The notes under the pieces: generated by a model
Seen by the model: the letters and a program-made list of their open reading frames with translations, nothing else
Told to the model about the DNA's origin: nothing
Databases searched by the model: none
Program-made: the position numbers and the translations under genes
Assembly (NCBI GenBank): GCA_950097015.1
Contig: CATNEN010000038.1
Location: 7,130,001 to 7,194,000 of the forward strand
Length of the DNA: 64,000 nucleotides
Reading direction: 5' to 3'
From: Macrostomum hystrix
Lineage: Eukaryota; Animalia; Platyhelminthes
In this document: piece by piece, positions 1 to 64,000 of the stretch
How positions within the stretch are numbered: the stretch's first letter is position 1
Layout: the number at the start of each line of letters is the position of its first letter

Positions 1-218
1 ATGAGAGATTTAAGTTGTAAATTTATATTCAAATCCCAAGGGATCGGGTTTGCACACATCAATCCAAAGTTCCGAATAGTTTCACAGAGGACAAGTCAGT
101 AATCTCAGAAAATTATTTTCTTGAACTTCAACATTTTGATCGAGTTCTAGTTTTAATATTACGAGAGTTAAAAACCTCGTAGTAAAAAAGCTATTAGTCA
201 GTTTGAACTAATACTATT

Positions 219-830
219 TCAAAGTTCAAACTCGATGGGGATGCGGTGCTCGGCATTGCCGTCCTTCCTGATCAAGCACTCGGCGGCGGCAGCATCTGGC
301 TCTGCGGTGATGACGTTGTGCACGACGGTGCTGGTGCCTTCCTTGACGGTCAACTTGTCGCTCTTGTTGGCGAACTCGCTCAGTTTGGTCATGAAGAACT
401 GGGCCTCGCGGCTGATGACGGCGCCGAACTCGTTTTTGGCCTGGCAGACGATGCTCCTGGTCAAGTACACGAACCGCGGGTTGACGATCACCAGCTGGCT
501 GCGCTCTTCGATGCTGTCGGGTGGGCACTGGTGAGCCTTGCAGTCGTGCTTCAGGTTGAAGAAGGCGGTGGTGGTGGTGGTGATGGACGCCTCCTTCAGC
601 GGCTCGTGCGGGTTGATGATGATCTTGGCGTCCATGAGCTCAGCAGAGACTGGTTCTCGGCCTTTTTGATGAAGTGCCTCTCGATGGTCGTCTTGGGCGC
701 GCCGTAGGCCAGGCAGTTGAAGGTGACGATGAATGGCTTGACCTCCTTCTTGGCGTCTGCTGGCAGGTTGACCATGGAGTCGGCGATGAACAGGTGCTCG
801 GGCTCCATCTGGAACTGCGGTCTCTGGGCG
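219..830 (-). pseudogene. Contactin/L1-type Ig-domain fragment with a frameshift near 640
   Basis: Frame 1 reads PQFQMEPEHLFI..VTFNCLAYGAPKTTIE and frame 2 reads QLVIVNPR..IVCQAKNEFGAVISREAQ. Together they form one Ig domain resembling contactin Ig1 (C-x-A-x-N-x-FG-x-x-SREA). The core Trp and the D-x-G-x-Y motif are missing and no intron explains the frame change. Confidence 0.5.
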
Positions 831-1395
831 GCCGGGTGCTTTGAGCTACTACTTGTATATTGCCGACGCATGTCAAAGAGAAAAAACTTTAAGTGTGGTC
901 AAACAAAGACAACGTGCAGCAAAGTGCAGCAAAGTCTTTATTTGCATACAGCGCACGAGTCCGTTATACACCATACCATTTTAGTGGCCGTGTGCCTTGT
1001 GCTTCAGTCTGAGTTTGAGCGGGACTAGGTTAAGCTGTCTTTGTGCCAGGGCGCCTGTCTGCCTACCAATACGCGGCATCCATTCCTAACTCACCGCTGA
1101 AGCCTTCTGAAAATTCAAAGGCGCCACTTTGATGCCGCTGGCCTATGACAAAGCCATGGAGTAATAAAGTGTCATTGCTTTATTGCTGTTTTACTGAATA
1201 GAACTTTAGGTCGTTTGAAAGCTAAAAATGTGTCTGTTCTAAGTTTATTGAACCTTGTTGATTTCATATCAAGATTTAAATTTGTCCAGTTTTTTTTATT
1301 TAGAAGAGTAAATAAAACTTTTGTTTGAAACTAAACTGGACTAAGGACATTAAAAGAATTAAAAAAAACTCGCTACAGTACCTCTGGGTATTCCA

Positions 1396-2592
1396 GAAAA
1401 CTGGCCAAGGAATCTTTCATTGGGACGAAAGATTCCTTGGCCAGTTTTCCTCCGATGGAGGAGTTTCATTGGGTCTAAAGATTCCTTGGCCAGTTTTCCT
1501 CCGACGGAGGAGTTTCATTGGGACGAAAGATTCCTTGGCCAGTTTTCCTCCGACGGAGGAGTTTCATTGGGTCTAAAGATTCCTTGGCCAGTTTTCCTCC
1601 GACGGAGGAGTTTCATTGGGACGAAAGATTCCTTGGCCAGTTTTCCTCCGACGGAGGAGTTTCATTGGGACGAAAGATTCCTTGGCCAGTTTTCCTCCGA
1701 CGGAGGAGTTTCATTGGGACGAAAGATTCCTTGGCCAGTTTTCCTCCGATGGAGGAGTTTCATTGGGACGAAAGATTCCTTGGCCAGTTTTCCTCCGACG
1801 GAGGAGTTTCATTAGGACGAAAGATTCCTTGGCCAGTTTTCCTCCGATGGAGGAGTTTCATAGGGTCTTAAGATTCCTTGGACAGTTTTCCTCCGATGGA
1901 GGAGTTTCATTGGGACGAAAGATTCCTTGGACAGTTTTCCTCCGATGGAGGAGTTTCATTAGGACGAAAGATTCCTTGGCCAGTTTTCCTCCGATGGAGG
2001 AGTTTCATTGGGTCTTAAGATTCCTTGGCCAGTTTTCCTCCGACGGAGGAGTTTCATAGGGTCTAAAGATTCCTTGGACAGTTTTCCTCCGATGGAGGAG
2101 TTTCATTGGGTCGAAAGATTCCTTGGCCAGTTTTCCTCCGATGGAGGAGTTTCATTGGGTCTAAAGATTCCTTGGACAGTTTTCCTCCGATGGAGGAGTT
2201 TCATAGGGACGAAAGATTCCTTGGACAGTTTTCCTCCGATGGAGGAGTTTCATAGGGACGAAAGATTCCTTGGCCAGTTTTCCTCCGACGGAGGAGTTTC
2301 ATTGGGACGAAAGATTCCTTGGCCAGTTTTCCTCCGATGGAGGAGTTTCATTGGGTCTAAAGATTCCTTGGCCAGTTTTCCTCCGACGGAGGAGTTTCAT
2401 TGGGACGAAAGATTCCTTGGCCAGTTTTCCTCCGACGGAGGAGTTTCATTGGGTCTAAAGATTCCTTGGCCAGTTTTCCTCCGAGGGAGGAGTTTCATTG
2501 GGACGAAAGATTCCTTGGCCAGTTTTCCTCCGACGGAGGAGTTTCATTGGGACGAAAGATTCCTTGGCCAGTTTTCCTCCAATGGAGGAGTT
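1396..2592. repeat. 49-bp minisatellite, about 24 copies
   Basis: Unit GAAAGATTCCTTGGCCAGTTTTCCTCCGAYGGAGGAGTTTCATTGGGAC. The array is preceded by an inverted partial copy at 1396-1418. Confidence 0.97.
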
Positions 2593-3485
2593 CGATTGTC
2601 CTTGTTAAAAATCTACGCCAAGTCCAACACAAACTGAAATTCAATGATATTTCGGAAAAGTAAAGTCTAATTATACACATCGCTTAGTTGGCTTCTGGAA
2701 GTTACAGATCAAACAAAAATTAAGGTAAAAAAACAAATCATTGATAAAAAGTGCGCTAATTTTATTTTAAAAAAAGGAAATCGAGCGTGTATAAAGTTCA
2801 GTAGTGAGAATGAAAATTTTCAGAACTCAGCTTAAGCTTAACAAGTTACAGTTAGCTATGGCATCTAGACAATGCTACTATGATGAAACGAAAATGACAG
2901 CTCGTTAGTGCACTTTTGCGTTGTTACAGAAAAGAGACAAGTCAATACAATAGAAGAAAACAAGGAGCTGAAAATTTGTTTGATTTATTTGAGGCAGGAT
3001 TATATCTGTACTAACCAAGAGATTCTGTTTCCTTTTAATTGAGATGGGGGATCTTATCAAATTTTCACAAGTTGAAGGAAATATTAGCTCTGTTTTACGA
3101 AAAATTCAAAAGCTTACTAACAATATTAGAGTCTTTGGTCGTGTGCGATCGCTGTCCATGCCAAAATTTATTACGAAACAGTTTGAGGCTCAATATTGAT
3201 TAGAGCCTCGGGATTTTGATCGAGAGGTCAGGAGTTCGATTTAAGTGCAAGACATTAAAATCCCTACTTCTTACTAATTTCTACCTGACTTTAAAACGGG
3301 TACAACATTAGTTGGGATAGTAACTTGGGTACATCAGGTGGCCTCACCAATCCATGGACTAAACTGCTGTCTTCAGCCTTTGAAGTCGCCTCAATTTATC
3401 ATTAAGATTCATGCAATAGGCTATGCGATAGCAGATGGCCATTGACCAATGACCAATGAACCAACAATTAACAAACAAAAGTTAA

Positions 3486-4544
3486 TCACAGCCCCGTTTC
3501 GCTGTCCGAGTCGGCAGTGTTCGATGCACGCAGCCGGTTCAACCGATTCGGGAAGATCAATGTCTCGCGCCTCTGCCTGAGGAACGGATCCTGCAATGAG
3601 ATGTCATTGTCCAGAGTTGTTCTATGCCAGTTTTTATTTATGGTTGTAGGTGAAAGTTGCAGGGACGAACAAGCGCACGTTTTAGAAAAAATGACAATGA
3701 GAGACATTTTAAGTTTCAAACATTCCCTACAAAATAGGGGGATGAGTGGCATAGCGGTTAACGCGTTTGCCTCTCGCACCAAGGTTCATGAGCTCGATTG
3801 AAAGTGTACACTGCCTGACGATGAGAAAGTCGGAGCAGATGTTCACACCTGTGTGAGCGGGTGCCTGCGTACGGTATCTGTGTGCGTATGTGCTCAGGAG
3901 TCAGCGAAATGGGCATAATTGCCTCCTCTCTGCCTGCAGGACTAATGCCACCAAATGGTGTGCCATTGTCCGCAGCCCTCCTGCAATTATTATTGCTATT
4001 ATTATTATTGTTATTCATTATAAAGTAGTTCTGGAGAGCACAAGATGTCAGGGTGACTCACATCGGACTTGACATCCTCCGGCACGGCCAGCCGCCGCAA
4101 CGGTTCTCCGCCAAAATCGCTGCACACATGCCGGTGATGGTGGTGCGCAGCCTCGGCGACCTCCGTCATTCCCTCTAAGTCGAACTGGTCGGTGCCGCTA
4201 GACTGCGAATTCAGGTCGTAGGTGTTGTACAGAAACGGCAGCCGGTTGTGCAAACTCTTGGCCAGGGCTTTGATGCGGAGTTTGCGCTTCTCGCTGGCCA
4301 ATAGGCGACGGCTCAGCTCACGACCGCTCACTAGGCCGAGCAGAGTGGCAGTGATGGACTGCGGGTAGATCAAGGATGGTGGGGATGAGCGATGAACTGG
4401 GACGATTCATGACCGTCCAAACCCAAGGATCCTACTCACGTGCTTCCCAACTGAGTCCATGCGAATGTATCGAATATCGATATTTGCTTCTTGGTTCCTG
4501 TGTTCGTTAGGGTTGCCTCGCTCAATTGTTGAGCCTTCGTTTGA

Positions 4545-4578
<34 letters not shown>

Positions 4579-7500
4579 TTTCGTTTCTTGCACTTTCTTA
4601 CCAGCACGTTTCGCCAGCGCATCATAGCGTCTGAAACCGGTTTCCTAATGAGCCTAGATTTCAAATAAGAGAGTTAAAAGTCATGTGGCAAAGACCAACT
4701 CACGCGTCATGTCGATGAAGACAACGCAGTTGGTCCAAGTTTTCACTTCAGCATCCGCGTTGATCTGCTGTACATCGCCAACAATCAGGCCGATAAACAG
4801 GTTCATGAGCACGATGGGCATTGTGACTATGAAGAAAAAGTACACGAATCTCGTCAGAACATCGTCATAAACCTGCGGGTTGTGGCATGAGAATATCAGG
4901 CTATTTGAGGGTTCCAGAACGGTCTTAATTAGCCTAGCGGTCCCGGTGGCCAATGCGAATCACAGTTAGAATAGTGGGAGGAGATATAATGAATAGTGCA
5001 GGGATAGTGGAGGAATAGTGGAGGAATATAACTAAATAACTAACGAGCAGTTTGAGTGCCTCATGATAGCCTAACTGTGTGAATCTAAATTATGCAAAGA
5101 GCTCACAGCAAACTACAATCCACCCACAGGAGCTTTGCAACTAATGAGATTAGCCAGCATTTTGGTATATGGAGGTTGAGATGGGTGTTTCCAGTGACAT
5201 TTCAGACAATGCAGAGCTCACTCACCAGCTTCTGATCCACAGGGCTGAGTTTCCCCTCGTCTTTGTTATAGATTGAGCTAAAAATATCATTGTAATCCAA
5301 GCCACCAGTCATCATGTCGAAAACCTTTAAAAACGATACCCAGTAGTCTCTGAAGTTGTACTGGTTGTACAAGAGCATGTGGAAGACCTGTACGAAGGCT
5401 AGAATGAAGCACAAGAATGAGATGAGCACTCCCATGCCTGTCTTGACCGAGGTGTAGAACATCATCACATAGGTGCTGAACACCTGGAAGCGGGACAAGT
5501 AGAAGAACATCATGCACCAAGCAAGGAAAGCGGCAAACACTGACACCGTCCACTGCCAGTTTTCGCGGAAGCCGCTGGACCACGGGCATTCGGACACATT
5601 GATGCAGGACAGAAATATCAGAATGTACATCACCAACTCGACCAAATTTTGAATCCAGTTTTTAAAGTATATTCGGCGATTTGTCGCAGCTTGGTAGATC
5701 TCTTTGATGAGGGACAAAGCCGAGATAGCCAAGAGCACGTATTGCGCAGGCGTGATCCAGAACCAGCCCCTGTCCCAGTCGTACACAGGGCAGCGAGTGA
5801 ACTCGACGTCGCTACCCGCTAGGCACTGGGTCTGGTCCAGGAGCCGGCCCGCGCAGATCTCGCAGCTTGTATTAAATGACTCACAGTCGCTGGATCGGTG
5901 AACGAAGAAGCTAATGCCTGGGCACTTGGCGTAGTGGCAGTTGTAATAGCCGGTCACGCGGTACGACTCAGGACTGCGCAGCAGGTGAAAGCCGGAGAAA
6001 TGGCTCGGCTCAGACCTGGGGTTGGTAGTCACCCAGGAAAGGTGGCCAACTAACAGCACCAGGTAGACTAGGTGGAACAGATTCATGAACACGGCCATAA
6101 AGAACGAGCCAACGTAGAAGCGCTGCAGGTACTCTGACACCATCGGGTGACTCTTGAGCGTCGAGTTGCCGGCCATCACGCGCATCAGGCGGGAGTTCAT
6201 GCGGTCCGGCTCGCCTTCCAGCTCTCGAAAAATCCCTTGCTCCATGCGCACTGCGTCAACCAGAAGCTTCTTCTTAATTTTCGGTGCTAAATTATTGCCT
6301 TTCTTTGACTTGCCTCCAGACTGCATTTCTTCCGCCGCGTTCGCCTCAGTGTCAGCTGGTTGAGATACAATCTCGCAGGTGAGGAAATAGTCGTACACCA
6401 ACACCAGAGTGACTAGTGCGTCTTCATCGTCTATGGCCAGCTTCAGCAGGCCGAGATGATGCCTCTGAACATAATCGTGCCAGTGATGCTGGATGACCGA
6501 GTCTTGATGATGCTGGCCCTCATGACCGCCTTTCTCGAATCCTTGATTGTCCTGCTGACCATGACTGTGACCGTGAGCTACTCCGTTGGCTGGCGCGGTA
6601 TGATCCGCGTTGTCTAGGCTGTCATGGTGATGGTCGTGGCCCTGGCAAGGTGTCCTCGAGTTCAGCATCTCCAGCAGCTCTGGAAACTTTCGGATGCTAT
6701 CTAGGACGGTGGAGGAGCTCACCTTCATCATGACAGATGGATGTCGCCGCATCAAGTCGAGCACAAGAATGGAGACACCCAGAGACAGGGCCAAGGACAG
6801 GACGCTAATTGTAATATCGCGGTCGTCAACATCCTTATGCGTGAAGCTGTGATTCGGATCAATTCCTTCGCCAAGCAGAAAGTTGAAAACCTCCATAAAC
6901 TGGCGAACCCGCTCTTCCTCAAGAGTTCCGCTGGCCTCCATGTCCTTCAGACCGGCGCCACAGATCTCAACGAATGCCATGAGCAGTGTATAGCGACCCA
7001 TCACGAGGCACTTCATGTTAAAGCCCTTGCTTTTGAGAGTTTTTAACGCCACTAGGAGCATCTTGTAGCGCTGGCTGAATGTTCGCATCAGCACAATGGC
7101 CAGGTTGCAGCACTTCTTGTCCCGGAGGTTCAACCTGAAACTGGCTGGAATCTTGCGTAACAGGCTTAGCGAGAGCCAGCCCGGACAGGTGGGCTCGAAG
7201 GCTGCAAACATTGACACCTTGCCGTCGACTACAGCGTTCAAATCTAGCTGCGCATCCTCGATCACGGCCAGGTATTCGGGCAGGATGCGGGATAGCTTCT
7301 CTTTAGGCAGGAGCGACTGGTCGAAGTTGGTCTCGCGGAACAGGTAGTGCATGATCCAGTGGAACAGGCTGTCCTTGTAGCGCTGCCGCCGGATGGAGTC
7401 GGAGCTGGTCGAGGCGGCGAAGCTGCTCAGAGACTCCAGCACCAGGCCGAGGCTGGCTGGGCTCAGGGCGGCCGACTGGGCGCTGCCTTCTATCACTCCT

Positions 7501-10500
7501 GGAGACAGCTTCAGCTCCGCTCGGACGCCTTGAATCAGAGCCATGGAGAGCTGTCGGGGGATAGAAGAGAGGATATGTATCTGTAGTGCATTGTGCCCAA
7601 GGCGGCGGTTTGGAACTGGCTTGCCTGAGACCCACCCCCCACCCTTTTTGTGCCCTGGACCAAGAGCCGATTGGCTGGTCCTTCTGCCCTCCTTCTCACG
7701 TTTCTCGCAGTTCTGCATGGCTCTGCCTAACACCCATTCCTTTTTACCCAATCAGCTCTGCGCATCGTTGCCCCCGCCCAGTACTAACCAGCCTTTTTTA
7801 TGCTAGTCAGGCCTACCCCGCCCAGCGCGCGGATTGGGTGGTGAAGTTAGCTACACTCTCTCTCACTCTTTTCCTCGCCTTTCGCCGTGGCAGCTCAGGA
7901 CCACAAGGGGCGGGGGGAAGCAGACGTAAAGACAATCTCTACACGCCAGTGGAGGCAACGATCCCAGGGTGAAATTTACACCTCTGACTGGCGGAGAGAG
8001 GAATGTGCTTGTAATGGTGGCCGGGTGCTACTTCGCTGTCGTCAAATGGAATTTTTTGAGCTCACCTTATTTAAACAGGGTACCTAAGCATCGTTTGAGT
8101 TGGATTAATGGAATTCAGGTGATACGAGTCCCCCCAACCTCCTCCGGAGGAGGATTTCACCTAGCTTTTTCTACTTTTGTCACAGAATACGAGCTACAAT
8201 TAAGGCAAGTTCATGACATAATGTCATGATGTCATTTTTGCTTATGAACTTTTAAGATGTCATTTTAAAATGAACAGTCAAAGAACATGTAAAATCGTGT
8301 GTTTGTTTGATGTGCTTTCATTTTAGTGAGAAAAAAGTCGTGTTATAAAGTCGTGTAACTATATCAGTTAGTTATCTCTCTGTGCCTTAGAGGTTGGCCT
8401 TCAGTTGCAATATTAAGGGCGTAAATTGCACGAAAAGCCCCCAAGCCTTTCCTCTCTTCGGGGGCTGAGCGCCAAAATAAATTTGGCCTTGGCGCGGAAT
8501 CGAGCTCAGGACCCCTTGGTGCGAGATGCAAACGCGTTAGACCGCTCTGCCACTCACCCCCATCTGGGGATATTATGTGACATGTAGCACATTCATATCC
8601 AAAGTCGACAAGACATTTTTGCATTAATTGGAATTATTGAGAACAGTCTAAACTCATATTTCTTTCCAGTTTTATCACTGTCTAATTTTAGCAACAACTC
8701 ACTGCATGCGCCATGCCATAAGAACATGCAGTTGCAGTGCGTGTAAAACCAAAGTTGAGTTAATTATTCATAGTAACAAGATTTGAACAATAGTCAGTTG
8801 CACTAGTAATTCCTGCAGGGTTCATTGTTGAGTTCATCTGATGGCAACGCAAATTCTCCAGCTATGCCGCGTAGCTTGTATTTCATTTCGCTCACGCACT
8901 CACATCAACTGGCATTTGAAATACACGAATAATCATACACAACGAACGATCGCGCAAATAAGGAATCCTTTGAGACTAAAAATAATCTAAAAGTCCACTT
9001 AGAAACTTTCTTTAATTACTCTCGACAGTCACAAGCATTGTTGCACCTTCAGTGGGATCACATTCACAAACTGCCTTATATTTCCTTATTCTCACACACG
9101 ATCTCGTACTTAGCCAGGGAATTGCTAAGGCGATAAGCTTCCTTCTCAAACCGCCTGGCCCTTGAAAACCATTGCAAAGCCCTGAGCCAGCAGTTGCGTT
9201 ATAAAATCTCCAAGTCGTGGCCTAATCGGTATTAGACCCCTGGCAACAAGTGCGTGGAGCTCTCAGCCCGCACTCTAGCGAAGGCTTTGTCACTCAAGAC
9301 AGGCGGGCTCCTCCCTGATCAGGCAGCGCTTCCCCTGTTTCTGCAAGCCGTGTCGCGCTCTGTTTAGAAACGAAACAACCTGGCTTTGACAGCTTTCACT
9401 CAAACTGCAGCCACTCGTGATGCCAATTTCTAAAACACTTTCCTAAAGTGCATTCATGTTCTTTGCATAGCAATGCAAGGATGGGAAATTTGTTTTCGCG
9501 TGTGAAAATTTATCGCTTGACTCACCTGCGGGACGCTGGGAAAGATGCTGGAGATATTCACATGCCGAGAGAAGTGCTTGAGCAGTGCTTTGACAGTAGC
9601 TGGCGGAATTTGCGGGTTCCGCAGCATCTGCACCACCACGTTCATCTCCATGTCCAGCGACTCCTCGCCGAGCTCCCTCATCTCACTCTGATGGGGATCG
9701 CTGAGTACCAGGGCGCCAGAGGCTGTGAGCAGTTCGCACGCAATCTCCAGGATCTCCTGGTCAGTGCGGAACGTGCAGCTGAGGCAGGTGATCATAACGC
9801 TCAGGTCAACCTTCGCATTGGCTGAAACCAGGCGTTGGACCAGGTGGCAGAGGTCGTGCCCGCTAAAGTGCTCGCTGTTGATGAGAACTTCCAGGCAGCT
9901 CCGCTTGTCGAAGTAAGCGGTGTCAGGTGTGGCGCCTCGCTTTAACAGGAAGGTCACGAATTCCATTGCCACCGCCGGATCCTTCACATGCGAGATGACG
10001 GCGCTCAAGAGGTTCTCTGATCGACCGGAGGCGTCCAACTCGCCTGTTAGAAAGGGCTTCGGCAAACTCTGCATCATTATAAAGAGCATCGCGGTGCCGT
10101 CAGCAACGCAGGCTTTCATCAACGGGGTCAGCTTTCGACCTGTGCGCTCCTGCTGACGGAACATTGCCTGCAGGGCCGCCTCACCGAGGCAGTCCTTCGT
10201 CAGCAGGTTGGCCAGAACAAACGGGCTCTCCAGCTCGATGCTCACATGCAAAATGTTGCGCCCGTCCTCATCGGTGTCGGTGAGCTTTCGGAGAAAGCCG
10301 TGCCTCACGAGCCACTCGAACGAGTCGAACGAGTCGCGCAGGGTCACCATGAAAAAGCTGGGCACCGAGCGCCAGTTGAGCCTGCGCTGCTCCAGCGCAA
10401 ACACAGAGTCCTCCGGCAGGTCCGACTGGGGCGCGAAATCAATGCAGAGGTTAACCTTCTTGGCGAACAGACTTGGCGACAGAATGTCGTGCGTCTGTAG

Positions 10501-10917
10501 GAATTGCAGCACCCTCGGACTGGCGCAGAGGCACAGCATGTGGCCCAGGAACATGTTGCGGCAGCCGATTTTCACACCGGAGCGCGTGCTCAGCTCGATC
10601 TTGAAGCCGGATAGCCGCTTGATGAGCTGCTGAAGCAGTGGTAGGAACTCTTGCATGCGGTTAAAATTGTCCTCAATGATGGCCGTCATCAGCTGGCTAA
10701 GCAGGGGCTCGGTCGTCAATGACCAGCCGCTGCGAGTCTTTAACTCTTCCGGCAGGGCTTCACCACGGTTCATCAGGCTGAACAGCGGCTGGCTGGTGTC
10801 CAGGTGCTCGCGATCGGCCAGGTTGGACACGGACGCGATGCGGCTGGAGGCGACCGCTCGGCCACCGTGCGAAGTCGACTCTGACCGCGTGGTCGACCAT
10901 CGCGGAGAATTCTGCAT
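3486..10917 (-). CDS. TRPA-like ankyrin-repeat TRP cation channel, about 1492 aa, 6 exons
   Basis: Exons 10917-9526, 7550-5226, 4872-4704, 4630-4440, 4358-4062, 3590-3486. All introns are GTGAGT..CAG with consistent phase. Ankyrin-like motifs (DEDGRNILHVSI, LTPLMKAC), TRPA-type S4-S6 (WQWTVSVFAAFLAW, SFLKVFDMMTGGLDY pore, MPIVLMNLFIGLIVGDVQQI). Confidence 0.88.
3737..4012 (+). mobile_element. tRNA-derived SINE (family A), internally deleted copy
   Basis: A-box-like GTGGCATAGCGG, B-box-like GAGCTCGATT, shared body (GTGCTCAGGAGTCAGCGAAATGGGCA) and (ATT)n tail. Homologous to 25687-26030. Confidence 0.8.
8380..8561 (-). mobile_element. SINE family A, 5' part
   Basis: Reverse complement reads GGGGGTGAGTGGCAGAGCGGTCTAACGCGTTTGC...GAGCTCGATTCC...GGCTTGGGGGC, matching the 25687 copy. 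Confidence 0.8.
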
Positions 10918-12149
10918 GCTGGCTAGCTAGTGGCCTGTCAGGCACATTCTTCAGTTGCGTTAGATTTTTTTTTTTTTGCTTAATCCACTAAAAAGGCGCA
11001 AGTCCGGCCCCCTTTTATCGGCCAGCAGCTTTGAGCCCGGCCAGGAATAGAGTAGCTTTTTAATTGGCCCTCGGGGGGTAGCGCATTTTGAAGAGGCCGT
11101 GCGGAGAGTGGACGGGTGTTCAGTACCCCTAACACCCCCAACAAGCCAGTCCCATTGTCGCGGTCCACCAAACCAGAGTTTGAATGCCGCATCTCTAACC
11201 GTCTGTCTCTAAGTCCACCCTGGCTTGACTCACTGAGCCAGCACCTCCAACACAGTTTGCATGCGTGAGCAGGCGCTTGAGATAAAGAAAGCAAAAAGCT
11301 GTCGTCGGACGGACTCACTCAAATTACTCAAAGGACTCACAGTTGATGTGTTTTTTGCATTTCGTATGCTGGCTGTGTTGAATAATAATGATACTACATA
11401 ATTTGCTCAATAACAGCCTGACAGATTCTGTTACTTAGAAATTAGTATTATTTGATACAATAGCACACAGTGACAAACTATTTAGCGAACGGGGAAATCG
11501 CCTCAATCCTAAAGCCTTCAGTAGAGTTCTATGAATCATCTCGAGGAAGTAACAAATACGAGCCGGACGTAGTTTGCCATTTAAAGGGCTTTCAATTTAC
11601 GTCTTCACTTGAATTATTAATGACACGTAAGAGGAGATTTTAATGTCTTCAATGACACCGAATTCTACAGTCTCCCTAAGTGTCCCAATTCGAGATAAAG
11701 TGCGCAAAATAATTGAGGGCAAAGTGCAGGCCAAGCTATAAGAATTTATGCTAGCAACGTCAGCACAATGGAATTAAGTAAAGCAATGGTCAGCCAGGCA
11801 TAATTAAGCTATGTTTCGGAGCTAAGGGAGTTATCTTCATAATTCGCCGCAGTACCCTACTCAGAAACCTGGGCGTCGTATACCTATACTGTAACCCACC
11901 TCACAAGTGCTTGGGCTCAGAACTCAATAGTTAGATAGCCACCCCGAGCAGAAAACAGCTCAGCAGTGTATATTGCCCTCCTATTTGCTTGGCATTGATG
12001 AAACAGTGCGCCAAGCCACTCTATAGCGCAATGCCCAGTAACATACTTGAAAAACACAACAGACAATGCGGGGCAGCGCAGCAACTAAGAATGTACTATT
12101 CGCTGTCTAGTTGCTGAAGTGAATAGTAACACATGGAACACTGCCTGAG

Positions 12150-13745
12150 GCGTCACAGCAGCCAAAGAACACAGTCACAGCAGCCAGAGAACACTGCCTG
12201 AGGGGTCACAGCAGCCAAAGAACACAGTCACAGCAGCCAGAGAACACAGTCACAGCAGCCAGAGAACACAGTCACAGCAGCCAGAGGACACAGTCACAGC
12301 AGCCATAGAACACAGTCACAGCAGCCAGAGAACACTGCCTGAGGGGTCACAGCAGCCAAAGAACACAGTCACAGCAGCCAGAGAACACAGTCACAGCAGC
12401 CAGAGAACACAGTCACAGCAGCCAGAGGACACAGTCACAGCAGCCAGAGGACACAGTCACAGCAGCCATAGAACACAGTCACAGCAGCCAGAGAACACAG
12501 TCACAGCAGCCAGAGAACACAGTCACAGCAGCCAGAGAACACAGTCACAGCAGCCAGAGAACACAGTCACAGCAGCCAGAGGACACAGTCACAGCAGCCA
12601 GAGGACACAGTCACAGCAGCCAGAGGACACAGTCACAGCAGCCAGAGGACACAGTCACAGCAGCCAGAGGTCACAGTCACAGCAGCCAGAGGTCACAGTC
12701 ACAGCAGCCAGAGGACACAGCAGCCAGAGAACACAGTCACAGCAGCCAGAGGACACAGTCACAGCAGCCAGAGGACACAGTCACAGCAGCCAGAGGTCAC
12801 AGTCACAGCAGCCAGAGGTCACAGCAGCCAGAGAACACAGTCACAGCAGCCAGAGGACACAGTCACAGCAGCCAGAGGACACAGTCACAGCAGCCAGAGG
12901 ACACAGTCACAGCAGCCAGAGGACACAGTCACAGCAGCCAGAGGTCACAGTCACAGCAGCCAGAGAACACAGTCACAGCAGCCAGAGGACACAGTCACAG
13001 CAGCCAGAGGACACAGTCACAGCAGCCAGAGGACACAGTCACAGCAGCCAGAGGACACAGTCACAGCAGCCAGAGGTCACAGTCACAGCAGCCAGAGGAC
13101 ACAGTCACAGCAGCCAGAGGTCACAGTCACAGCAGCCAGAGGTCACAGCAGCCAGAGAACACAGTCACAGCAGCCAGAGGACACAGTCACAGCAGCCAGA
13201 GGACACAGTCACAGCAGCCAGAGGACACAGTCACAGCAGCCAGAGGACACAGTCACAGCAGCCAGAGGTCACAGTCACAGCAGCCAGAGGACACAGTCAC
13301 AGCAGCCAGAGGTCACAGTCACAGCAGCCAGAGGACACAGTCACAGCAGCCAGAGGTCACAGTCACAGCAGCCAGAGGTCACAGCAGCCAGAGAACACAG
13401 TCACAGCAGCCAGAGGTCACAGCAGCCAGAGGACACAGTCACAGCAGCCAGAGGACACAGTCACAGCAGCCAGAGGACACAGTCACAGCAGCCAGAGGAC
13501 ACAGTCACAGCAGCCAGAGGACACAGTCACAGCAGCCAGAGGTCACAGTCACAGCAGCCAGAGGACACAGTCACAGCAGCCAGAGGACACAGTCACAGCA
13601 GCCAGAGGACACAGTCACAGCAGCCAGAGGACACAGTCACAGCAGCCAGAGGACACAGTCACAGCAGCCAGAGGTCACAGTCACAGCAGCCAGAGGACAC
13701 AGTCACAGCAGCCAGAGGACACAGTCACAGCAGCCAGAGGACACA
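12150..13745. repeat. 21-bp minisatellite, about 75 copies
   Basis: Unit ACACAGTCACAGCAGCCAGAG-type with GA/GG/GGT variants. Confidence 0.97.
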
Positions 13746-15359
13746 AAATGCACACAAATTTTGTGTATGAGGTAAACAGACAATGAAATTCTAAGTCTGA
13801 AGAAAAGTATTGTAGAATGCTACTTTAGGCAATGAGTCGGTAAAGAATAGCAATTTATTGCTTTATAATTAATATTATATATGCAGTAATATAAGTGTAT
13901 ATATATTTATGTCGAATATGCAATAATCAGAACAATTTATTGTAAAAAGAAGCGATTTTTCGAGGAAAAGCCAGGCTAAAATACACAATAATAAAAATAG
14001 AGATTAACAAAAAGCCACTCTGGGCACTGATTAACTCGGAGAGTTGCTATGGGACCATTTAGTCAGGCGGGAGTGGTGCGAGTAGCCGGGTCTACAAGAG
14101 ATTCTTCTGAACAATGCTTTCATAGCTGATCGATTTTAACGCAACAAAACTTATGAAACAGTGCGTCAAACAAAATTGAATGGCTGAATAATAACGAATT
14201 GTAAAAATAGCAGCAGAGATAGTACAGAGCGCGGATGGACACAGAAACTAAGTACATCAGGCTATCTAGCTAGAGAAGAAGGAAAACACTCGATTGGGTG
14301 CAGTCCCGCGCGAGATGTACAGTTAAGCATATAGGTCTCTGCGGATTATAGATTAGAAGCAGATTTAACTAACAGAAGCTGGGCCCATTGTCGGCAAATT
14401 GATCGAGCATAGCAAGGGAATAGATGGGTGGGGTTGAGGCAAAAGTCTCCACTCGACACATTTAGAAGGCCTTAATATATTTACCTAGCGATCTGCAGAA
14501 AAAACGCATCTCAAAGTGTTTGTTAAGCCTAATCCGATATGTATAGAAAATAGCTAAATATATATTTATATATGTCAGACAATTGTTACGAGGACAACAA
14601 TAGAGACAACAGCAGAGACAATAGTTCTAAGAATTGTGCACTTTTCTACCGTCAATAATTGTCCAAAAGGTCAGCGTTAAAAAAAACTAAAACTAATAAT
14701 AGCCTATTCTAAAAAACAAAATGTTCACAATGAGGAGACAACAAGAAGGCAGCTGCAACAGTTGTGCAACAGTTTACAATACCAGTTTTAATCAACAATG
14801 TAACCAATGTAAACAATTGAAAAAAAAGAGAGACGCCAAGTTGCACTGCGGCCATTGCAAAAACAAGAGAGAAAAAGCGGCGAATAGCATCAGCTGCTTG
14901 ACTAGAAGCTTTGAGGATTGAACAAATAGTTCTGAACAACTATTATATTGCAAGCTGTGGGAAATCAATACGTACAGTCATATTTATTGCAGCAGTCCAG
15001 CGAACAGCAACAAACATTGCCATCCACACACGGATAGGACTGATAGAGAAAACACTAGACAATGCAGACTTTTTTAAATCAAATTGCTATCGTGTTTAAT
15101 TGCCCAATATTTTCAATTTATTTTCTAAGATAATTTAGAAATCCTATTAAACAAAGTGCATTATGATAAATATCTTAAAAAATGCACAGACCAGAAAATT
15201 TTTGCAGATGTACAATGAACAGGTTTCGATGCATTTTTCAAGAGTCCCACAGTTTAAAAAAATAGTAAAATTTAGGAAAAAGAATTGCTTAAGGAAACTC
15301 ACAGTAAGTTAGAATTGCACACACCAATCAAAATGAGATTAGCAGAGGACTTTGGGAGC

Positions 15360-15972
15360 ACAGTTGCTAAGGACTCAGCTGTTGCTAATGTCTCAGTTTT
15401 AGTTAATCTCTACTTATTTGCTGCTCAGCTTTGCTTCAAAGCACTGCACTGTTGCTGATCTCTTGTTGCTAAGGACTCAGTTCTAGCTGATCTCAGTTGC
15501 TAAGGCCTCAACTGTAATCTGAGCTCAGTTGTTAAGTACTCAGTTGCTGCTCAACCATGTTTCTAAGGACTCAATGGTTGCTGATATCTGTTGCTAAGGT
15601 TTCAGCTGTTGCAAAGAACTCGTTTGTTGCTAAGGACTCAGTTCTAGCTGATCTCAGTTGCTAAGGCCTCAACTGTAATCTGAGCTCAGCTGTTAAGTAC
15701 TCAGTTGCTGCTAAACCATGTTTCTAAGGACTCAACGGTTGCTGATATCTGTTGCTAAGGTTTCAGCTGTTGCAAAGAACTCGTTTGTTGCTAAGGACTC
15801 AGTTCTAGCTGATCTCAGTTGCTAAGGCCTCAACTGTAATCTGAGCTCAGTTGTTAAGTACTCAGTTGCTGCTCAACCATGTTTCTAAGGACTCAACGGT
15901 TGCTGATATCTGTTGCTAAGGCTTCAGCTGTTGCAAAGAACTCGTTTGTTGCTAAGGACTCAGTTCTAGCCT
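15360..15972. repeat. 161-bp higher-order repeat (3 copies) built from GTTGCTAAGGACTCA-like subunits
   Basis: AAGGACTCAGTTCTAGC recurs at 15471, 15632, 15793 and about 15954. Confidence 0.9.
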
Positions 15973-16428
15973 AGCTCGGCAGCTTATTACACTTAAGAAA
16001 AAAAGAACTACAATAGCTAAAGGTATTCTGTGCACTGCAATAAGCGGAAATATGATAGTCACTAGTCAATGAGTCGCTTTTCAAAGTTTGCACGTTAGCG
16101 CTAAGTTGCATAACTAGAGAATATTATATATAGCGCAAAATGAGTTGTTGGACGAGCTGGCTCAATCACAGGCGAATAGTTAACAGGATCAGAATTAATC
16201 TAATCCTTTATAGAATTGAATTCAGATAAAAATCCTTGTCCCACTCAGTTCTGAAGGCTACAATAGATTAATCAATCAAAGAACTATCTTCAATATACGC
16301 AAGCTGATAATAGGTTATTGATTTAAATCTAGGCGGCTAGTGATGACAAATGAAGCAGCGGGTTCAGCAGAGACTGCCCGATAGTAGAGCTAAAAACAGA
16401 GCAGTCCATGCACAGAGCCTCAGAGAGT

Positions 16429-19400
16429 TCAGAGCAGCTCATACTGGCGCAGGTGCATTCGCTGAATAATATCGCGGCAGTCTTTAAACACCCGCCTGAT
16501 GTTCTCGGTGTCCACAGCGCAGGTGAAATGCGGATAGCAATAGTGCTGCGCGGCCGCGTCGTTGGCGCTAATTTTCTGTCGCAATGGGGCGTCGCAGGAG
16601 CGCACATTTTTGTTAAAGTACATTCGGTGCACATATATATACAAAGTTGACACTGTACAAACATGTAAATGTACAGGGGGCTTGTAGTTCAGTGGTTAGA
16701 GCTTCGGTCTTCTAACTGAGCTCCAGAGTTCGAATCTAAGCCCATGGCAGACGATTTCTATCCTTCAGCAATACATTTAAATTACCTACTCTTGATGTGA
16801 ATGTACAATAGGCGTACATTTAAATTTGCATGTGGATCTAAAATAAACGTAAATTTATATGTACATCGGGTTTATAAGTAGATGTACATTGGATGTACAT
16901 AGGATGTACATTGAATGTACATTGTATGTACGTACATCCCATTCGATGTAAATGGGATGTACATGGGATGTACATTGGATATATATCGGATGTACATTAG
17001 TTGTACATGTGGACGTGCATTTGATACACGCTTGCATGCGCATTGCATACGCACGAAAATGTACAAAGTTTACGTTTCTGAAGAAAGCACAAAAATAAAA
17101 TAATTAGCCTACCAGGAACTGATCTCTGATGAAGTACTTTGCTCGCATAACTTCTGCTGGCTCGGAATCGGAGTTGTTCACTGCAGGATAAAATGCAAAT
17201 AGGGGATAATTAGAAAACTACTCCGACCTCCACCTATGATTGACAATCCCTATAATCTGACTCATTCCCGTCTGACTAGCATCGTGATGAACTCACCGCC
17301 CTCCGTGGGTAGGCAATACTCCTTGTAGTCGTGAAAGTAGTCCTCCAGCCTAGATTTGCCAGCCATGATCTTCTCAGCCAGCAAATCCTGCTTATTCAGG
17401 AACAGAATCACCGAAATCGTACGCAGATATCTGAAAATGTTAATTTGAAGCGCTGTGAACTACTTATACTACTTAGACTACTTAGTAGACAAAAACAAAT
17501 GTAGTTTTAAAGAGCGCATTGTTCACTTTACTTTAGCTCACAAAAGCACACAAAATCTATCAATTTCAATGAAACTAATACGAGCTGAATGTATGTGGCA
17601 AAGCTTAAGGCTCCAGCTTACATTCTTCCTGCATCTTGTGCAGTGAAGTATCAGTTTTGTCTCAGTTTCAGGCTATGGCTGCTGCATCACTTTTAGACAA
17701 AAATACTTATATTCTAGATGCTCTGCTAAAATTTCAGGATGGTGTGAAAATACCACAGACGCTATTCACCATCACCTGAGATGAATAGCTAAAATCCCCT
17801 AGATGCTATTCACAATCCACTAGATGCTATTCACAATCCCCTAGATGCTATTCACAATCCCCTAGATGCTATTCACAATCCACTAGATGCTATTCACCAT
17901 CACCTGAGATGAATAGCTAAAATCCCCTAGATGCTGTTCACAATCCCCTAGATGCTATTCACAATCCCCTAGATGCTATTCACAATCCACTAGATGCTAT
18001 TCACCATCACCTGAGATGAACAGCTACAATCCCCTAGATGCTGTTCACAATCCCCTAGATGCTATTCACAATCCCCTAGATGCTATTCACAATCCACTAG
18101 ATGCTATTCACCATCACCTGAGATGAACAGCTACAATCCCCTAGATGCTATTCACAATCCACTAGATGCTATTCACCATCACCTGAGATGAACAGCTACA
18201 ATCCCCTAGATGCTATTCACAATCCACTAGATGCTATTCACCATCACCTGAGATGAACAGCTACAATCCCCTAGATGCTATTCACAATCCACTAGATGCT
18301 ATTCACGATCCCATAGATGCTATTAACAATCCCATAGATGCTATTAACAATCCCATAGATGCTATTAACAATCCCATAGATGCTATTCACAATCCCATAG
18401 ATGCTATTCACAATCCCATAGATGCTATTCACAATCCCATAGATGCTATTAACAATCCCATAGATGCTATTCACGATCCCATAGATGCTATTAACAATCC
18501 CATAGATGCTATTAACAATCCCAAAGATGCTATTCACAATCCCATAGATGCTATTCACAATCCCATAGATGCTATTCACAATCCCATAGATGCTATTCAC
18601 AATCCCATAGATGCTATTCACGATCCCCCATACGACTATTTACAATCCCTATTTACAATTCAGGTAATTGCATTTTTAACGCAAGTCCAACGCAAATTCA
18701 GAGCGAAATTCCAACAAACGCGGACCTATTGGTCCAAATCGACTGAAACAGCTCCAGGCTCTCCTTCAATCGATTCTGCGTTGGATCCTCTCGCAGCACC
18801 ATGTTGTAAGAGGATGACGCCGTCACAAAGATGATGGCCGTCACGTCGTTGAAGCACTGGATCCACTTGCGTCGTTCCTCGCGCTGGCCGCCAACATCGA
18901 ACATGTGGAACTGGACTTTGTCCACGCAGAACTTCGTCTCGAAGATGCCTGAGGTGAGGACTCGACAGCGCAGGATGTCCTGCTCTGAGGGCTCGTAGTC
19001 AGGCCGGCTGACCTCGTCGGCCTTGTCGAGGAAGCTGGGGAGGATGGGTGAGTGGGGAGCGTTGTGATGAGGTCGATCTTAGGATCAGGGTGGGCCAATC
19101 AGGGTCAATCTGAGAGTCAATCTGAGAGTTAATATGAGGGTCAATCTGAGGATCAATCTGAGGATCAATCTGAGGGTCAATCTTTGAGTCAATCTGAGGG
19201 TCAATCTGAGGATCTATCAGAGGGTCAATGTGAGAGTCAATCTGAGGATCAATCTGAGGATCAATCTGATAGTCAATCTGAGGATCAATCTGATAGTCAA
19301 TCTGAGGATCAATCTGATAGTCAATCTGAGGATCAATCTGAGGGTCAATCTGAGAGTCAATCTGAGGATCAATCTGATAGTCAATCTGAGGATCAATCTG

Positions 19401-22400
19401 AGGGTCAATCTGATAGTCAATCTGAGGATCTATCTGAGGGTCAATCTGAGAGTCAATCTGAGGGTCAATCTGAGCAACAGGGTGTGAGCAGCCTTAAAGT
19501 GGTTAAATTTCACACTGGAATTGAATATAACAATATAAACGCAGATAACATTTGATAGGGCCTGTCTGCATCAACATACTAAAAGTATGGACTTAGAAAC
19601 ATGCTAAGAAATAAATACAAAGGTGAGAGAGAAAACTAGAATTATGTCGTCAAGTGAAGGCTAGCAACCTGTGGAAAGCAGGCAGATACACAACCGAGCA
19701 TTATAATGCTAGCACAAAGACTGCTGTAACTGCATTCCACGGAGAAATATTATCCCTAATAAATGCCGCCTGTCAGGGTGACGCCTCCCCCCTCCCTGCG
19801 TCTGCAATCCTTGGCCAGGCAGAGTATAGGCAAGCCAGTTGACAGATAATTGCAGGCTGCTAAGGGATCTGTAAGATGGCTGAGCAGCCTAGCCAACTCA
19901 AATCTATTGTGCACAACATCTTACATAACTACTACTTTAAGTCAGATACAACTGATTCTGTATTTATTTGCCAGTAAAAGTTAATTAACCTCAAATACTA
20001 TCGATTTATAATGGAGGCGATGAGTGACAGAGCGGTCTAACGCGTTTCCCTCTAGCGCCAAGGTTCCGGAGCTCGATTCCGCGGAAAGAAGGCTTGGAGG
20101 CTTGTCGACGAGTCTCCCGTACATTAAGTAAATGTACGCACAGCTGAGCTTTTGCCTGCGTACAGTATCTGTGTGTGTGTGCGTTCCCTGTTCATTGTGA
20201 CCAAATAATGTGTCAGTTCCGACATGCCTGTTACATATTCGATTATTTATTAATTTTTAATTCCCTCTCTCTAACACAGGGGTCGGCAAACTTCAGCCAG
20301 CGGGCCAGAGCCCGTTGCCCCTTCCGACACCTATAGTATACTATTTTATCTTTCCCCTGTCTCATCTCTCCCGCGTCTCATCTCTCCCGCGTCTCATCTT
20401 TCCCCTGTCTCATCTCTCCCGCGTCTCATCTCTCCCGCGTCTCATCTTTCCCCTGTCTCATCTCTCCCGCGTCTCATCTCTCCCGCGTCTCATCTCTCCC
20501 GCGTCTTATCTCTCCCGCGTCTCATCTCTCCCGCGTCTCATCTCTCCCGCGTCTCATCTCTCCCGTGTCTCATCTCTCCCGCGTCTCATCTCTCCCGTGT
20601 CTCATCTCTCCCGCGTCTCATCTCTCCCGCGTCTTATCTCTCCCGCGTCTCATCTCTCCCGCGTCCTATCTCTCCCGCGTCCTATCTCTCCCGCGTCTCA
20701 TCTCTCCCGCGTCTCATCTCTCCCGCGTCTCATATCTCCCGTGTCTCATCTCTCGCGTGTGTCACCCATTCCGTGTCTCACCTCGCCATTGTCTCGTCTC
20801 TCCCGTGTCTCATCTCTCCCGTGTCTCATCTCTCCCGCGTCTCATCTCTCCCGTGTCTCATCTCTCCCGCGTCTCATCTCTCCCGCGTCTCATCTCTCCC
20901 GCGTCTCATCTCTCCCGCGTCTTATCTCTCGCGTGTCTCATCTCTCCCGCGTCTTATCTCTCCCACGTCTCATCTCTCCCGCGTCTTATCTCTCCCGTGT
21001 CTCATCTCTCCCGCGTCTTATCTCTCCCGTGTCTCATCTCTCCCCCGTCTTATCTCTCGCGTGTCTCATCTCTCCCGCGTCTTATCTCTCCCGTGTCTCC
21101 TTCTCTATTGTGTCTTATCTCTCCCGTGTCTCACCCATTCCGTGTCTCACCTCGCCATTGTCTCGTCTCTTCCGTGTCTCCATCTCTATTGTGTCTTATC
21201 TCTCCCGTGTCTCACCTCGCCATTGTCTCGTCTCTCCCGTGTCTCCATCTCTATTGTGTCTTATCTCTCCCGTGTCTCACCCATTCCGTGTCTCACCTCG
21301 CCATTGTCTCGTCTCTCCCGTGTCTCCATCTCTATTGTGTCTTATCTCTCCCGTGTCTCACCCATTCCGTGTCTCACCTCGCCATTGTCTCGTCTCTCCC
21401 GTGTCTCCATCTCTATTGTGTCTTATCTCTCCCGTGTCTCACCCATTCCGTGTCTCACCTCGCCATTGTCTCGTCTCTCCCGTGTCTCATCTCTCCTTTG
21501 TCTCATGTCTCCCGTGTCTCGTCTCTCCCGTGTTTCATCTCACCCTTATCTCTGATATATTTCTCTTATATTTCTAGAGTCAATGCGGTCCACCGTCGTA
21601 TTTTAGGTTCTTTTTTTGGCCCGCTAGCTAATAAGTTTGCCGAGCTTATCGAACAGCAGCGAGGAGCCTTGACATCCATTCAAAGAAATTATACGATATA
21701 GGCCACTTAGAAGAATCTGGTGGTAAGGTTAAGTTAGAGACAGCCAGTCAAATTTCTTCCTCTACCTTTTTTACACAGTACTTAAACTTTCACCCCCCAA
21801 CGCCGTGGACCAATCATAAAAGCAAAGTCTGCCAAAGATTGAAGATCGCGCTGTGGAATTCTGCTAAACAAAAAGTGCCCAGCCCGGCTGGGCAGCTGCA
21901 CTTTAAAGTGTGACCAACTCAGAATACTGTAGCACCAGCTAGAGGCGTGTTCGTGATTTCTAAAAATAGATCCCACGCAGACAGGCCAATTCAGTACTCT
22001 ATGGTTTAAAGCCATATATTATAATGCTTGCACTGTTAAGATAAGCATTGCGTAAAAGGATTGTGCGCATATCATGGATCAGTAACCCCCGGCCTGCGTG
22101 CCAGATGCGGCCCTCCAAGCTCCTAAAGTCCCATTCCAACACCTCTGTATTATCTGTCCCGTGTCATCTGTCCCGTGTCCTATCTGTCCCGTGTCCTATC
22201 TGTCCCGTGTCCTATCTGTCCTGTGTCCTATCTGTCTCGTGTCATCTGTCCTGTGTCCTATCTGTCCCGTGTCCTATCTGTCCCGTGTCCTATCTGTCCC
22301 GTGTCCTATCTGTCCCGTGTCCTATCTGTCCCGTGTCCTATCTGTCCCGTGTCCTATCTGTCCTGTGTCCTATCTGTCCCGTGTCATCTGTCCTGTGTCC

Positions 22401-25400
22401 TATCTGTCTCGTGTCCTATCTGTCCCGTGTCCTATCTGTCCCGTGTCATCTGTCCCGTGTCCTATCTGTCCCGTGTCCTATCTGTCCCGTGTCCTATCTG
22501 TCCCGTGTCCTATCTGTCCCGTGTCCTATCTGTCCCGTGTCCTATCTGTCCCGTGTCCTATCTGTCCCGTGTCCTATCTGTCCCGTGTCCTATCTGTCCC
22601 GTGTCCTATCTGTCCCGTGTCCTATCTGTCCCGTGTCCTATCTGTCCCGTGTCCTATCTGTCCCGTGTCCTATCTGTCCCGTGTCATCTGTCCCGTGTCC
22701 TATCTGTCCCGTGTCCTATCTGTCCCGTGTCCTATCTGTCCTGTGTCCTATCTGTCCTGTGTCCTATCTGTCCCGTGTCCTATCTGTCCCGTGTCCTATC
22801 TGTCCCGTGTCCTATCTGTCCCGTGTCATCTGTCCCGTGTCCTATCTGTCCCGTGTCCTATCTGTCCCGTGTCCTATCTGTCCCGTGTCCTATCTGTCCC
22901 GTGTCCTATCTGTCCCGTGTCATCTGTCCCGTGTCCTATCTGTCCCGTGTCCTATCTGTCCCGTGTCATCTGTCCCGTGTCCTATCTGTCTCGTGTCCTA
23001 TCTGTCCCGTGTCCTATCTGTCCTGTGTCCTATCTGTCCCGTGTCCTATCTGTCCCGTGTCCTATCTGTCCCGTGTCTTATCCCTTCCCAGTCTCTTATG
23101 CCCTGTGTCTCATTTATCCCCTGTCTCCCTGTCTCATGTCCCGTGTCTCAGACCCAATGACTCAACTCCTAATAAATCATCTCTCAATAACTCTGAAATT
23201 ATCTCTCAATCAATCATTTCTCAATGACTATCTCCTCTGTTAGATCACTTTCTAGTGTCTATGCCCAAAACATTACAAAATAAATGTATCAAATAACTTT
23301 GTATATATGCGCAACTAAAATTGATACTAGGCACAACAGACACGATTTATAAAATGGTTTTTACATTCTAAATATAGCCACCCTACTTTGAATACAGGTT
23401 TTCAATAATTTTCGCACTTTGCAAGTTGGAACCACACCCAGGCTTGAGCAATAGTAAGGCCTAACTATTATCTAATTTACATGTTAACCAACAATTCAAT
23501 GCTAGCCATAACGCACAATATACTACTTACTACTTGGCGCAGTCGATTAGCTGATACTCGTTGGACCGTTCGAATGAGGCCCTGACGCCTGCGTCCTGCC
23601 ACAGCAGCACACTGTAACGGAAGAACTGCTCGGGATAGTCAAAGTCGGGCCTAGGCGCCTCCGCCTGCAGATACTCTATGTAGGGCTCGTACTCCGCGTG
23701 CTCCAGCGTTATGGGCGGACTCAGGTTGCTCATGGCGCCCGTGATGGACAAAATGGCGTCCCGGATGTTCTTCTTAATGTCCAGAATTTTCTGCTTCTTC
23801 TCTCTGTTTAAAAAAGTGTCGACTGATTATGTTCGTTCTTCTAAAAGTAGTCACTTGCCTAGACTGAGATTTTCAGTGAGATTCACCTGCGTAGACTGAG
23901 ATTTGCAGTGAGATTCACCTGCCTAGACTGAGATTTTCAGTGAGATTCACCTGCCTAGACTGAGATTTTCAGTGAGATTCACCTGCCTAGACTGAGATTT
24001 GCAGTGAGATTCACCTGCGTAGACTGAGATTTGCAGTGAGATTCACCTGCCTAGACTGAGATTTTCAGTGAGATTCACCTGCCTAGACTGAGATTTTCAG
24101 TGAGATTCACCTGCCTAGACTGAGATTTGCAGTGAGATTCACCTGCGTAGACTGAGATTTGCAGTGAGATTCACCTGCGTAGACTGAGATTTTCAGTGAG
24201 ATTCACCTGCCTAGACTGAGATTTGCAGTGAGATTCACCTGCGTAGACTGAGATTTGCAGTGAGATTCACCTGCCTAGACTGAGATTTGCAGTGAGATTC
24301 ACCTGCCGAGACTGAGATTTGCAGTGAGATTCACCTGCGTAGACTGAGATTTGCAGTGAGATTCACCTGCGTAGACTGAGATTTGCAGTGAGATTCACCT
24401 GCGTAGACTGAGATTTGCAGTGAGATTCACCTGCCTAGACTGAGATTTGCAGTGAGATTCACCTGCCGAGACTGAGATTTGCAGTGAGATTCACCTGCGT
24501 AGACTGAGATTTTCAGTGAGATTCACCTGCCTAGACTGAGATTTGCAGTGAGATTCACCTGCGTAGACTGAGATTTGCAGTGAGATTCACCTGCCTAGAC
24601 TGAGATTTGCAGTGAGATTCACCTGCCGAGACTGAGATTTGCAGTGAGATTCACCTGCGTAGACTGAGATTTGCAGTGAGATTCACCTGCGTAGACTGAG
24701 ATTTGCAGTGAGATTCACCTGCGTAGACTGAGATTTGCAGTGAGATTCACCTGCGTAGACTGAGATTTGCAGTGAGATTCACCTGCCTAGACTGAGATTT
24801 GCAGTGAGATTCACCTGCCGAGACTGAGATTTGCAGTGAGATTCACCTGCCGAGATTGAGATTTGCAGTGAGATTCACCTGCCTAGACTGAGATTTGAGT
24901 GAAATTGACCTATATTGACTGAGATTTTGCCGTGAAATTGACCCATATTGACTGAGATTTTGCTGTGAGATTGACACACTGGACAGAGACAGTTTTTCAG
25001 TACCTTTTAATAGGTAAACACTTATCTAGGACAGTTAAAAATTCCACCCAACTCACTCTGGTGAGAAGCCATTAATGTGCAAGATTCGCATTTGCTTGAC
25101 AATCGTGCTTTTGCCAGACTCTCCAGCACCTGAGAAAAATTTGGTAAAGGTTAGTGAAATCATTAAATAAGGTTAAAAAGTGTCTGCTACATTGCTTCTA
25201 AAAAATATAATATAATATAAAAAAACATTCTAACAAATGAAGAACAATCTGATTAAGGTAAGCTTTTAATTTACTTTAAAAATATTACTTTAAACTCCTA
25301 TCTAGTTTGTATTTTAGATATTCAGTTTTTTGAATGTAATATTACACATAACTGATTGTTAATTATAAAAAACGATACTATTTTCTCTTTTTTTCTAGAC

Positions 25401-27097
25401 CAATAACCATTAAATTATACTTTTGAAATTTATATATAAATAGATAACTTAAAACAAGTGTTTTAAATTGTTCCACTTTTAGTTGGGTACAGTTGAGTGT
25501 ACTATCAATCTATTGTATGAATCATGAATGAATTATGAATAAATATATTAAAAAATCTGAAAATACAAAATAACAAAAAGCTGACCGTAAATAGAATCAA
25601 ATAGGTATATATATATTTTTAAATAACATTTATGTTTACATTTTTCAAGAAAAATTCATGATGAATCTAACAAATGAACAAATGAAGGGGGTCAGTGGCA
25701 GAGCGGTTAACGCGTTTGCCACTTGCATCACAGTCCCTAAGTTTGATTCCACGGCGAGGTCACATTTATTTGGGGCGCAGCCGCGGAGAGAAGGCTTGGG
25801 GGCTTGTCATGCAATTTACGCCCTTGAGGGCCAACCTCCAAGGCACACGATGAGAAAGTCAGGGCAGATGTACACACCTGTGTGAGCATATGCCTGTGTA
25901 TGGTATCTGTGTGCATGTGTGCTCAGGAGTCAGCGAAATGGGCAGAACTGCCTCCTCGCTGGCTGTGGGTCTAGTGTCACCAAACTATGTGTCATTGCCC
26001 GCAGCCCTCTTGCAATTATTATTATTATTAACAAATGAACCATTTTTCATACTTTTTAATCTATATACTAAACTTTGCCACTTAAATCTGATTCCTATTA
26101 AAGCTTAAATTCAAGTATGTACTACTCATATTAGAATATTAATTATCTAATTGGGCTTATAAACCTTGTTTATATTGAAATGATAAATTGGGATTCCAAA
26201 GTTTGGTTGAAATTATATATTAGTTTGGTTGAAATCTAACTTGATATTGTAAAGAAATTACCTAGATTTAATTTTCTGCAATATCTTTATCACCTGCTAA
26301 AATAAATAAAAATAAAAGAGGTCAATGTCTATGTTTAGGTATTGATTTATATTGATGTAAATGTATATGTAAGTATAAAAGTACTATAAAATGTTAGTCA
26401 AGAATCTAAATGTTGAATTTTTTTGAACAATAAGAAATTTTTTTGTGATTCTAAATTATGATAAAAATGAGTTCAAGTGTACAATAATCAAAAGTAATAA
26501 AAAAACCTATCAAACCAGCAGAGCTTTCACTCAGATGTTTCATCTAGACTGTGATAATAATATATGACTCTTGATAAAAGTCAAGGGCTTAGTTACTCAG
26601 TATATATAATATTTTACAATGATCATGAACACAAGAGAAGTAAGAAGAGTGAGCTGATAAATATTGCCAATTTCCTAAATTGTCTGTGTTAATAATCTGA
26701 TGAGCAATGTTGGTGCTTGTAGCAATATACAATCTAGTAAAAATGTAGTCATAGAGGTATGCATACAAGATACATACAATGTTATAATACTGTTACAAAC
26801 ACATGAAATATGTTAACAATTCATCTGCTTTTAAAGTTTTAAAGCTTCAGTAAAAAATAAATAATAAAAAAGCTTTGAAATATTTTGGCCCAAGTTAATA
26901 TTAAATGGATATTTTATCTTTGACATGTTTAATGATACTAGTTAAGAGAGAAAAAACTTTTGTGCATTACCTAAAAGTAGAAGTCTATGAGTTGACTTGT
27001 AATCCTTTCGTTCTTTTTCAAGCTTTCTTTCAATATTCTTCGAAAGTTCACTTTTTTCTGTTGTTGTAACATTCTTCTTTCCTCCAAAACAGCCCAT
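16429..27097 (-). CDS. GNAS: Heterotrimeric G protein alpha-s subunit, 376 aa, 7 coding exons
   Basis: Exons 27097-26971, 25129-25057, 23803-23531, 19034-18726, 17430-17297, 17180-17113, 16575-16429, with consistent phases. Motifs [60 protein letters not shown] and the Gs-specific C-terminus [10 protein letters not shown]. Confidence 0.97.
16676..16748 (+). other. Degenerate tRNA-like sequence (tRNA pseudogene or SINE head)
   Basis: A box TAGTTCAGTGGTTAGA and B box GAGTTCGAATC. Anticodon and acceptor stems do not pair properly. Lies in Gs-alpha intron 6, antisense to the gene. Confidence 0.55.
16800..17065. repeat. Degenerate ATGTACAT-rich short repeat
   Basis: Many TGTACA palindromes at roughly 11-bp spacing. 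Confidence 0.7.
17757..18630. repeat. 21-bp minisatellite with interspersed longer variant units
   Basis: Unit CCCATAGATGCTATTCACAAT. The 5' half carries periodic CCATCACCTGAGATGAAYAGCTA inserts. Gs-alpha intron 4. Confidence 0.95.
19100..19475. repeat. 12-bp minisatellite
   Basis: Unit TCAATCTGAGGR / TCAATCTGATAG. Gs-alpha intron 3. Confidence 0.95.
20013..20185 (+). mobile_element. SINE family A, degraded copy
   Basis: GAGTGACAGAGCGGTCTAACGCGTTT...GAGCTCGATTCC...AAGGCTTGGAGGCTTGTC. Confidence 0.7.
20350..21550. repeat. 16-bp pyrimidine-rich minisatellite grading into a 63-bp higher-order unit
   Basis: Unit TCTCCCGCGTCTCATC. Confidence 0.95.
22150..23080. repeat. 16-bp minisatellite
   Basis: Unit TGTCCCGTGTCCTATC. 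Confidence 0.97.
23855..24900. repeat. 32-bp minisatellite, about 32 copies
   Basis: Unit ATTCACCTGCSTAGACTGAGATTTKCAGTGAG (23881, 23913, ...). Gs-alpha intron 2. Confidence 0.97.
25687..26030 (+). mobile_element. SINE family A, most complete copy
   Basis: tRNA-like head (GTGGCAGAGCGG ... GTTTGATTCC), about 250-bp body and ATTATTATTATTA tail. Confidence 0.85.
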
Positions 27098-28387
27098 TGT
27101 AAATCAGACACCTAAATTCTTAAATAGAACTAGAGTATAATTTAATTAGACATTAGGATTTCCACGAAAAATTTAACAGATTATGAAAATGTAAAGTAGT
27201 TTGTCTAATCCTGTAATTATAAATGCAAGTTAAGTAACTGATTCTATTTTACAACGTAAACGGTCAAGCCTGTTTCTAAAGATAGACCGACTCAACGATA
27301 TTTCATGATGGAATTTGAAATGCAGCGTAAACAAGATATCATAAAATATAATTGTCTAAACTTTCGTTATTAACGCTCATAACATTTATTACTTATTCAT
27401 CGTGTTTAACTTTACTCTTGCAAACTATCAATCGCACATATAGCATATTTTACAGCATATTTTAAGTTAGCAAGAAGTTCGAGGCTTCAATGGACATAAA
27501 AATGCGGCAGCAAATTGATCGAATTAAATAAATGCAGTCTACGACGCAATATGCAACTGTATACAGATTTGCTTCTTTATCAATATTGCACGTACTATAT
27601 TTATTTCAGTGAAAAATGCATCTATCTATTCTATGCTATATAATAACTTGTGCGGACTGCTCTCTTGAGCGGACGCTAGAACTTTGGTGGTGGTTTTTCT
27701 TAATTTCTTTGTTCCCAACTTTGGGAAGCGCACCATTATATTTCTGTGCCCACAGCCCCTCAGCCAGTCTGCTCCACCACCCACAGGCTCCCACCGCCCA
27801 GGCTTCGGCCGCGCATACATACGCGGTGGAGACCTGAGTGGGTCCGGTCCCGTAAAGGGTGACTTAGTTTAGCTCGCAGAGCAAGTGCACTCAGACCATG
27901 TTCGCATAGTGCAGTCACAACACTTAAGTTTCTATAACCGCGGTATACTGTTCTTTGTTAATTCAGTCGATGAGTTTTGGATGTAGCCTGAGGTCGATAG
28001 ACAATATGGTCATGGTCAATCGCAATATCGAGAACGAAGTTCTGCTGTGTTGCTGACGGGGAGGAAACGTAACGTCTGCGCACTGTCATCAGAATTGAAA
28101 ATAGTCTACTTCTTAACGGCCAGTCGCGACCGCGGGCTCGCCTGCAGACTGCACCGTACCCTTGTGTTCTGAAAGGGTGCAATGGTTGTATACTGAAGTC
28201 CGAGTTCCTGCTTCTTTTGTTGTGGAAATAAATAGCATGGAACACAAAGATAATTGTTTACGAGCCAAGTGCGGTAATAGTGCGTTGTGTTGCGTTGCGC
28301 TGAAGTTCAGATTTGACCAATGTAAGCTGGGGAATTCGGTTCTTAAATTTATTAGTACTCGCGGAAGAAGTTTTCTGGAAAGATGGT

Positions 28388-28727
28388 ACCAAGAACCCTG
28401 ATCCCAAGAACCCTGATCCCAAGAACCCTGATCCCAAGAACCCTGATCCCAAGAACCCTGATCCCAAGAACCCTGATCCCAAGAACCCTGATCCCAAGAA
28501 CCCTGATCCCAAGAACCCTGATCCCAAGAACCCTGATCTTAAGAACCCTGATCCCAAGAACCCTGATCCCAAGAACCCTGATCCCAAGAACCCTGATCCC
28601 AAGAACCCTGATCCCAAGAACCCTGATCCCAAGAACCCTGATCCCAAGAACCCTGATCCCAAAAACCCTGATCCCAAGAACCCTGATCCCAAGGACCCTG
28701 ATCCCAAGAACCCTGATCCCAAGAACC
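28388..28727. repeat. 15-bp minisatellite, about 22 copies
   Basis: Unit AAGAACCCTGATCCC. Confidence 0.97.
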
Positions 28728-29685
28728 ATAGAAATTATACTTAGTTTTTATTTTACTTCCAGTCACTTTTCTAAGCGTAAAATTGGAATCGTCACCTCAC
28801 TATTCATAACGAGCGCGTGCCTTATTTACTCAGTGTTAAAGTGTGTACGTCAATTCGCGTTACACAGCTGCGTATGACTTCATGATTAAAACGAAAGCGC
28901 GACCAAAATACTCGTAAGCATAAGTGAATGCCGATAGGCCAAATCTGGCTGTACTGTGCACAGCTGTTACCATCGCATTATTGAGGCTTAATCCTTTCCA
29001 TTCAGAACTGCGGCTGCCTCACACTCCAAGCATTTCGAGAACACTAATGTTGAGCTCATGACGCAGTGCACCTCAATTCTCTGTCCCTGTCCTCTCTGTC
29101 TTTTAATTGGACTTGCTAGAACTAAACTGGCATTTAACTAGCTAAACAAAGCATACTCAGCCGTAACGCTGAAAATATTCTATTTTTGAGCATGGGCATG
29201 TTTTCACTTGCTCATATCTTACTGCGTCTCAATCGTCTCTGTGCGGTCCTCTCTCCTTCTCTGGTTTCTTGCAAGTGCACTCGTTGTCGTGGGAAGAATA
29301 TATTGACGGGGCCGTAAACGACACGCAGGACAATTACTGCCCCTTGCTACGCATGCAAAGTGGGGACGAAATGAAATAGGAAAGAATTCCGGTATATTTG
29401 ATCGAGTCTCCGAAGAGCTAGAAAAGAACCGGAGTTAGGCAAGTGTAAACGAACTTGGAAAGCGAAGCAGGAATTTAAAAAAAGCCTCTGCAAACAATTC
29501 AAAAGACTTCAAGCAGATCGAAATCAGCGCTCATAACTGCAGAAATGAGCTAGTTGGAAGCAAGGAACGCCAGTCGGAACTGATTTGCCAAGCGAAAATA
29601 CAAGCATTAAACAGTTGACACAGTAGAACACATTCTGTACGGTAATCGGCCCTCACTGAATATCGCAATCTGGGATTGCTGCAGC

Positions 29686-31482
29686 ATGTCAAACAAGGCT
29701 GTTGAAGATTCACAGAAACAAGCAGCAGCTTTAGTGACTGGCAGCGATGAGCCAGAAGATCCTGGCTCCAGGAAGTCCAAGAAGGTTCCCGACTATGGTG
29801 CCACGAAGGCAACCGATGCTGATTCTGGCTCTGGCCCCTTCAAGGGGCGGCTCATTCGCGAAAAGCTGCGACCGAAGCGGCGAACCCGCGAAGAGCAAGT
29901 GCTGTACGAAAACAACATCAAAGATTTCCTGGACGCCCTGCTGTCCAACACCAGCCTGCTTGCGATCAGTAATATTGTGAAGCGCAGCCATCCCGTGTTC
30001 AAAACACTCTGGGCCATTGCCTTCACGGTGTGCCTCATTTTGACGATACGCCAGCTGTACAGTCTGAGCAGTACTTACTTCAGCGATCCAAAGTCCACAA
30101 TAATTCAGCTAACTTACAAGCCGTTTGAGTTCCCGTCTGTCACCGTTTGCAATCACAATCCGTTGAGGCGCTCGATGGTTAGCCTGTTTGGTCAGGCCGA
30201 TCTTCAACGCTTCATCGCCGGCCTGGAGACCAAAAACTACTCTGTGGTGGACAATGGCACTCAGCTGATGACTCAGCAGGCCGATTGGATGCATTTTCAT
30301 AGGCTGATTAGCAATAATACACCAGAACAGCGCTTGCGCATGGGCTACCAGATGTCCGACCTGATTCTGCAGTGCAACTTCGCTGGTCGCCGTTGCACCA
30401 GTGAGCACTTCAGCGTGTCGTTGACAAAAACATATGGAAGCTGCTTCACTTTCAACGGCTGGCAGTCTGCCTTTGCTGGAGCCCCAGTGATTGGCAAAAA
30501 CGGTCGAGAGCATGGCCTTATAATGACACTGTACCTAGAGTTAGAGGAGTACCTGCAGAATTTTATTCCCAGCTCCGGCATCAAGGTGCACATTCACGAG
30601 TTCGGCTCATTGGCATTTCCAGAGACCTCCGGCTTCTCGGTGCCGCCGGGCTTTCAGACTTCCATCGGCATGTCGTTACGTCGAATCGATCGCATCAACC
30701 GACCCATGGGCAGCTGCGAGGTTGGCAAAGACTTTCTTCGAAATCATGGCTTTAAGTACACATACAGCGCGTGCACGATGCTGTGTTTGTACGATCGTGT
30801 TCACGACCGCTGCGGCTGCTATGACAGAGCGAACTCTGTGTACTACAGTCATCTAAAGAAACCGCTTCAGCCGTGTCACACTGAAGAGCAGCTGTCCTGC
30901 CTCATGAACTTGGTATACGCATCCGATCAGGGCGATCTGAATTGCAACTGTCCACTGCCGTGCGCTGAGTCACACTTTACCTTCAAGCAGTCACTGAGTG
31001 AGTGGCCGACAGACAGCTACGAGACGCGCCTCTTCGGCGATCTGGTCGACGTCAAGCCGAAAGTTGCCAGCCTGAGAAACCAAACTAAATTGGCTGCGCG
31101 CAGGAATTTGCTTAATTTGGTCGTGTACGTTGACGGCGTAATGGCAGAGCACATCATTGAGAAGAGAGCCTACGGCATAGACAACTACCTGTCAGACATT
31201 GGCGGCACCCTCGGCCTGTTTCTGGGATTCTCTGTCCTGACCGGGTTCGAACTCTTGGAGGCGTCGGCGCTCATCATGGCTTACCTGTGCGGCAAGATTG
31301 GCTACACCAGCGATGAGGTGGCTGATGAGCCTGCCACCGCTTCGGATGAAAGCGACGGCGCCATTGACGGCGAAAGAGTCGGCTCAATCAGCGCCTCTAA
31401 TGAGGCTCTCACGGGACGCCGTGGAAGCCAGATCATGACTCTCTATGGTTCCAATCCGACTATTCACCTGCACTCTAATTGA
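29686..31482 (+). CDS. DEG/ENaC (ASIC/FaNaC-superfamily) sodium channel, 598 aa, intronless
   Basis: TM1 (LWAIAFTVCLILTI), FPSVTVCNHNP, YGSCFTFN, Cys-rich thumb, CPLPC and TM2 YLSDIGGTLGLFLGFSVLTGFELLE. Confidence 0.93.
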   Translation: MSNKAVEDSQKQAAALVTGSDEPEDPGSRKSKKVPDYGATKATDADSGSGPFKGRLIREKLRPKRRTREEQVLYENNIKDFLDALLSNTSLLAISNIVKRSHPVFKTLWAIAFTVCLILTIRQLYSLSSTYFSDPKSTIIQLTYKPFEFPSVTVCNHNPLRRSMVSLFGQADLQRFIAGLETKNYSVVDNGTQLMTQQADWMHFHRLISNNTPEQRLRMGYQMSDLILQCNFAGRRCTSEHFSVSLTKTYGSCFTFNGWQSAFAGAPVIGKNGREHGLIMTLYLELEEYLQNFIPSSGIKVHIHEFGSLAFPETSGFSVPPGFQTSIGMSLRRIDRINRPMGSCEVGKDFLRNHGFKYTYSACTMLCLYDRVHDRCGCYDRANSVYYSHLKKPLQPCHTEEQLSCLMNLVYASDQGDLNCNCPLPCAESHFTFKQSLSEWPTDSYETRLFGDLVDVKPKVASLRNQTKLAARRNLLNLVVYVDGVMAEHIIEKRAYGIDNYLSDIGGTLGLFLGFSVLTGFELLEASALIMAYLCGKIGYTSDEVADEPATASDESDGAIDGERVGSISASNEALTGRRGSQIMTLYGSNPTIHLHSN

Positions 31483-32809
31483 TGTAACCCGTGAACCGAC
31501 TTGCAAATCGAGACCGTAAAAAGTAATGCTATTCACCTAAAACTGGTATAGAACACCGGTATAGTGCTGCTTTTCTCGTTAAGTAAAAGTATGTTTATGT
31601 CACAAGCCTATTTTAATATTAAAGTTATGAGCATATATCTATATTATATTGGTTTTTTTTATTTGTTCTTGCCTTTGCAGATTCCTCATTTTTTGTGTGA
31701 ATTACGGGATAAAAATGTGAAGTTTATATCAATGTGGATCTGGTCTTAACCGTCGCCCTAGCTATTTATGTGATCATATGTGCATAATCGGTAGGTCCAT
31801 CACTGAAGATTTCATGTTTCCTTTTTAATGTATCAGTATCGTTCAAGCTTTAAACAAGTAGCACTTTTAATTTTGTTGGGTCACACTGTACGTATTAATG
31901 CTACAATATGTACTGTCAGTAAAAACATTTTTTAAAATAGCATTAGATTGTTTGTTTCTTCTGTTAATTTTGCGTCTAAATTAACACTATTTTATGTCCT
32001 ATTTTAAACACTGTCTTGTTCAAAAGACAAGCAGGACTTCAAATTAAACACTTTCAATAAATCTCAGCCAAGGAAGCCTCTTCGTTCGAACAGGAGGCTT
32101 CCTTGTCTCTGCTCTTGCGGAAACTCAATTCGAATGGTGTATTTAAATCTTTTATTTAGACAAAGTCCCATTCTATTAAAACAGAGGAAATTCAATCGAG
32201 ACTGTCTATGGTCAAAGCTAAGCCTGAGAGGCGTGCACGTGCTGACTTGAAGTTCAAAAGAAACAAAGTTACTCGTACATTCTATTTTAACAGTGAGATT
32301 AACCTAGTTGATATTTTTTTCTGAAGGTCAGATTTTTATCTATAAACGCTATTGTATTTTATACACCCCCTATCACCTCTTATAAAAATTAGCACTGTGC
32401 CTCAGTGCGGCCTTGCAGGCCTTCAAAATTTATCAGCATGTCAACCGAATGGGCCTGCCTAATCTTCGTCTTCGGTAGTCACCTAACTTTATCTAGACGG
32501 ACTGCTGGACCTTCAAGAGCTACAACAGGTGCAAATAAACCATGCTGTGGACACCCTGACGAAAATTCCTTTAATTTCACTGATCAAGCCTAAATATGTT
32601 AGGCACAGCTCAACCACAGGACACCATCGCCTAGTCTGTCACCTAGTCACCACCCAACGATGTTAGCAACTATAGGCGCTGCCAAAAAATCCCCCCTATT
32701 TGGTATAATGGCTTAGTAGTCCTAAACACATGTCGATGAGCGTATAAGAGGAAACTGTGTTAAACAGGAACGAGTCAATGTCTGCTGCTTAGCTTTAGCC
32801 ACCTAGACA

Positions 32810-33370
32810 TCAACTGCCTGTCCCCCAGGCAGCGAGGGACGTATGTAAATACATGGTTGAACCACTCAGTGAACTTTTCGGAGGAGATGCAGCCAACAAC
32901 GGTTCTGTCTGCCATGCATGCTGTACAGGACGTCTCGCCGCTCAGCTGTCGGAGCGATGACTTTTTGCTGGTCTGCAGCGAGTTCTCTCTTCAGAGCGGC
33001 CTTCCAACAGAAGATTGCTGTTCGCGACAGGAAATTCTCCACCGGAGTAAAAAATCGACTGTATGGTGAAAGGCGCTTGACCTGAACGGAGTCCGGAATC
33101 TCGTATTTTTCGGTGTCATTGTGTGAACTTACGTTGTCGATGACAATTAACTTAGCAATGCGAGACTGGGAACTCGACCAGCTTGAAAGTTGCCGACGTT
33201 GACCTGCAGGAACTCACCAAACTTCTCTTTTGTCATTCCTTTGTCGAAAATCTGGTAGTGCACGACACCACCGACACATGGACAAATGGCCAAGCAGACG
33301 GTAGCTCGGAGTCCTTTCTGAGTAGCAACTTGTCCGTGCACCTCGGCGAGAGCGCCCTATTGATCTTCTC
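32810..33370 (-). mobile_element. IS630/Tc1-like DDE transposase relic (frameshifted)
   Basis: Minus-strand fragments TVCLAIC..GVVHYQIFDKGMTKEKFGEFL, then LIVIDNVSSH..VKRLSPYSRFFTPVENF..WK, then WFNHVFTYVPRCL. These match the DN..H / LPPYSP.LNPIE signature of the DDE_3 family. Confidence 0.8.
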
Positions 33371-34954
33371 ATCAATGTTTTGAAGTCGACAGTCTGGATT
33401 TAATTTCCTCTGGATTCTATTTTCCTTAGTTTCAAGAGAAAGGAGCTTTGTTTGAATTGAGTAACGCAGGCGCTGAGATTTCTATTAGTGTCTGAATTCA
33501 AGTTCTGCTTGCTTCTTCTAAACTGCAGACTTTTTTCGAAATAGGAGCAACAGCCAAAATATCTTATAATATTTATCGATGGTCTACAGCTCAATTTGAT
33601 TCCGAGGAAATTACGGTTTAGGAAATTGACCAATTTATGAAGAATTTTCTAGGTCAAAAAGAAGTTTCAAAGTATGACGATCACTATATACAAATGTCAG
33701 CTAGTAGGATATCAGTTGGTTATTGGAGGCATGAAAAAACCCCACTGCCGCGCTTCAGCCTGATGACGACTCTTACGCAATCTAGTTTAGTTAGAAAATA
33801 TAAACCATGGGTATACCAAGAAAAACTAGAAGATCTTTTTCTTTTGGAATACGTTGAGAATGAACGGTTTTAATCTTGCATTAAAACAATTTTGCAAGTA
33901 AAATGTCTTATTAAGTTATGGAAACTAATAAATTTTGCTTCTACGACTTCAAAATTTATAAACTTTATTAAATTGCTGTCCAAATTTTTTTCAAAGACAA
34001 AGTTACAAACTTTTTTTCGCTAATCTGCTTCATCATAATAATGGACTCCACTATCTCCTTGACCATGTCCTCCCATATTTCGTTGATTTTTTATTTCTAC
34101 TGCAGAAATTTTTTTTGCAGTAGGTATATGAGTGAACAAGTATTCTATTGGCATGCAACCGTTAATAATTATATAAAGTAGTATTTTATAGATAAAACCA
34201 TTTTACTGCTTAAGCATTAGTCTTAGGGAGCCTAACTTAATCGCCTAGGCCTATTAATGATTGGGATCTGATAGCAATTGCAACATAACTCGCAGGGTGA
34301 GTGGCAGTCCTCAGTGACTTATAGCATGTAAGGTGCCTGCTTGCTCTAGCTGCTGCTTGTTAAATTTTGAAATAATCAAGTCATTTTCGGCAGCAATTTT
34401 CTGTCTATCATGGTGCAATAATTCTGCTAAAAATAGGCCTAGCTATTTTTAGGGCATATGCCTATTGCTAAAGTTGAATTGACTTGCCATACATTTAATG
34501 AAGCACAGGCTTCATTAATTTTATTCCTATAAAATCGTTGCAGTTTTAGTATGTTTAAATAAATCTGTGTCCATAGGCCCTAGGGATTTTTAGGAATATT
34601 GAATTTCAGAAAAGAAATGAATTTTGTTAGATCTACAACCACTTTCTATGGTTAAATTCCCCATTGCAGGGGGACAATGACAGAATTAGGCCCTACAACA
34701 CATAGCCAGACATGAAGAATCAAGGGTTTTGGATTTCAACTTAGGCCTAATACTATAAAGAATGGGCCTAATAAATAGTAAATAGTAGGAAGCTTTTATG
34801 CTTTTATTTCTTCATGGCCATGGGGAGTGGACATATGGAAGATTGAAAAGATTGATCCAATTTATTTTGGGATTGGCCTAATGGCTTTTATGAGAACCAT
34901 AATACAATATTTTAGGAATAGCTTCCATAAGTCAGGATAATGTAGTATATGCCT

Positions 34955-36583
34955 CATATATGCACAACCTCCCAAATCTTAGCCGGTCGTGTGACTTAGT
35001 TTTTGGTCTATTTATGACTTAGTTTGTTTCATGGCTCTATTTACAACTTAGTTTGCTCTCATTTGCTCTCATTTTCTCTCCCCTTTTTCCTTTTCTTCAG
35101 GCCTTCCTTTTTTGTCCCTTGGTCCCCCCTTTGATTTTTTTGTGCTTGGTCGATTGGTTTTTGCGACTTACCTTGCTTGGCCCTTGTTTCACCCAGCTGG
35201 GTTGGCCGGGTGTTGTGCATGTATGATAGGCCTATGCCTGAAAATTTGGGCATGCATTGGTGTTTTGACAGTTCATGCTATATTTGATTTGGTATGTATT
35301 GTTGGTGCACACTTGCCTGTTGCCTCTTTGGTTTCTGGTCTTCTTGTCTGTTGCCATCTTGTCTGCTAGGCCTATTAACTTGACTTTAAAAGAAACCTTG
35401 TTCAAACTTGTCTGTGGCAAAGACAATTGAAACAAAGTTGTCTGCTATGGCTTTTATAGTGGTAGGAAAGCACATGTAAGATATGTCTGTTATTCTTATA
35501 AGAAGTTTGGTATATTTGAGCAATGAGTTGATATTTCTTTTTAGACAGGATAGGCCTAAAATTATTGTGCAAATTCATTCAAATTGTCAAAGAAAAAAAT
35601 ATACTTTTCTTTGATCTACCTATTAGCCCTAGTCTGGATCATGTAGTGCACGCCAGAATTTTCCATGTATTTGTTTTCAGCTGACGTGCATTGGTATATA
35701 TTTTAAGGGTTAGTGTACACTGTACACTTTGGCATGCAGTGCATGCATGGCAATGGTGTAGCATGTAATCATACATTGCATTTAAAAAAGAGATCAAATA
35801 TGTGTTTCATGGATCTACAAGTATATGTACAATTCAACAAATATCAACCAATTATTTAACAGATTGCATGATCAAAACTAAATGTTCTGTTATCTGTAAA
35901 AACATTTTTTAGTTTTGTAAATTAGACTATAAATACTATAAATAAATAAATTGTTGTTTGATATTCCTTTTTGGTAAATACAAAAATAGAAGCAAGTTTG
36001 TCTTTTTAAAGTAAAAAATGTGTTACATATTTTTTATACAAATTATATGATGTGCCACATTGGCGTGTATTGGTGTGCAATTTGAAAAAACTCTGCATCT
36101 TTGGCGTGCAAACCATTTTTCACATTTTTTTCTGGCATGCAGCCAACATGATCTGGACTATGGCATATTAGCATGTACATGAATTTCACTTGCCTACAAA
36201 TTAGTAAGCTTGTCTTTTGGCAGACAAGATTGTGTCTGACAAGATTGTGGCAGACAAAGACCAGAACATATATCTTATGGTGCTCATGGTTGGTATTATG
36301 TATGTTTAGCATTAATGACTTAAAAATAATAACATGTAATAAAGGTTTTTTCAAAAGAAAATCTGACTCTGTTTTACTACCTATATAATACATCTAATCT
36401 TCATCGTCTTTTAACTTTTAAGTGTATATAAAAAACAATTTTCCCATGCACTCTAACCTTACAACTTTTTTTAGCACAATCTTGACTTATGTTATGACTG
36501 TAGACTAATTGGGACATAAGTCGTAAATAGAGCAAAAACTAAGTCACATGGCTGGCTAAGATTTGGGAGGTTGCGCATGTATG
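34955..36583. mobile_element. Non-autonomous TIR element (about 65-bp TIRs) with nested inverted-repeat pairs
   Basis: TGCACAACCTCCCAAATCTTAGCCGGTCGTGTGACTTAGTTTTTGGTCTATTTATGACTTA at 34961 is the imperfect reverse complement of about 36517-36577. Confidence 0.8.
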
Positions 36584-37947
36584 TATAGCCATATGAATCA
36601 GACATTAGGAATGTCAATAATGATAACTAACAGCAACAACCAGATTCTTGCAATAAAGCTCTTTTTGTTGACCAAACTCAGGAAATCTTAGAGCCCAGTA
36701 GGCATTTACAAGTTCTTATATATTGAATCGATAAATGTATAGTATGAGTGTACACAACATGCAAGGGTGCAATGTGCATAGCAAATAGCCAGAAAGAGAG
36801 AACACTGTGCAGAGTTAGGCAACACATTGCAATACAGAACTACACAAAAAGAAAGAATATTGTGTCATTGCACTCATGTTTTAGTTTTTTTTCTTAATAT
36901 ATTTTTTGTTCTTGAAACTTATAGAATTTAGCAGTTTAAAAAAACTACATGAGCTACTAACTACTTTACATAGGCCTATAGTTTTTTCTTTATAGGTACA
37001 CTGTATAGGTAAGCTACAGAAGACCAAGTTGACAACCTAGACAACTACTTTACAACTAGACAGTGCATGAAGTTGAAGGTCAATGGGAAAACCTAAAGTA
37101 TTTCAAGTTTAAGAAGCTTATAATGAGACTGGGTGTCCCTGTGCCCTTGTTTTGCAGTGCTTTGAAGTGCTTAGTCTTGCTTTTAGTCTGGGGTTGTAGA
37201 CTTGATGTGTACAATGTTGCTTCTTGGTACTTAGTGAATAGGTACCCAGCTATTATTTTTAATTGACTTTATTAGTTTATGAGTTCAGTTGCTCTTGCCA
37301 CCTATATATTATGATGTAGTGAAACTTTAAATGAGACTATTCTTGCAAGTGGACTCATATTAGGTAATGAAAAAATTGAATTGAACAATAAGGTTTATTT
37401 TATTAGTTTGTTAGCAATAAGAGTATTTAAAATGGGACTATTGATGATTTATATTTTTAGACTAAGGACTTGCAATTAGAAAGTGTTAAAACTTCCTTAA
37501 ATTTATTTTCCTTTCTGGCAGCACAAGGCGCTCAGCAACACAAGCCTATTTTCCTTTTTGGCACGCTTATCTTTCCAAGAAGCATGTACTCTCTTTGAGA
37601 AGAGTTATAAAATTTCTTTAATTAAAAATACAAGTTACAGTGCACCTTTAACTATCGCAATTACAACAGAAAGATATATTCTAAAAGCATTAACCTTATC
37701 TGTCGCTTAAAAAATTAATTTGTTTGGCTTGACTGTTTCTCGAATAAATGATTACCACTTCAAGGCACATAATATATGTACTTTGTAAAAAATATGAACG
37801 TATTTTAAAGCTTCGATGCATTTCATAATTTACGTATACAATTTCAGCGCCGTCAAGCACCTACACTACCAGCTGTAAAGTGCCTAGTGTACTGTTCTGC
37901 TTAATTAGTAGCACATTTAACAGGTTCTGAGTGTTATCAAAGAGAAG

Positions 37948-39880
37948 ATGAGTAAAGTGCATCCATCGTCCAAGGCCACTGCCCATTATCGAATCAGCAA
38001 TGCTGCGGCTGCAGCGGCGGCGGCGGCTGCAGCCGCAGCATCTGGCAACGGAGGCGGCGGTAACGCCAGTGTTAGCAACGGCAGCGCTCCTATTGGTCGG
38101 CCGCCGCCTCTTCAATCCGAGGGCTCAGTGGTAGCCGCAGCTGCCGCAGCAGCAGCTGCCGCGGCGAAGTCGATGCCGGTGCTGCCGCAGCTCATTGGCG
38201 CCGCCGCAGCCGTCGCCGCGACCGCCAATTCAGCAGCCTCTTCGACCGCTGGAGCTTCAACAGCCAGCTCGGCAGACTCGGCAGCCCACAATCTAGAACT
38301 GGCTTCACTGTTTGAATGCCCCGTCTGCTTTGACTATGCCCTGCCGCCAGTTATCCAGTGCCAGGCCGGTCACATTGTGTGCTCAAATTGTCGGGCCAAG
38401 CTGACGAGCTGCCCGAGCTGCCGCGGTCCACTCGCGAACATTCGCAATTTGGCTATGGAGCGTCTGGCCGCACAGGTGCAGTTTCCCTGCAAATACGCCA
38501 CCAACGGCTGCCTGGCCGCGTTTCATCACAGCACCAAGGCCGAGCACGAAGAGGTCTGTGAATTTCGGCCCTACGTTTGTCCCTGCCCCGGCGCCAGCTG
38601 CAAATGGCAGGGCTCTCTTGACCACGTGATGCAGCACCTAATGCAGCAGCACAAGAGCATCACCACACTGCAGGGCGAAGACATCATCTTCCTGGCTACG
38701 GATATTAATCTGCCTGGCGCGGTGGACTGGGTGATGATGCAGAACTGCTTCGGCTATCACTTTATGCTAGTGCTGGAGAAACAAGAACGATTGGATAGTC
38801 AGGTATTTCTGTTGACCTCATTTTTGCTTAACTTTCTGGGAAACTGGGACTTTTTGACACTCAGAGATTGTAGAAGATTGTAAACTGTAGGATAATCTGA
38901 GACTGTAGGATAATCTGAGACTGTAGGATAATCTCAGACTGTAGGATAATCTCATACTGTACGATAATCTCAGACTGTAGGATAATCTCAGACTGTAGGA
39001 TAATCTCAGACTGCACGATAATCTCAGACTGTGGGATAATCTCAGACTGTGGGATAATCTCAGACTGTAGGATAATCTCAGACTGTAGGATAATCTCAGA
39101 CTGTAGGATAATCTCAGACTGGTATAATCTCAGACTGTAGGATAATCTCAGACTGTAGGATAATCTCAGACTGTGGGATAATCTCAGACTGTAGGATAAT
39201 CTCAGACTGTAGGATAATCTCAGACTGTAGGATAATCTCAGACTGTAGGATAATCTCAGACTGTAGGATAATCTCAGACTGTGGGATAATCTCAGACTGT
39301 AGGATAATCTCAGACTGTAGGATAATCTCAGACTGTGGGATAATCTCAGACTGTAGGATAATCTCAGACTGTAGGATAATCTCAGACTGTAGGATAATCT
39401 CAGACTGTAGGATAATCTCAGACTGTGGTATAATCTCAGACTGTAGGATAATCTCAGACTGTGGGATAATCTGAGTGTGGAGAAGACCTGGAGTCTCAGG
39501 CTGAGTAGTGTTTAACAATTTATTCTTCCCGCCATGCGGAACAGGTGATGTTCTACGCCATAGTGCAGTTGATTGGCACACGAAAGCAAGCTGAACAGTT
39601 TGCCTACCGTCTAGAGCTTAATGGCCAACGCCGGCGGCTCACCTGGGAGGCCACGCCGCGCTCGATTCACGACGGCGTACACGCCGCCATCGCCAACTCT
39701 GACTGTCTGGTGTTCGATTCCAACATCGCCTCTCTGTTCGCTGAGACGGGCAATCTAGGCATCAGCGTCACCATCAGCATGGCCACTGCAGGCACCGCTG
39801 CTGGCTCTCTTAGCTCTTCGTCTGACCTGCAGCAGCAGCAGCAGACGTCGTCCGCTGGTCAAGGCATGCAGATTGGTTAA
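37948..39880 (+). CDS. SIAH: Siah/Sina E3 ubiquitin ligase, 396 aa, 2 coding exons
   Basis: Exons 37948-38802 and 39545-39880. RING ([25 protein letters not shown]), [46 protein letters not shown] and [13 protein letters not shown]. Ala-rich N-terminal extension. Confidence 0.97.
38883..39475. repeat. 18-bp minisatellite filling the Siah intron
   Basis: Unit ACTGTAGGATAATCTCAG. Confidence 0.97.
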
Positions 39881-41409
39881 GTTTGCCCAATGACTCCAAT
39901 TGCCCTGTGAGACACCAGCAGAATTGCGCGGGTATCAGCTATAGATTTAGGAAAAAATAAGAATTGTAAATTCTTTAATTTTATATTGAAAAAATACGAG
40001 TATGTACTAAGTAAGGCCCATATTAAGCAAGCCCAGACACTCTTCGCAACGGACTGCTGGTGTTAATGAACTTATTTAACTCACTAGTTTTCTCTATATT
40101 TTCGCTGTTTAATTTGCTTGCTCTCTCTCATTTTCCTTCTTATTATATTGTGTTTGTTAATTTCGGCCAATAGGCCCTTCAGCCGACACTGACCCAGCAT
40201 CTGTTTTAGCCACGCTTTCATTACTTTGTAATATAAGAGATCGCACTATAGATCACCCACTGATGCCTCCACTGCAACCAATAGTGTTAGTAGTATGTTG
40301 CGAGCATTTTCTGTTGTTTAGTTTAGAAAATGAAAATTTTAGCTTCTCTTGTATATAGAAAAATGGCTTGGGATTTTTTTTGGAGCTCTAGTATCTTACT
40401 ATGCTATTATCTCATATTTAATTGTTCGTTTCCTAATTGTTTTCTTTCTGTCTGTCTATCTGCCTCAAATTTCTTTATTTACTTTACTGAACATTATAAC
40501 AAGGCGTGCAAACTGCTGCTTGTGTTGCCCAGAATTTTCGTCGGGATTATTACAAGTTTTTTCATTTCAATTGTACTGTTGCGTTATTTCAATTCAAAGA
40601 TTCTGATTGCTTTGGAATTAGCCTATTTATAAGCTCAGCTGCACATTGCACTACACAAGTCACGTGCTCACAATCTGTTATACAAATATACTGCCGATGT
40701 ATCTTTTCTCTCTTGTAATCATAAAATATTTTGTTTGACGCACTTGGAATCAGAAAGAATTGTCTTTAATTAGGCCACTGACAAAAACTTTAGCATTGTA
40801 GGTCGACAACTGCCGTACCATTCTGATCCTGAACTCTTAACATTGGGACTCTCTTTTGAATTCTAAGTGCTCAGATTCAATGAGTTTATTATTATTGTAT
40901 TTTCAGTTTAATATTCCGTTCTGGGGATATTGATTTTGGCTTACATGCGCTGAGTTAAATCACTGCCGGGTTAATTAACAGTGATTTGTGTGGCCGTGTT
41001 TTTCTTTTTAGTCGCATATATCTGTATGTCCACCAGTATAGTAGTGTATGCGGCACGCATAACAGATTTTTAGTAATATCTTTCTTACGCAACTCCTTCA
41101 AAACGCAATGCCTGTTATTAATTTTAAACACTTACCTACCTGTATTCCTTTCCAAGCTGTCACTCTCTCCTTTAGCCTCCCCGATGCGGACACTGCGCTA
41201 TCCGCTTTTGTAATGACAAGATTATATTTTCTACAAATATTGTTCATTTTAGGCTTTGCGCAAACCCACACTTTATTAAGGCTGTGGCGTTTTGTTAAAA
41301 TCTTCTGCTTTCGGTTGAAATCCTAGTTTAGGCTATACAAACAGGCAGTCTGTAAAAGCAAAGAAAATATATTGTAAGGTATGTAATGTGTCAGATGTAG
41401 GAATAGAAA

Positions 41410-43055
41410 AAGAGTCAGATGTGGTGATGGGAGAGAGTCAGATATGGTAATGACAGAGTCAGATATGGTAATGACAGAGTCAGATATGGTTCTCGGAGAG
41501 AGTCAGATATGGTAATGACAGAGTCAGATATGGTTCTCGGAGAGAGTCAGATATGGTTCTCGGAGAGAGTCAGATATGGTTCTCGGAGAGAGTCAGATAT
41601 GGTTCTCGGAGAGAGTCAGATATGGTTCTCGGAGAGAGTCAGATATGGGAATGGGAGAGTCAGATGTGGGAATGGGAGAGTCATATGGGGATGAGAGAGA
41701 GTCAGATATGGTTCTCGGAGAGATTTAGATATGGTTCTCGGAGAGAGTCAGATATGGGGATGGGAGAGAGTCAGATATGGGGATGGGAGAGAGTCAGATA
41801 TTGTTCTCGGAGAGAGTCAGATATTGTTCTCGGAGAGTCAGATATGGTTCTCGGAGAGAGTAAGATATGGTGATGAGAGAGAGTAAGATATGGTTCTCGG
41901 AGAGTCAGATATGGTTCTCGGAGAGAGTTAGATATGGTTCTCGGAGAGAGTAAGATATTGTTCTCGGAGAGTCAGATATGGTTCTCGGAGAGAGTCAGAT
42001 ATGGGGGTGGGAGAGAGTCAGATATGGTTCTCGGAGAGTCAGATATGGTTCTCGGAGAGAGTCAGATATGGTTCTCGGAGAGAGTCAGATATGGTTCTCG
42101 GAGAGAGTCAGATATGGGGATGGGAGAGAGTCAGATATTGTTCTCGGAGAGTCAGATATGGTTCTCGGAGAGAGTCAGATATGGGGATGGGAGAGAGTCA
42201 GATATTGTTCTCGGAGAGTCAGATATGGTTCTCGGAGAGAGTCAGATATGGGGATGGGAGAGAGTCAGATATGGTTCTCGGAGAGAGTCAGATATGGTTC
42301 TCGGAGAGAGTCAGATATGGTTCTCGGAGAGAGTCAGATATGGTTCTCGGAGAGAGTCAGATATGGTTCTCGGAGAGTCAGATATGGGAATGGGAGAGTC
42401 AGATGTGGGAATGGGAGAGTCATATGGGGATGAGAGAGAGTCAGATATGGTTCTCGGAGAGATTTAGATATGGTTCTCGGAGAGAGTCAGATATGGGGAT
42501 GGGAGAGAGTCAGATATTGTTCTCGGAGAGAGTCAGATATTGTTCTCGGAGAGTCAGATATGGTTCTCGGAGAGAGTAAGATATGGTGATGAGAGAGAGT
42601 AAGATATGGTTCTCGGAGAGTCAGATATGGTTCTCGGAGAGAGTTAGATATGGTTCTCGGAGAGAGTAAGATATTGTTCTCGGAGAGTCAGATATGGTTC
42701 TCGGAGAGAGTCAGATATGGGGGTGGGAGAGAGTCAGATATGGTTCTCGGAGAGTCAGATATGGTTCTCGGAGAGAGTCAGATATGGTTCTCGGAGAGAG
42801 TCAGATATGGTTCTCGGAGAGAGTCAGATATGGGGATGGGAGAGAGTCAGATATTGTTCTCGGAGAGTCAGATATGGTTCTCGGAGAGAGTCAGATATGG
42901 TTCTCGGAGAGAGTCAGATATGGGGATGGGAGAGAGTCAGATATTGTTCTCGGAGAGTCAGATATGGTTCTCGGAGAGAGTCAGATATGGGGATGGGAGA
43001 GAGTCAGATATGGTTCTCGGAGAGAGTCAGATATGGTGATGAGAGAGAATCAGAT
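41410..43055. repeat. 21/23-bp minisatellite with a 716-bp higher-order duplication
   Basis: Unit GAGAGTCAGATATGGTTCTCGGA and variants. The variant pattern at 41934 recurs at 42650. Confidence 0.95.
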
Positions 43056-43115
43056 ACGTTAGCTCGTAAATTTAAGCCATCTCTTCACACTTCAGCAGCA
43101 GCAACAATAGCAGAC

Positions 43116-46100
43116 ATGGCAGCCAACAAGACCGCTGTGATGAGCAAGAAGCGGGCATTCGTTGCCAATGGCGTTTTCCGCGCTGAGCTGGACGAGTTCC
43201 TGAAGCGTGAGCTGGCCGAGGATGGTTACTCTGGCATCGAGCTGCGAGTGACCCCAGCCAAGATTGAGGTGATAGTACTGGCCACCCGCACCCAGAGCGT
43301 GCTGGGCGAGAAGGGACGCAAGGTGCGCGAACTGACGGCGGTGCTGCAGAAGCGATTCGGCTTCGAGGACGGCCAGATTGAGATCTACGCCGAGAAGATG
43401 GCCAACAGGGGCCTGTCAGCTGTGGCTCAGGTGGGTTGCACGGATTCTTATTCGGAACTTCTTTATTCTGTATGAGCTTTCCTTGACGGCTGACCATCAG
43501 GTTGTGATAGCCACCCAAACTCATCACCGTCATCATTCTCTATATTCTTCTGTCGGCTATGATTAGAACACAACTGCTGTTCACATTCGTATTGTTAGTT
43601 TGTGACGATAGCTATTGTTTGATATGAGCCGCCCTTTAAGAATTGTTTTTTGCATTTTGTTTAATTAATGTCTACTACTAAAAGCAGTCTCAGTGCGTAT
43701 TTGTTAACTTTTTATATTGGCTACGATTAAAACACTTTCTGCTGTTCACATTCGTATAGCTTGCAAAAGTATGCCGACAGCAAAAATACTTTTATGAGCC
43801 AATCCAATTATGAAAAATCATTGCGTCACCCCTCCAACATCTTTACTTTGTGTCTAAAACCCTTACAGTCCACCAGGCTGTGGCTAGAATCTTCCCAAAA
43901 CCACAGGCTGTGGCTAGAATCTTCCCAAAACCACAGGCTGTGGCTAGAATCTTCCCAAAGCCACAGGCTGTGGCTAGAATCTTCCCAGACCCCCAGGCTG
44001 TGGCTAGAATCTTCCCAGACCCCAGGCTGTGGCTAGAATCTTCCCAGACCCCCAGGCTGTGGCTAGAATCTTCTCAAACATGAAGATGTCGGCTATGATT
44101 AGAACACAACTGCTGTTCAAATTCGTATTGTTGACTTTGTGACGATGGCAATAGTTCTGTATGAGCCGTCTCTAAAAGTAATTTTCGTTCGCATATATGC
44201 CTTGTTTTTTTTAGGACCCATTCTATCCATCGAGATATATCACATGGGATTTTTTGTTCGGTAGTGGTTGGGGTATGCTGCTCTTGGACCATAATCGGCT
44301 AAATCTTCTACCGGTTATTATCAGTCGGGATTAGACGTTAATTTAAATTTATGCATTAATTATGCTGGCAATGATTAGAACACTTCTGCTGTTCACATTC
44401 GTAACTTGCAAAAGTATGCCGACAGCAATTAACTTTTATGAGCCAATCCAATTATGAAAAATCATTGCGTCACCGCTCCAACATCTTTACTTTGTGTCTA
44501 AAACCCTTACAGACCACCAGGCTGTGGCTAGAATCTTCCCAAAACCACAGGCTGTGGATAGAATCTTCCCAAAGCCACAGGCTGTGGCTAGAATCTTCCC
44601 AAAACCACAGGCTGTGGCTAGAATCTTCCCAGACCCCCAGGCTGTGGCTAGAATCTTCCCAGACCCCCAGGCTGTGGCTAGAATCTTCCCAGACCCCCTG
44701 GCTGTGGCTAGAATCTTCTCAAACATGAAGATGTCGGCTATGATTAGAACACAACTGCTGTTCACATTCGTATTGTTGACTTTGTGACGATAGCAATAGT
44801 TCTGTATGAGCCGTCTCTAAAAGTAATTTTCGTTCGCATATATGCCTTGTTTTTTTTAGGACCCATTCTATCCATCGAGATATATCACATGGGATTTTTT
44901 GTTCGGTAGTGGTTGGGGTATGCTGCTCTTGGACCATAATCGGCTAAATCTTCTACCGGTTATTATCAGTCGGGATTAGACGTTAATTTAAATTTATGCA
45001 TTAATTATGCTGGCAATGATTAGAACACTTCTGCTGTTCACATTCGTAGAGCTTACAAAAGTATGCCGACAGCAATTAACTTTTATGAGCCTGCTTTAAT
45101 GCTTGTTTAAATATTGAAAAAAGAAGCCTTTTTGGGGCGAAATGATGTCGAGACTTGTAAATGTAGAAGTGTTAGATGTTGAAATCTTACCTACTCATTG
45201 TTACTGACCTACTTTGTGACCCACCCGTTATTCCTGACCTGCTTTGTGATCCACCAACCATTCCTGACCTACTTTGTGACCCACCCGCCATTCCTGACCT
45301 ACTATGTGAACCACCCGCCATTCCTGACCTACTTTGTGACCCACCCGCCATTCCTGACCTACCATGTGACCCACCCGCCATTCCTGACCTACTTTGTGAC
45401 CCACCCGCCATTCCTGACGTGCTTTGTGACCCACCCACCATTCACGACCTACTTTGTGACCCACCTGCCATTCCTGACCTACTTTGTGACTCACCCGCCA
45501 TTCCTGACCTGCTTTGTGACCCACCCGCCATTCCTGACCTACTTTGTGACCCACCTGCCATTCCTGACCTACTTTGTGACCCAACCGCCATTCCTGACCT
45601 ACTTTGTGACCCACCTGTCATTCCTGACCTGCTTTGTGACCCACCCGCCATTCTTGACTTACTTTGTGACCCACCTGCCATTCCTGACCTGCTTTGTGAC
45701 CCAATTAGTAATTTTACTATCGCATAAATTTGTGTATGGCTGGGTTCCATCTGGGTTGAATTTTCCATAGGCCGAGTCTCTTCGCTACAAACTCCTGGGC
45801 GGCCTGGCAGTCCGTCGGGCCTGCTACGGTGTGCTGCGCTTCATCATGGAGTCCGGAGCCAAGGGCGCCGAGGTCATTGTCAGCGGCAAGCTGCGAGGTC
45901 AGCGAGCCAAGTCCATGAAGTTCACCGAAGGCTTCATGATTCACAGCGGCGAGCCATCGATCCGATTCATCGACCGGTCTGTGCGACACGTCCAGCTGCG
46001 TCAGGGCGTTCTGGGCATCCAGGTGAGCGTCACGTGACCCACCTAGAGCTTAATAATAAGCACAATACACTATTAGGCATGACCGCTATGATTAAAACCC

Positions 46101-46409
46101 ACCTGCTGTTCACATTCGTAATATTTGTTTATGACGACAACTTTTTGTATTCTATATGAGCCGGTTAGAAAGCTTATTATCTGTCTCACTGTTCTTTTAG
46201 TTTCAAACTAATTAGTTGATAATTTGTTGTCGGTTCTCCAGGTGAAAATCATGCAGAACTGGGAGGCCCCAGCTGGCGGCGGCGCGCCACGCAAGCCCCT
46301 GCCTGATCACGTGACCATCGCCGATCCGAAAGATCAGACTATTCCGGCGCAGCCCTACTCGGAGAACAAGCAGCAGAAGCCGGCGGCCGAGGTCATGGCT
46401 GCAGCCTGA
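43116..46409 (+). CDS. RPS3: 40S ribosomal protein S3 (uS3), 244 aa, 3 exons
   Basis: Exons 43116-43430, 45771-46022, 46242-46409. Motifs [62 protein letters not shown] and PLPDHV. AATAAA at 46522. Confidence 0.98.
43554..43631 (+). ncRNA. C/D box snoRNA copy 1 (type A), 28S rRNA guide
   Basis: CGGC/GCCG terminal stem, C box ATGATTA, guide CAACTGCTGTTCACAT (complement of the conserved LSU sequence AUGUGAACAGCAGUUG), D' CGTA, C' GTGACGA, D ATGA. Confidence 0.8.
43717..43803 (+). ncRNA. C/D box snoRNA copy 2 (type B), C box degenerate (ACGATTA)
   Basis: ATTGGC/GCCAAT stem, CTGCTGTTCACATT-CGTA, C' ATGCCGA, D ATGA. Confidence 0.65.
43872..44075. repeat. 30-bp minisatellite (second array at 44515-44720)
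   Basis: Unit CAGGCTGTGGCTAGAATCTTCCCARAMCMC. Part of a 645-bp duplication. Confidence 0.93.
44090..44168 (+). ncRNA. C/D box snoRNA copy 3 (type A), guide carries a C>A mismatch
   Basis: Same boxes and stem as copy 1. Guide reads CAACTGCTGTTCAAAT. Confidence 0.65.
44366..44445 (+). ncRNA. C/D box snoRNA copy 4 (type B)
   Basis: TGGC/GCCA stem, ATGATTA, CTGCTGTTCACATT-CGTA, ATGCCGA, ATGA. Confidence 0.72.
44735..44813 (+). ncRNA. C/D box snoRNA copy 5 (type A)
   Basis: CGGC/GCCG stem, ATGATTA, CAACTGCTGTTCACATT-CGTA, GTGACGA, ATGA. Confidence 0.78.
45011..45092 (+). ncRNA. C/D box snoRNA copy 6 (type B)
   Basis: GGC/GCC stem, ATGATTA, CTGCTGTTCACATT-CGTA, ATGCCGA, ATGA. Confidence 0.72.
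45200..45702. repeat. 30-bp minisatellite, about 16 copies
   Basis: Unit TTCCTGACCTACTTTGTGACCCACCCGCCA. Confidence 0.96.
46082..46165 (+). ncRNA. C/D box snoRNA copy 7, in RPS3 intron 2
   Basis: ATGATTA, CTGCTGTTCACATT-CGTA, C' ATGACGA, D ATGA and a short terminal stem. Ends about 77 nt upstream of the 3' splice site, a typical spacing for intronic C/D snoRNAs. Confidence 0.8.
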
Positions 46410-46744
46410 GCAGTTTTAGACCTGGCGAATACGAGAAGCTGAGATAGCAAATGAGAGAACCCTTTCAAATGCTCATTGGTGGATACTGAATGCCTGTCTA
46501 TTCATCAAAGCCATTGTTATGAATAAAGATATTGAGCCCGCTTTGAAACTTGCAGGGCTGAGACACCTGACTCAGGTGTTTCCGTGTTTGCTAGCTTGGA
46601 TATTTTGTCTAGTTTTTTATTTTAAATTAACTTTTGAATAGGAACTATTTCTTTATCTGGTCTTCAAACTTACTGCAACAATTAACTAGTGTAAAATCTT
46701 GCGTTCGATATTCGATTTCCCAATAAAATTCCCTATTTTTCCAG

Positions 46745-49700
46745 TTGCGTCGACGCGCCTCAGGCTACTACAGCTTCTCGAAGCGGTCGGCTGCCGCCGG
46801 AGCTGCCGATGCTGCCGGCGGAAGCTCTGATATTTCTGGCCTACTGCCTTCGCCAGCTGCGTCGCCCGTTATCAACAGTCGGCCGACCTCCTCGGTGCTG
46901 ACAAGTCGCCAGCTGCCCGCCCAAGCTGATTTGTCCGTTCCGTCGCCATTTCAGCGTGGACCGCCCGGCCGATGCACCATGCCACTGCCCAGGCCGCACT
47001 ATCAGCGCAGCAACCAGCAGCTGCCGCCGCCGTCAGCCCGATGCCAGCATCAAAGTCCTAATGTTGTAGGTGGGCAGTCGGTTCTTCGCGACGCCGACGA
47101 GCAGACCAGCGTTCTCCGTGCTCTTCGAATCATTGAGACTAGAAAGCGTCGATCCTTGGCTCCGGCGAACGTCTGCGATCGCGATGCCGACGAGACTGCC
47201 GGTGGTGCAGCCGCTGCTGACGATGTAGATGCCGACGCTGAGAATTATTCTGTTGTCGACCTGGAGGCTTCAATGTCGAAGAAGAAGCGGCGACGTGTTA
47301 GTATAGCTGCTTCAGCATCGGCTGCAGCGCTAGACGACATTCTTGGCGATTCCACTATAGGCGCGACCGTTACTGATAATCCGGACTTTCAGGCGACGTC
47401 ATTGCGTGAGGTTCTTGGTGCTGGTCCAATTAAACTTCCGGTTGCTCCGCGGCGGCTGCCTCAGCTTCCGGTCCCACCAACTCTGTTCGAACCGCCTCAT
47501 AAGCAGCAGTCTGAACCGCAAGTGTCAAACATCACTGAGCCGCTTGTGCTGCCATTGCCTGCTACCACTGCCGATTCCCAAATCTCTGCCAGTGGCTATC
47601 ACTATCGCCATCAGCAGAAGCAGCAGCCACCTATATCTGAGATGCTAGTCTCACCGTCACCGTCCTGTGCCTCTCCCGCCGGTTCTACTTCGATGTCGGC
47701 ATCTTCTCGACGCCGCCTACAGCAGCCAACGCGCGTGACAGTGTCAGCTCTGGTCGCTAACCTTGAGCGTTCCAGGCATCGTGACGGCGACTTGCCTGTT
47801 GACGATGCCTCTATCAACGAGTCATCTGCCTCACTGTCTTCGCCGATAGGCCGTCTAGCGGCTGCTCGTCAGGCTCGCGAGCGTGACCGGCTGGCTAAGG
47901 CGAGTCGCCGAGAACGCATCCGTCGTCTACTGACCGAAGATTCTGGTACTCCTACCGGACGAGACAGTCTTGCCATCGCTCCTTCACCAGCAGGCGTCCA
48001 GTCGCCTTCGCTGGCTCCGGGGTTCTCTGGAACAGTTGCATCGCCCATTGTGTCTTTGCTAAGTCAGCCGAATTCTACTGTTGTGTCCAGTGTTGTGACA
48101 GCAGCCAGTCTAACAGGTTCAAATTCAGCCACTCCGGCTTTCATCCTACCTGCCTCCAGTGACAGCTCCGCCTCTTGCACTCCGATTGCTGCTGCGCCTG
48201 TAAAGAACTTGGCAGCTGTTAAAACGCCCGCGACAGATTCCGCTTCTGCCCAAGCAACTAAAAGTGCTTCATCGTTTTGTCAGCTTGCAAGCGCCAACTC
48301 TCAAGCACCTTCGACGTTCGGACACTCGGTTGCATCAAACACACCAACAGCTGCTCCAGTGTTTGGTCACTTAACAACATCCAACACTCAAGCTGCTGCT
48401 CCAGTGTTTGGTCAGTCAACAACATCCGGCTCTTCAGCTGCTGCTCCAGTGTTTGGTCACTCAGCAGCATCCAATACTCCAGCTCCAGTGTTTGGTCAGT
48501 CAGCAGCATCAAACACTCCAGCTCCAGTGTTTGGTCAGTCAGCAGCATCCAACACTCCAGCTCCAGTGTTGGGTCAGTCAGCAGCATCCAACACTACAGC
48601 TGCTGCTCCATTGTTTGGTCAGTCAGCAGCATCCAACACTCCAGCTGCTGCTCCAATGTTTGGTCAGTCAGCAGCATCCAACACTCCAGCTCCAGTGTTT
48701 GGTCAGCCAGCAGCATCCAACACTTCAGCTGCTGCTCCAGTGTTTGGTCAGTCAGCAGCACCTAACACTACAGCTGCTGCTCCAGTGTTTGGTCAGTCAG
48801 CAGCACTTAACACTACAGCTGCTGCTCCATTGTTTGGTCAGTCAGCAGCATCCAACACTCCAGCTGCTGCTCCAATGTTTGGTCAGTCAGCAGCATCCAA
48901 CACTCCAGCTCCAGTGTTTGGTCAGCCAGCAGCATCCAACACTTCAGCTGCTGCTCCAGTGTTTGGTCAGTCAGCAGCACCTAACACTACAGCTGCTGCT
49001 CCAATGTTTGGTCAGTCAGCAGCACCTAACACTACAGCTGCTGCTCCATTGTTTGGTCAGTCAGCAGCATCCAACACTCCAGCTGCTGCTCCAATGTTTG
49101 GTCAGTCAGCAGCATCCAACACTCCAGCTGCTGCTCCAATGTTTGGTCAGTCAGCAGCATCCAACACTCCAGCTGCTGCTCCAATGTTTGGTCAGTCAGC
49201 AGCATCCAACACTCCAGCTCCAGTGTTTAGTCAGTCAGCAGCATCCAACACTCCAGCTCCAGTGTTTGGTCAGTCAGCAGCATCCAACACTCCAGCTTCA
49301 GTGTTTGGTCAGTCAGCAGCATCCAACACTCCAGCTCCAGTGTTTGGTCAGTCAGCAGCATCCAACACTCCAGCTCCAGTGTTTGGTCAGTCAGCAGCAT
49401 CCAACACTCCAGCTCCAGTGTTTGGTCAGTCAACTTCAAGCTCATCGAATGCAGTCGCATTTGGTCAGTCAAATGCTAGTACCAATTCTTCAGCTTTTTG
49501 TTTTGGCAAGAGCGATTCTAGGGACTCGAATGCTACTTCTGCTCCGGTTATGTTCGGCAAATCAGAGCCCACCATGATATCGACAGCTCCAGTTTTCAAC
49601 CAATCAGGATCCACCACATCAACAGCTGTATTTGGCCAATCAGCATCCAGCAAGTCATCCACCGTCTCTGTGTTTGGACAATCTGCTCCCGCCGTGACTA

Positions 49701-50668
49701 CTGCTTCATCGTTAACCTTTGGAAATGGAGTTTCCTCCAATGCATTAGCTGCTAACAAATCTGCTCAACCTGGTTTGAGTGCACCAACCACTGTGTTTGG
49801 TCAGTCTGTCACAAGTTCATCCTCTGCTACATCCTTGTTTGGCCAGTCAGCTTCCAGTCTGTCTTCAGGGACGTTTTCCTTTGGCAAATCTACTACATCG
49901 GAAGCTTCAAATGCTTTAAAGTTATTTGGACAATCTGCTTCTGGTTCATCTACGACTTCACTGTTCGGTCAGCAATCAACCCCGGCAGCTACCACAGGCA
50001 TGTTTGGAAAGGCACCTTCCGCTGCGTCATCTGGTGGTACTCTGTTCGGCCAGTCTCCTGCTGCTACTAGTGCACCTTCCGTGTCTATTTTTGGTCAGTC
50101 TAAAACATCTGCGGGTCCAGTGTTCGGCCAATCAGCTTCTAACACGTCATCGGCCGCTCCAGTGTTCGGCCAATCGGCTTCTAACACGTCATCGGCCGCT
50201 CCAGTGTTCGGCCAATCGGCTTCTAACACGTCAACAGTTTTCGGCCAATCGCAGAGCGGCTCCAGTCAGTCAACCGTGGCCAAACCTGCCCAGTTGTCTA
50301 ACGCTTCTCCCAATCCATTTACGTTCGGCAAATCGGCTTCAAATCCCAGCTTTAGCTTTAGTTCAAGCTCTGCTGCCGATGCTAAAGCGCCGCCTCCTTC
50401 GTCTTCTGGCGCTTCCAGTGGGTTCACCTTTGGCCAGGCTGCTGCATCATCCACGTCATCAGCTGGCTCGCTCTTCAGCTTTGGACAGCAACAACAGCAG
50501 CAGCCGCCGTCCTCGACTACATCAGGCGGCACCACCGGCTTTAACTTTTCTCTTGGCGCGGCAACTGCCGGAGCATCTCCCGCAGCTGCTCAGGCGCCGA
50601 GTTTCAACTTCTCAGCTGGCGGCGACGCAGCCAGGCGAGCTCCGGTGAAGCCTCGAAGGCGGCGCTAA
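46745..50668 (+). CDS. FG-repeat nucleoporin, POM121/Nup153-like, single coding exon, start codon absent from the genome at the ORF 5' end
   Basis: More than 40 xFG repeats (PVFGQS, FSFG, FTFG), basic NLS-like clusters (TRKRRS, KKKRRR) and a basic C-terminus (PVKPRRRR). The ORF opens directly after the acceptor TTTTTCCAG (46736-46744). First in-frame ATG is at 46979. Confidence 0.82.
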   Translation: MRRRASGYYSFSKRSAAAGAADAAGGSSDISGLLPSPAASPVINSRPTSSVLTSRQLPAQADLSVPSPFQRGPPGRCTMPLPRPHYQRSNQQLPPPSARCQHQSPNVVGGQSVLRDADEQTSVLRALRIIETRKRRSLAPANVCDRDADETAGGAAAADDVDADAENYSVVDLEASMSKKKRRRVSIAASASAAALDDILGDSTIGATVTDNPDFQATSLREVLGAGPIKLPVAPRRLPQLPVPPTLFEPPHKQQSEPQVSNITEPLVLPLPATTADSQISASGYHYRHQQKQQPPISEMLVSPSPSCASPAGSTSMSASSRRRLQQPTRVTVSALVANLERSRHRDGDLPVDDASINESSASLSSPIGRLAAARQARERDRLAKASRRERIRRLLTEDSGTPTGRDSLAIAPSPAGVQSPSLAPGFSGTVASPIVSLLSQPNSTVVSSVVTAASLTGSNSATPAFILPASSDSSASCTPIAAAPVKNLAAVKTPATDSASAQATKSASSFCQLASANSQAPSTFGHSVASNTPTAAPVFGHLTTSNTQAAAPVFGQSTTSGSSAAAPVFGHSAASNTPAPVFGQSAASNTPAPVFGQSAASNTPAPVLGQSAASNTTAAAPLFGQSAASNTPAAAPMFGQSAASNTPAPVFGQPAASNTSAAAPVFGQSAAPNTTAAAPVFGQSAALNTTAAAPLFGQSAASNTPAAAPMFGQSAASNTPAPVFGQPAASNTSAAAPVFGQSAAPNTTAAAPMFGQSAAPNTTAAAPLFGQSAASNTPAAAPMFGQSAASNTPAAAPMFGQSAASNTPAAAPMFGQSAASNTPAPVFSQSAASNTPAPVFGQSAASNTPASVFGQSAASNTPAPVFGQSAASNTPAPVFGQSAASNTPAPVFGQSTSSSSNAVAFGQSNASTNSSAFCFGKSDSRDSNATSAPVMFGKSEPTMISTAPVFNQSGSTTSTAVFGQSASSKSSTVSVFGQSAPAVTTASSLTFGNGVSSNALAANKSAQPGLSAPTTVFGQSVTSSSSATSLFGQSASSLSSGTFSFGKSTTSEASNALKLFGQSASGSSTTSLFGQQSTPAATTGMFGKAPSAASSGGTLFGQSPAATSAPSVSIFGQSKTSAGPVFGQSASNTSSAAPVFGQSASNTSSAAPVFGQSASNTSTVFGQSQSGSSQSTVAKPAQLSNASPNPFTFGKSASNPSFSFSSSSAADAKAPPPSSSGASSGFTFGQAAASSTSSAGSLFSFGQQQQQQPPSSTTSGGTTGFNFSLGAATAGASPAAAQAPSFNFSAGGDAARRAPVKPRRRR

Positions 50669-51709
50669 AAACAAGGCCCGACAGTCGGAACAAGTTAACT
50701 ATGCTATAAACTGGTTCCATTTGCGATCTCTATAATATTATTATGGGTGTGAACCTTTCTTGGAATCCTTGAAAGATTGCAGTGGGATTTTTGTAAGGCC
50801 TAATGTGGGATGACTCAAGTTAAAGCAAAGCATTGGTTTCTGTTTTTTGTCTGATTGTGACCATTTTTTTTATCCAGTTCGCGTGCAGCTTCAAAAAAAT
50901 ACTTGCATTGAAAATAAACAAAAAACGGTTAATTTTTCATTGATATTGTAATATGCCCATATCGACTGTCAGTTATAATGAGTGCTCACATTTATGCAAA
51001 ACGTTGATCCCATTTGTTAATTTTTTGTTTACAATCTGTAATCAATTTTTTTTTCACAAGTCTTAGGTACCAAGCTCAATATATATATATTTGTACGAGT
51101 ACTCGTAGGTGCTAGCCCAGAAACGCCTTTTTGTTAAGTCTCCGAATAAGCAATTAAAAAAGCTATTTTGCCTTTCGCATTGTCCAGTTTATCCCCAAGT
51201 TTTTCTTGTTATTTTGTCAGACTTTTTTCTCTACCCGTTCCATTGTGACCCTTTATAATTTTCTTTCTATCGGTTCTCTATTTTTTCGCTTGTTCCCGAG
51301 TTGCTCCATTGTGTGTTTTACTTCGATTGTCTATCGCGCAAGCTACAAGCCAATACAGGCATTTTTATATTTTACACACCTGATAAATAATTGACACTGC
51401 TGAATGCACCCCCATCCTGAACTGTTGGTCTGGTTTGGATAAAAATCACGAAATTTTAATCGGGACCCTCGAGTGAGGGTCTAATAGTGAGGAGACTAAG
51501 AGTGAAGAACAATTGGGATTGCAATGACTTCATTGTCGATTATTTCATTTAAACTCCGGATACTTTTGGTATTTGAAGAGCGGTTTATAAAATTACATTT
51601 TTGTGCACAAAAATATTCTAAATTTTCTGCTGAACATCTTCAGGACGCCTTCCTATTTTTATAAGGACCTTTGTTTTTTTTATTTCAATCGGAGTAATTT
51701 CAAGGCCCT

Positions 51710-53607
51710 CTGTCCTGGTAGAGTAGTGTCTACCCTATTTCCTGGTAGAGTAGTGTCCACCCTATTTCCTGATAAAGTAGTGTCTACCCTCTTTCCTGGT
51801 AGAGTAGTGTCTACCCTATTTCCTGGTAGAGTAGTGTCTACCCTCTTTCCTGGTAGAGTAGTGTCTACCCTCTTTCCTGGTAGAGTAGTGTCTACCCTCT
51901 TTCCTGGTAGAGTAGTGTCTACACTATCTCCTGGTAGAGTAGTATCTACCCTCTTTCCTGGTAGAGTAGTGTCTACCCTCTTTCCTGGTAGAGTAGTGTC
52001 TACACTATCTCCTGGTAGAGTAGTGTCTACCCTCTTTCCTGGCAGAGTAGTATCTACCCTCTTTCCTGGTAGAGTAGTGTCTACCCTCTTTCCTGGTAGA
52101 GTAGTGTCTACCCTCTTTCCTGGTAGAGTAGTGTCTACACTATCTCCTGGTAGAGTAGTATCTACCCTCTTTCCTGGTAGAGTAGTGTCTACCCTCTTTC
52201 CTGGTAGAGTAGTGTCTACACTATCTCCTGGTAGAGTAGTGTCCACCCTATTTCCTGATAAAGTAGTGTCTACCCTCTTTCCTGGTAGAGTAGTGTCTAC
52301 CCTATTTCCTGGTAGAGTAGTGTCTACCCTCTTTCCTGGTAGAGTAGTGTCTACCCTCTTTCCTGGTAGAGTAGTGTCTACACTATCTCCTGGTAGAGTA
52401 GTGTCTACCCTCTTTCCTGGCAGAGTAGTATCTACCCTCTTTCCTGGTAGAGTAGTGTCTACCCTCTTTCCTGGTAGAGTAGTGTCTACCCTCTTTCCTG
52501 GTAGAGTAGTGTCTACCCTCTTCCTGATAGAGTAGTGTCTACCGTCTTTCCTTGTAGAGTAGTGTCTACGCTATTTCCTGGTAGAGTAGTGTCTACCCTC
52601 TTTCCTGGGAGAGTAGTATCTACCCTCTTTCCTGGGAGAGTAGTATCTACCCTCTTTCCTGGGAGAGTAGTATCTACCCTCTTTCCTGGTAGAGTAGTAT
52701 CTACCCTCTTTCCTGGTAGAGTAGTGTCTACCCTATTTCCTGGTAGAGTAGTATCTACCCTATTTCCTGGTAGAGTAGTGTCTACCCTCTTTCCTGGTAG
52801 AGTAGTATCTACCCTCTTTCCTGGTAGAGTAGTGTCTACCCTATTTCCTGGTAGAGTAGTATCTACCCTATTTCCTGGTAGAGTAGTGTCTACCCTCTTT
52901 CCTGGTAGAGTAGTGTCTACCCTCTTTCCTGGTAGAGTAGTGTCTACCCTCTTTCCTGGTAGAGTAGTGTCTACACTATCTCCTGGTATAGTAGTGTCTA
53001 CCCTATTTCCTGATAGAGTAGTGTCTACCCTATTTCCTGATAGAGTAGTGTCTACCCTATTTCCTGGTAGAGTAGTATCTACCCTCTTTCCTGGTAGAGT
53101 AGTGTCTACCCTCTTTCCTGGTAGAGTAGTGTCTACACTATCTCCTGGTATAGTAGTGTCTACCCTATTTCCTGATAGAGTAGTGTCTTCCCTATTTCCT
53201 GATAGAGTAGTGTCTACCCTATTTCCTGGTAGAGTAGTATCTACCCTCTTTCCTGGTAGAGTAGTGTCTACCCTCTTTCCTGGTAGAGTAGTGTCTACAC
53301 TATCTCCTGGTATAGTAGTGTCTACCTTATTTCCTGATAGAGTAGTGTCTACCCTATTTCCTGATAGAGTAGTGTCTACCCTATTTCCTGGTAGAGTAGT
53401 GTCTACCCTATTTCCTGGTAGAGTAGTATCTACCCTCTTTCCTGGTAGAGTAGTGTCTACCCTCTTTCCTGGTAGAGTAGTGTCTACACTATCTCCTGGT
53501 AGAGTAGTGTCTACCCTGTTTCCTGGTAGAGTAGTGTCTACCCTGTTTCCTGGTAGAGTAGTGTCTACCCTATTTCCTGGTAGAGTAGTGTCTACCCTCT
53601 GTCCTCG
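51710..53607. repeat. 27-bp minisatellite, about 70 copies
   Basis: Unit CCTGGTAGAGTAGTGTCTACCCTMTTT. Confidence 0.97.
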
Positions 53608-53701
53608 TAGAACATTCGCAATCTTCCGCTGTCTTGTGTACTCATTGATTTTTCTTTCCTCCGCAGCCAGTCCCATCTAGCGGCTAATCACCTGCATTAT
53701 C

Positions 53702-55019
53702 ATGTTTCTGACGCGCACTGAATACGACCGGGGTGTGAATACCTTCTCGCCTGAAGGCCGTCTGTTCCAGGTTTGTGCAGGCCTTCAAATATTTAAATAT
53801 CTCTGGCTCGTTATCCTCTCTTAATATCTCAGCCAATCCCTAGCAGCCTATCTATGTCTCCCTGCCGCTGACGCCCCTGCAGGTTGAATACGCCATCGAG
53901 GCTACCAAGCTGGGCTCCACCGGCATCGGCATCCAGACCAGCGAAGGCGTGGTCCTGGCCGTTGAGAAGCGCGTCACCTCCAGCCTTCTGGTACCCAGCA
54001 GCATCGAGAAGATCTTCGAAGTCGATAGGCACATCGGCTGCGCCGTCAGCGGCCTGGTGGCGGACGCCCGAACCCTGATCGAGCGCGCCAGAGTCGAAGC
54101 CACGCATCACTGGTTTGTTCACAACGAACAGATTCACGTCGAGGACGTCACACGGTCCGTTAGCAACCTGGCACTCGCGTTCGGCGACGATGCCAGCAAG
54201 GGTGCCATGAGCCGTCCGTTTGGCGTGGCCTTGCTATTCGCCGGCGTGGATCCGACCGGGCCCAAACTGTTCCACATGGATCCGTCCGGCACCTATATTC
54301 ATTACCAGGTGCGCTGACCCTCTGCGCTTGTGGTGTATGCGGGATTCAGCGAACTACAGAACACTGGAGGTTCAGGAGACTAGATCTGAAGGTTCAGGAG
54401 ACTAGATACTGAAGGTTCAGGAGACTAGATACTGAAGGTTCAGGAGACTAGATACTGAAGGTTCAGGAGACTAGATACTGTAGGTTCAGGAGACTAGGTA
54501 CTGAAGGTTCAGGAGACTAGATACTGAAGAAGATTCAGGATACAAAACACGAGTTTTATGAGAATGTGTACTGAATGTTCAGGAGACTAAATGCTGAAGT
54601 TTCTAGAGACCGTACCTACACTCAACACTTATGATTTGAGGAGCTGAAAATACTGAAGGTTCAGAGAGGGAGCAGAGGGTTCACAGGCGCATAATTAGCC
54701 ATTGCAAGCATGTTTCCGGGGCCAATCAGAAGTGAGTAGGTCTCACTTAACGACTCTATGTTGCCCACAGGCGAAGGCCATCGGCAGCGGTCACGAAGGC
54801 GCGCAGCAACAACTTGAGGAGGCCTACCACAGCGGCATGTCTATGCGCGAAGCCCTGGTGCTGGCGCTGAAGATTCTGAAGCAGGTGATGGAGGAGAAGC
54901 TGGACATGAACAATGTGGAGGTGGTGACAGTCACCAGTGAACGGAAGTATCACCTGCTGGCCAAGGAGGAAGTGGAGGCCGTCATCGCAGAGGTTGGCGG
55001 CAGCAACACCGCGCCTTGA
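53702..55019 (+). CDS. PSMA5: Proteasome subunit alpha type 5, 247 aa, 3 exons
   Basis: Exons 53702-53770, 53883-54308, 54771-55019. Motifs [48 protein letters not shown] and [15 protein letters not shown] at about 55068. Confidence 0.98.
54355..54530. repeat. 23-bp minisatellite in PSMA5 intron 2
   Basis: Unit CTGAAGGTTCAGGAGACTAGATA. Confidence 0.9.
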
Positions 55020-55129
55020 TTTGTAACCCGGTGTGGATTTTTCCTTTTTCTTAACACTAGCTTGGTAAATAAATACGTTCTCTGTTTAGGGAAGTGAACA
55101 TGGCGCGAGCATCAACTAATGCAACAAAG

Positions 55130-55525
55130 GCCTAGATAGTCCCTGTCACAGGTATCTATATAATCCCTGTCACAGGTATCTAGATAATCCCTGTCACAGG
55201 TATCTAGATAATCCCTGTGACAGGTGTCTAGATAATCCATGTGACAGGTGTCTAGATAATCCCTGTGACAGGTATTTAGATAGTCTGTGACAGGTGTCTA
55301 AATAATCCATGTGACAGGTATTTAGATAGTCCGTGACAGGTGTCTAGATAATCCATGTGACAGGTGTCTAGATAATCCATGTGACAGGTGTCTAGATAAT
55401 CCATGTGACAGGTGTCTAGATAATCCATGTGACAGGTGTCTAGATAATCCCTGTGACGGTAGTCTAGATAATCCATGTGACAGGTGTCTAGATAATCCCT
55501 GTGACGGTAGTCTAGATAATCCCTA
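55130..55525. repeat. 24-bp minisatellite
   Basis: Unit TAGATAATCCMTGTGACAGGTGTC. Confidence 0.93.
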
Positions 55526-56259
55526 ACAGATATTCATCAGTTAGACATTCATTGCAGGTGTTGCCATGCGCTCCTGTTCTCTGTTTTTTCACTTGACCTA
55601 CCCAAGCCCTCAACTGCGTTAAAAACTGTTCTATCCAGTGTAGCACCTGGTGTAAAACTAGCAATGTTAAATGTCTTTGTTTATTACATTTTGTGGGCTA
55701 GTTAACTGGTCTTCATTTTTTCTGGCTAAACTCTGGCAAATAGTCTTAGAATTAATTTTCAGAACTGGCATAATGTCTGTTACATTAGCGCACATAGGCT
55801 TCAGTTTTTATAATACCGTTAATTCAGAACCAGTTAATACCAGTGCTCTGCGCCATGATACAGTAGGTAACTAATAGCTATTCCGTCAAGTTTCAGTGTA
55901 AACAATTCAGTAAGCTAACACTGAACCTGTTCCTGCAAACTGCCAGCTTTGATTTCAAATAAACACGTTCAAACTAAACTGCTTCTCCCAATTGCATATT
56001 ATCGTCTCTCTGTGTGTTCTCAAACTCGTTGCTCAAGCAACAAAATCTAGGGAATTGTTTGGGCACACGATTTTTAGGATGTTTTCAAAACTTACACAAT
56101 GGTCTGGTTTTTTTCCGGATTTTTCGCTTTTTTATGCAATTCGGTAGCTACGTATATGTACATCTAGACACGGCATCTTCAGAAGTCATCATTAGTACAA
56201 CAAAGACCGCGCACTTTTCACCTGTACAAAGACCACGGGGTATTTCAAATACCTAAAGT

Positions 56260-56345
56260 ACTGCCTACTGCCACTGCTTCACGATAGTTCCCAAACCGAA
56301 TGACCGATTTTCTTGAAAGTCCACCATATGGATTAATGTTTTCCG
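56260..56345 (+). repeat. Dispersed repeat fragment, second copy at about 62980-63057
   Basis: CTTCACGAYAGYTCCCAAACCGAATGACCGATTTTC.TGAA.GTCCACCATATGGAT occurs at both sites. Confidence 0.8.
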
Positions 56346-57461
56346 CACTTTACGATTGCCATCAGACACCCCGCCGAGATTGCGCATTGTGTTACCGCGA
56401 TCCTAAAGATCAGATTTAAAGAGTTGGATTTTAACTTTAATATCATTAATTTATTCTCTTTAAAGTGACGAATTTTACCAAGACAGTTCTCAGAAGTACA
56501 TTTGATAAGAGTTACACTAATTAGTTCTCAAACCATTTCTTATTCTAACTTCCGCCCTAATTCGACCAAAAAGTCTCTAGTAACTGGGCTAAAAACACCG
56601 CGATTTTTTTAATTGAGCAAAGCAGACAATGTGCAACACTTGATCCGGCAAGGAAATTGTTATTAAGCTCTACTAGAAGAAGAAGAAATACACTGTGTAT
56701 TTTCTTGATAAATACATCTTCACATTGTAACCTTCGCTTTCATTACGTTACTGATAAAAATACAGCGTTTGGACAGCAGAACACAATACTAAATGTTTCA
56801 ATTGGAAAGAGTTCTTTTAAACAACGAAATCAGCTAGTGCAGAAACTGAGGCGTGTAAGAAAGGAAGTTCGATGTGTGACATTGTGCTGATTTTGCACTT
56901 TTACATGTCTCGGCGCAGTAAAGCAATTTGCAACTTTTTATCATCAGTAATATTTACATCTACTCGGTAGAATAATAGTACATTCGATGCAATCGTTTGA
57001 GTACAAGCCTTAAATTAATTAAATGTTTTGAACATTTATGATCGCGAGTCAATTGCAAAATAGAATGATGGAGCATGGTCGCATTGTGCCTTCTGTTCAA
57101 TTTAAAGTTGGATGCTGTGGGATGTGGCCTGGAATCGGGACATCACATTTTGTTTTTGCGGAGACCGTAGTAGGCCTAGCTAAATGACACCTGGATAATT
57201 AACTGGCTGAAAACCAACAAATTTCTTAGTAATTATTTTCAGAGAGTTTTTTATGACGAAAGTCGCAGCTGCAATTGCGACATCGCCTTTTAAATCAGTT
57301 ATTTAAAAAATTTTGAGTTTTGCCATGACTTAAAAGGAGAACGGCTTTAACGCTGCTGATTATAGAAACCTATACTTCGGAGAGAAATAACTCACTGACC
57401 ACACGCTCAAACTTAGCCCTGTACAGCGCAGCCAATCAAACTTAAAGGGCCGACATTCCAT

Positions 57462-60400
57462 TCACGAAGCGCCGGCTGCAGTCGGGCGGTGAATGACGAG
57501 CGTCATATCGCCGACCACGGACTTCAGTATGTTAACCGCCTCGTCGTGCGTGACGCCGTCCAGAGAGCGTCCATTGACAAAGTCGATTCGATCGCCTTTG
57601 AAAAGCACGTTCTTGGCCGCCGATTCGTCAGTAACCGTGCGAACGTAAATGGGATGATCACCCTGCAAAATCAATAATTTGGAATTATGAATTGAATGGT
57701 CCTAAAACGAGTACGTTTCTAGCTAAATTGCTAGACAGCTAGACATTTTGTTATTCAGCTGCCTTTCGTAAGTTACTGGTCTGTACAAAGAACAAGTTTT
57801 TGATTGATGAGCACTTCGACGCGCATTTGCTCATCACTCTAATGTACACTGCAGCCTCCAATTTTCTCTTTCCTCCAGTGTACACTGCAGCTCCTTATTT
57901 TCTCTTTCCTCCAGTGTACACTGCAGCCCCCTATTTTCTCTTTCCTCCAGTGTAAACTGCAGCCCCCTATTTTCTCTTTCCTCCAGTGTACACTGGAGCT
58001 CCTTATTTTCTCTTTCCTCTGATGTACACTGCAGCTTCTTATTTTCTATTTCCTCTGATGTACACTGCAGCTTCCTATTTTCTCTTTCCTCTGATGTACA
58101 CTGCAGCTTCTTATTTTCTCTTTCCTCCAGTGTACACTGCAGCCCCCTATTTTCTATTTCCTCTGATGTACACTGCAGCTCCTTATTTTCTATTTCCTCT
58201 GATGTACACTGCAGCTTCCTATTTTCTCTTTCCTCTGATGTACACTGCAGCTTCCTATTTTCTCTTTCCTCTGATGTACACTGCAGCTTCCTATTTTCTC
58301 TTTCCTCCAGTGTACACTGCAGCCCCCTATTTTCTCTTTCCTCTGATGTACACTGCAGCTTCCTATTTTCTCTTTCCTCTGATGTACACTGCAGCTTCCT
58401 ATTTTCTCTTTCCTCCAGTGTACACTGCAGCTTCTTATTTTCTCTTTCCTCTGATGTACACTGCAGCTTCCTATTTTCTCTTTCCTCTAGTGTACACTGC
58501 AGCTTCCTATTTTCTCTTTCCTCCAATGTACACTGCAGCTCGTTCTCTCTTATCTGGTTTGAACTTCATTATACTGTGATCTATCATTGAAATGTTAATT
58601 ATTGCACTAACTCCGTTTAGAAGGCCAAGCCCACCTGAGGCGTGCCGCGACCTCCGACGATGCTGAAGCCCAGCATGCCGTGTCGACTGGCGCCGCGGCT
58701 CAGGCGAACCGTCAGGCGGCCGGCCGGCTCCTCCCAGCGACGCAGCCGGATAAGGACGGAACCGTTGGCAGCTTGCCCGGCGATGATCTGACTGGCGTCA
58801 TCGACCGTCAGGCCTTCCACCGACTGCTCGTTGACGCTAACCAACTCGTCGTCAAGCTGTGTCAAGAGACGGTTGCGAAAGTGAATGAGCGAACTTACAT
58901 TCCATGAATTGTGAACAGCCTTCATACAGAAATTCTGCCCATTTCGCTGACTCCTGAGCACATACTCACACATATACCGTACGCAGATAGACGCACACAG
59001 GTGTGTACATCTGCCCTAACTTTCTCATCGTCAGGCAGTGTACACTGTCACTCTGCCTTGGAGGTTGGCCCTTGGCGTAAATTGCACGACAAGCCCCCAA
59101 GCCTTCTCTCCGCGGCTGCGCCCTAAATGAATGTGGCCTCGCCGCGGAATCGAGCTCAGGGACCTTGGTGCGTTAAGAGGCCCATCACTCACCCTCCAGC
59201 CTTACCCTGATCTTTCCGGACTTCATGGCCGGCCCGTCGGGTTCCAGGTGGCCGACGAAGATGCCCTGATGCGTGGCTGCCTCGGGCGACTCGGCGGCGG
59301 CCAGCATGTGTGACGGCTGGGCGGTCAGCCGGATGCCCAGATGGCTCTCCTCCTCGGTGCCTCGACTGAGCTGAACTTCATGAATGGTCAAGGCTGCGGG
59401 TGCGCGGAGAGTTGGGTGCAAATTGCGCATTGTTCGCATCTGGGCGGCTTGTTTTGTAAGGAAAAGACGGACTGACAACACAGCAGTGGCGCTGCTTCTG
59501 CTTGGGAACTGGGATCTCGGCTAGACTGTTGAAAGATTGGCAGATACTTTGTAGCTAACAAAAACAACAACTTTAAGCATTGCTTTGACTCAGGGCTAGA
59601 AACTATTGAAGGCCGTTCTATGCACTCGGTTTATAAAAGTCAACCTTGTATTTTCGACTTTTAGGGCGCCCTCAGCACCTCCCTGTCCTTCATTTCACTG
59701 CTGCTTCTTCAATTACTATTAAAGTTTCTCGTGCCTATCATAATAGAGCTATTTGCTTGAACAATTAGACAAATATTAATTATTAGAACTTTGTAATAGA
59801 AATGCATGTTTAGTGCAGATGTTAACAAAAAGCATTGCGGTCTGGTAAAGAAAAAAAATGTTACTAACGTTTAGGACAAATTTTTCATTGAATAAGAGCG
59901 ATAAACTTCAACGTTAATTTACAATCTGGTAAATTATACTTGATTACTATGCGCCAATTCTCTACCCCACTGATGTTTCAATCTCTTCATGGAACGTACA
60001 TCTGTGCGCTAACGTCTCTACACCCACTGATGGTTAAACCTCTTCATGGAACGTACATCTTCATGGTGCGCTAACTTCTCTACCCCCACTGATGGTTAAA
60101 CCTCTTCATGGAACGTACATCTGTGCGCTAACGTCTCTACACCCACTGATGGTTAAACCTCTTCATGGAACGTACATCTTCATGGTGCGCTAACTTCTCT
60201 ACCCCCACTGATGGTTAAACCTCTTCATGGAACGTACATCTGTGCGCCAACTTCTCTACCCCCACAGATGGCTAAACCTCTTCATGGAACGTACATCTGT
60301 GCGCTAACTTCTCTACCCCCACTGATGGTTAAACCTCTTCATGGAATGTACATCTGTGCGCTAACTTCTCTACCCCCACCGATGGCTAAACCTCGTCATG

Positions 60401-62846
60401 GAATGTACATCTGTGCGCCAACTTCGCTACCCCCACCGATGGCTAAACCTCGTCATGGAATGTACATCTGTGCGCCAACTTCTCTACCCCCACCGATGGC
60501 TAAACCTCGTCATGGAATGTACATCTGTGCGCCAACTTCGCTACCCCCACCGATGGCTAAACCTCGTCATGGAATGTACATCTGTGCGCCAACTTCTCTA
60601 CCCCCACCGATGGCTAAACCTCGTCATGGAATGTACATCTGTGCGCCAACTTCGCTACCCCCACCGATGGCTAAACCTCGTCATGGAATGTACATCTGTG
60701 CGCCAACTTCTCTACCCCCACCGATGGCTAAGCCTCGTCATGGAATGTAATCGTTGATAACTCAAAAATTTTCGCCACAAAAATCACTTTAAAATCAACT
60801 GCTAGCTTCGCACCAACTGATTTCAAACGCACGCATTAATCACATTAGTAGTAGCTTTTAACTGATTCAGTAATTTTGAAAGCGGTAATTAAATCAATCA
60901 GGACACGGAAGAGGAATATATGCAAAGATATGCGACTTCGTTAACTAAGATAGTAGATATCTAAAGATGTGACACTCCATAGGATAAGCTTTGACACCAC
61001 TGGATACGCAAACACTGTGCTATAGTTAATCAAACATAAGTAATTACTAGGCAATTGTAGAAAGGATATAGTGTCTTATCGAAGTTTCACAACATAATTT
61101 GCTAAAAATGTTTAAAAAGGCAACATTTCTACAGCGAAAACTGAAAATTCCAGATTTTTCCCATTTTAGGGCACAATGAGAAACTTTGAGTTCGCTAACC
61201 TTGTCAGTTTTTGTTCTCCTGCGTTCTCTCGTGGTCTCATTTTCCGCGAGTCGAGCGTATCCCTCACTGAGCACACTAATTATTCATAAATCACCTGACT
61301 GAATTCCAAAAATCAATTAAAATACTTTAAATAATTACGCTAGCTAGATAAAATCAATGTGGAAATTTTCTCAAAGAAGATTATGTTGCTATTGGCAGCC
61401 AATGTCCGTCTGCCTTTCTGACTGGGGCTTTGAGAGTGCAACGCCAGCTTTGCCACCTCAAAATCCACCTGAATGAAAAACGGGAGCATGGAGACAAGCG
61501 CAAATATATTTTTATAATAAGCAGAAATATCGCGATTGGTTAGCAACTAGCTTCAGAAAATCCACTTTCCAGGAAAAGTTAAACAGCCGACAATTGCCCG
61601 CGAGCTGAAGCAGAAAATTTGTTTGTGCAGCATGTGTACCATGTACATAATAGTAGATAAGTCTGACTGTGACTCTACCTAACCTGTGAACCCTTAACCT
61701 AAAATAAGGCTTGGCTAGGGCAGTGAGATGTATATCGGAAATGGTAATATATATATATTGTTATAACTAATTATTCCAGTGAAGTTAAGAATCGAACCCC
61801 GACCTTAAAGTCGTTAGTCAGACGCTCTAAAGCTAGGCTACAACCATTAATCTCTAATGTAAACAACAGTCAATTTGTTTGCATTCCATGCCTAGTCTGT
61901 CTACTCATTCGATGACGGTAAGTAGTATTCGTTGCTTCGATGAACGAGCGGAACAGGCAGGGGCGGTGCTGCAGGGTCCCTTATGCTAGTTGGAGCTGCT
62001 GTCACCATTATTTTGACACGATAATCAATCATAAAATGGGATATGAAAGCTAGTTAATTTCTAGTGTATTATATTTTATTATATTCTACACACCAAATTT
62101 AACGAAAAAGAAAAGTTACATTAGACATTTTCCAAGACTCACCAGCCTTGCGCTTCGACTTCACAACGCCAACGTGCTTCAAGCGGCCAATCAGAAAGCT
62201 AACTTTGCCCTGGGAAGACTGCAACATTTTTTAAGAAGTTCGAGCGTTTGTTCGAGATTTTGTCCGCTTAGAGAATTGAGATGATTAATTGAGGTGCCTT
62301 GAGCAACTCTTGACAATGTCGCTCACCTTGAGAATGGTGGCAACCTCAGCGTGAGGCGTCTTTCGCATGTCCTTGCCATTGATCTCCAGAATGCGGTCGC
62401 CTGGCTGGAGGCGCTTGTCGCTCTCAGCGACGCCGCCTTTGATCTAGGTGCGGAGTGGACAAAACGCAACTCATTTCATCTGCTATGCTTTAGCTACCGT
62501 CACTCTGGTGACTCAGTTTCACTCTAAGCTAACTCACAATGTCGGACACCAGAACGCCTTCGTCGTTGGAGCGGGCCACAATGCTGAAGCCGAGCCCTAT
62601 GCCCTGTCGGCGGACCAGGTCAACGCGCAGCTTGTCGTACAGATCGTCCTCCGTGATCTCCTTGTCGTCGCGCCAGACCCGCAGCCGAACCCGCGGCGCA
62701 GCCTGCAGCAGGATGTTCTTGGCCTCCTCGTGCGTCACATTGGACAGGTCGCGTTCGTCCACGCTGAGGATCTGATCGCCAGCCCAGAGCCGACGGTCCT
62801 TCCAGGCGGCGCCGGTGTCGTAGACCTCGTGAATGACGATGGCGTT
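57462..62846 (-). CDS. MPDZ: Multi-PDZ scaffold (MPDZ/Patj-like), last four PDZ domains; the gene's 5' part lies beyond the window
   Basis: Exons 62846-62538, 62443-62327, 62218-62143, 59393-59206, 58856-58635, 57662-57462, with consistent phases. AIVIHEVYDTGAAWKDRRLWAGDQIL, GLGFSIVAR..GVLVSDI and LGFSIVGGRGTPQGDHPIYV match the MPDZ PDZ10-13 order. Confidence 0.88.
57840..58540. repeat. 39-bp minisatellite
   Basis: Unit TGTACACTGCAGCTTCCTATTTTCTCTTTCCTCTGA-type. Confidence 0.95.
58933..59172 (-). mobile_element. SINE family A, truncated at both ends, filling an MPDZ intron
   Basis: Reverse complement matches the body of the 25687 copy. Confidence 0.82.
59950..60748. repeat. 60-bp minisatellite
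   Basis: Unit ATGGCTAAACCTCGTCATGGAATGTACATCTGTGCGCCAACTTCKCTACCCCCACCG-type. Confidence 0.95.
61782..61843 (-). other. Degenerate tRNA-like / SINE head
   Basis: Reverse complement reads GTTGTAGCCTAGCTTTAGAGCGTCTGACTAACGACTTTAAGGTCGGGGTTCGATTC, with A-box and B-box-like motifs. Confidence 0.5.
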
Positions 62847-63454
62847 CTGGAACGGTGGAGCGGGGGTTTTGTGACGTCGTTAAATACAGCTAATTTAGAT
62901 GGCCTTGTACGAGTTAGACTACTGGGCTTGAACGCCAGTGACGTTTAACAGTAGCTAGACCGCGCAATTTTTCCCCTGCGCTGCCTACTTCACGACAGCT
63001 CCCAAACCGAATGACCGATTTTCGTGAACGTCCACCATATGGATAAAAATATTCCGTCTTTTTATTAATTAAACTGAAAAATTATGCCTATATTGGAGCT
63101 TTTTGCTGTGCGGAAAAGTTGAGGCCATGTTCTGAAATTTTCGTGGCCATTGGGTCAATATTTTGTGAGATTTTTTCATTTTCGACATTTTTCTTCTTCT
63201 TCATTTGACAGGCCTGAGAAAAAATGTTCTTGGCATTTTTAAGAAGCTTAAAATCAGGGCCTTTGAGACATTGCTGTGACTCTTGATTTTCGCTTTACAT
63301 AGCGGAGGTTCATACGAGTATAAGGCTGCAATGTCCCATGCCTGTCTGGGTGAGCTTCTGTTTCTAATCAGCAGAGGGACAGGGATTAAAGGATAGAGCC
63401 CTCTGCTTTCTTCTCTCTGCGTCTTGGTGATTTCTTGATCTGGCAAATGAAAAG

Positions 63455-64000
63455 CTCATCTGTGCGGCGTCAATCTCATTGCATCCAGTCTAGTTTGCTC
63501 ATCTGTGCGGCGTCAATCTCATTGCATCCAGTCTAGTTTGCTCAGCTGTGCGGCGTCAATCTCATTGCATCCAGTCTAGTTTGCTCAGCTGTGCGGCGTC
63601 AATCTCATTGCATCCAGTCTAGTTTGCTCATCTGTGCGGCGTCAATCTCATTGCATCCAGTCTAGTTTGCTCATCTGTGCGGCGTCAATCTCATTGCATC
63701 CAGTCTAGTTTGCTCATCTGTGCGGCGTCAATCTCATTGCATCCAGTCTAGTTTGCTCATCTGTGCGGCGTCAATCTCATTGCATCCAGTCTGGTTTGCT
63801 CATCTGTGCGGCGTCAATCTCATTGCATCCAGTCTGGTTTGCTCATCTGTGCGGCGTCAATCTCATTGCATCCAGTCTAGTTTGCTCATCTGTGCGGCGT
63901 CAATCTCATTGCATCCAGTCTGGTTTGCTCATCTGTGCGGCGTCAATCTCATTGCATCCAGTCTAGTTTGCTCATCTGTGCGGCGTCAATCTCATTGCAT
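63455..64000. repeat. 43-bp minisatellite running off the window end
   Basis: Unit TTTGCTCATCTGTGCGGCGTCAATCTCATTGCATCCAGTCTAG. Confidence 0.97.

What the first reader, a model, noticed from the sequence alone, without database searches (positions are those of the whole stretch)
46720..46981. Nucleoporin ORF with no early start codon opens in frame exactly at a splice acceptor: candidate start codon donated by the spliced leader
Seen: an in-frame TAA, then CCCTATTTTTCCAG|TTG CGT CGA CGC..., so the 1307-codon frame starts at the first base after the AG (46745). The first in-frame ATG is 78 codons later (46979) and is preceded by an out-of-frame ATG at 46809. Only 335 bp separate it from the RPS3 stop, with no credible upstream coding exon. 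Established: flatworm spliced leaders end in AUG, which can act as the initiator Met in Schistosoma. Inference: SL trans-splicing creates M-L-R-R-R-A-S-G..., so the protein depends on the SL RNA for its start.
Basis: partly seen in the sequence, partly recalled or inferred. Interest (0 to 1): 0.85.

Follow-up and report, generated by a model that had tools for sequence, protein, structure and literature searches.

The report
Nucleoporin start codon from spliced leader
In this Macrostomum flatworm, an FG-repeat nuclear-pore gene downstream of RPS3 has no start codon at the head of its frame; RNA assemblies show the trans-spliced leader, which ends in AUG, joined exactly in frame, a confirmed new example of a mechanism already known in flatworms.

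Summary
RNA-derived contigs from two runs of one study start with the last 22-23 letters of the spliced leader (...GCGAAGACTCAATTTATTGCATG) and continue from window 46745 with no mismatch. So the acceptor is a real SL trans-splice site. The leader's terminal AUG lies directly in frame with the 1307-codon FG-nucleoporin ORF.

The genome matches M. hystrix (220 Mb, 42 contigs). Its SL genes end ...GCATG|GTAAG, and the window holds no SL copy.

An old paralogue on another contig also sits about 357 nt behind an RPS3 paralogue. It has the same build: an in-frame TAA, a pyrimidine tract, then AG|CTG CGC CGT. The peptide LRR(R/H)A(S/K)GYYSFSKRSA is kept from the first codon after the acceptor, with 6 synonymous and 3 non-synonymous changes in 16 codons. 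The outron is unalignable. This is the best-conserved block of an N-terminal half that is 33% identical overall.

The internal Met79 is not conserved: it is Val in the paralogue and Ile in the M. lignano model.

Translation itself was not shown. The mechanism was published in 2006 (Cheng et al.), and the M. hystrix genome paper notes the leader's final ATG as a start codon. This scan already holds 22 such notes on other DNA of this genome, one of them confirmed (SIRT6). Verdict: supported, but a new member of a known kind.

The parts
43116..46409 (+). Upstream RPS3 gene: exons 43116-43430, 45769-46022 and 46242-46409, with stop TGA at 46407-46409
   Evidence: Translations. The RNA contigs skip 46023-46241 (GT..AG) and join exon 1 to 45769 in all four runs.
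46410..46600 (+). RPS3 3'UTR, with AATAAA at 46523-46528. Contig ends lie at 46540 and 46598-46600.
   Evidence: table 8; sequence.
46601..46744 (+). Outron or intercistronic spacer: 27% GC, no RNA contig, ending in a pyrimidine tract and AG. It contains the in-frame TAA at 46724-46726.
   Evidence: It is unalignable with the paralogue's outron (25% ungapped identity).
46730..46744 (+). SL trans-splice acceptor TCCCTATTTTTCCAG
   Evidence: A 1784-nt contig in each of X6 and X7 has 22 loose letters GCGAAGACTCAATTTATTGCAT and then lies on 46744 onwards.
46745..50668 (+). Single coding exon of the FG-repeat nucleoporin-like protein: codons 2-1308 of the inferred protein plus the stop. The initiator codon is not in the genome at this locus.
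46745..46792 (+). Conserved N-terminal motif LRRRASGYYSFSKRSA
   Evidence: 14 of 16 residues are identical in the C29 paralogue, with 6 synonymous changes. A 16-residue window inside this N-terminal block (alignment columns 7-22, starting at the Gly of GYYSFSK) is the best-conserved of the N-terminal half. YYSFSKR is also present in M. lignano P0001.
46809..46811 (+). Out-of-frame ATG (+1 frame, 30-codon ORF)
46972..46974 (+). Second out-of-frame ATG (+2 frame, 29-codon ORF)
46979..46981 (+). First genomic in-frame ATG (codon 79 of the genomic frame, context CACCATGC). It is not conserved.
48332..49432 (+). Homogenised FG-repeat array (45-nt period, about 25 copies) inside the ORF

Best explanation
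The FG-repeat nucleoporin-like gene at 46745-50668 lies downstream of RPS3 on the same strand, probably as the second gene of an operon. Its pre-mRNA is processed by spliced-leader trans-splicing at the acceptor ...TTTTTCCAG|TTG. The leader exon (35 nt in the SL genes read here, ...CUCAAUUUAUUGCAUG) ends in AUG. The mature mRNA therefore reads ...UUGC AUG UUG CGU CGA CGC..., and this AUG is the first in the message and in frame with the whole ORF. Ribosomes most likely start there and make M-L-R-R-R-A-S-G-Y-Y-S-F-S-K-R-S-A.... The gene carries no initiator codon of its own for the conserved N-terminus and depends on trans-splicing for it. Shown: the SL junction in RNA, the in-frame geometry, the ATG end of the SL genes, and protein-level conservation from the first codon after the acceptor. 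Inferred: actual initiation at the SL AUG, the operon (polycistronic) origin, and trans-splicing of the paralogue.
For:: in runs X6 and X7 a 1784-nt contig (word depth about 20) starts with GCGAAGACTCAATTTATTGCAT and then matches 46744-48300 with 0 other letters. The same runs splice the RPS3 intron, so they are RNA. No contig covers 46601-43.
19 exact SL genes read CGGTCTCTTACTGCGAAGACTCAATTTATTGCATG|GTAAG, identical to the published M. lignano SL (PMC8629364).
there is no SL copy in the 64-kb window, so the letters come in trans.
the paralogue on G000:C29 has TAA, a pyrimidine tract, then AG|CTG CGC CGT CAC..., 357 nt behind an RPS3 paralogue.
over the first 16 codons pS is 0.48 and pN is 0.085. 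The first 48 nt are 81% identical, against 25% in the 80 nt before the acceptor.
the N-terminal block is the best conserved of a region that is 33% identical overall.
Met79 aligns to Val (paralogue) and Ile (M. lignano), while SRPTSSVLT, upstream of Met79, is kept in M. lignano.
Literature: the SL AUG is used as initiator in Schistosoma (Cheng et al. 2006, as summarised in PMC9851317), and PMC10468722 flags the Macrostomum SL's final ATG as a start codon.
Against: There are no protein-level or ribosome data. The SL AUG has a weak Kozak context (U at -3, U at +4), whereas ATG 46979 sits in CACCAUGC, a strong context, so some leaky scanning to a shorter isoform is possible. The RNA support comes from assembled contigs of two runs of a single study, and contigs drop rare variants and cannot show minor isoforms. 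The codon-usage test of the 78 codons was uninformative. The M. lignano model (P0001) reads the first 7 codons in another frame, although that model is full of frameshifts.
Confidence: 0.85

Rival explanations
1. The mRNA is trans-spliced as shown, but the functional protein starts at the genomic ATG 46979 (Met79). On this reading the 78 upstream codons are 5'UTR, or only a minor N-terminal extension.
For: ATG 46979 has a strong Kozak context (CACCAUGC) and the SL AUG a weak one. An open frame over 78 GC-rich codons has roughly a 0.1 chance by composition (one search shows few stops in the other frames as well).
Against: The SL AUG is the first AUG and is in frame. Two out-of-frame AUGs (46809, 46972) precede Met79. 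The peptide is conserved from the first codon after the acceptor, with mostly synonymous changes. Met79 is Val or Ile in relatives. The paralogue's first internal ATG lies elsewhere, at codon 57 of its genomic frame.
Confidence: 0.08
2. A cis-spliced upstream exon, for example 46556-46575 or one further upstream, donates the start codon in the main isoform, and the SL form is secondary.
For: None was found. Assembled contigs can miss minor isoforms.
Against: In one search the only contig reaching 46745 in each of the two runs carries SL letters. Positions 46556-46575 lie inside contiguous RPS3 3'UTR contigs running to 46598-46600, with no joint there. The only joint reported in 45740-48300 is the RPS3 intron.
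Confidence: 0.02
3. The conserved 48 nt after the acceptor is an RNA-level element, such as a trans-splicing enhancer, rather than coding sequence. Alternatively, translation starts at the near-cognate TTG/CTG first codon without need of the SL.
For: The first codon is TTG here and CTG in the paralogue, and both are near-cognate starts.
Against: Six of the nine nucleotide differences are synonymous, five of them at third codon positions, which is the signature of protein-level rather than RNA-level constraint. In the observed mRNA an AUG sits immediately upstream and in frame, so a near-cognate start is not needed.
Confidence: 0.03

Closest known systems
Flatworm SL 3'-terminal AUG as initiator methionine (Cheng, Cohen, Ndegwa and Davis, J Biol Chem 2006; 'slORFs' of PMC9851317)
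   Same: The SL ends in AUG, it is joined in frame to an ORF that lacks its own start at the conserved N-terminus, and the recipient gene depends on trans-splicing for its initiator. According to PMC9851317, 28% of S. mansoni trans-spliced transcripts are in frame and more than 40 cDNAs need the SL AUG.
   Different: The published functional tests are in Schistosoma. Here the host is a free-living macrostomid and no translation data exist. This case adds retention of the arrangement across an old gene-pair duplication.
SL trans-splicing and operons in Macrostomum (PMC8629364, PMC5730564, PMC10468722)
   Same: The 35-nt SL is identical. The downstream gene follows an upstream gene's poly(A) site by a short spacer. 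In M. lignano about 15% of genes are assigned to operons, some of which start with a non-trans-spliced gene.
   Different: None of the held papers reports this gene or a survey of SL-AUG-dependent ORFs in Macrostomum. PMC10468722 only remarks that the final ATG is a likely start codon and left it untrimmed for annotation.
SIRT6 case confirmed earlier in this scan (s1-339199), plus about 20 further first-reader notes in this genome
   Same: Same genome, same mechanism and the same kind of RNA-contig evidence.
   Different: A different gene. The claims of that note were not re-tested here.
FG nucleoporins (Pfam PF13634)
   Same: About 750 residues of xFG/FGQ repeats, with a basic NLS-like KKKRRR patch and a basic C-terminal tail.
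   Different: The N-terminal 520 residues match no Pfam family, PDB sequence or Atlas cluster. Orthology to a named nucleoporin is not established.

Membership tests
SL-AUG-initiated ORF (flatworm slORF, Cheng et al. 2006) | The organism's spliced leader ends in AUG directly before the GU donor | tested here: met
   ...TTGCATG|GTAAG in 19 exact copies, and a second SL-like family also ends GCATG|GTAAG.
SL-AUG-initiated ORF (flatworm slORF, Cheng et al. 2006) | The mRNA carries the SL joined at the acceptor in question | tested here: met
   contigs in X6 and X7 have 22 SL letters and then 46744 onwards; no SL copy in cis.
SL-AUG-initiated ORF (flatworm slORF, Cheng et al. 2006) | The SL AUG is in frame with the main ORF, with no stop between them | tested here: met
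   AUG|UUG CGU..., open for 1307 codons.
SL-AUG-initiated ORF (flatworm slORF, Cheng et al. 2006) | Conserved coding sequence reaches the acceptor, and there is no conserved genomic AUG to serve instead | tested here: met
   the paralogue keeps the motif from codon 1, and Met79 is not conserved.
SL-AUG-initiated ORF (flatworm slORF, Cheng et al. 2006) | Translation actually initiates at the SL AUG | not testable with these tools
   No Ribo-seq or proteomics is reachable.
FG nucleoporin | FG-repeat region | tested here: met
   PF13634, E=1.4e-44, 10 stretches.
FG nucleoporin | Orthology to a named pore protein, or localisation at the pore | tested here: inconclusive
   Searches found only the M. 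lignano model P0001. No named Nup domain was found.
SL-resolved operon, downstream gene | Same strand, short spacer after the upstream gene's 3' end, and SL acceptor on the downstream gene | tested here: met
   RPS3 contigs end at 46540-46600 and the SL acceptor is at 46745. The same pairing is seen in the paralogue and in the M. lignano fused model.
SL-resolved operon, downstream gene | A polycistronic precursor spans both genes | tested here: inconclusive
   No contig covers 46601-46743, but contigs drop rare precursors.

The most novel reading that the evidence does not exclude
Dependence on the leader's AUG is old and selectively maintained here. The RPS3 to FG-nucleoporin gene pair was duplicated before M. 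hystrix and M. lignano split. Both copies kept the start-less architecture. The best-conserved element of the protein is the N-terminal motif that directly follows the donated Met. That would make trans-splicing an obligatory gate: only processed mRNA, never the polycistronic precursor, could produce a nucleoporin with its functional N-terminal signal.
Probability: 0.3. Interest if true: 0.45.

Novelty: new member of a known kind. Interest (0 to 1): 0.3.

Why it matters
This is a practical annotation point. Gene finders that require a genomic ATG will either truncate this protein by 78 residues, losing its best-conserved motif, or fuse it to RPS3, as the UniProt M. lignano model A0A1I8FFD9 does. 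It also adds a case backed by RNA and comparative evidence, in a free-living flatworm, to a mechanism tested so far mainly in schistosomes. The many similar notes in this genome suggest that a systematic count of SL-AUG-dependent genes in Macrostomum would be worthwhile. It does not open a new question.

Tried and rejected
- **Protein searches for orthologues.** These were whole protein, residues 1-330; 518-aa piece, residues 1-200; profile against 1.84 billion representatives. They gave only one hit, the M. lignano fused model P0001. Conservation therefore rests on one paralogue and one poor model.
- **DNA around P0001.** The M. lignano acceptor and frame could only be guessed from the protein model. 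Its 'D|CV' junction is what the same acceptor followed by T-TGC-GT would give, but the next 5 residues are in another frame. That model is riddled with frameshifts even in RPS3, so I draw no conclusion from it.
- **Codon-usage and GC3 scoring of the 78 codons.** This was uninformative: frames 0 and +1 scored alike. The tiny training set was also partly out of frame, because I placed the RPS3 ATG one base off; it is at 43116.
- **Naming the nucleoporin.** Pfam on the N-terminal halves, the ESM Atlas and PDB sequences gave nothing usable. The single PDB hit, E=0.027 to an uncharacterised 73-aa chain, I take as chance.
- **Other scans.** The Rfam scan of an SL gene gave no SL family hit. The bacterial-type promoter/terminator scan is not relevant to a eukaryote and only flagged a hairpin.
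- **Paralogue trans-splicing.** The paralogue's own trans-splicing could not be checked.
- **Handling of sequences.** The joined mRNA was used only inside one script, to list the AUGs.

Full report
**1. Observation**

- There is an in-frame TAA at 46724-46726.
- The pyrimidine-rich acceptor TCCCTATTTTTCCAG ends at 46744.
- TTG CGT CGA CGC follows from 46745.
- The mechanical ORF list gives 46745..50668, 1307 codons.
- The first in-frame ATG is 46979, which is codon 79.
Each opens an ORF of about 30 codons.
- The upstream gene is RPS3, with exons 43116-43430, 45769-46022 and 46242-46409. Its stop TGA is at 46407-46409, leaving 335 nt to the acceptor.
- The ORF product is an FG-repeat protein (Pfam PF13634, E=1.4e-44). 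Its N-terminal half of about 520 residues has no family match.

By composition alone, an open frame over 78 GC-rich codons has about a 10% chance. The other two frames carry only 1 and 2 stops. The bare pattern is therefore not significant by itself.

**2. Which genome**

The window is contig 38 of a 220,453,370-base, 42-contig assembly. That matches the published Macrostomum hystrix assembly, described as about 220 Mb in 42 contigs (PMC10468722). Earlier notes of this scan name the same species.

**3. The leader**

Searching the genome with the 3' part of the published M. lignano leader plus its donor gave 19 exact copies of ...GAAGACTCAATTTATTGCATG|GTAAG. They lie in arrays of about 11.6 kb period. 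A second, much larger family reads ...GAAGACTCTCTTTTTTGCATG|GTAAG and sits in a 927-bp array. Reading one gene gives CGGTCTCTTACTGCGAAGACTCAATTTATTGCATG|GTAAGACACC.... This is identical to the 35-nt M. lignano SL (PMC8629364). Both kinds end in ATG. There is no copy of the leader anywhere in the 64-kb window, even allowing 3 mismatches.

**4. RNA evidence**

I laid Logan contigs of four runs on 45740-48300. All four runs splice out the RPS3 intron 46023-46241 and join exon 1 to 45769, so they are RNA.

In X6 and X7 (one study, organism C), a 1784-nt contig with word depth about 20 begins with 22 loose letters, GCGAAGACTCAATTTATTGCAT. It then lies on 46744-48300 with no differing letter. The G at 46744 is shared between the leader's ATG and the genomic AG. 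By the GT-AG rule the junction is SL...AUG|UUGCGUCGACGC.

RPS3 contigs end at 46540 or 46598-46600, after the AATAAA at 46523. No contig lies on 46601-46743.

The acceptor is thus a genuine SL trans-splice site. In the mature mRNA the first AUG is the leader's, it is in frame, and it is followed by 1307 open codons. The limits are that these are assembled contigs from two runs of one study. They show presence, not the absence of minor isoforms.

**5. Comparative evidence that the 78 codons are translated**

A six-frame search of the genome with the first 518 residues found one paralogue, on contig 29. The match starts at query residue 1 and lies in a 1390-codon open frame.

Its DNA has the same design. 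An RPS3 paralogue ends in TAG. About 357 nt later come an in-frame TAA, TTT, and CAG|CTG CGC CGT CAC GCT AAA GGC TAC TAC AGC TTC TCG AAG CGG TCA GCC.

The two proteins are 33% identical over the N-terminal half. The first 16 residues, however, are 14/16 identical: LRRRASGYYSFSKRSA against LRRHAKGYYSFSKRSA. A 16-residue window within this N-terminal block (alignment columns 7-22, 14/16 identical) is the best-conserved of the whole region.

Over those 16 codons there are 6 synonymous and 3 non-synonymous changes (pS 0.48, pN 0.085). Nucleotide identity is 81% in the first 48 nt of the exon and 25%, which is random, in the 80 nt before the acceptor. Constraint at the protein level therefore begins exactly at the splice site.

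The only other relative found in 1.84 billion representatives and in the 5.8-billion collection is UniProt A0A1I8FFD9 of M. lignano. This gene model wrongly fuses RPS3 to this nucleoporin. It is full of frameshifts, but it shows three things:
- The RPS3-nucleoporin adjacency exists in that species too, and that copy is closer to the window's copy than the C29 paralogue is. The duplication therefore predates the split of the two species.
- YYSFSKR and SRPTSSVLT, both upstream of Met79, are conserved.
- Met79 is Ile there, and it is Val in the paralogue.

The paralogue's first internal in-frame ATG is at a different place, codon 57 of its genomic frame. So no conserved genomic ATG can account for the conserved N-terminus.

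**6. Mechanism**

Most likely (0.85), RPS3 and the nucleoporin are co-transcribed or at least closely linked. The nucleoporin mRNA is capped by trans-splicing of the SL at 46745, and ribosomes initiate at the leader's terminal AUG, giving MLRRRASGYYSFSKRSA....

The shown steps are the junction, the frame, the leader's sequence and protein-level conservation from the acceptor onwards. The inferred steps are initiation at that AUG, the polycistronic precursor and trans-splicing of the paralogue.

One caveat is that the SL AUG has a weak context (U at -3), while ATG 46979 sits in CACCAUGC. Some leaky scanning to a shorter isoform cannot be excluded, although two out-of-frame AUGs intervene.

**7. 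Comparison with what is known**

All reported flatworm leaders end in AUG, and it can serve as initiator. Cheng et al. 2006 (J Biol Chem 281:733) could not be read here. As summarised in PMC9851317, they reported that 28% of S. mansoni trans-spliced transcripts are in frame and that more than 40 cDNAs need the SL AUG. PMC12582326 restates this for parasitic flatworms. The M. hystrix genome paper explicitly notes that the SL's final ATG is probably a translation start codon, and kept it in the reads for annotation (PMC10468722). The held Macrostomum papers give no survey of such genes and do not mention this one.

Within this scan, 22 notes on other DNA of the same genome propose the same thing, and one (SIRT6, s1-339199) was confirmed with the same kind of evidence. 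I did not re-test those notes.

**8. Verdict**

This is a new member of a known kind, not a new mechanism.

The modest extra interest has two sources. The start-less architecture and the RPS3 linkage have survived an old duplication. The residues immediately after the donated Met are the protein's best-conserved N-terminal motif.

**Housekeeping**
- The protein tools show the first residue of the genomic exon as M only because table 11 translates a leading TTG that way. The codon is Leu.

Noticed in passing
L009 (G000:C29:1740457-1744431), minus strand: RPS3 paralogue stop at 2835-2833, nucleoporin paralogue from 2475: The whole two-gene unit, RPS3 followed by an FG-nucleoporin, exists twice in the genome with deep divergence (33% identity in the nucleoporin N-terminal half). 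The spacer length is nearly the same (357 vs 335 nt).
   Followed up: partly
P0001 = UniProt A0A1I8FFD9 (M. lignano): A public gene model named '40S ribosomal protein S3' is a chimera of RPS3 and this nucleoporin, with many frameshift-like garbled stretches. It is an annotation error caused by the operon-like spacing and the missing ATG.
   Followed up: partly
G000:C39:12667898-12753120 (not in the window): About 70 or more tandem copies (927-bp period) of a second SL-like gene whose exon ends ...GAAGACTCTCTTTTTTGCATG|GTAAG. The mRNA studied here carries the other (CTCAATTTATTGCATG) type. Whether the variant is expressed or specialised is unknown.
   Followed up: no
window 43874-44078, 44513-44723, 45204-45703: Tandem arrays with a 30-bp period lie inside the long RPS3 intron 1. 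Two of them share the same unit. Another first-reader note reads this intron as holding snoRNA copies.
   Followed up: no
window 42010-43056: A satellite of about 1 kb with a 23-bp period (about 47 copies) lies directly upstream of the RPS3 5' end.
   Followed up: no
window 43076-43116: RPS3 RNA contigs extend about 331-355 nt before exon 2, which is about 16-40 nt upstream of the ATG. That reaches a CTCTTC pyrimidine stretch that looks like a TOP-type start. Whether RPS3 is itself trans-spliced could not be seen.
   Followed up: no
window 46560-46582: A 10-bp hairpin (GAGACACCTGA/CTC/AGGTGTTTC) in the RPS3 3'UTR lies between the two apparent contig ends (46540 and about 46600).
   Followed up: no
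window 48332-49432: The FG-repeat core is a highly homogenised 45-nt (and 219-nt) tandem array, about 88% identical between units, suggesting recent expansion or conversion.
   Followed up: no
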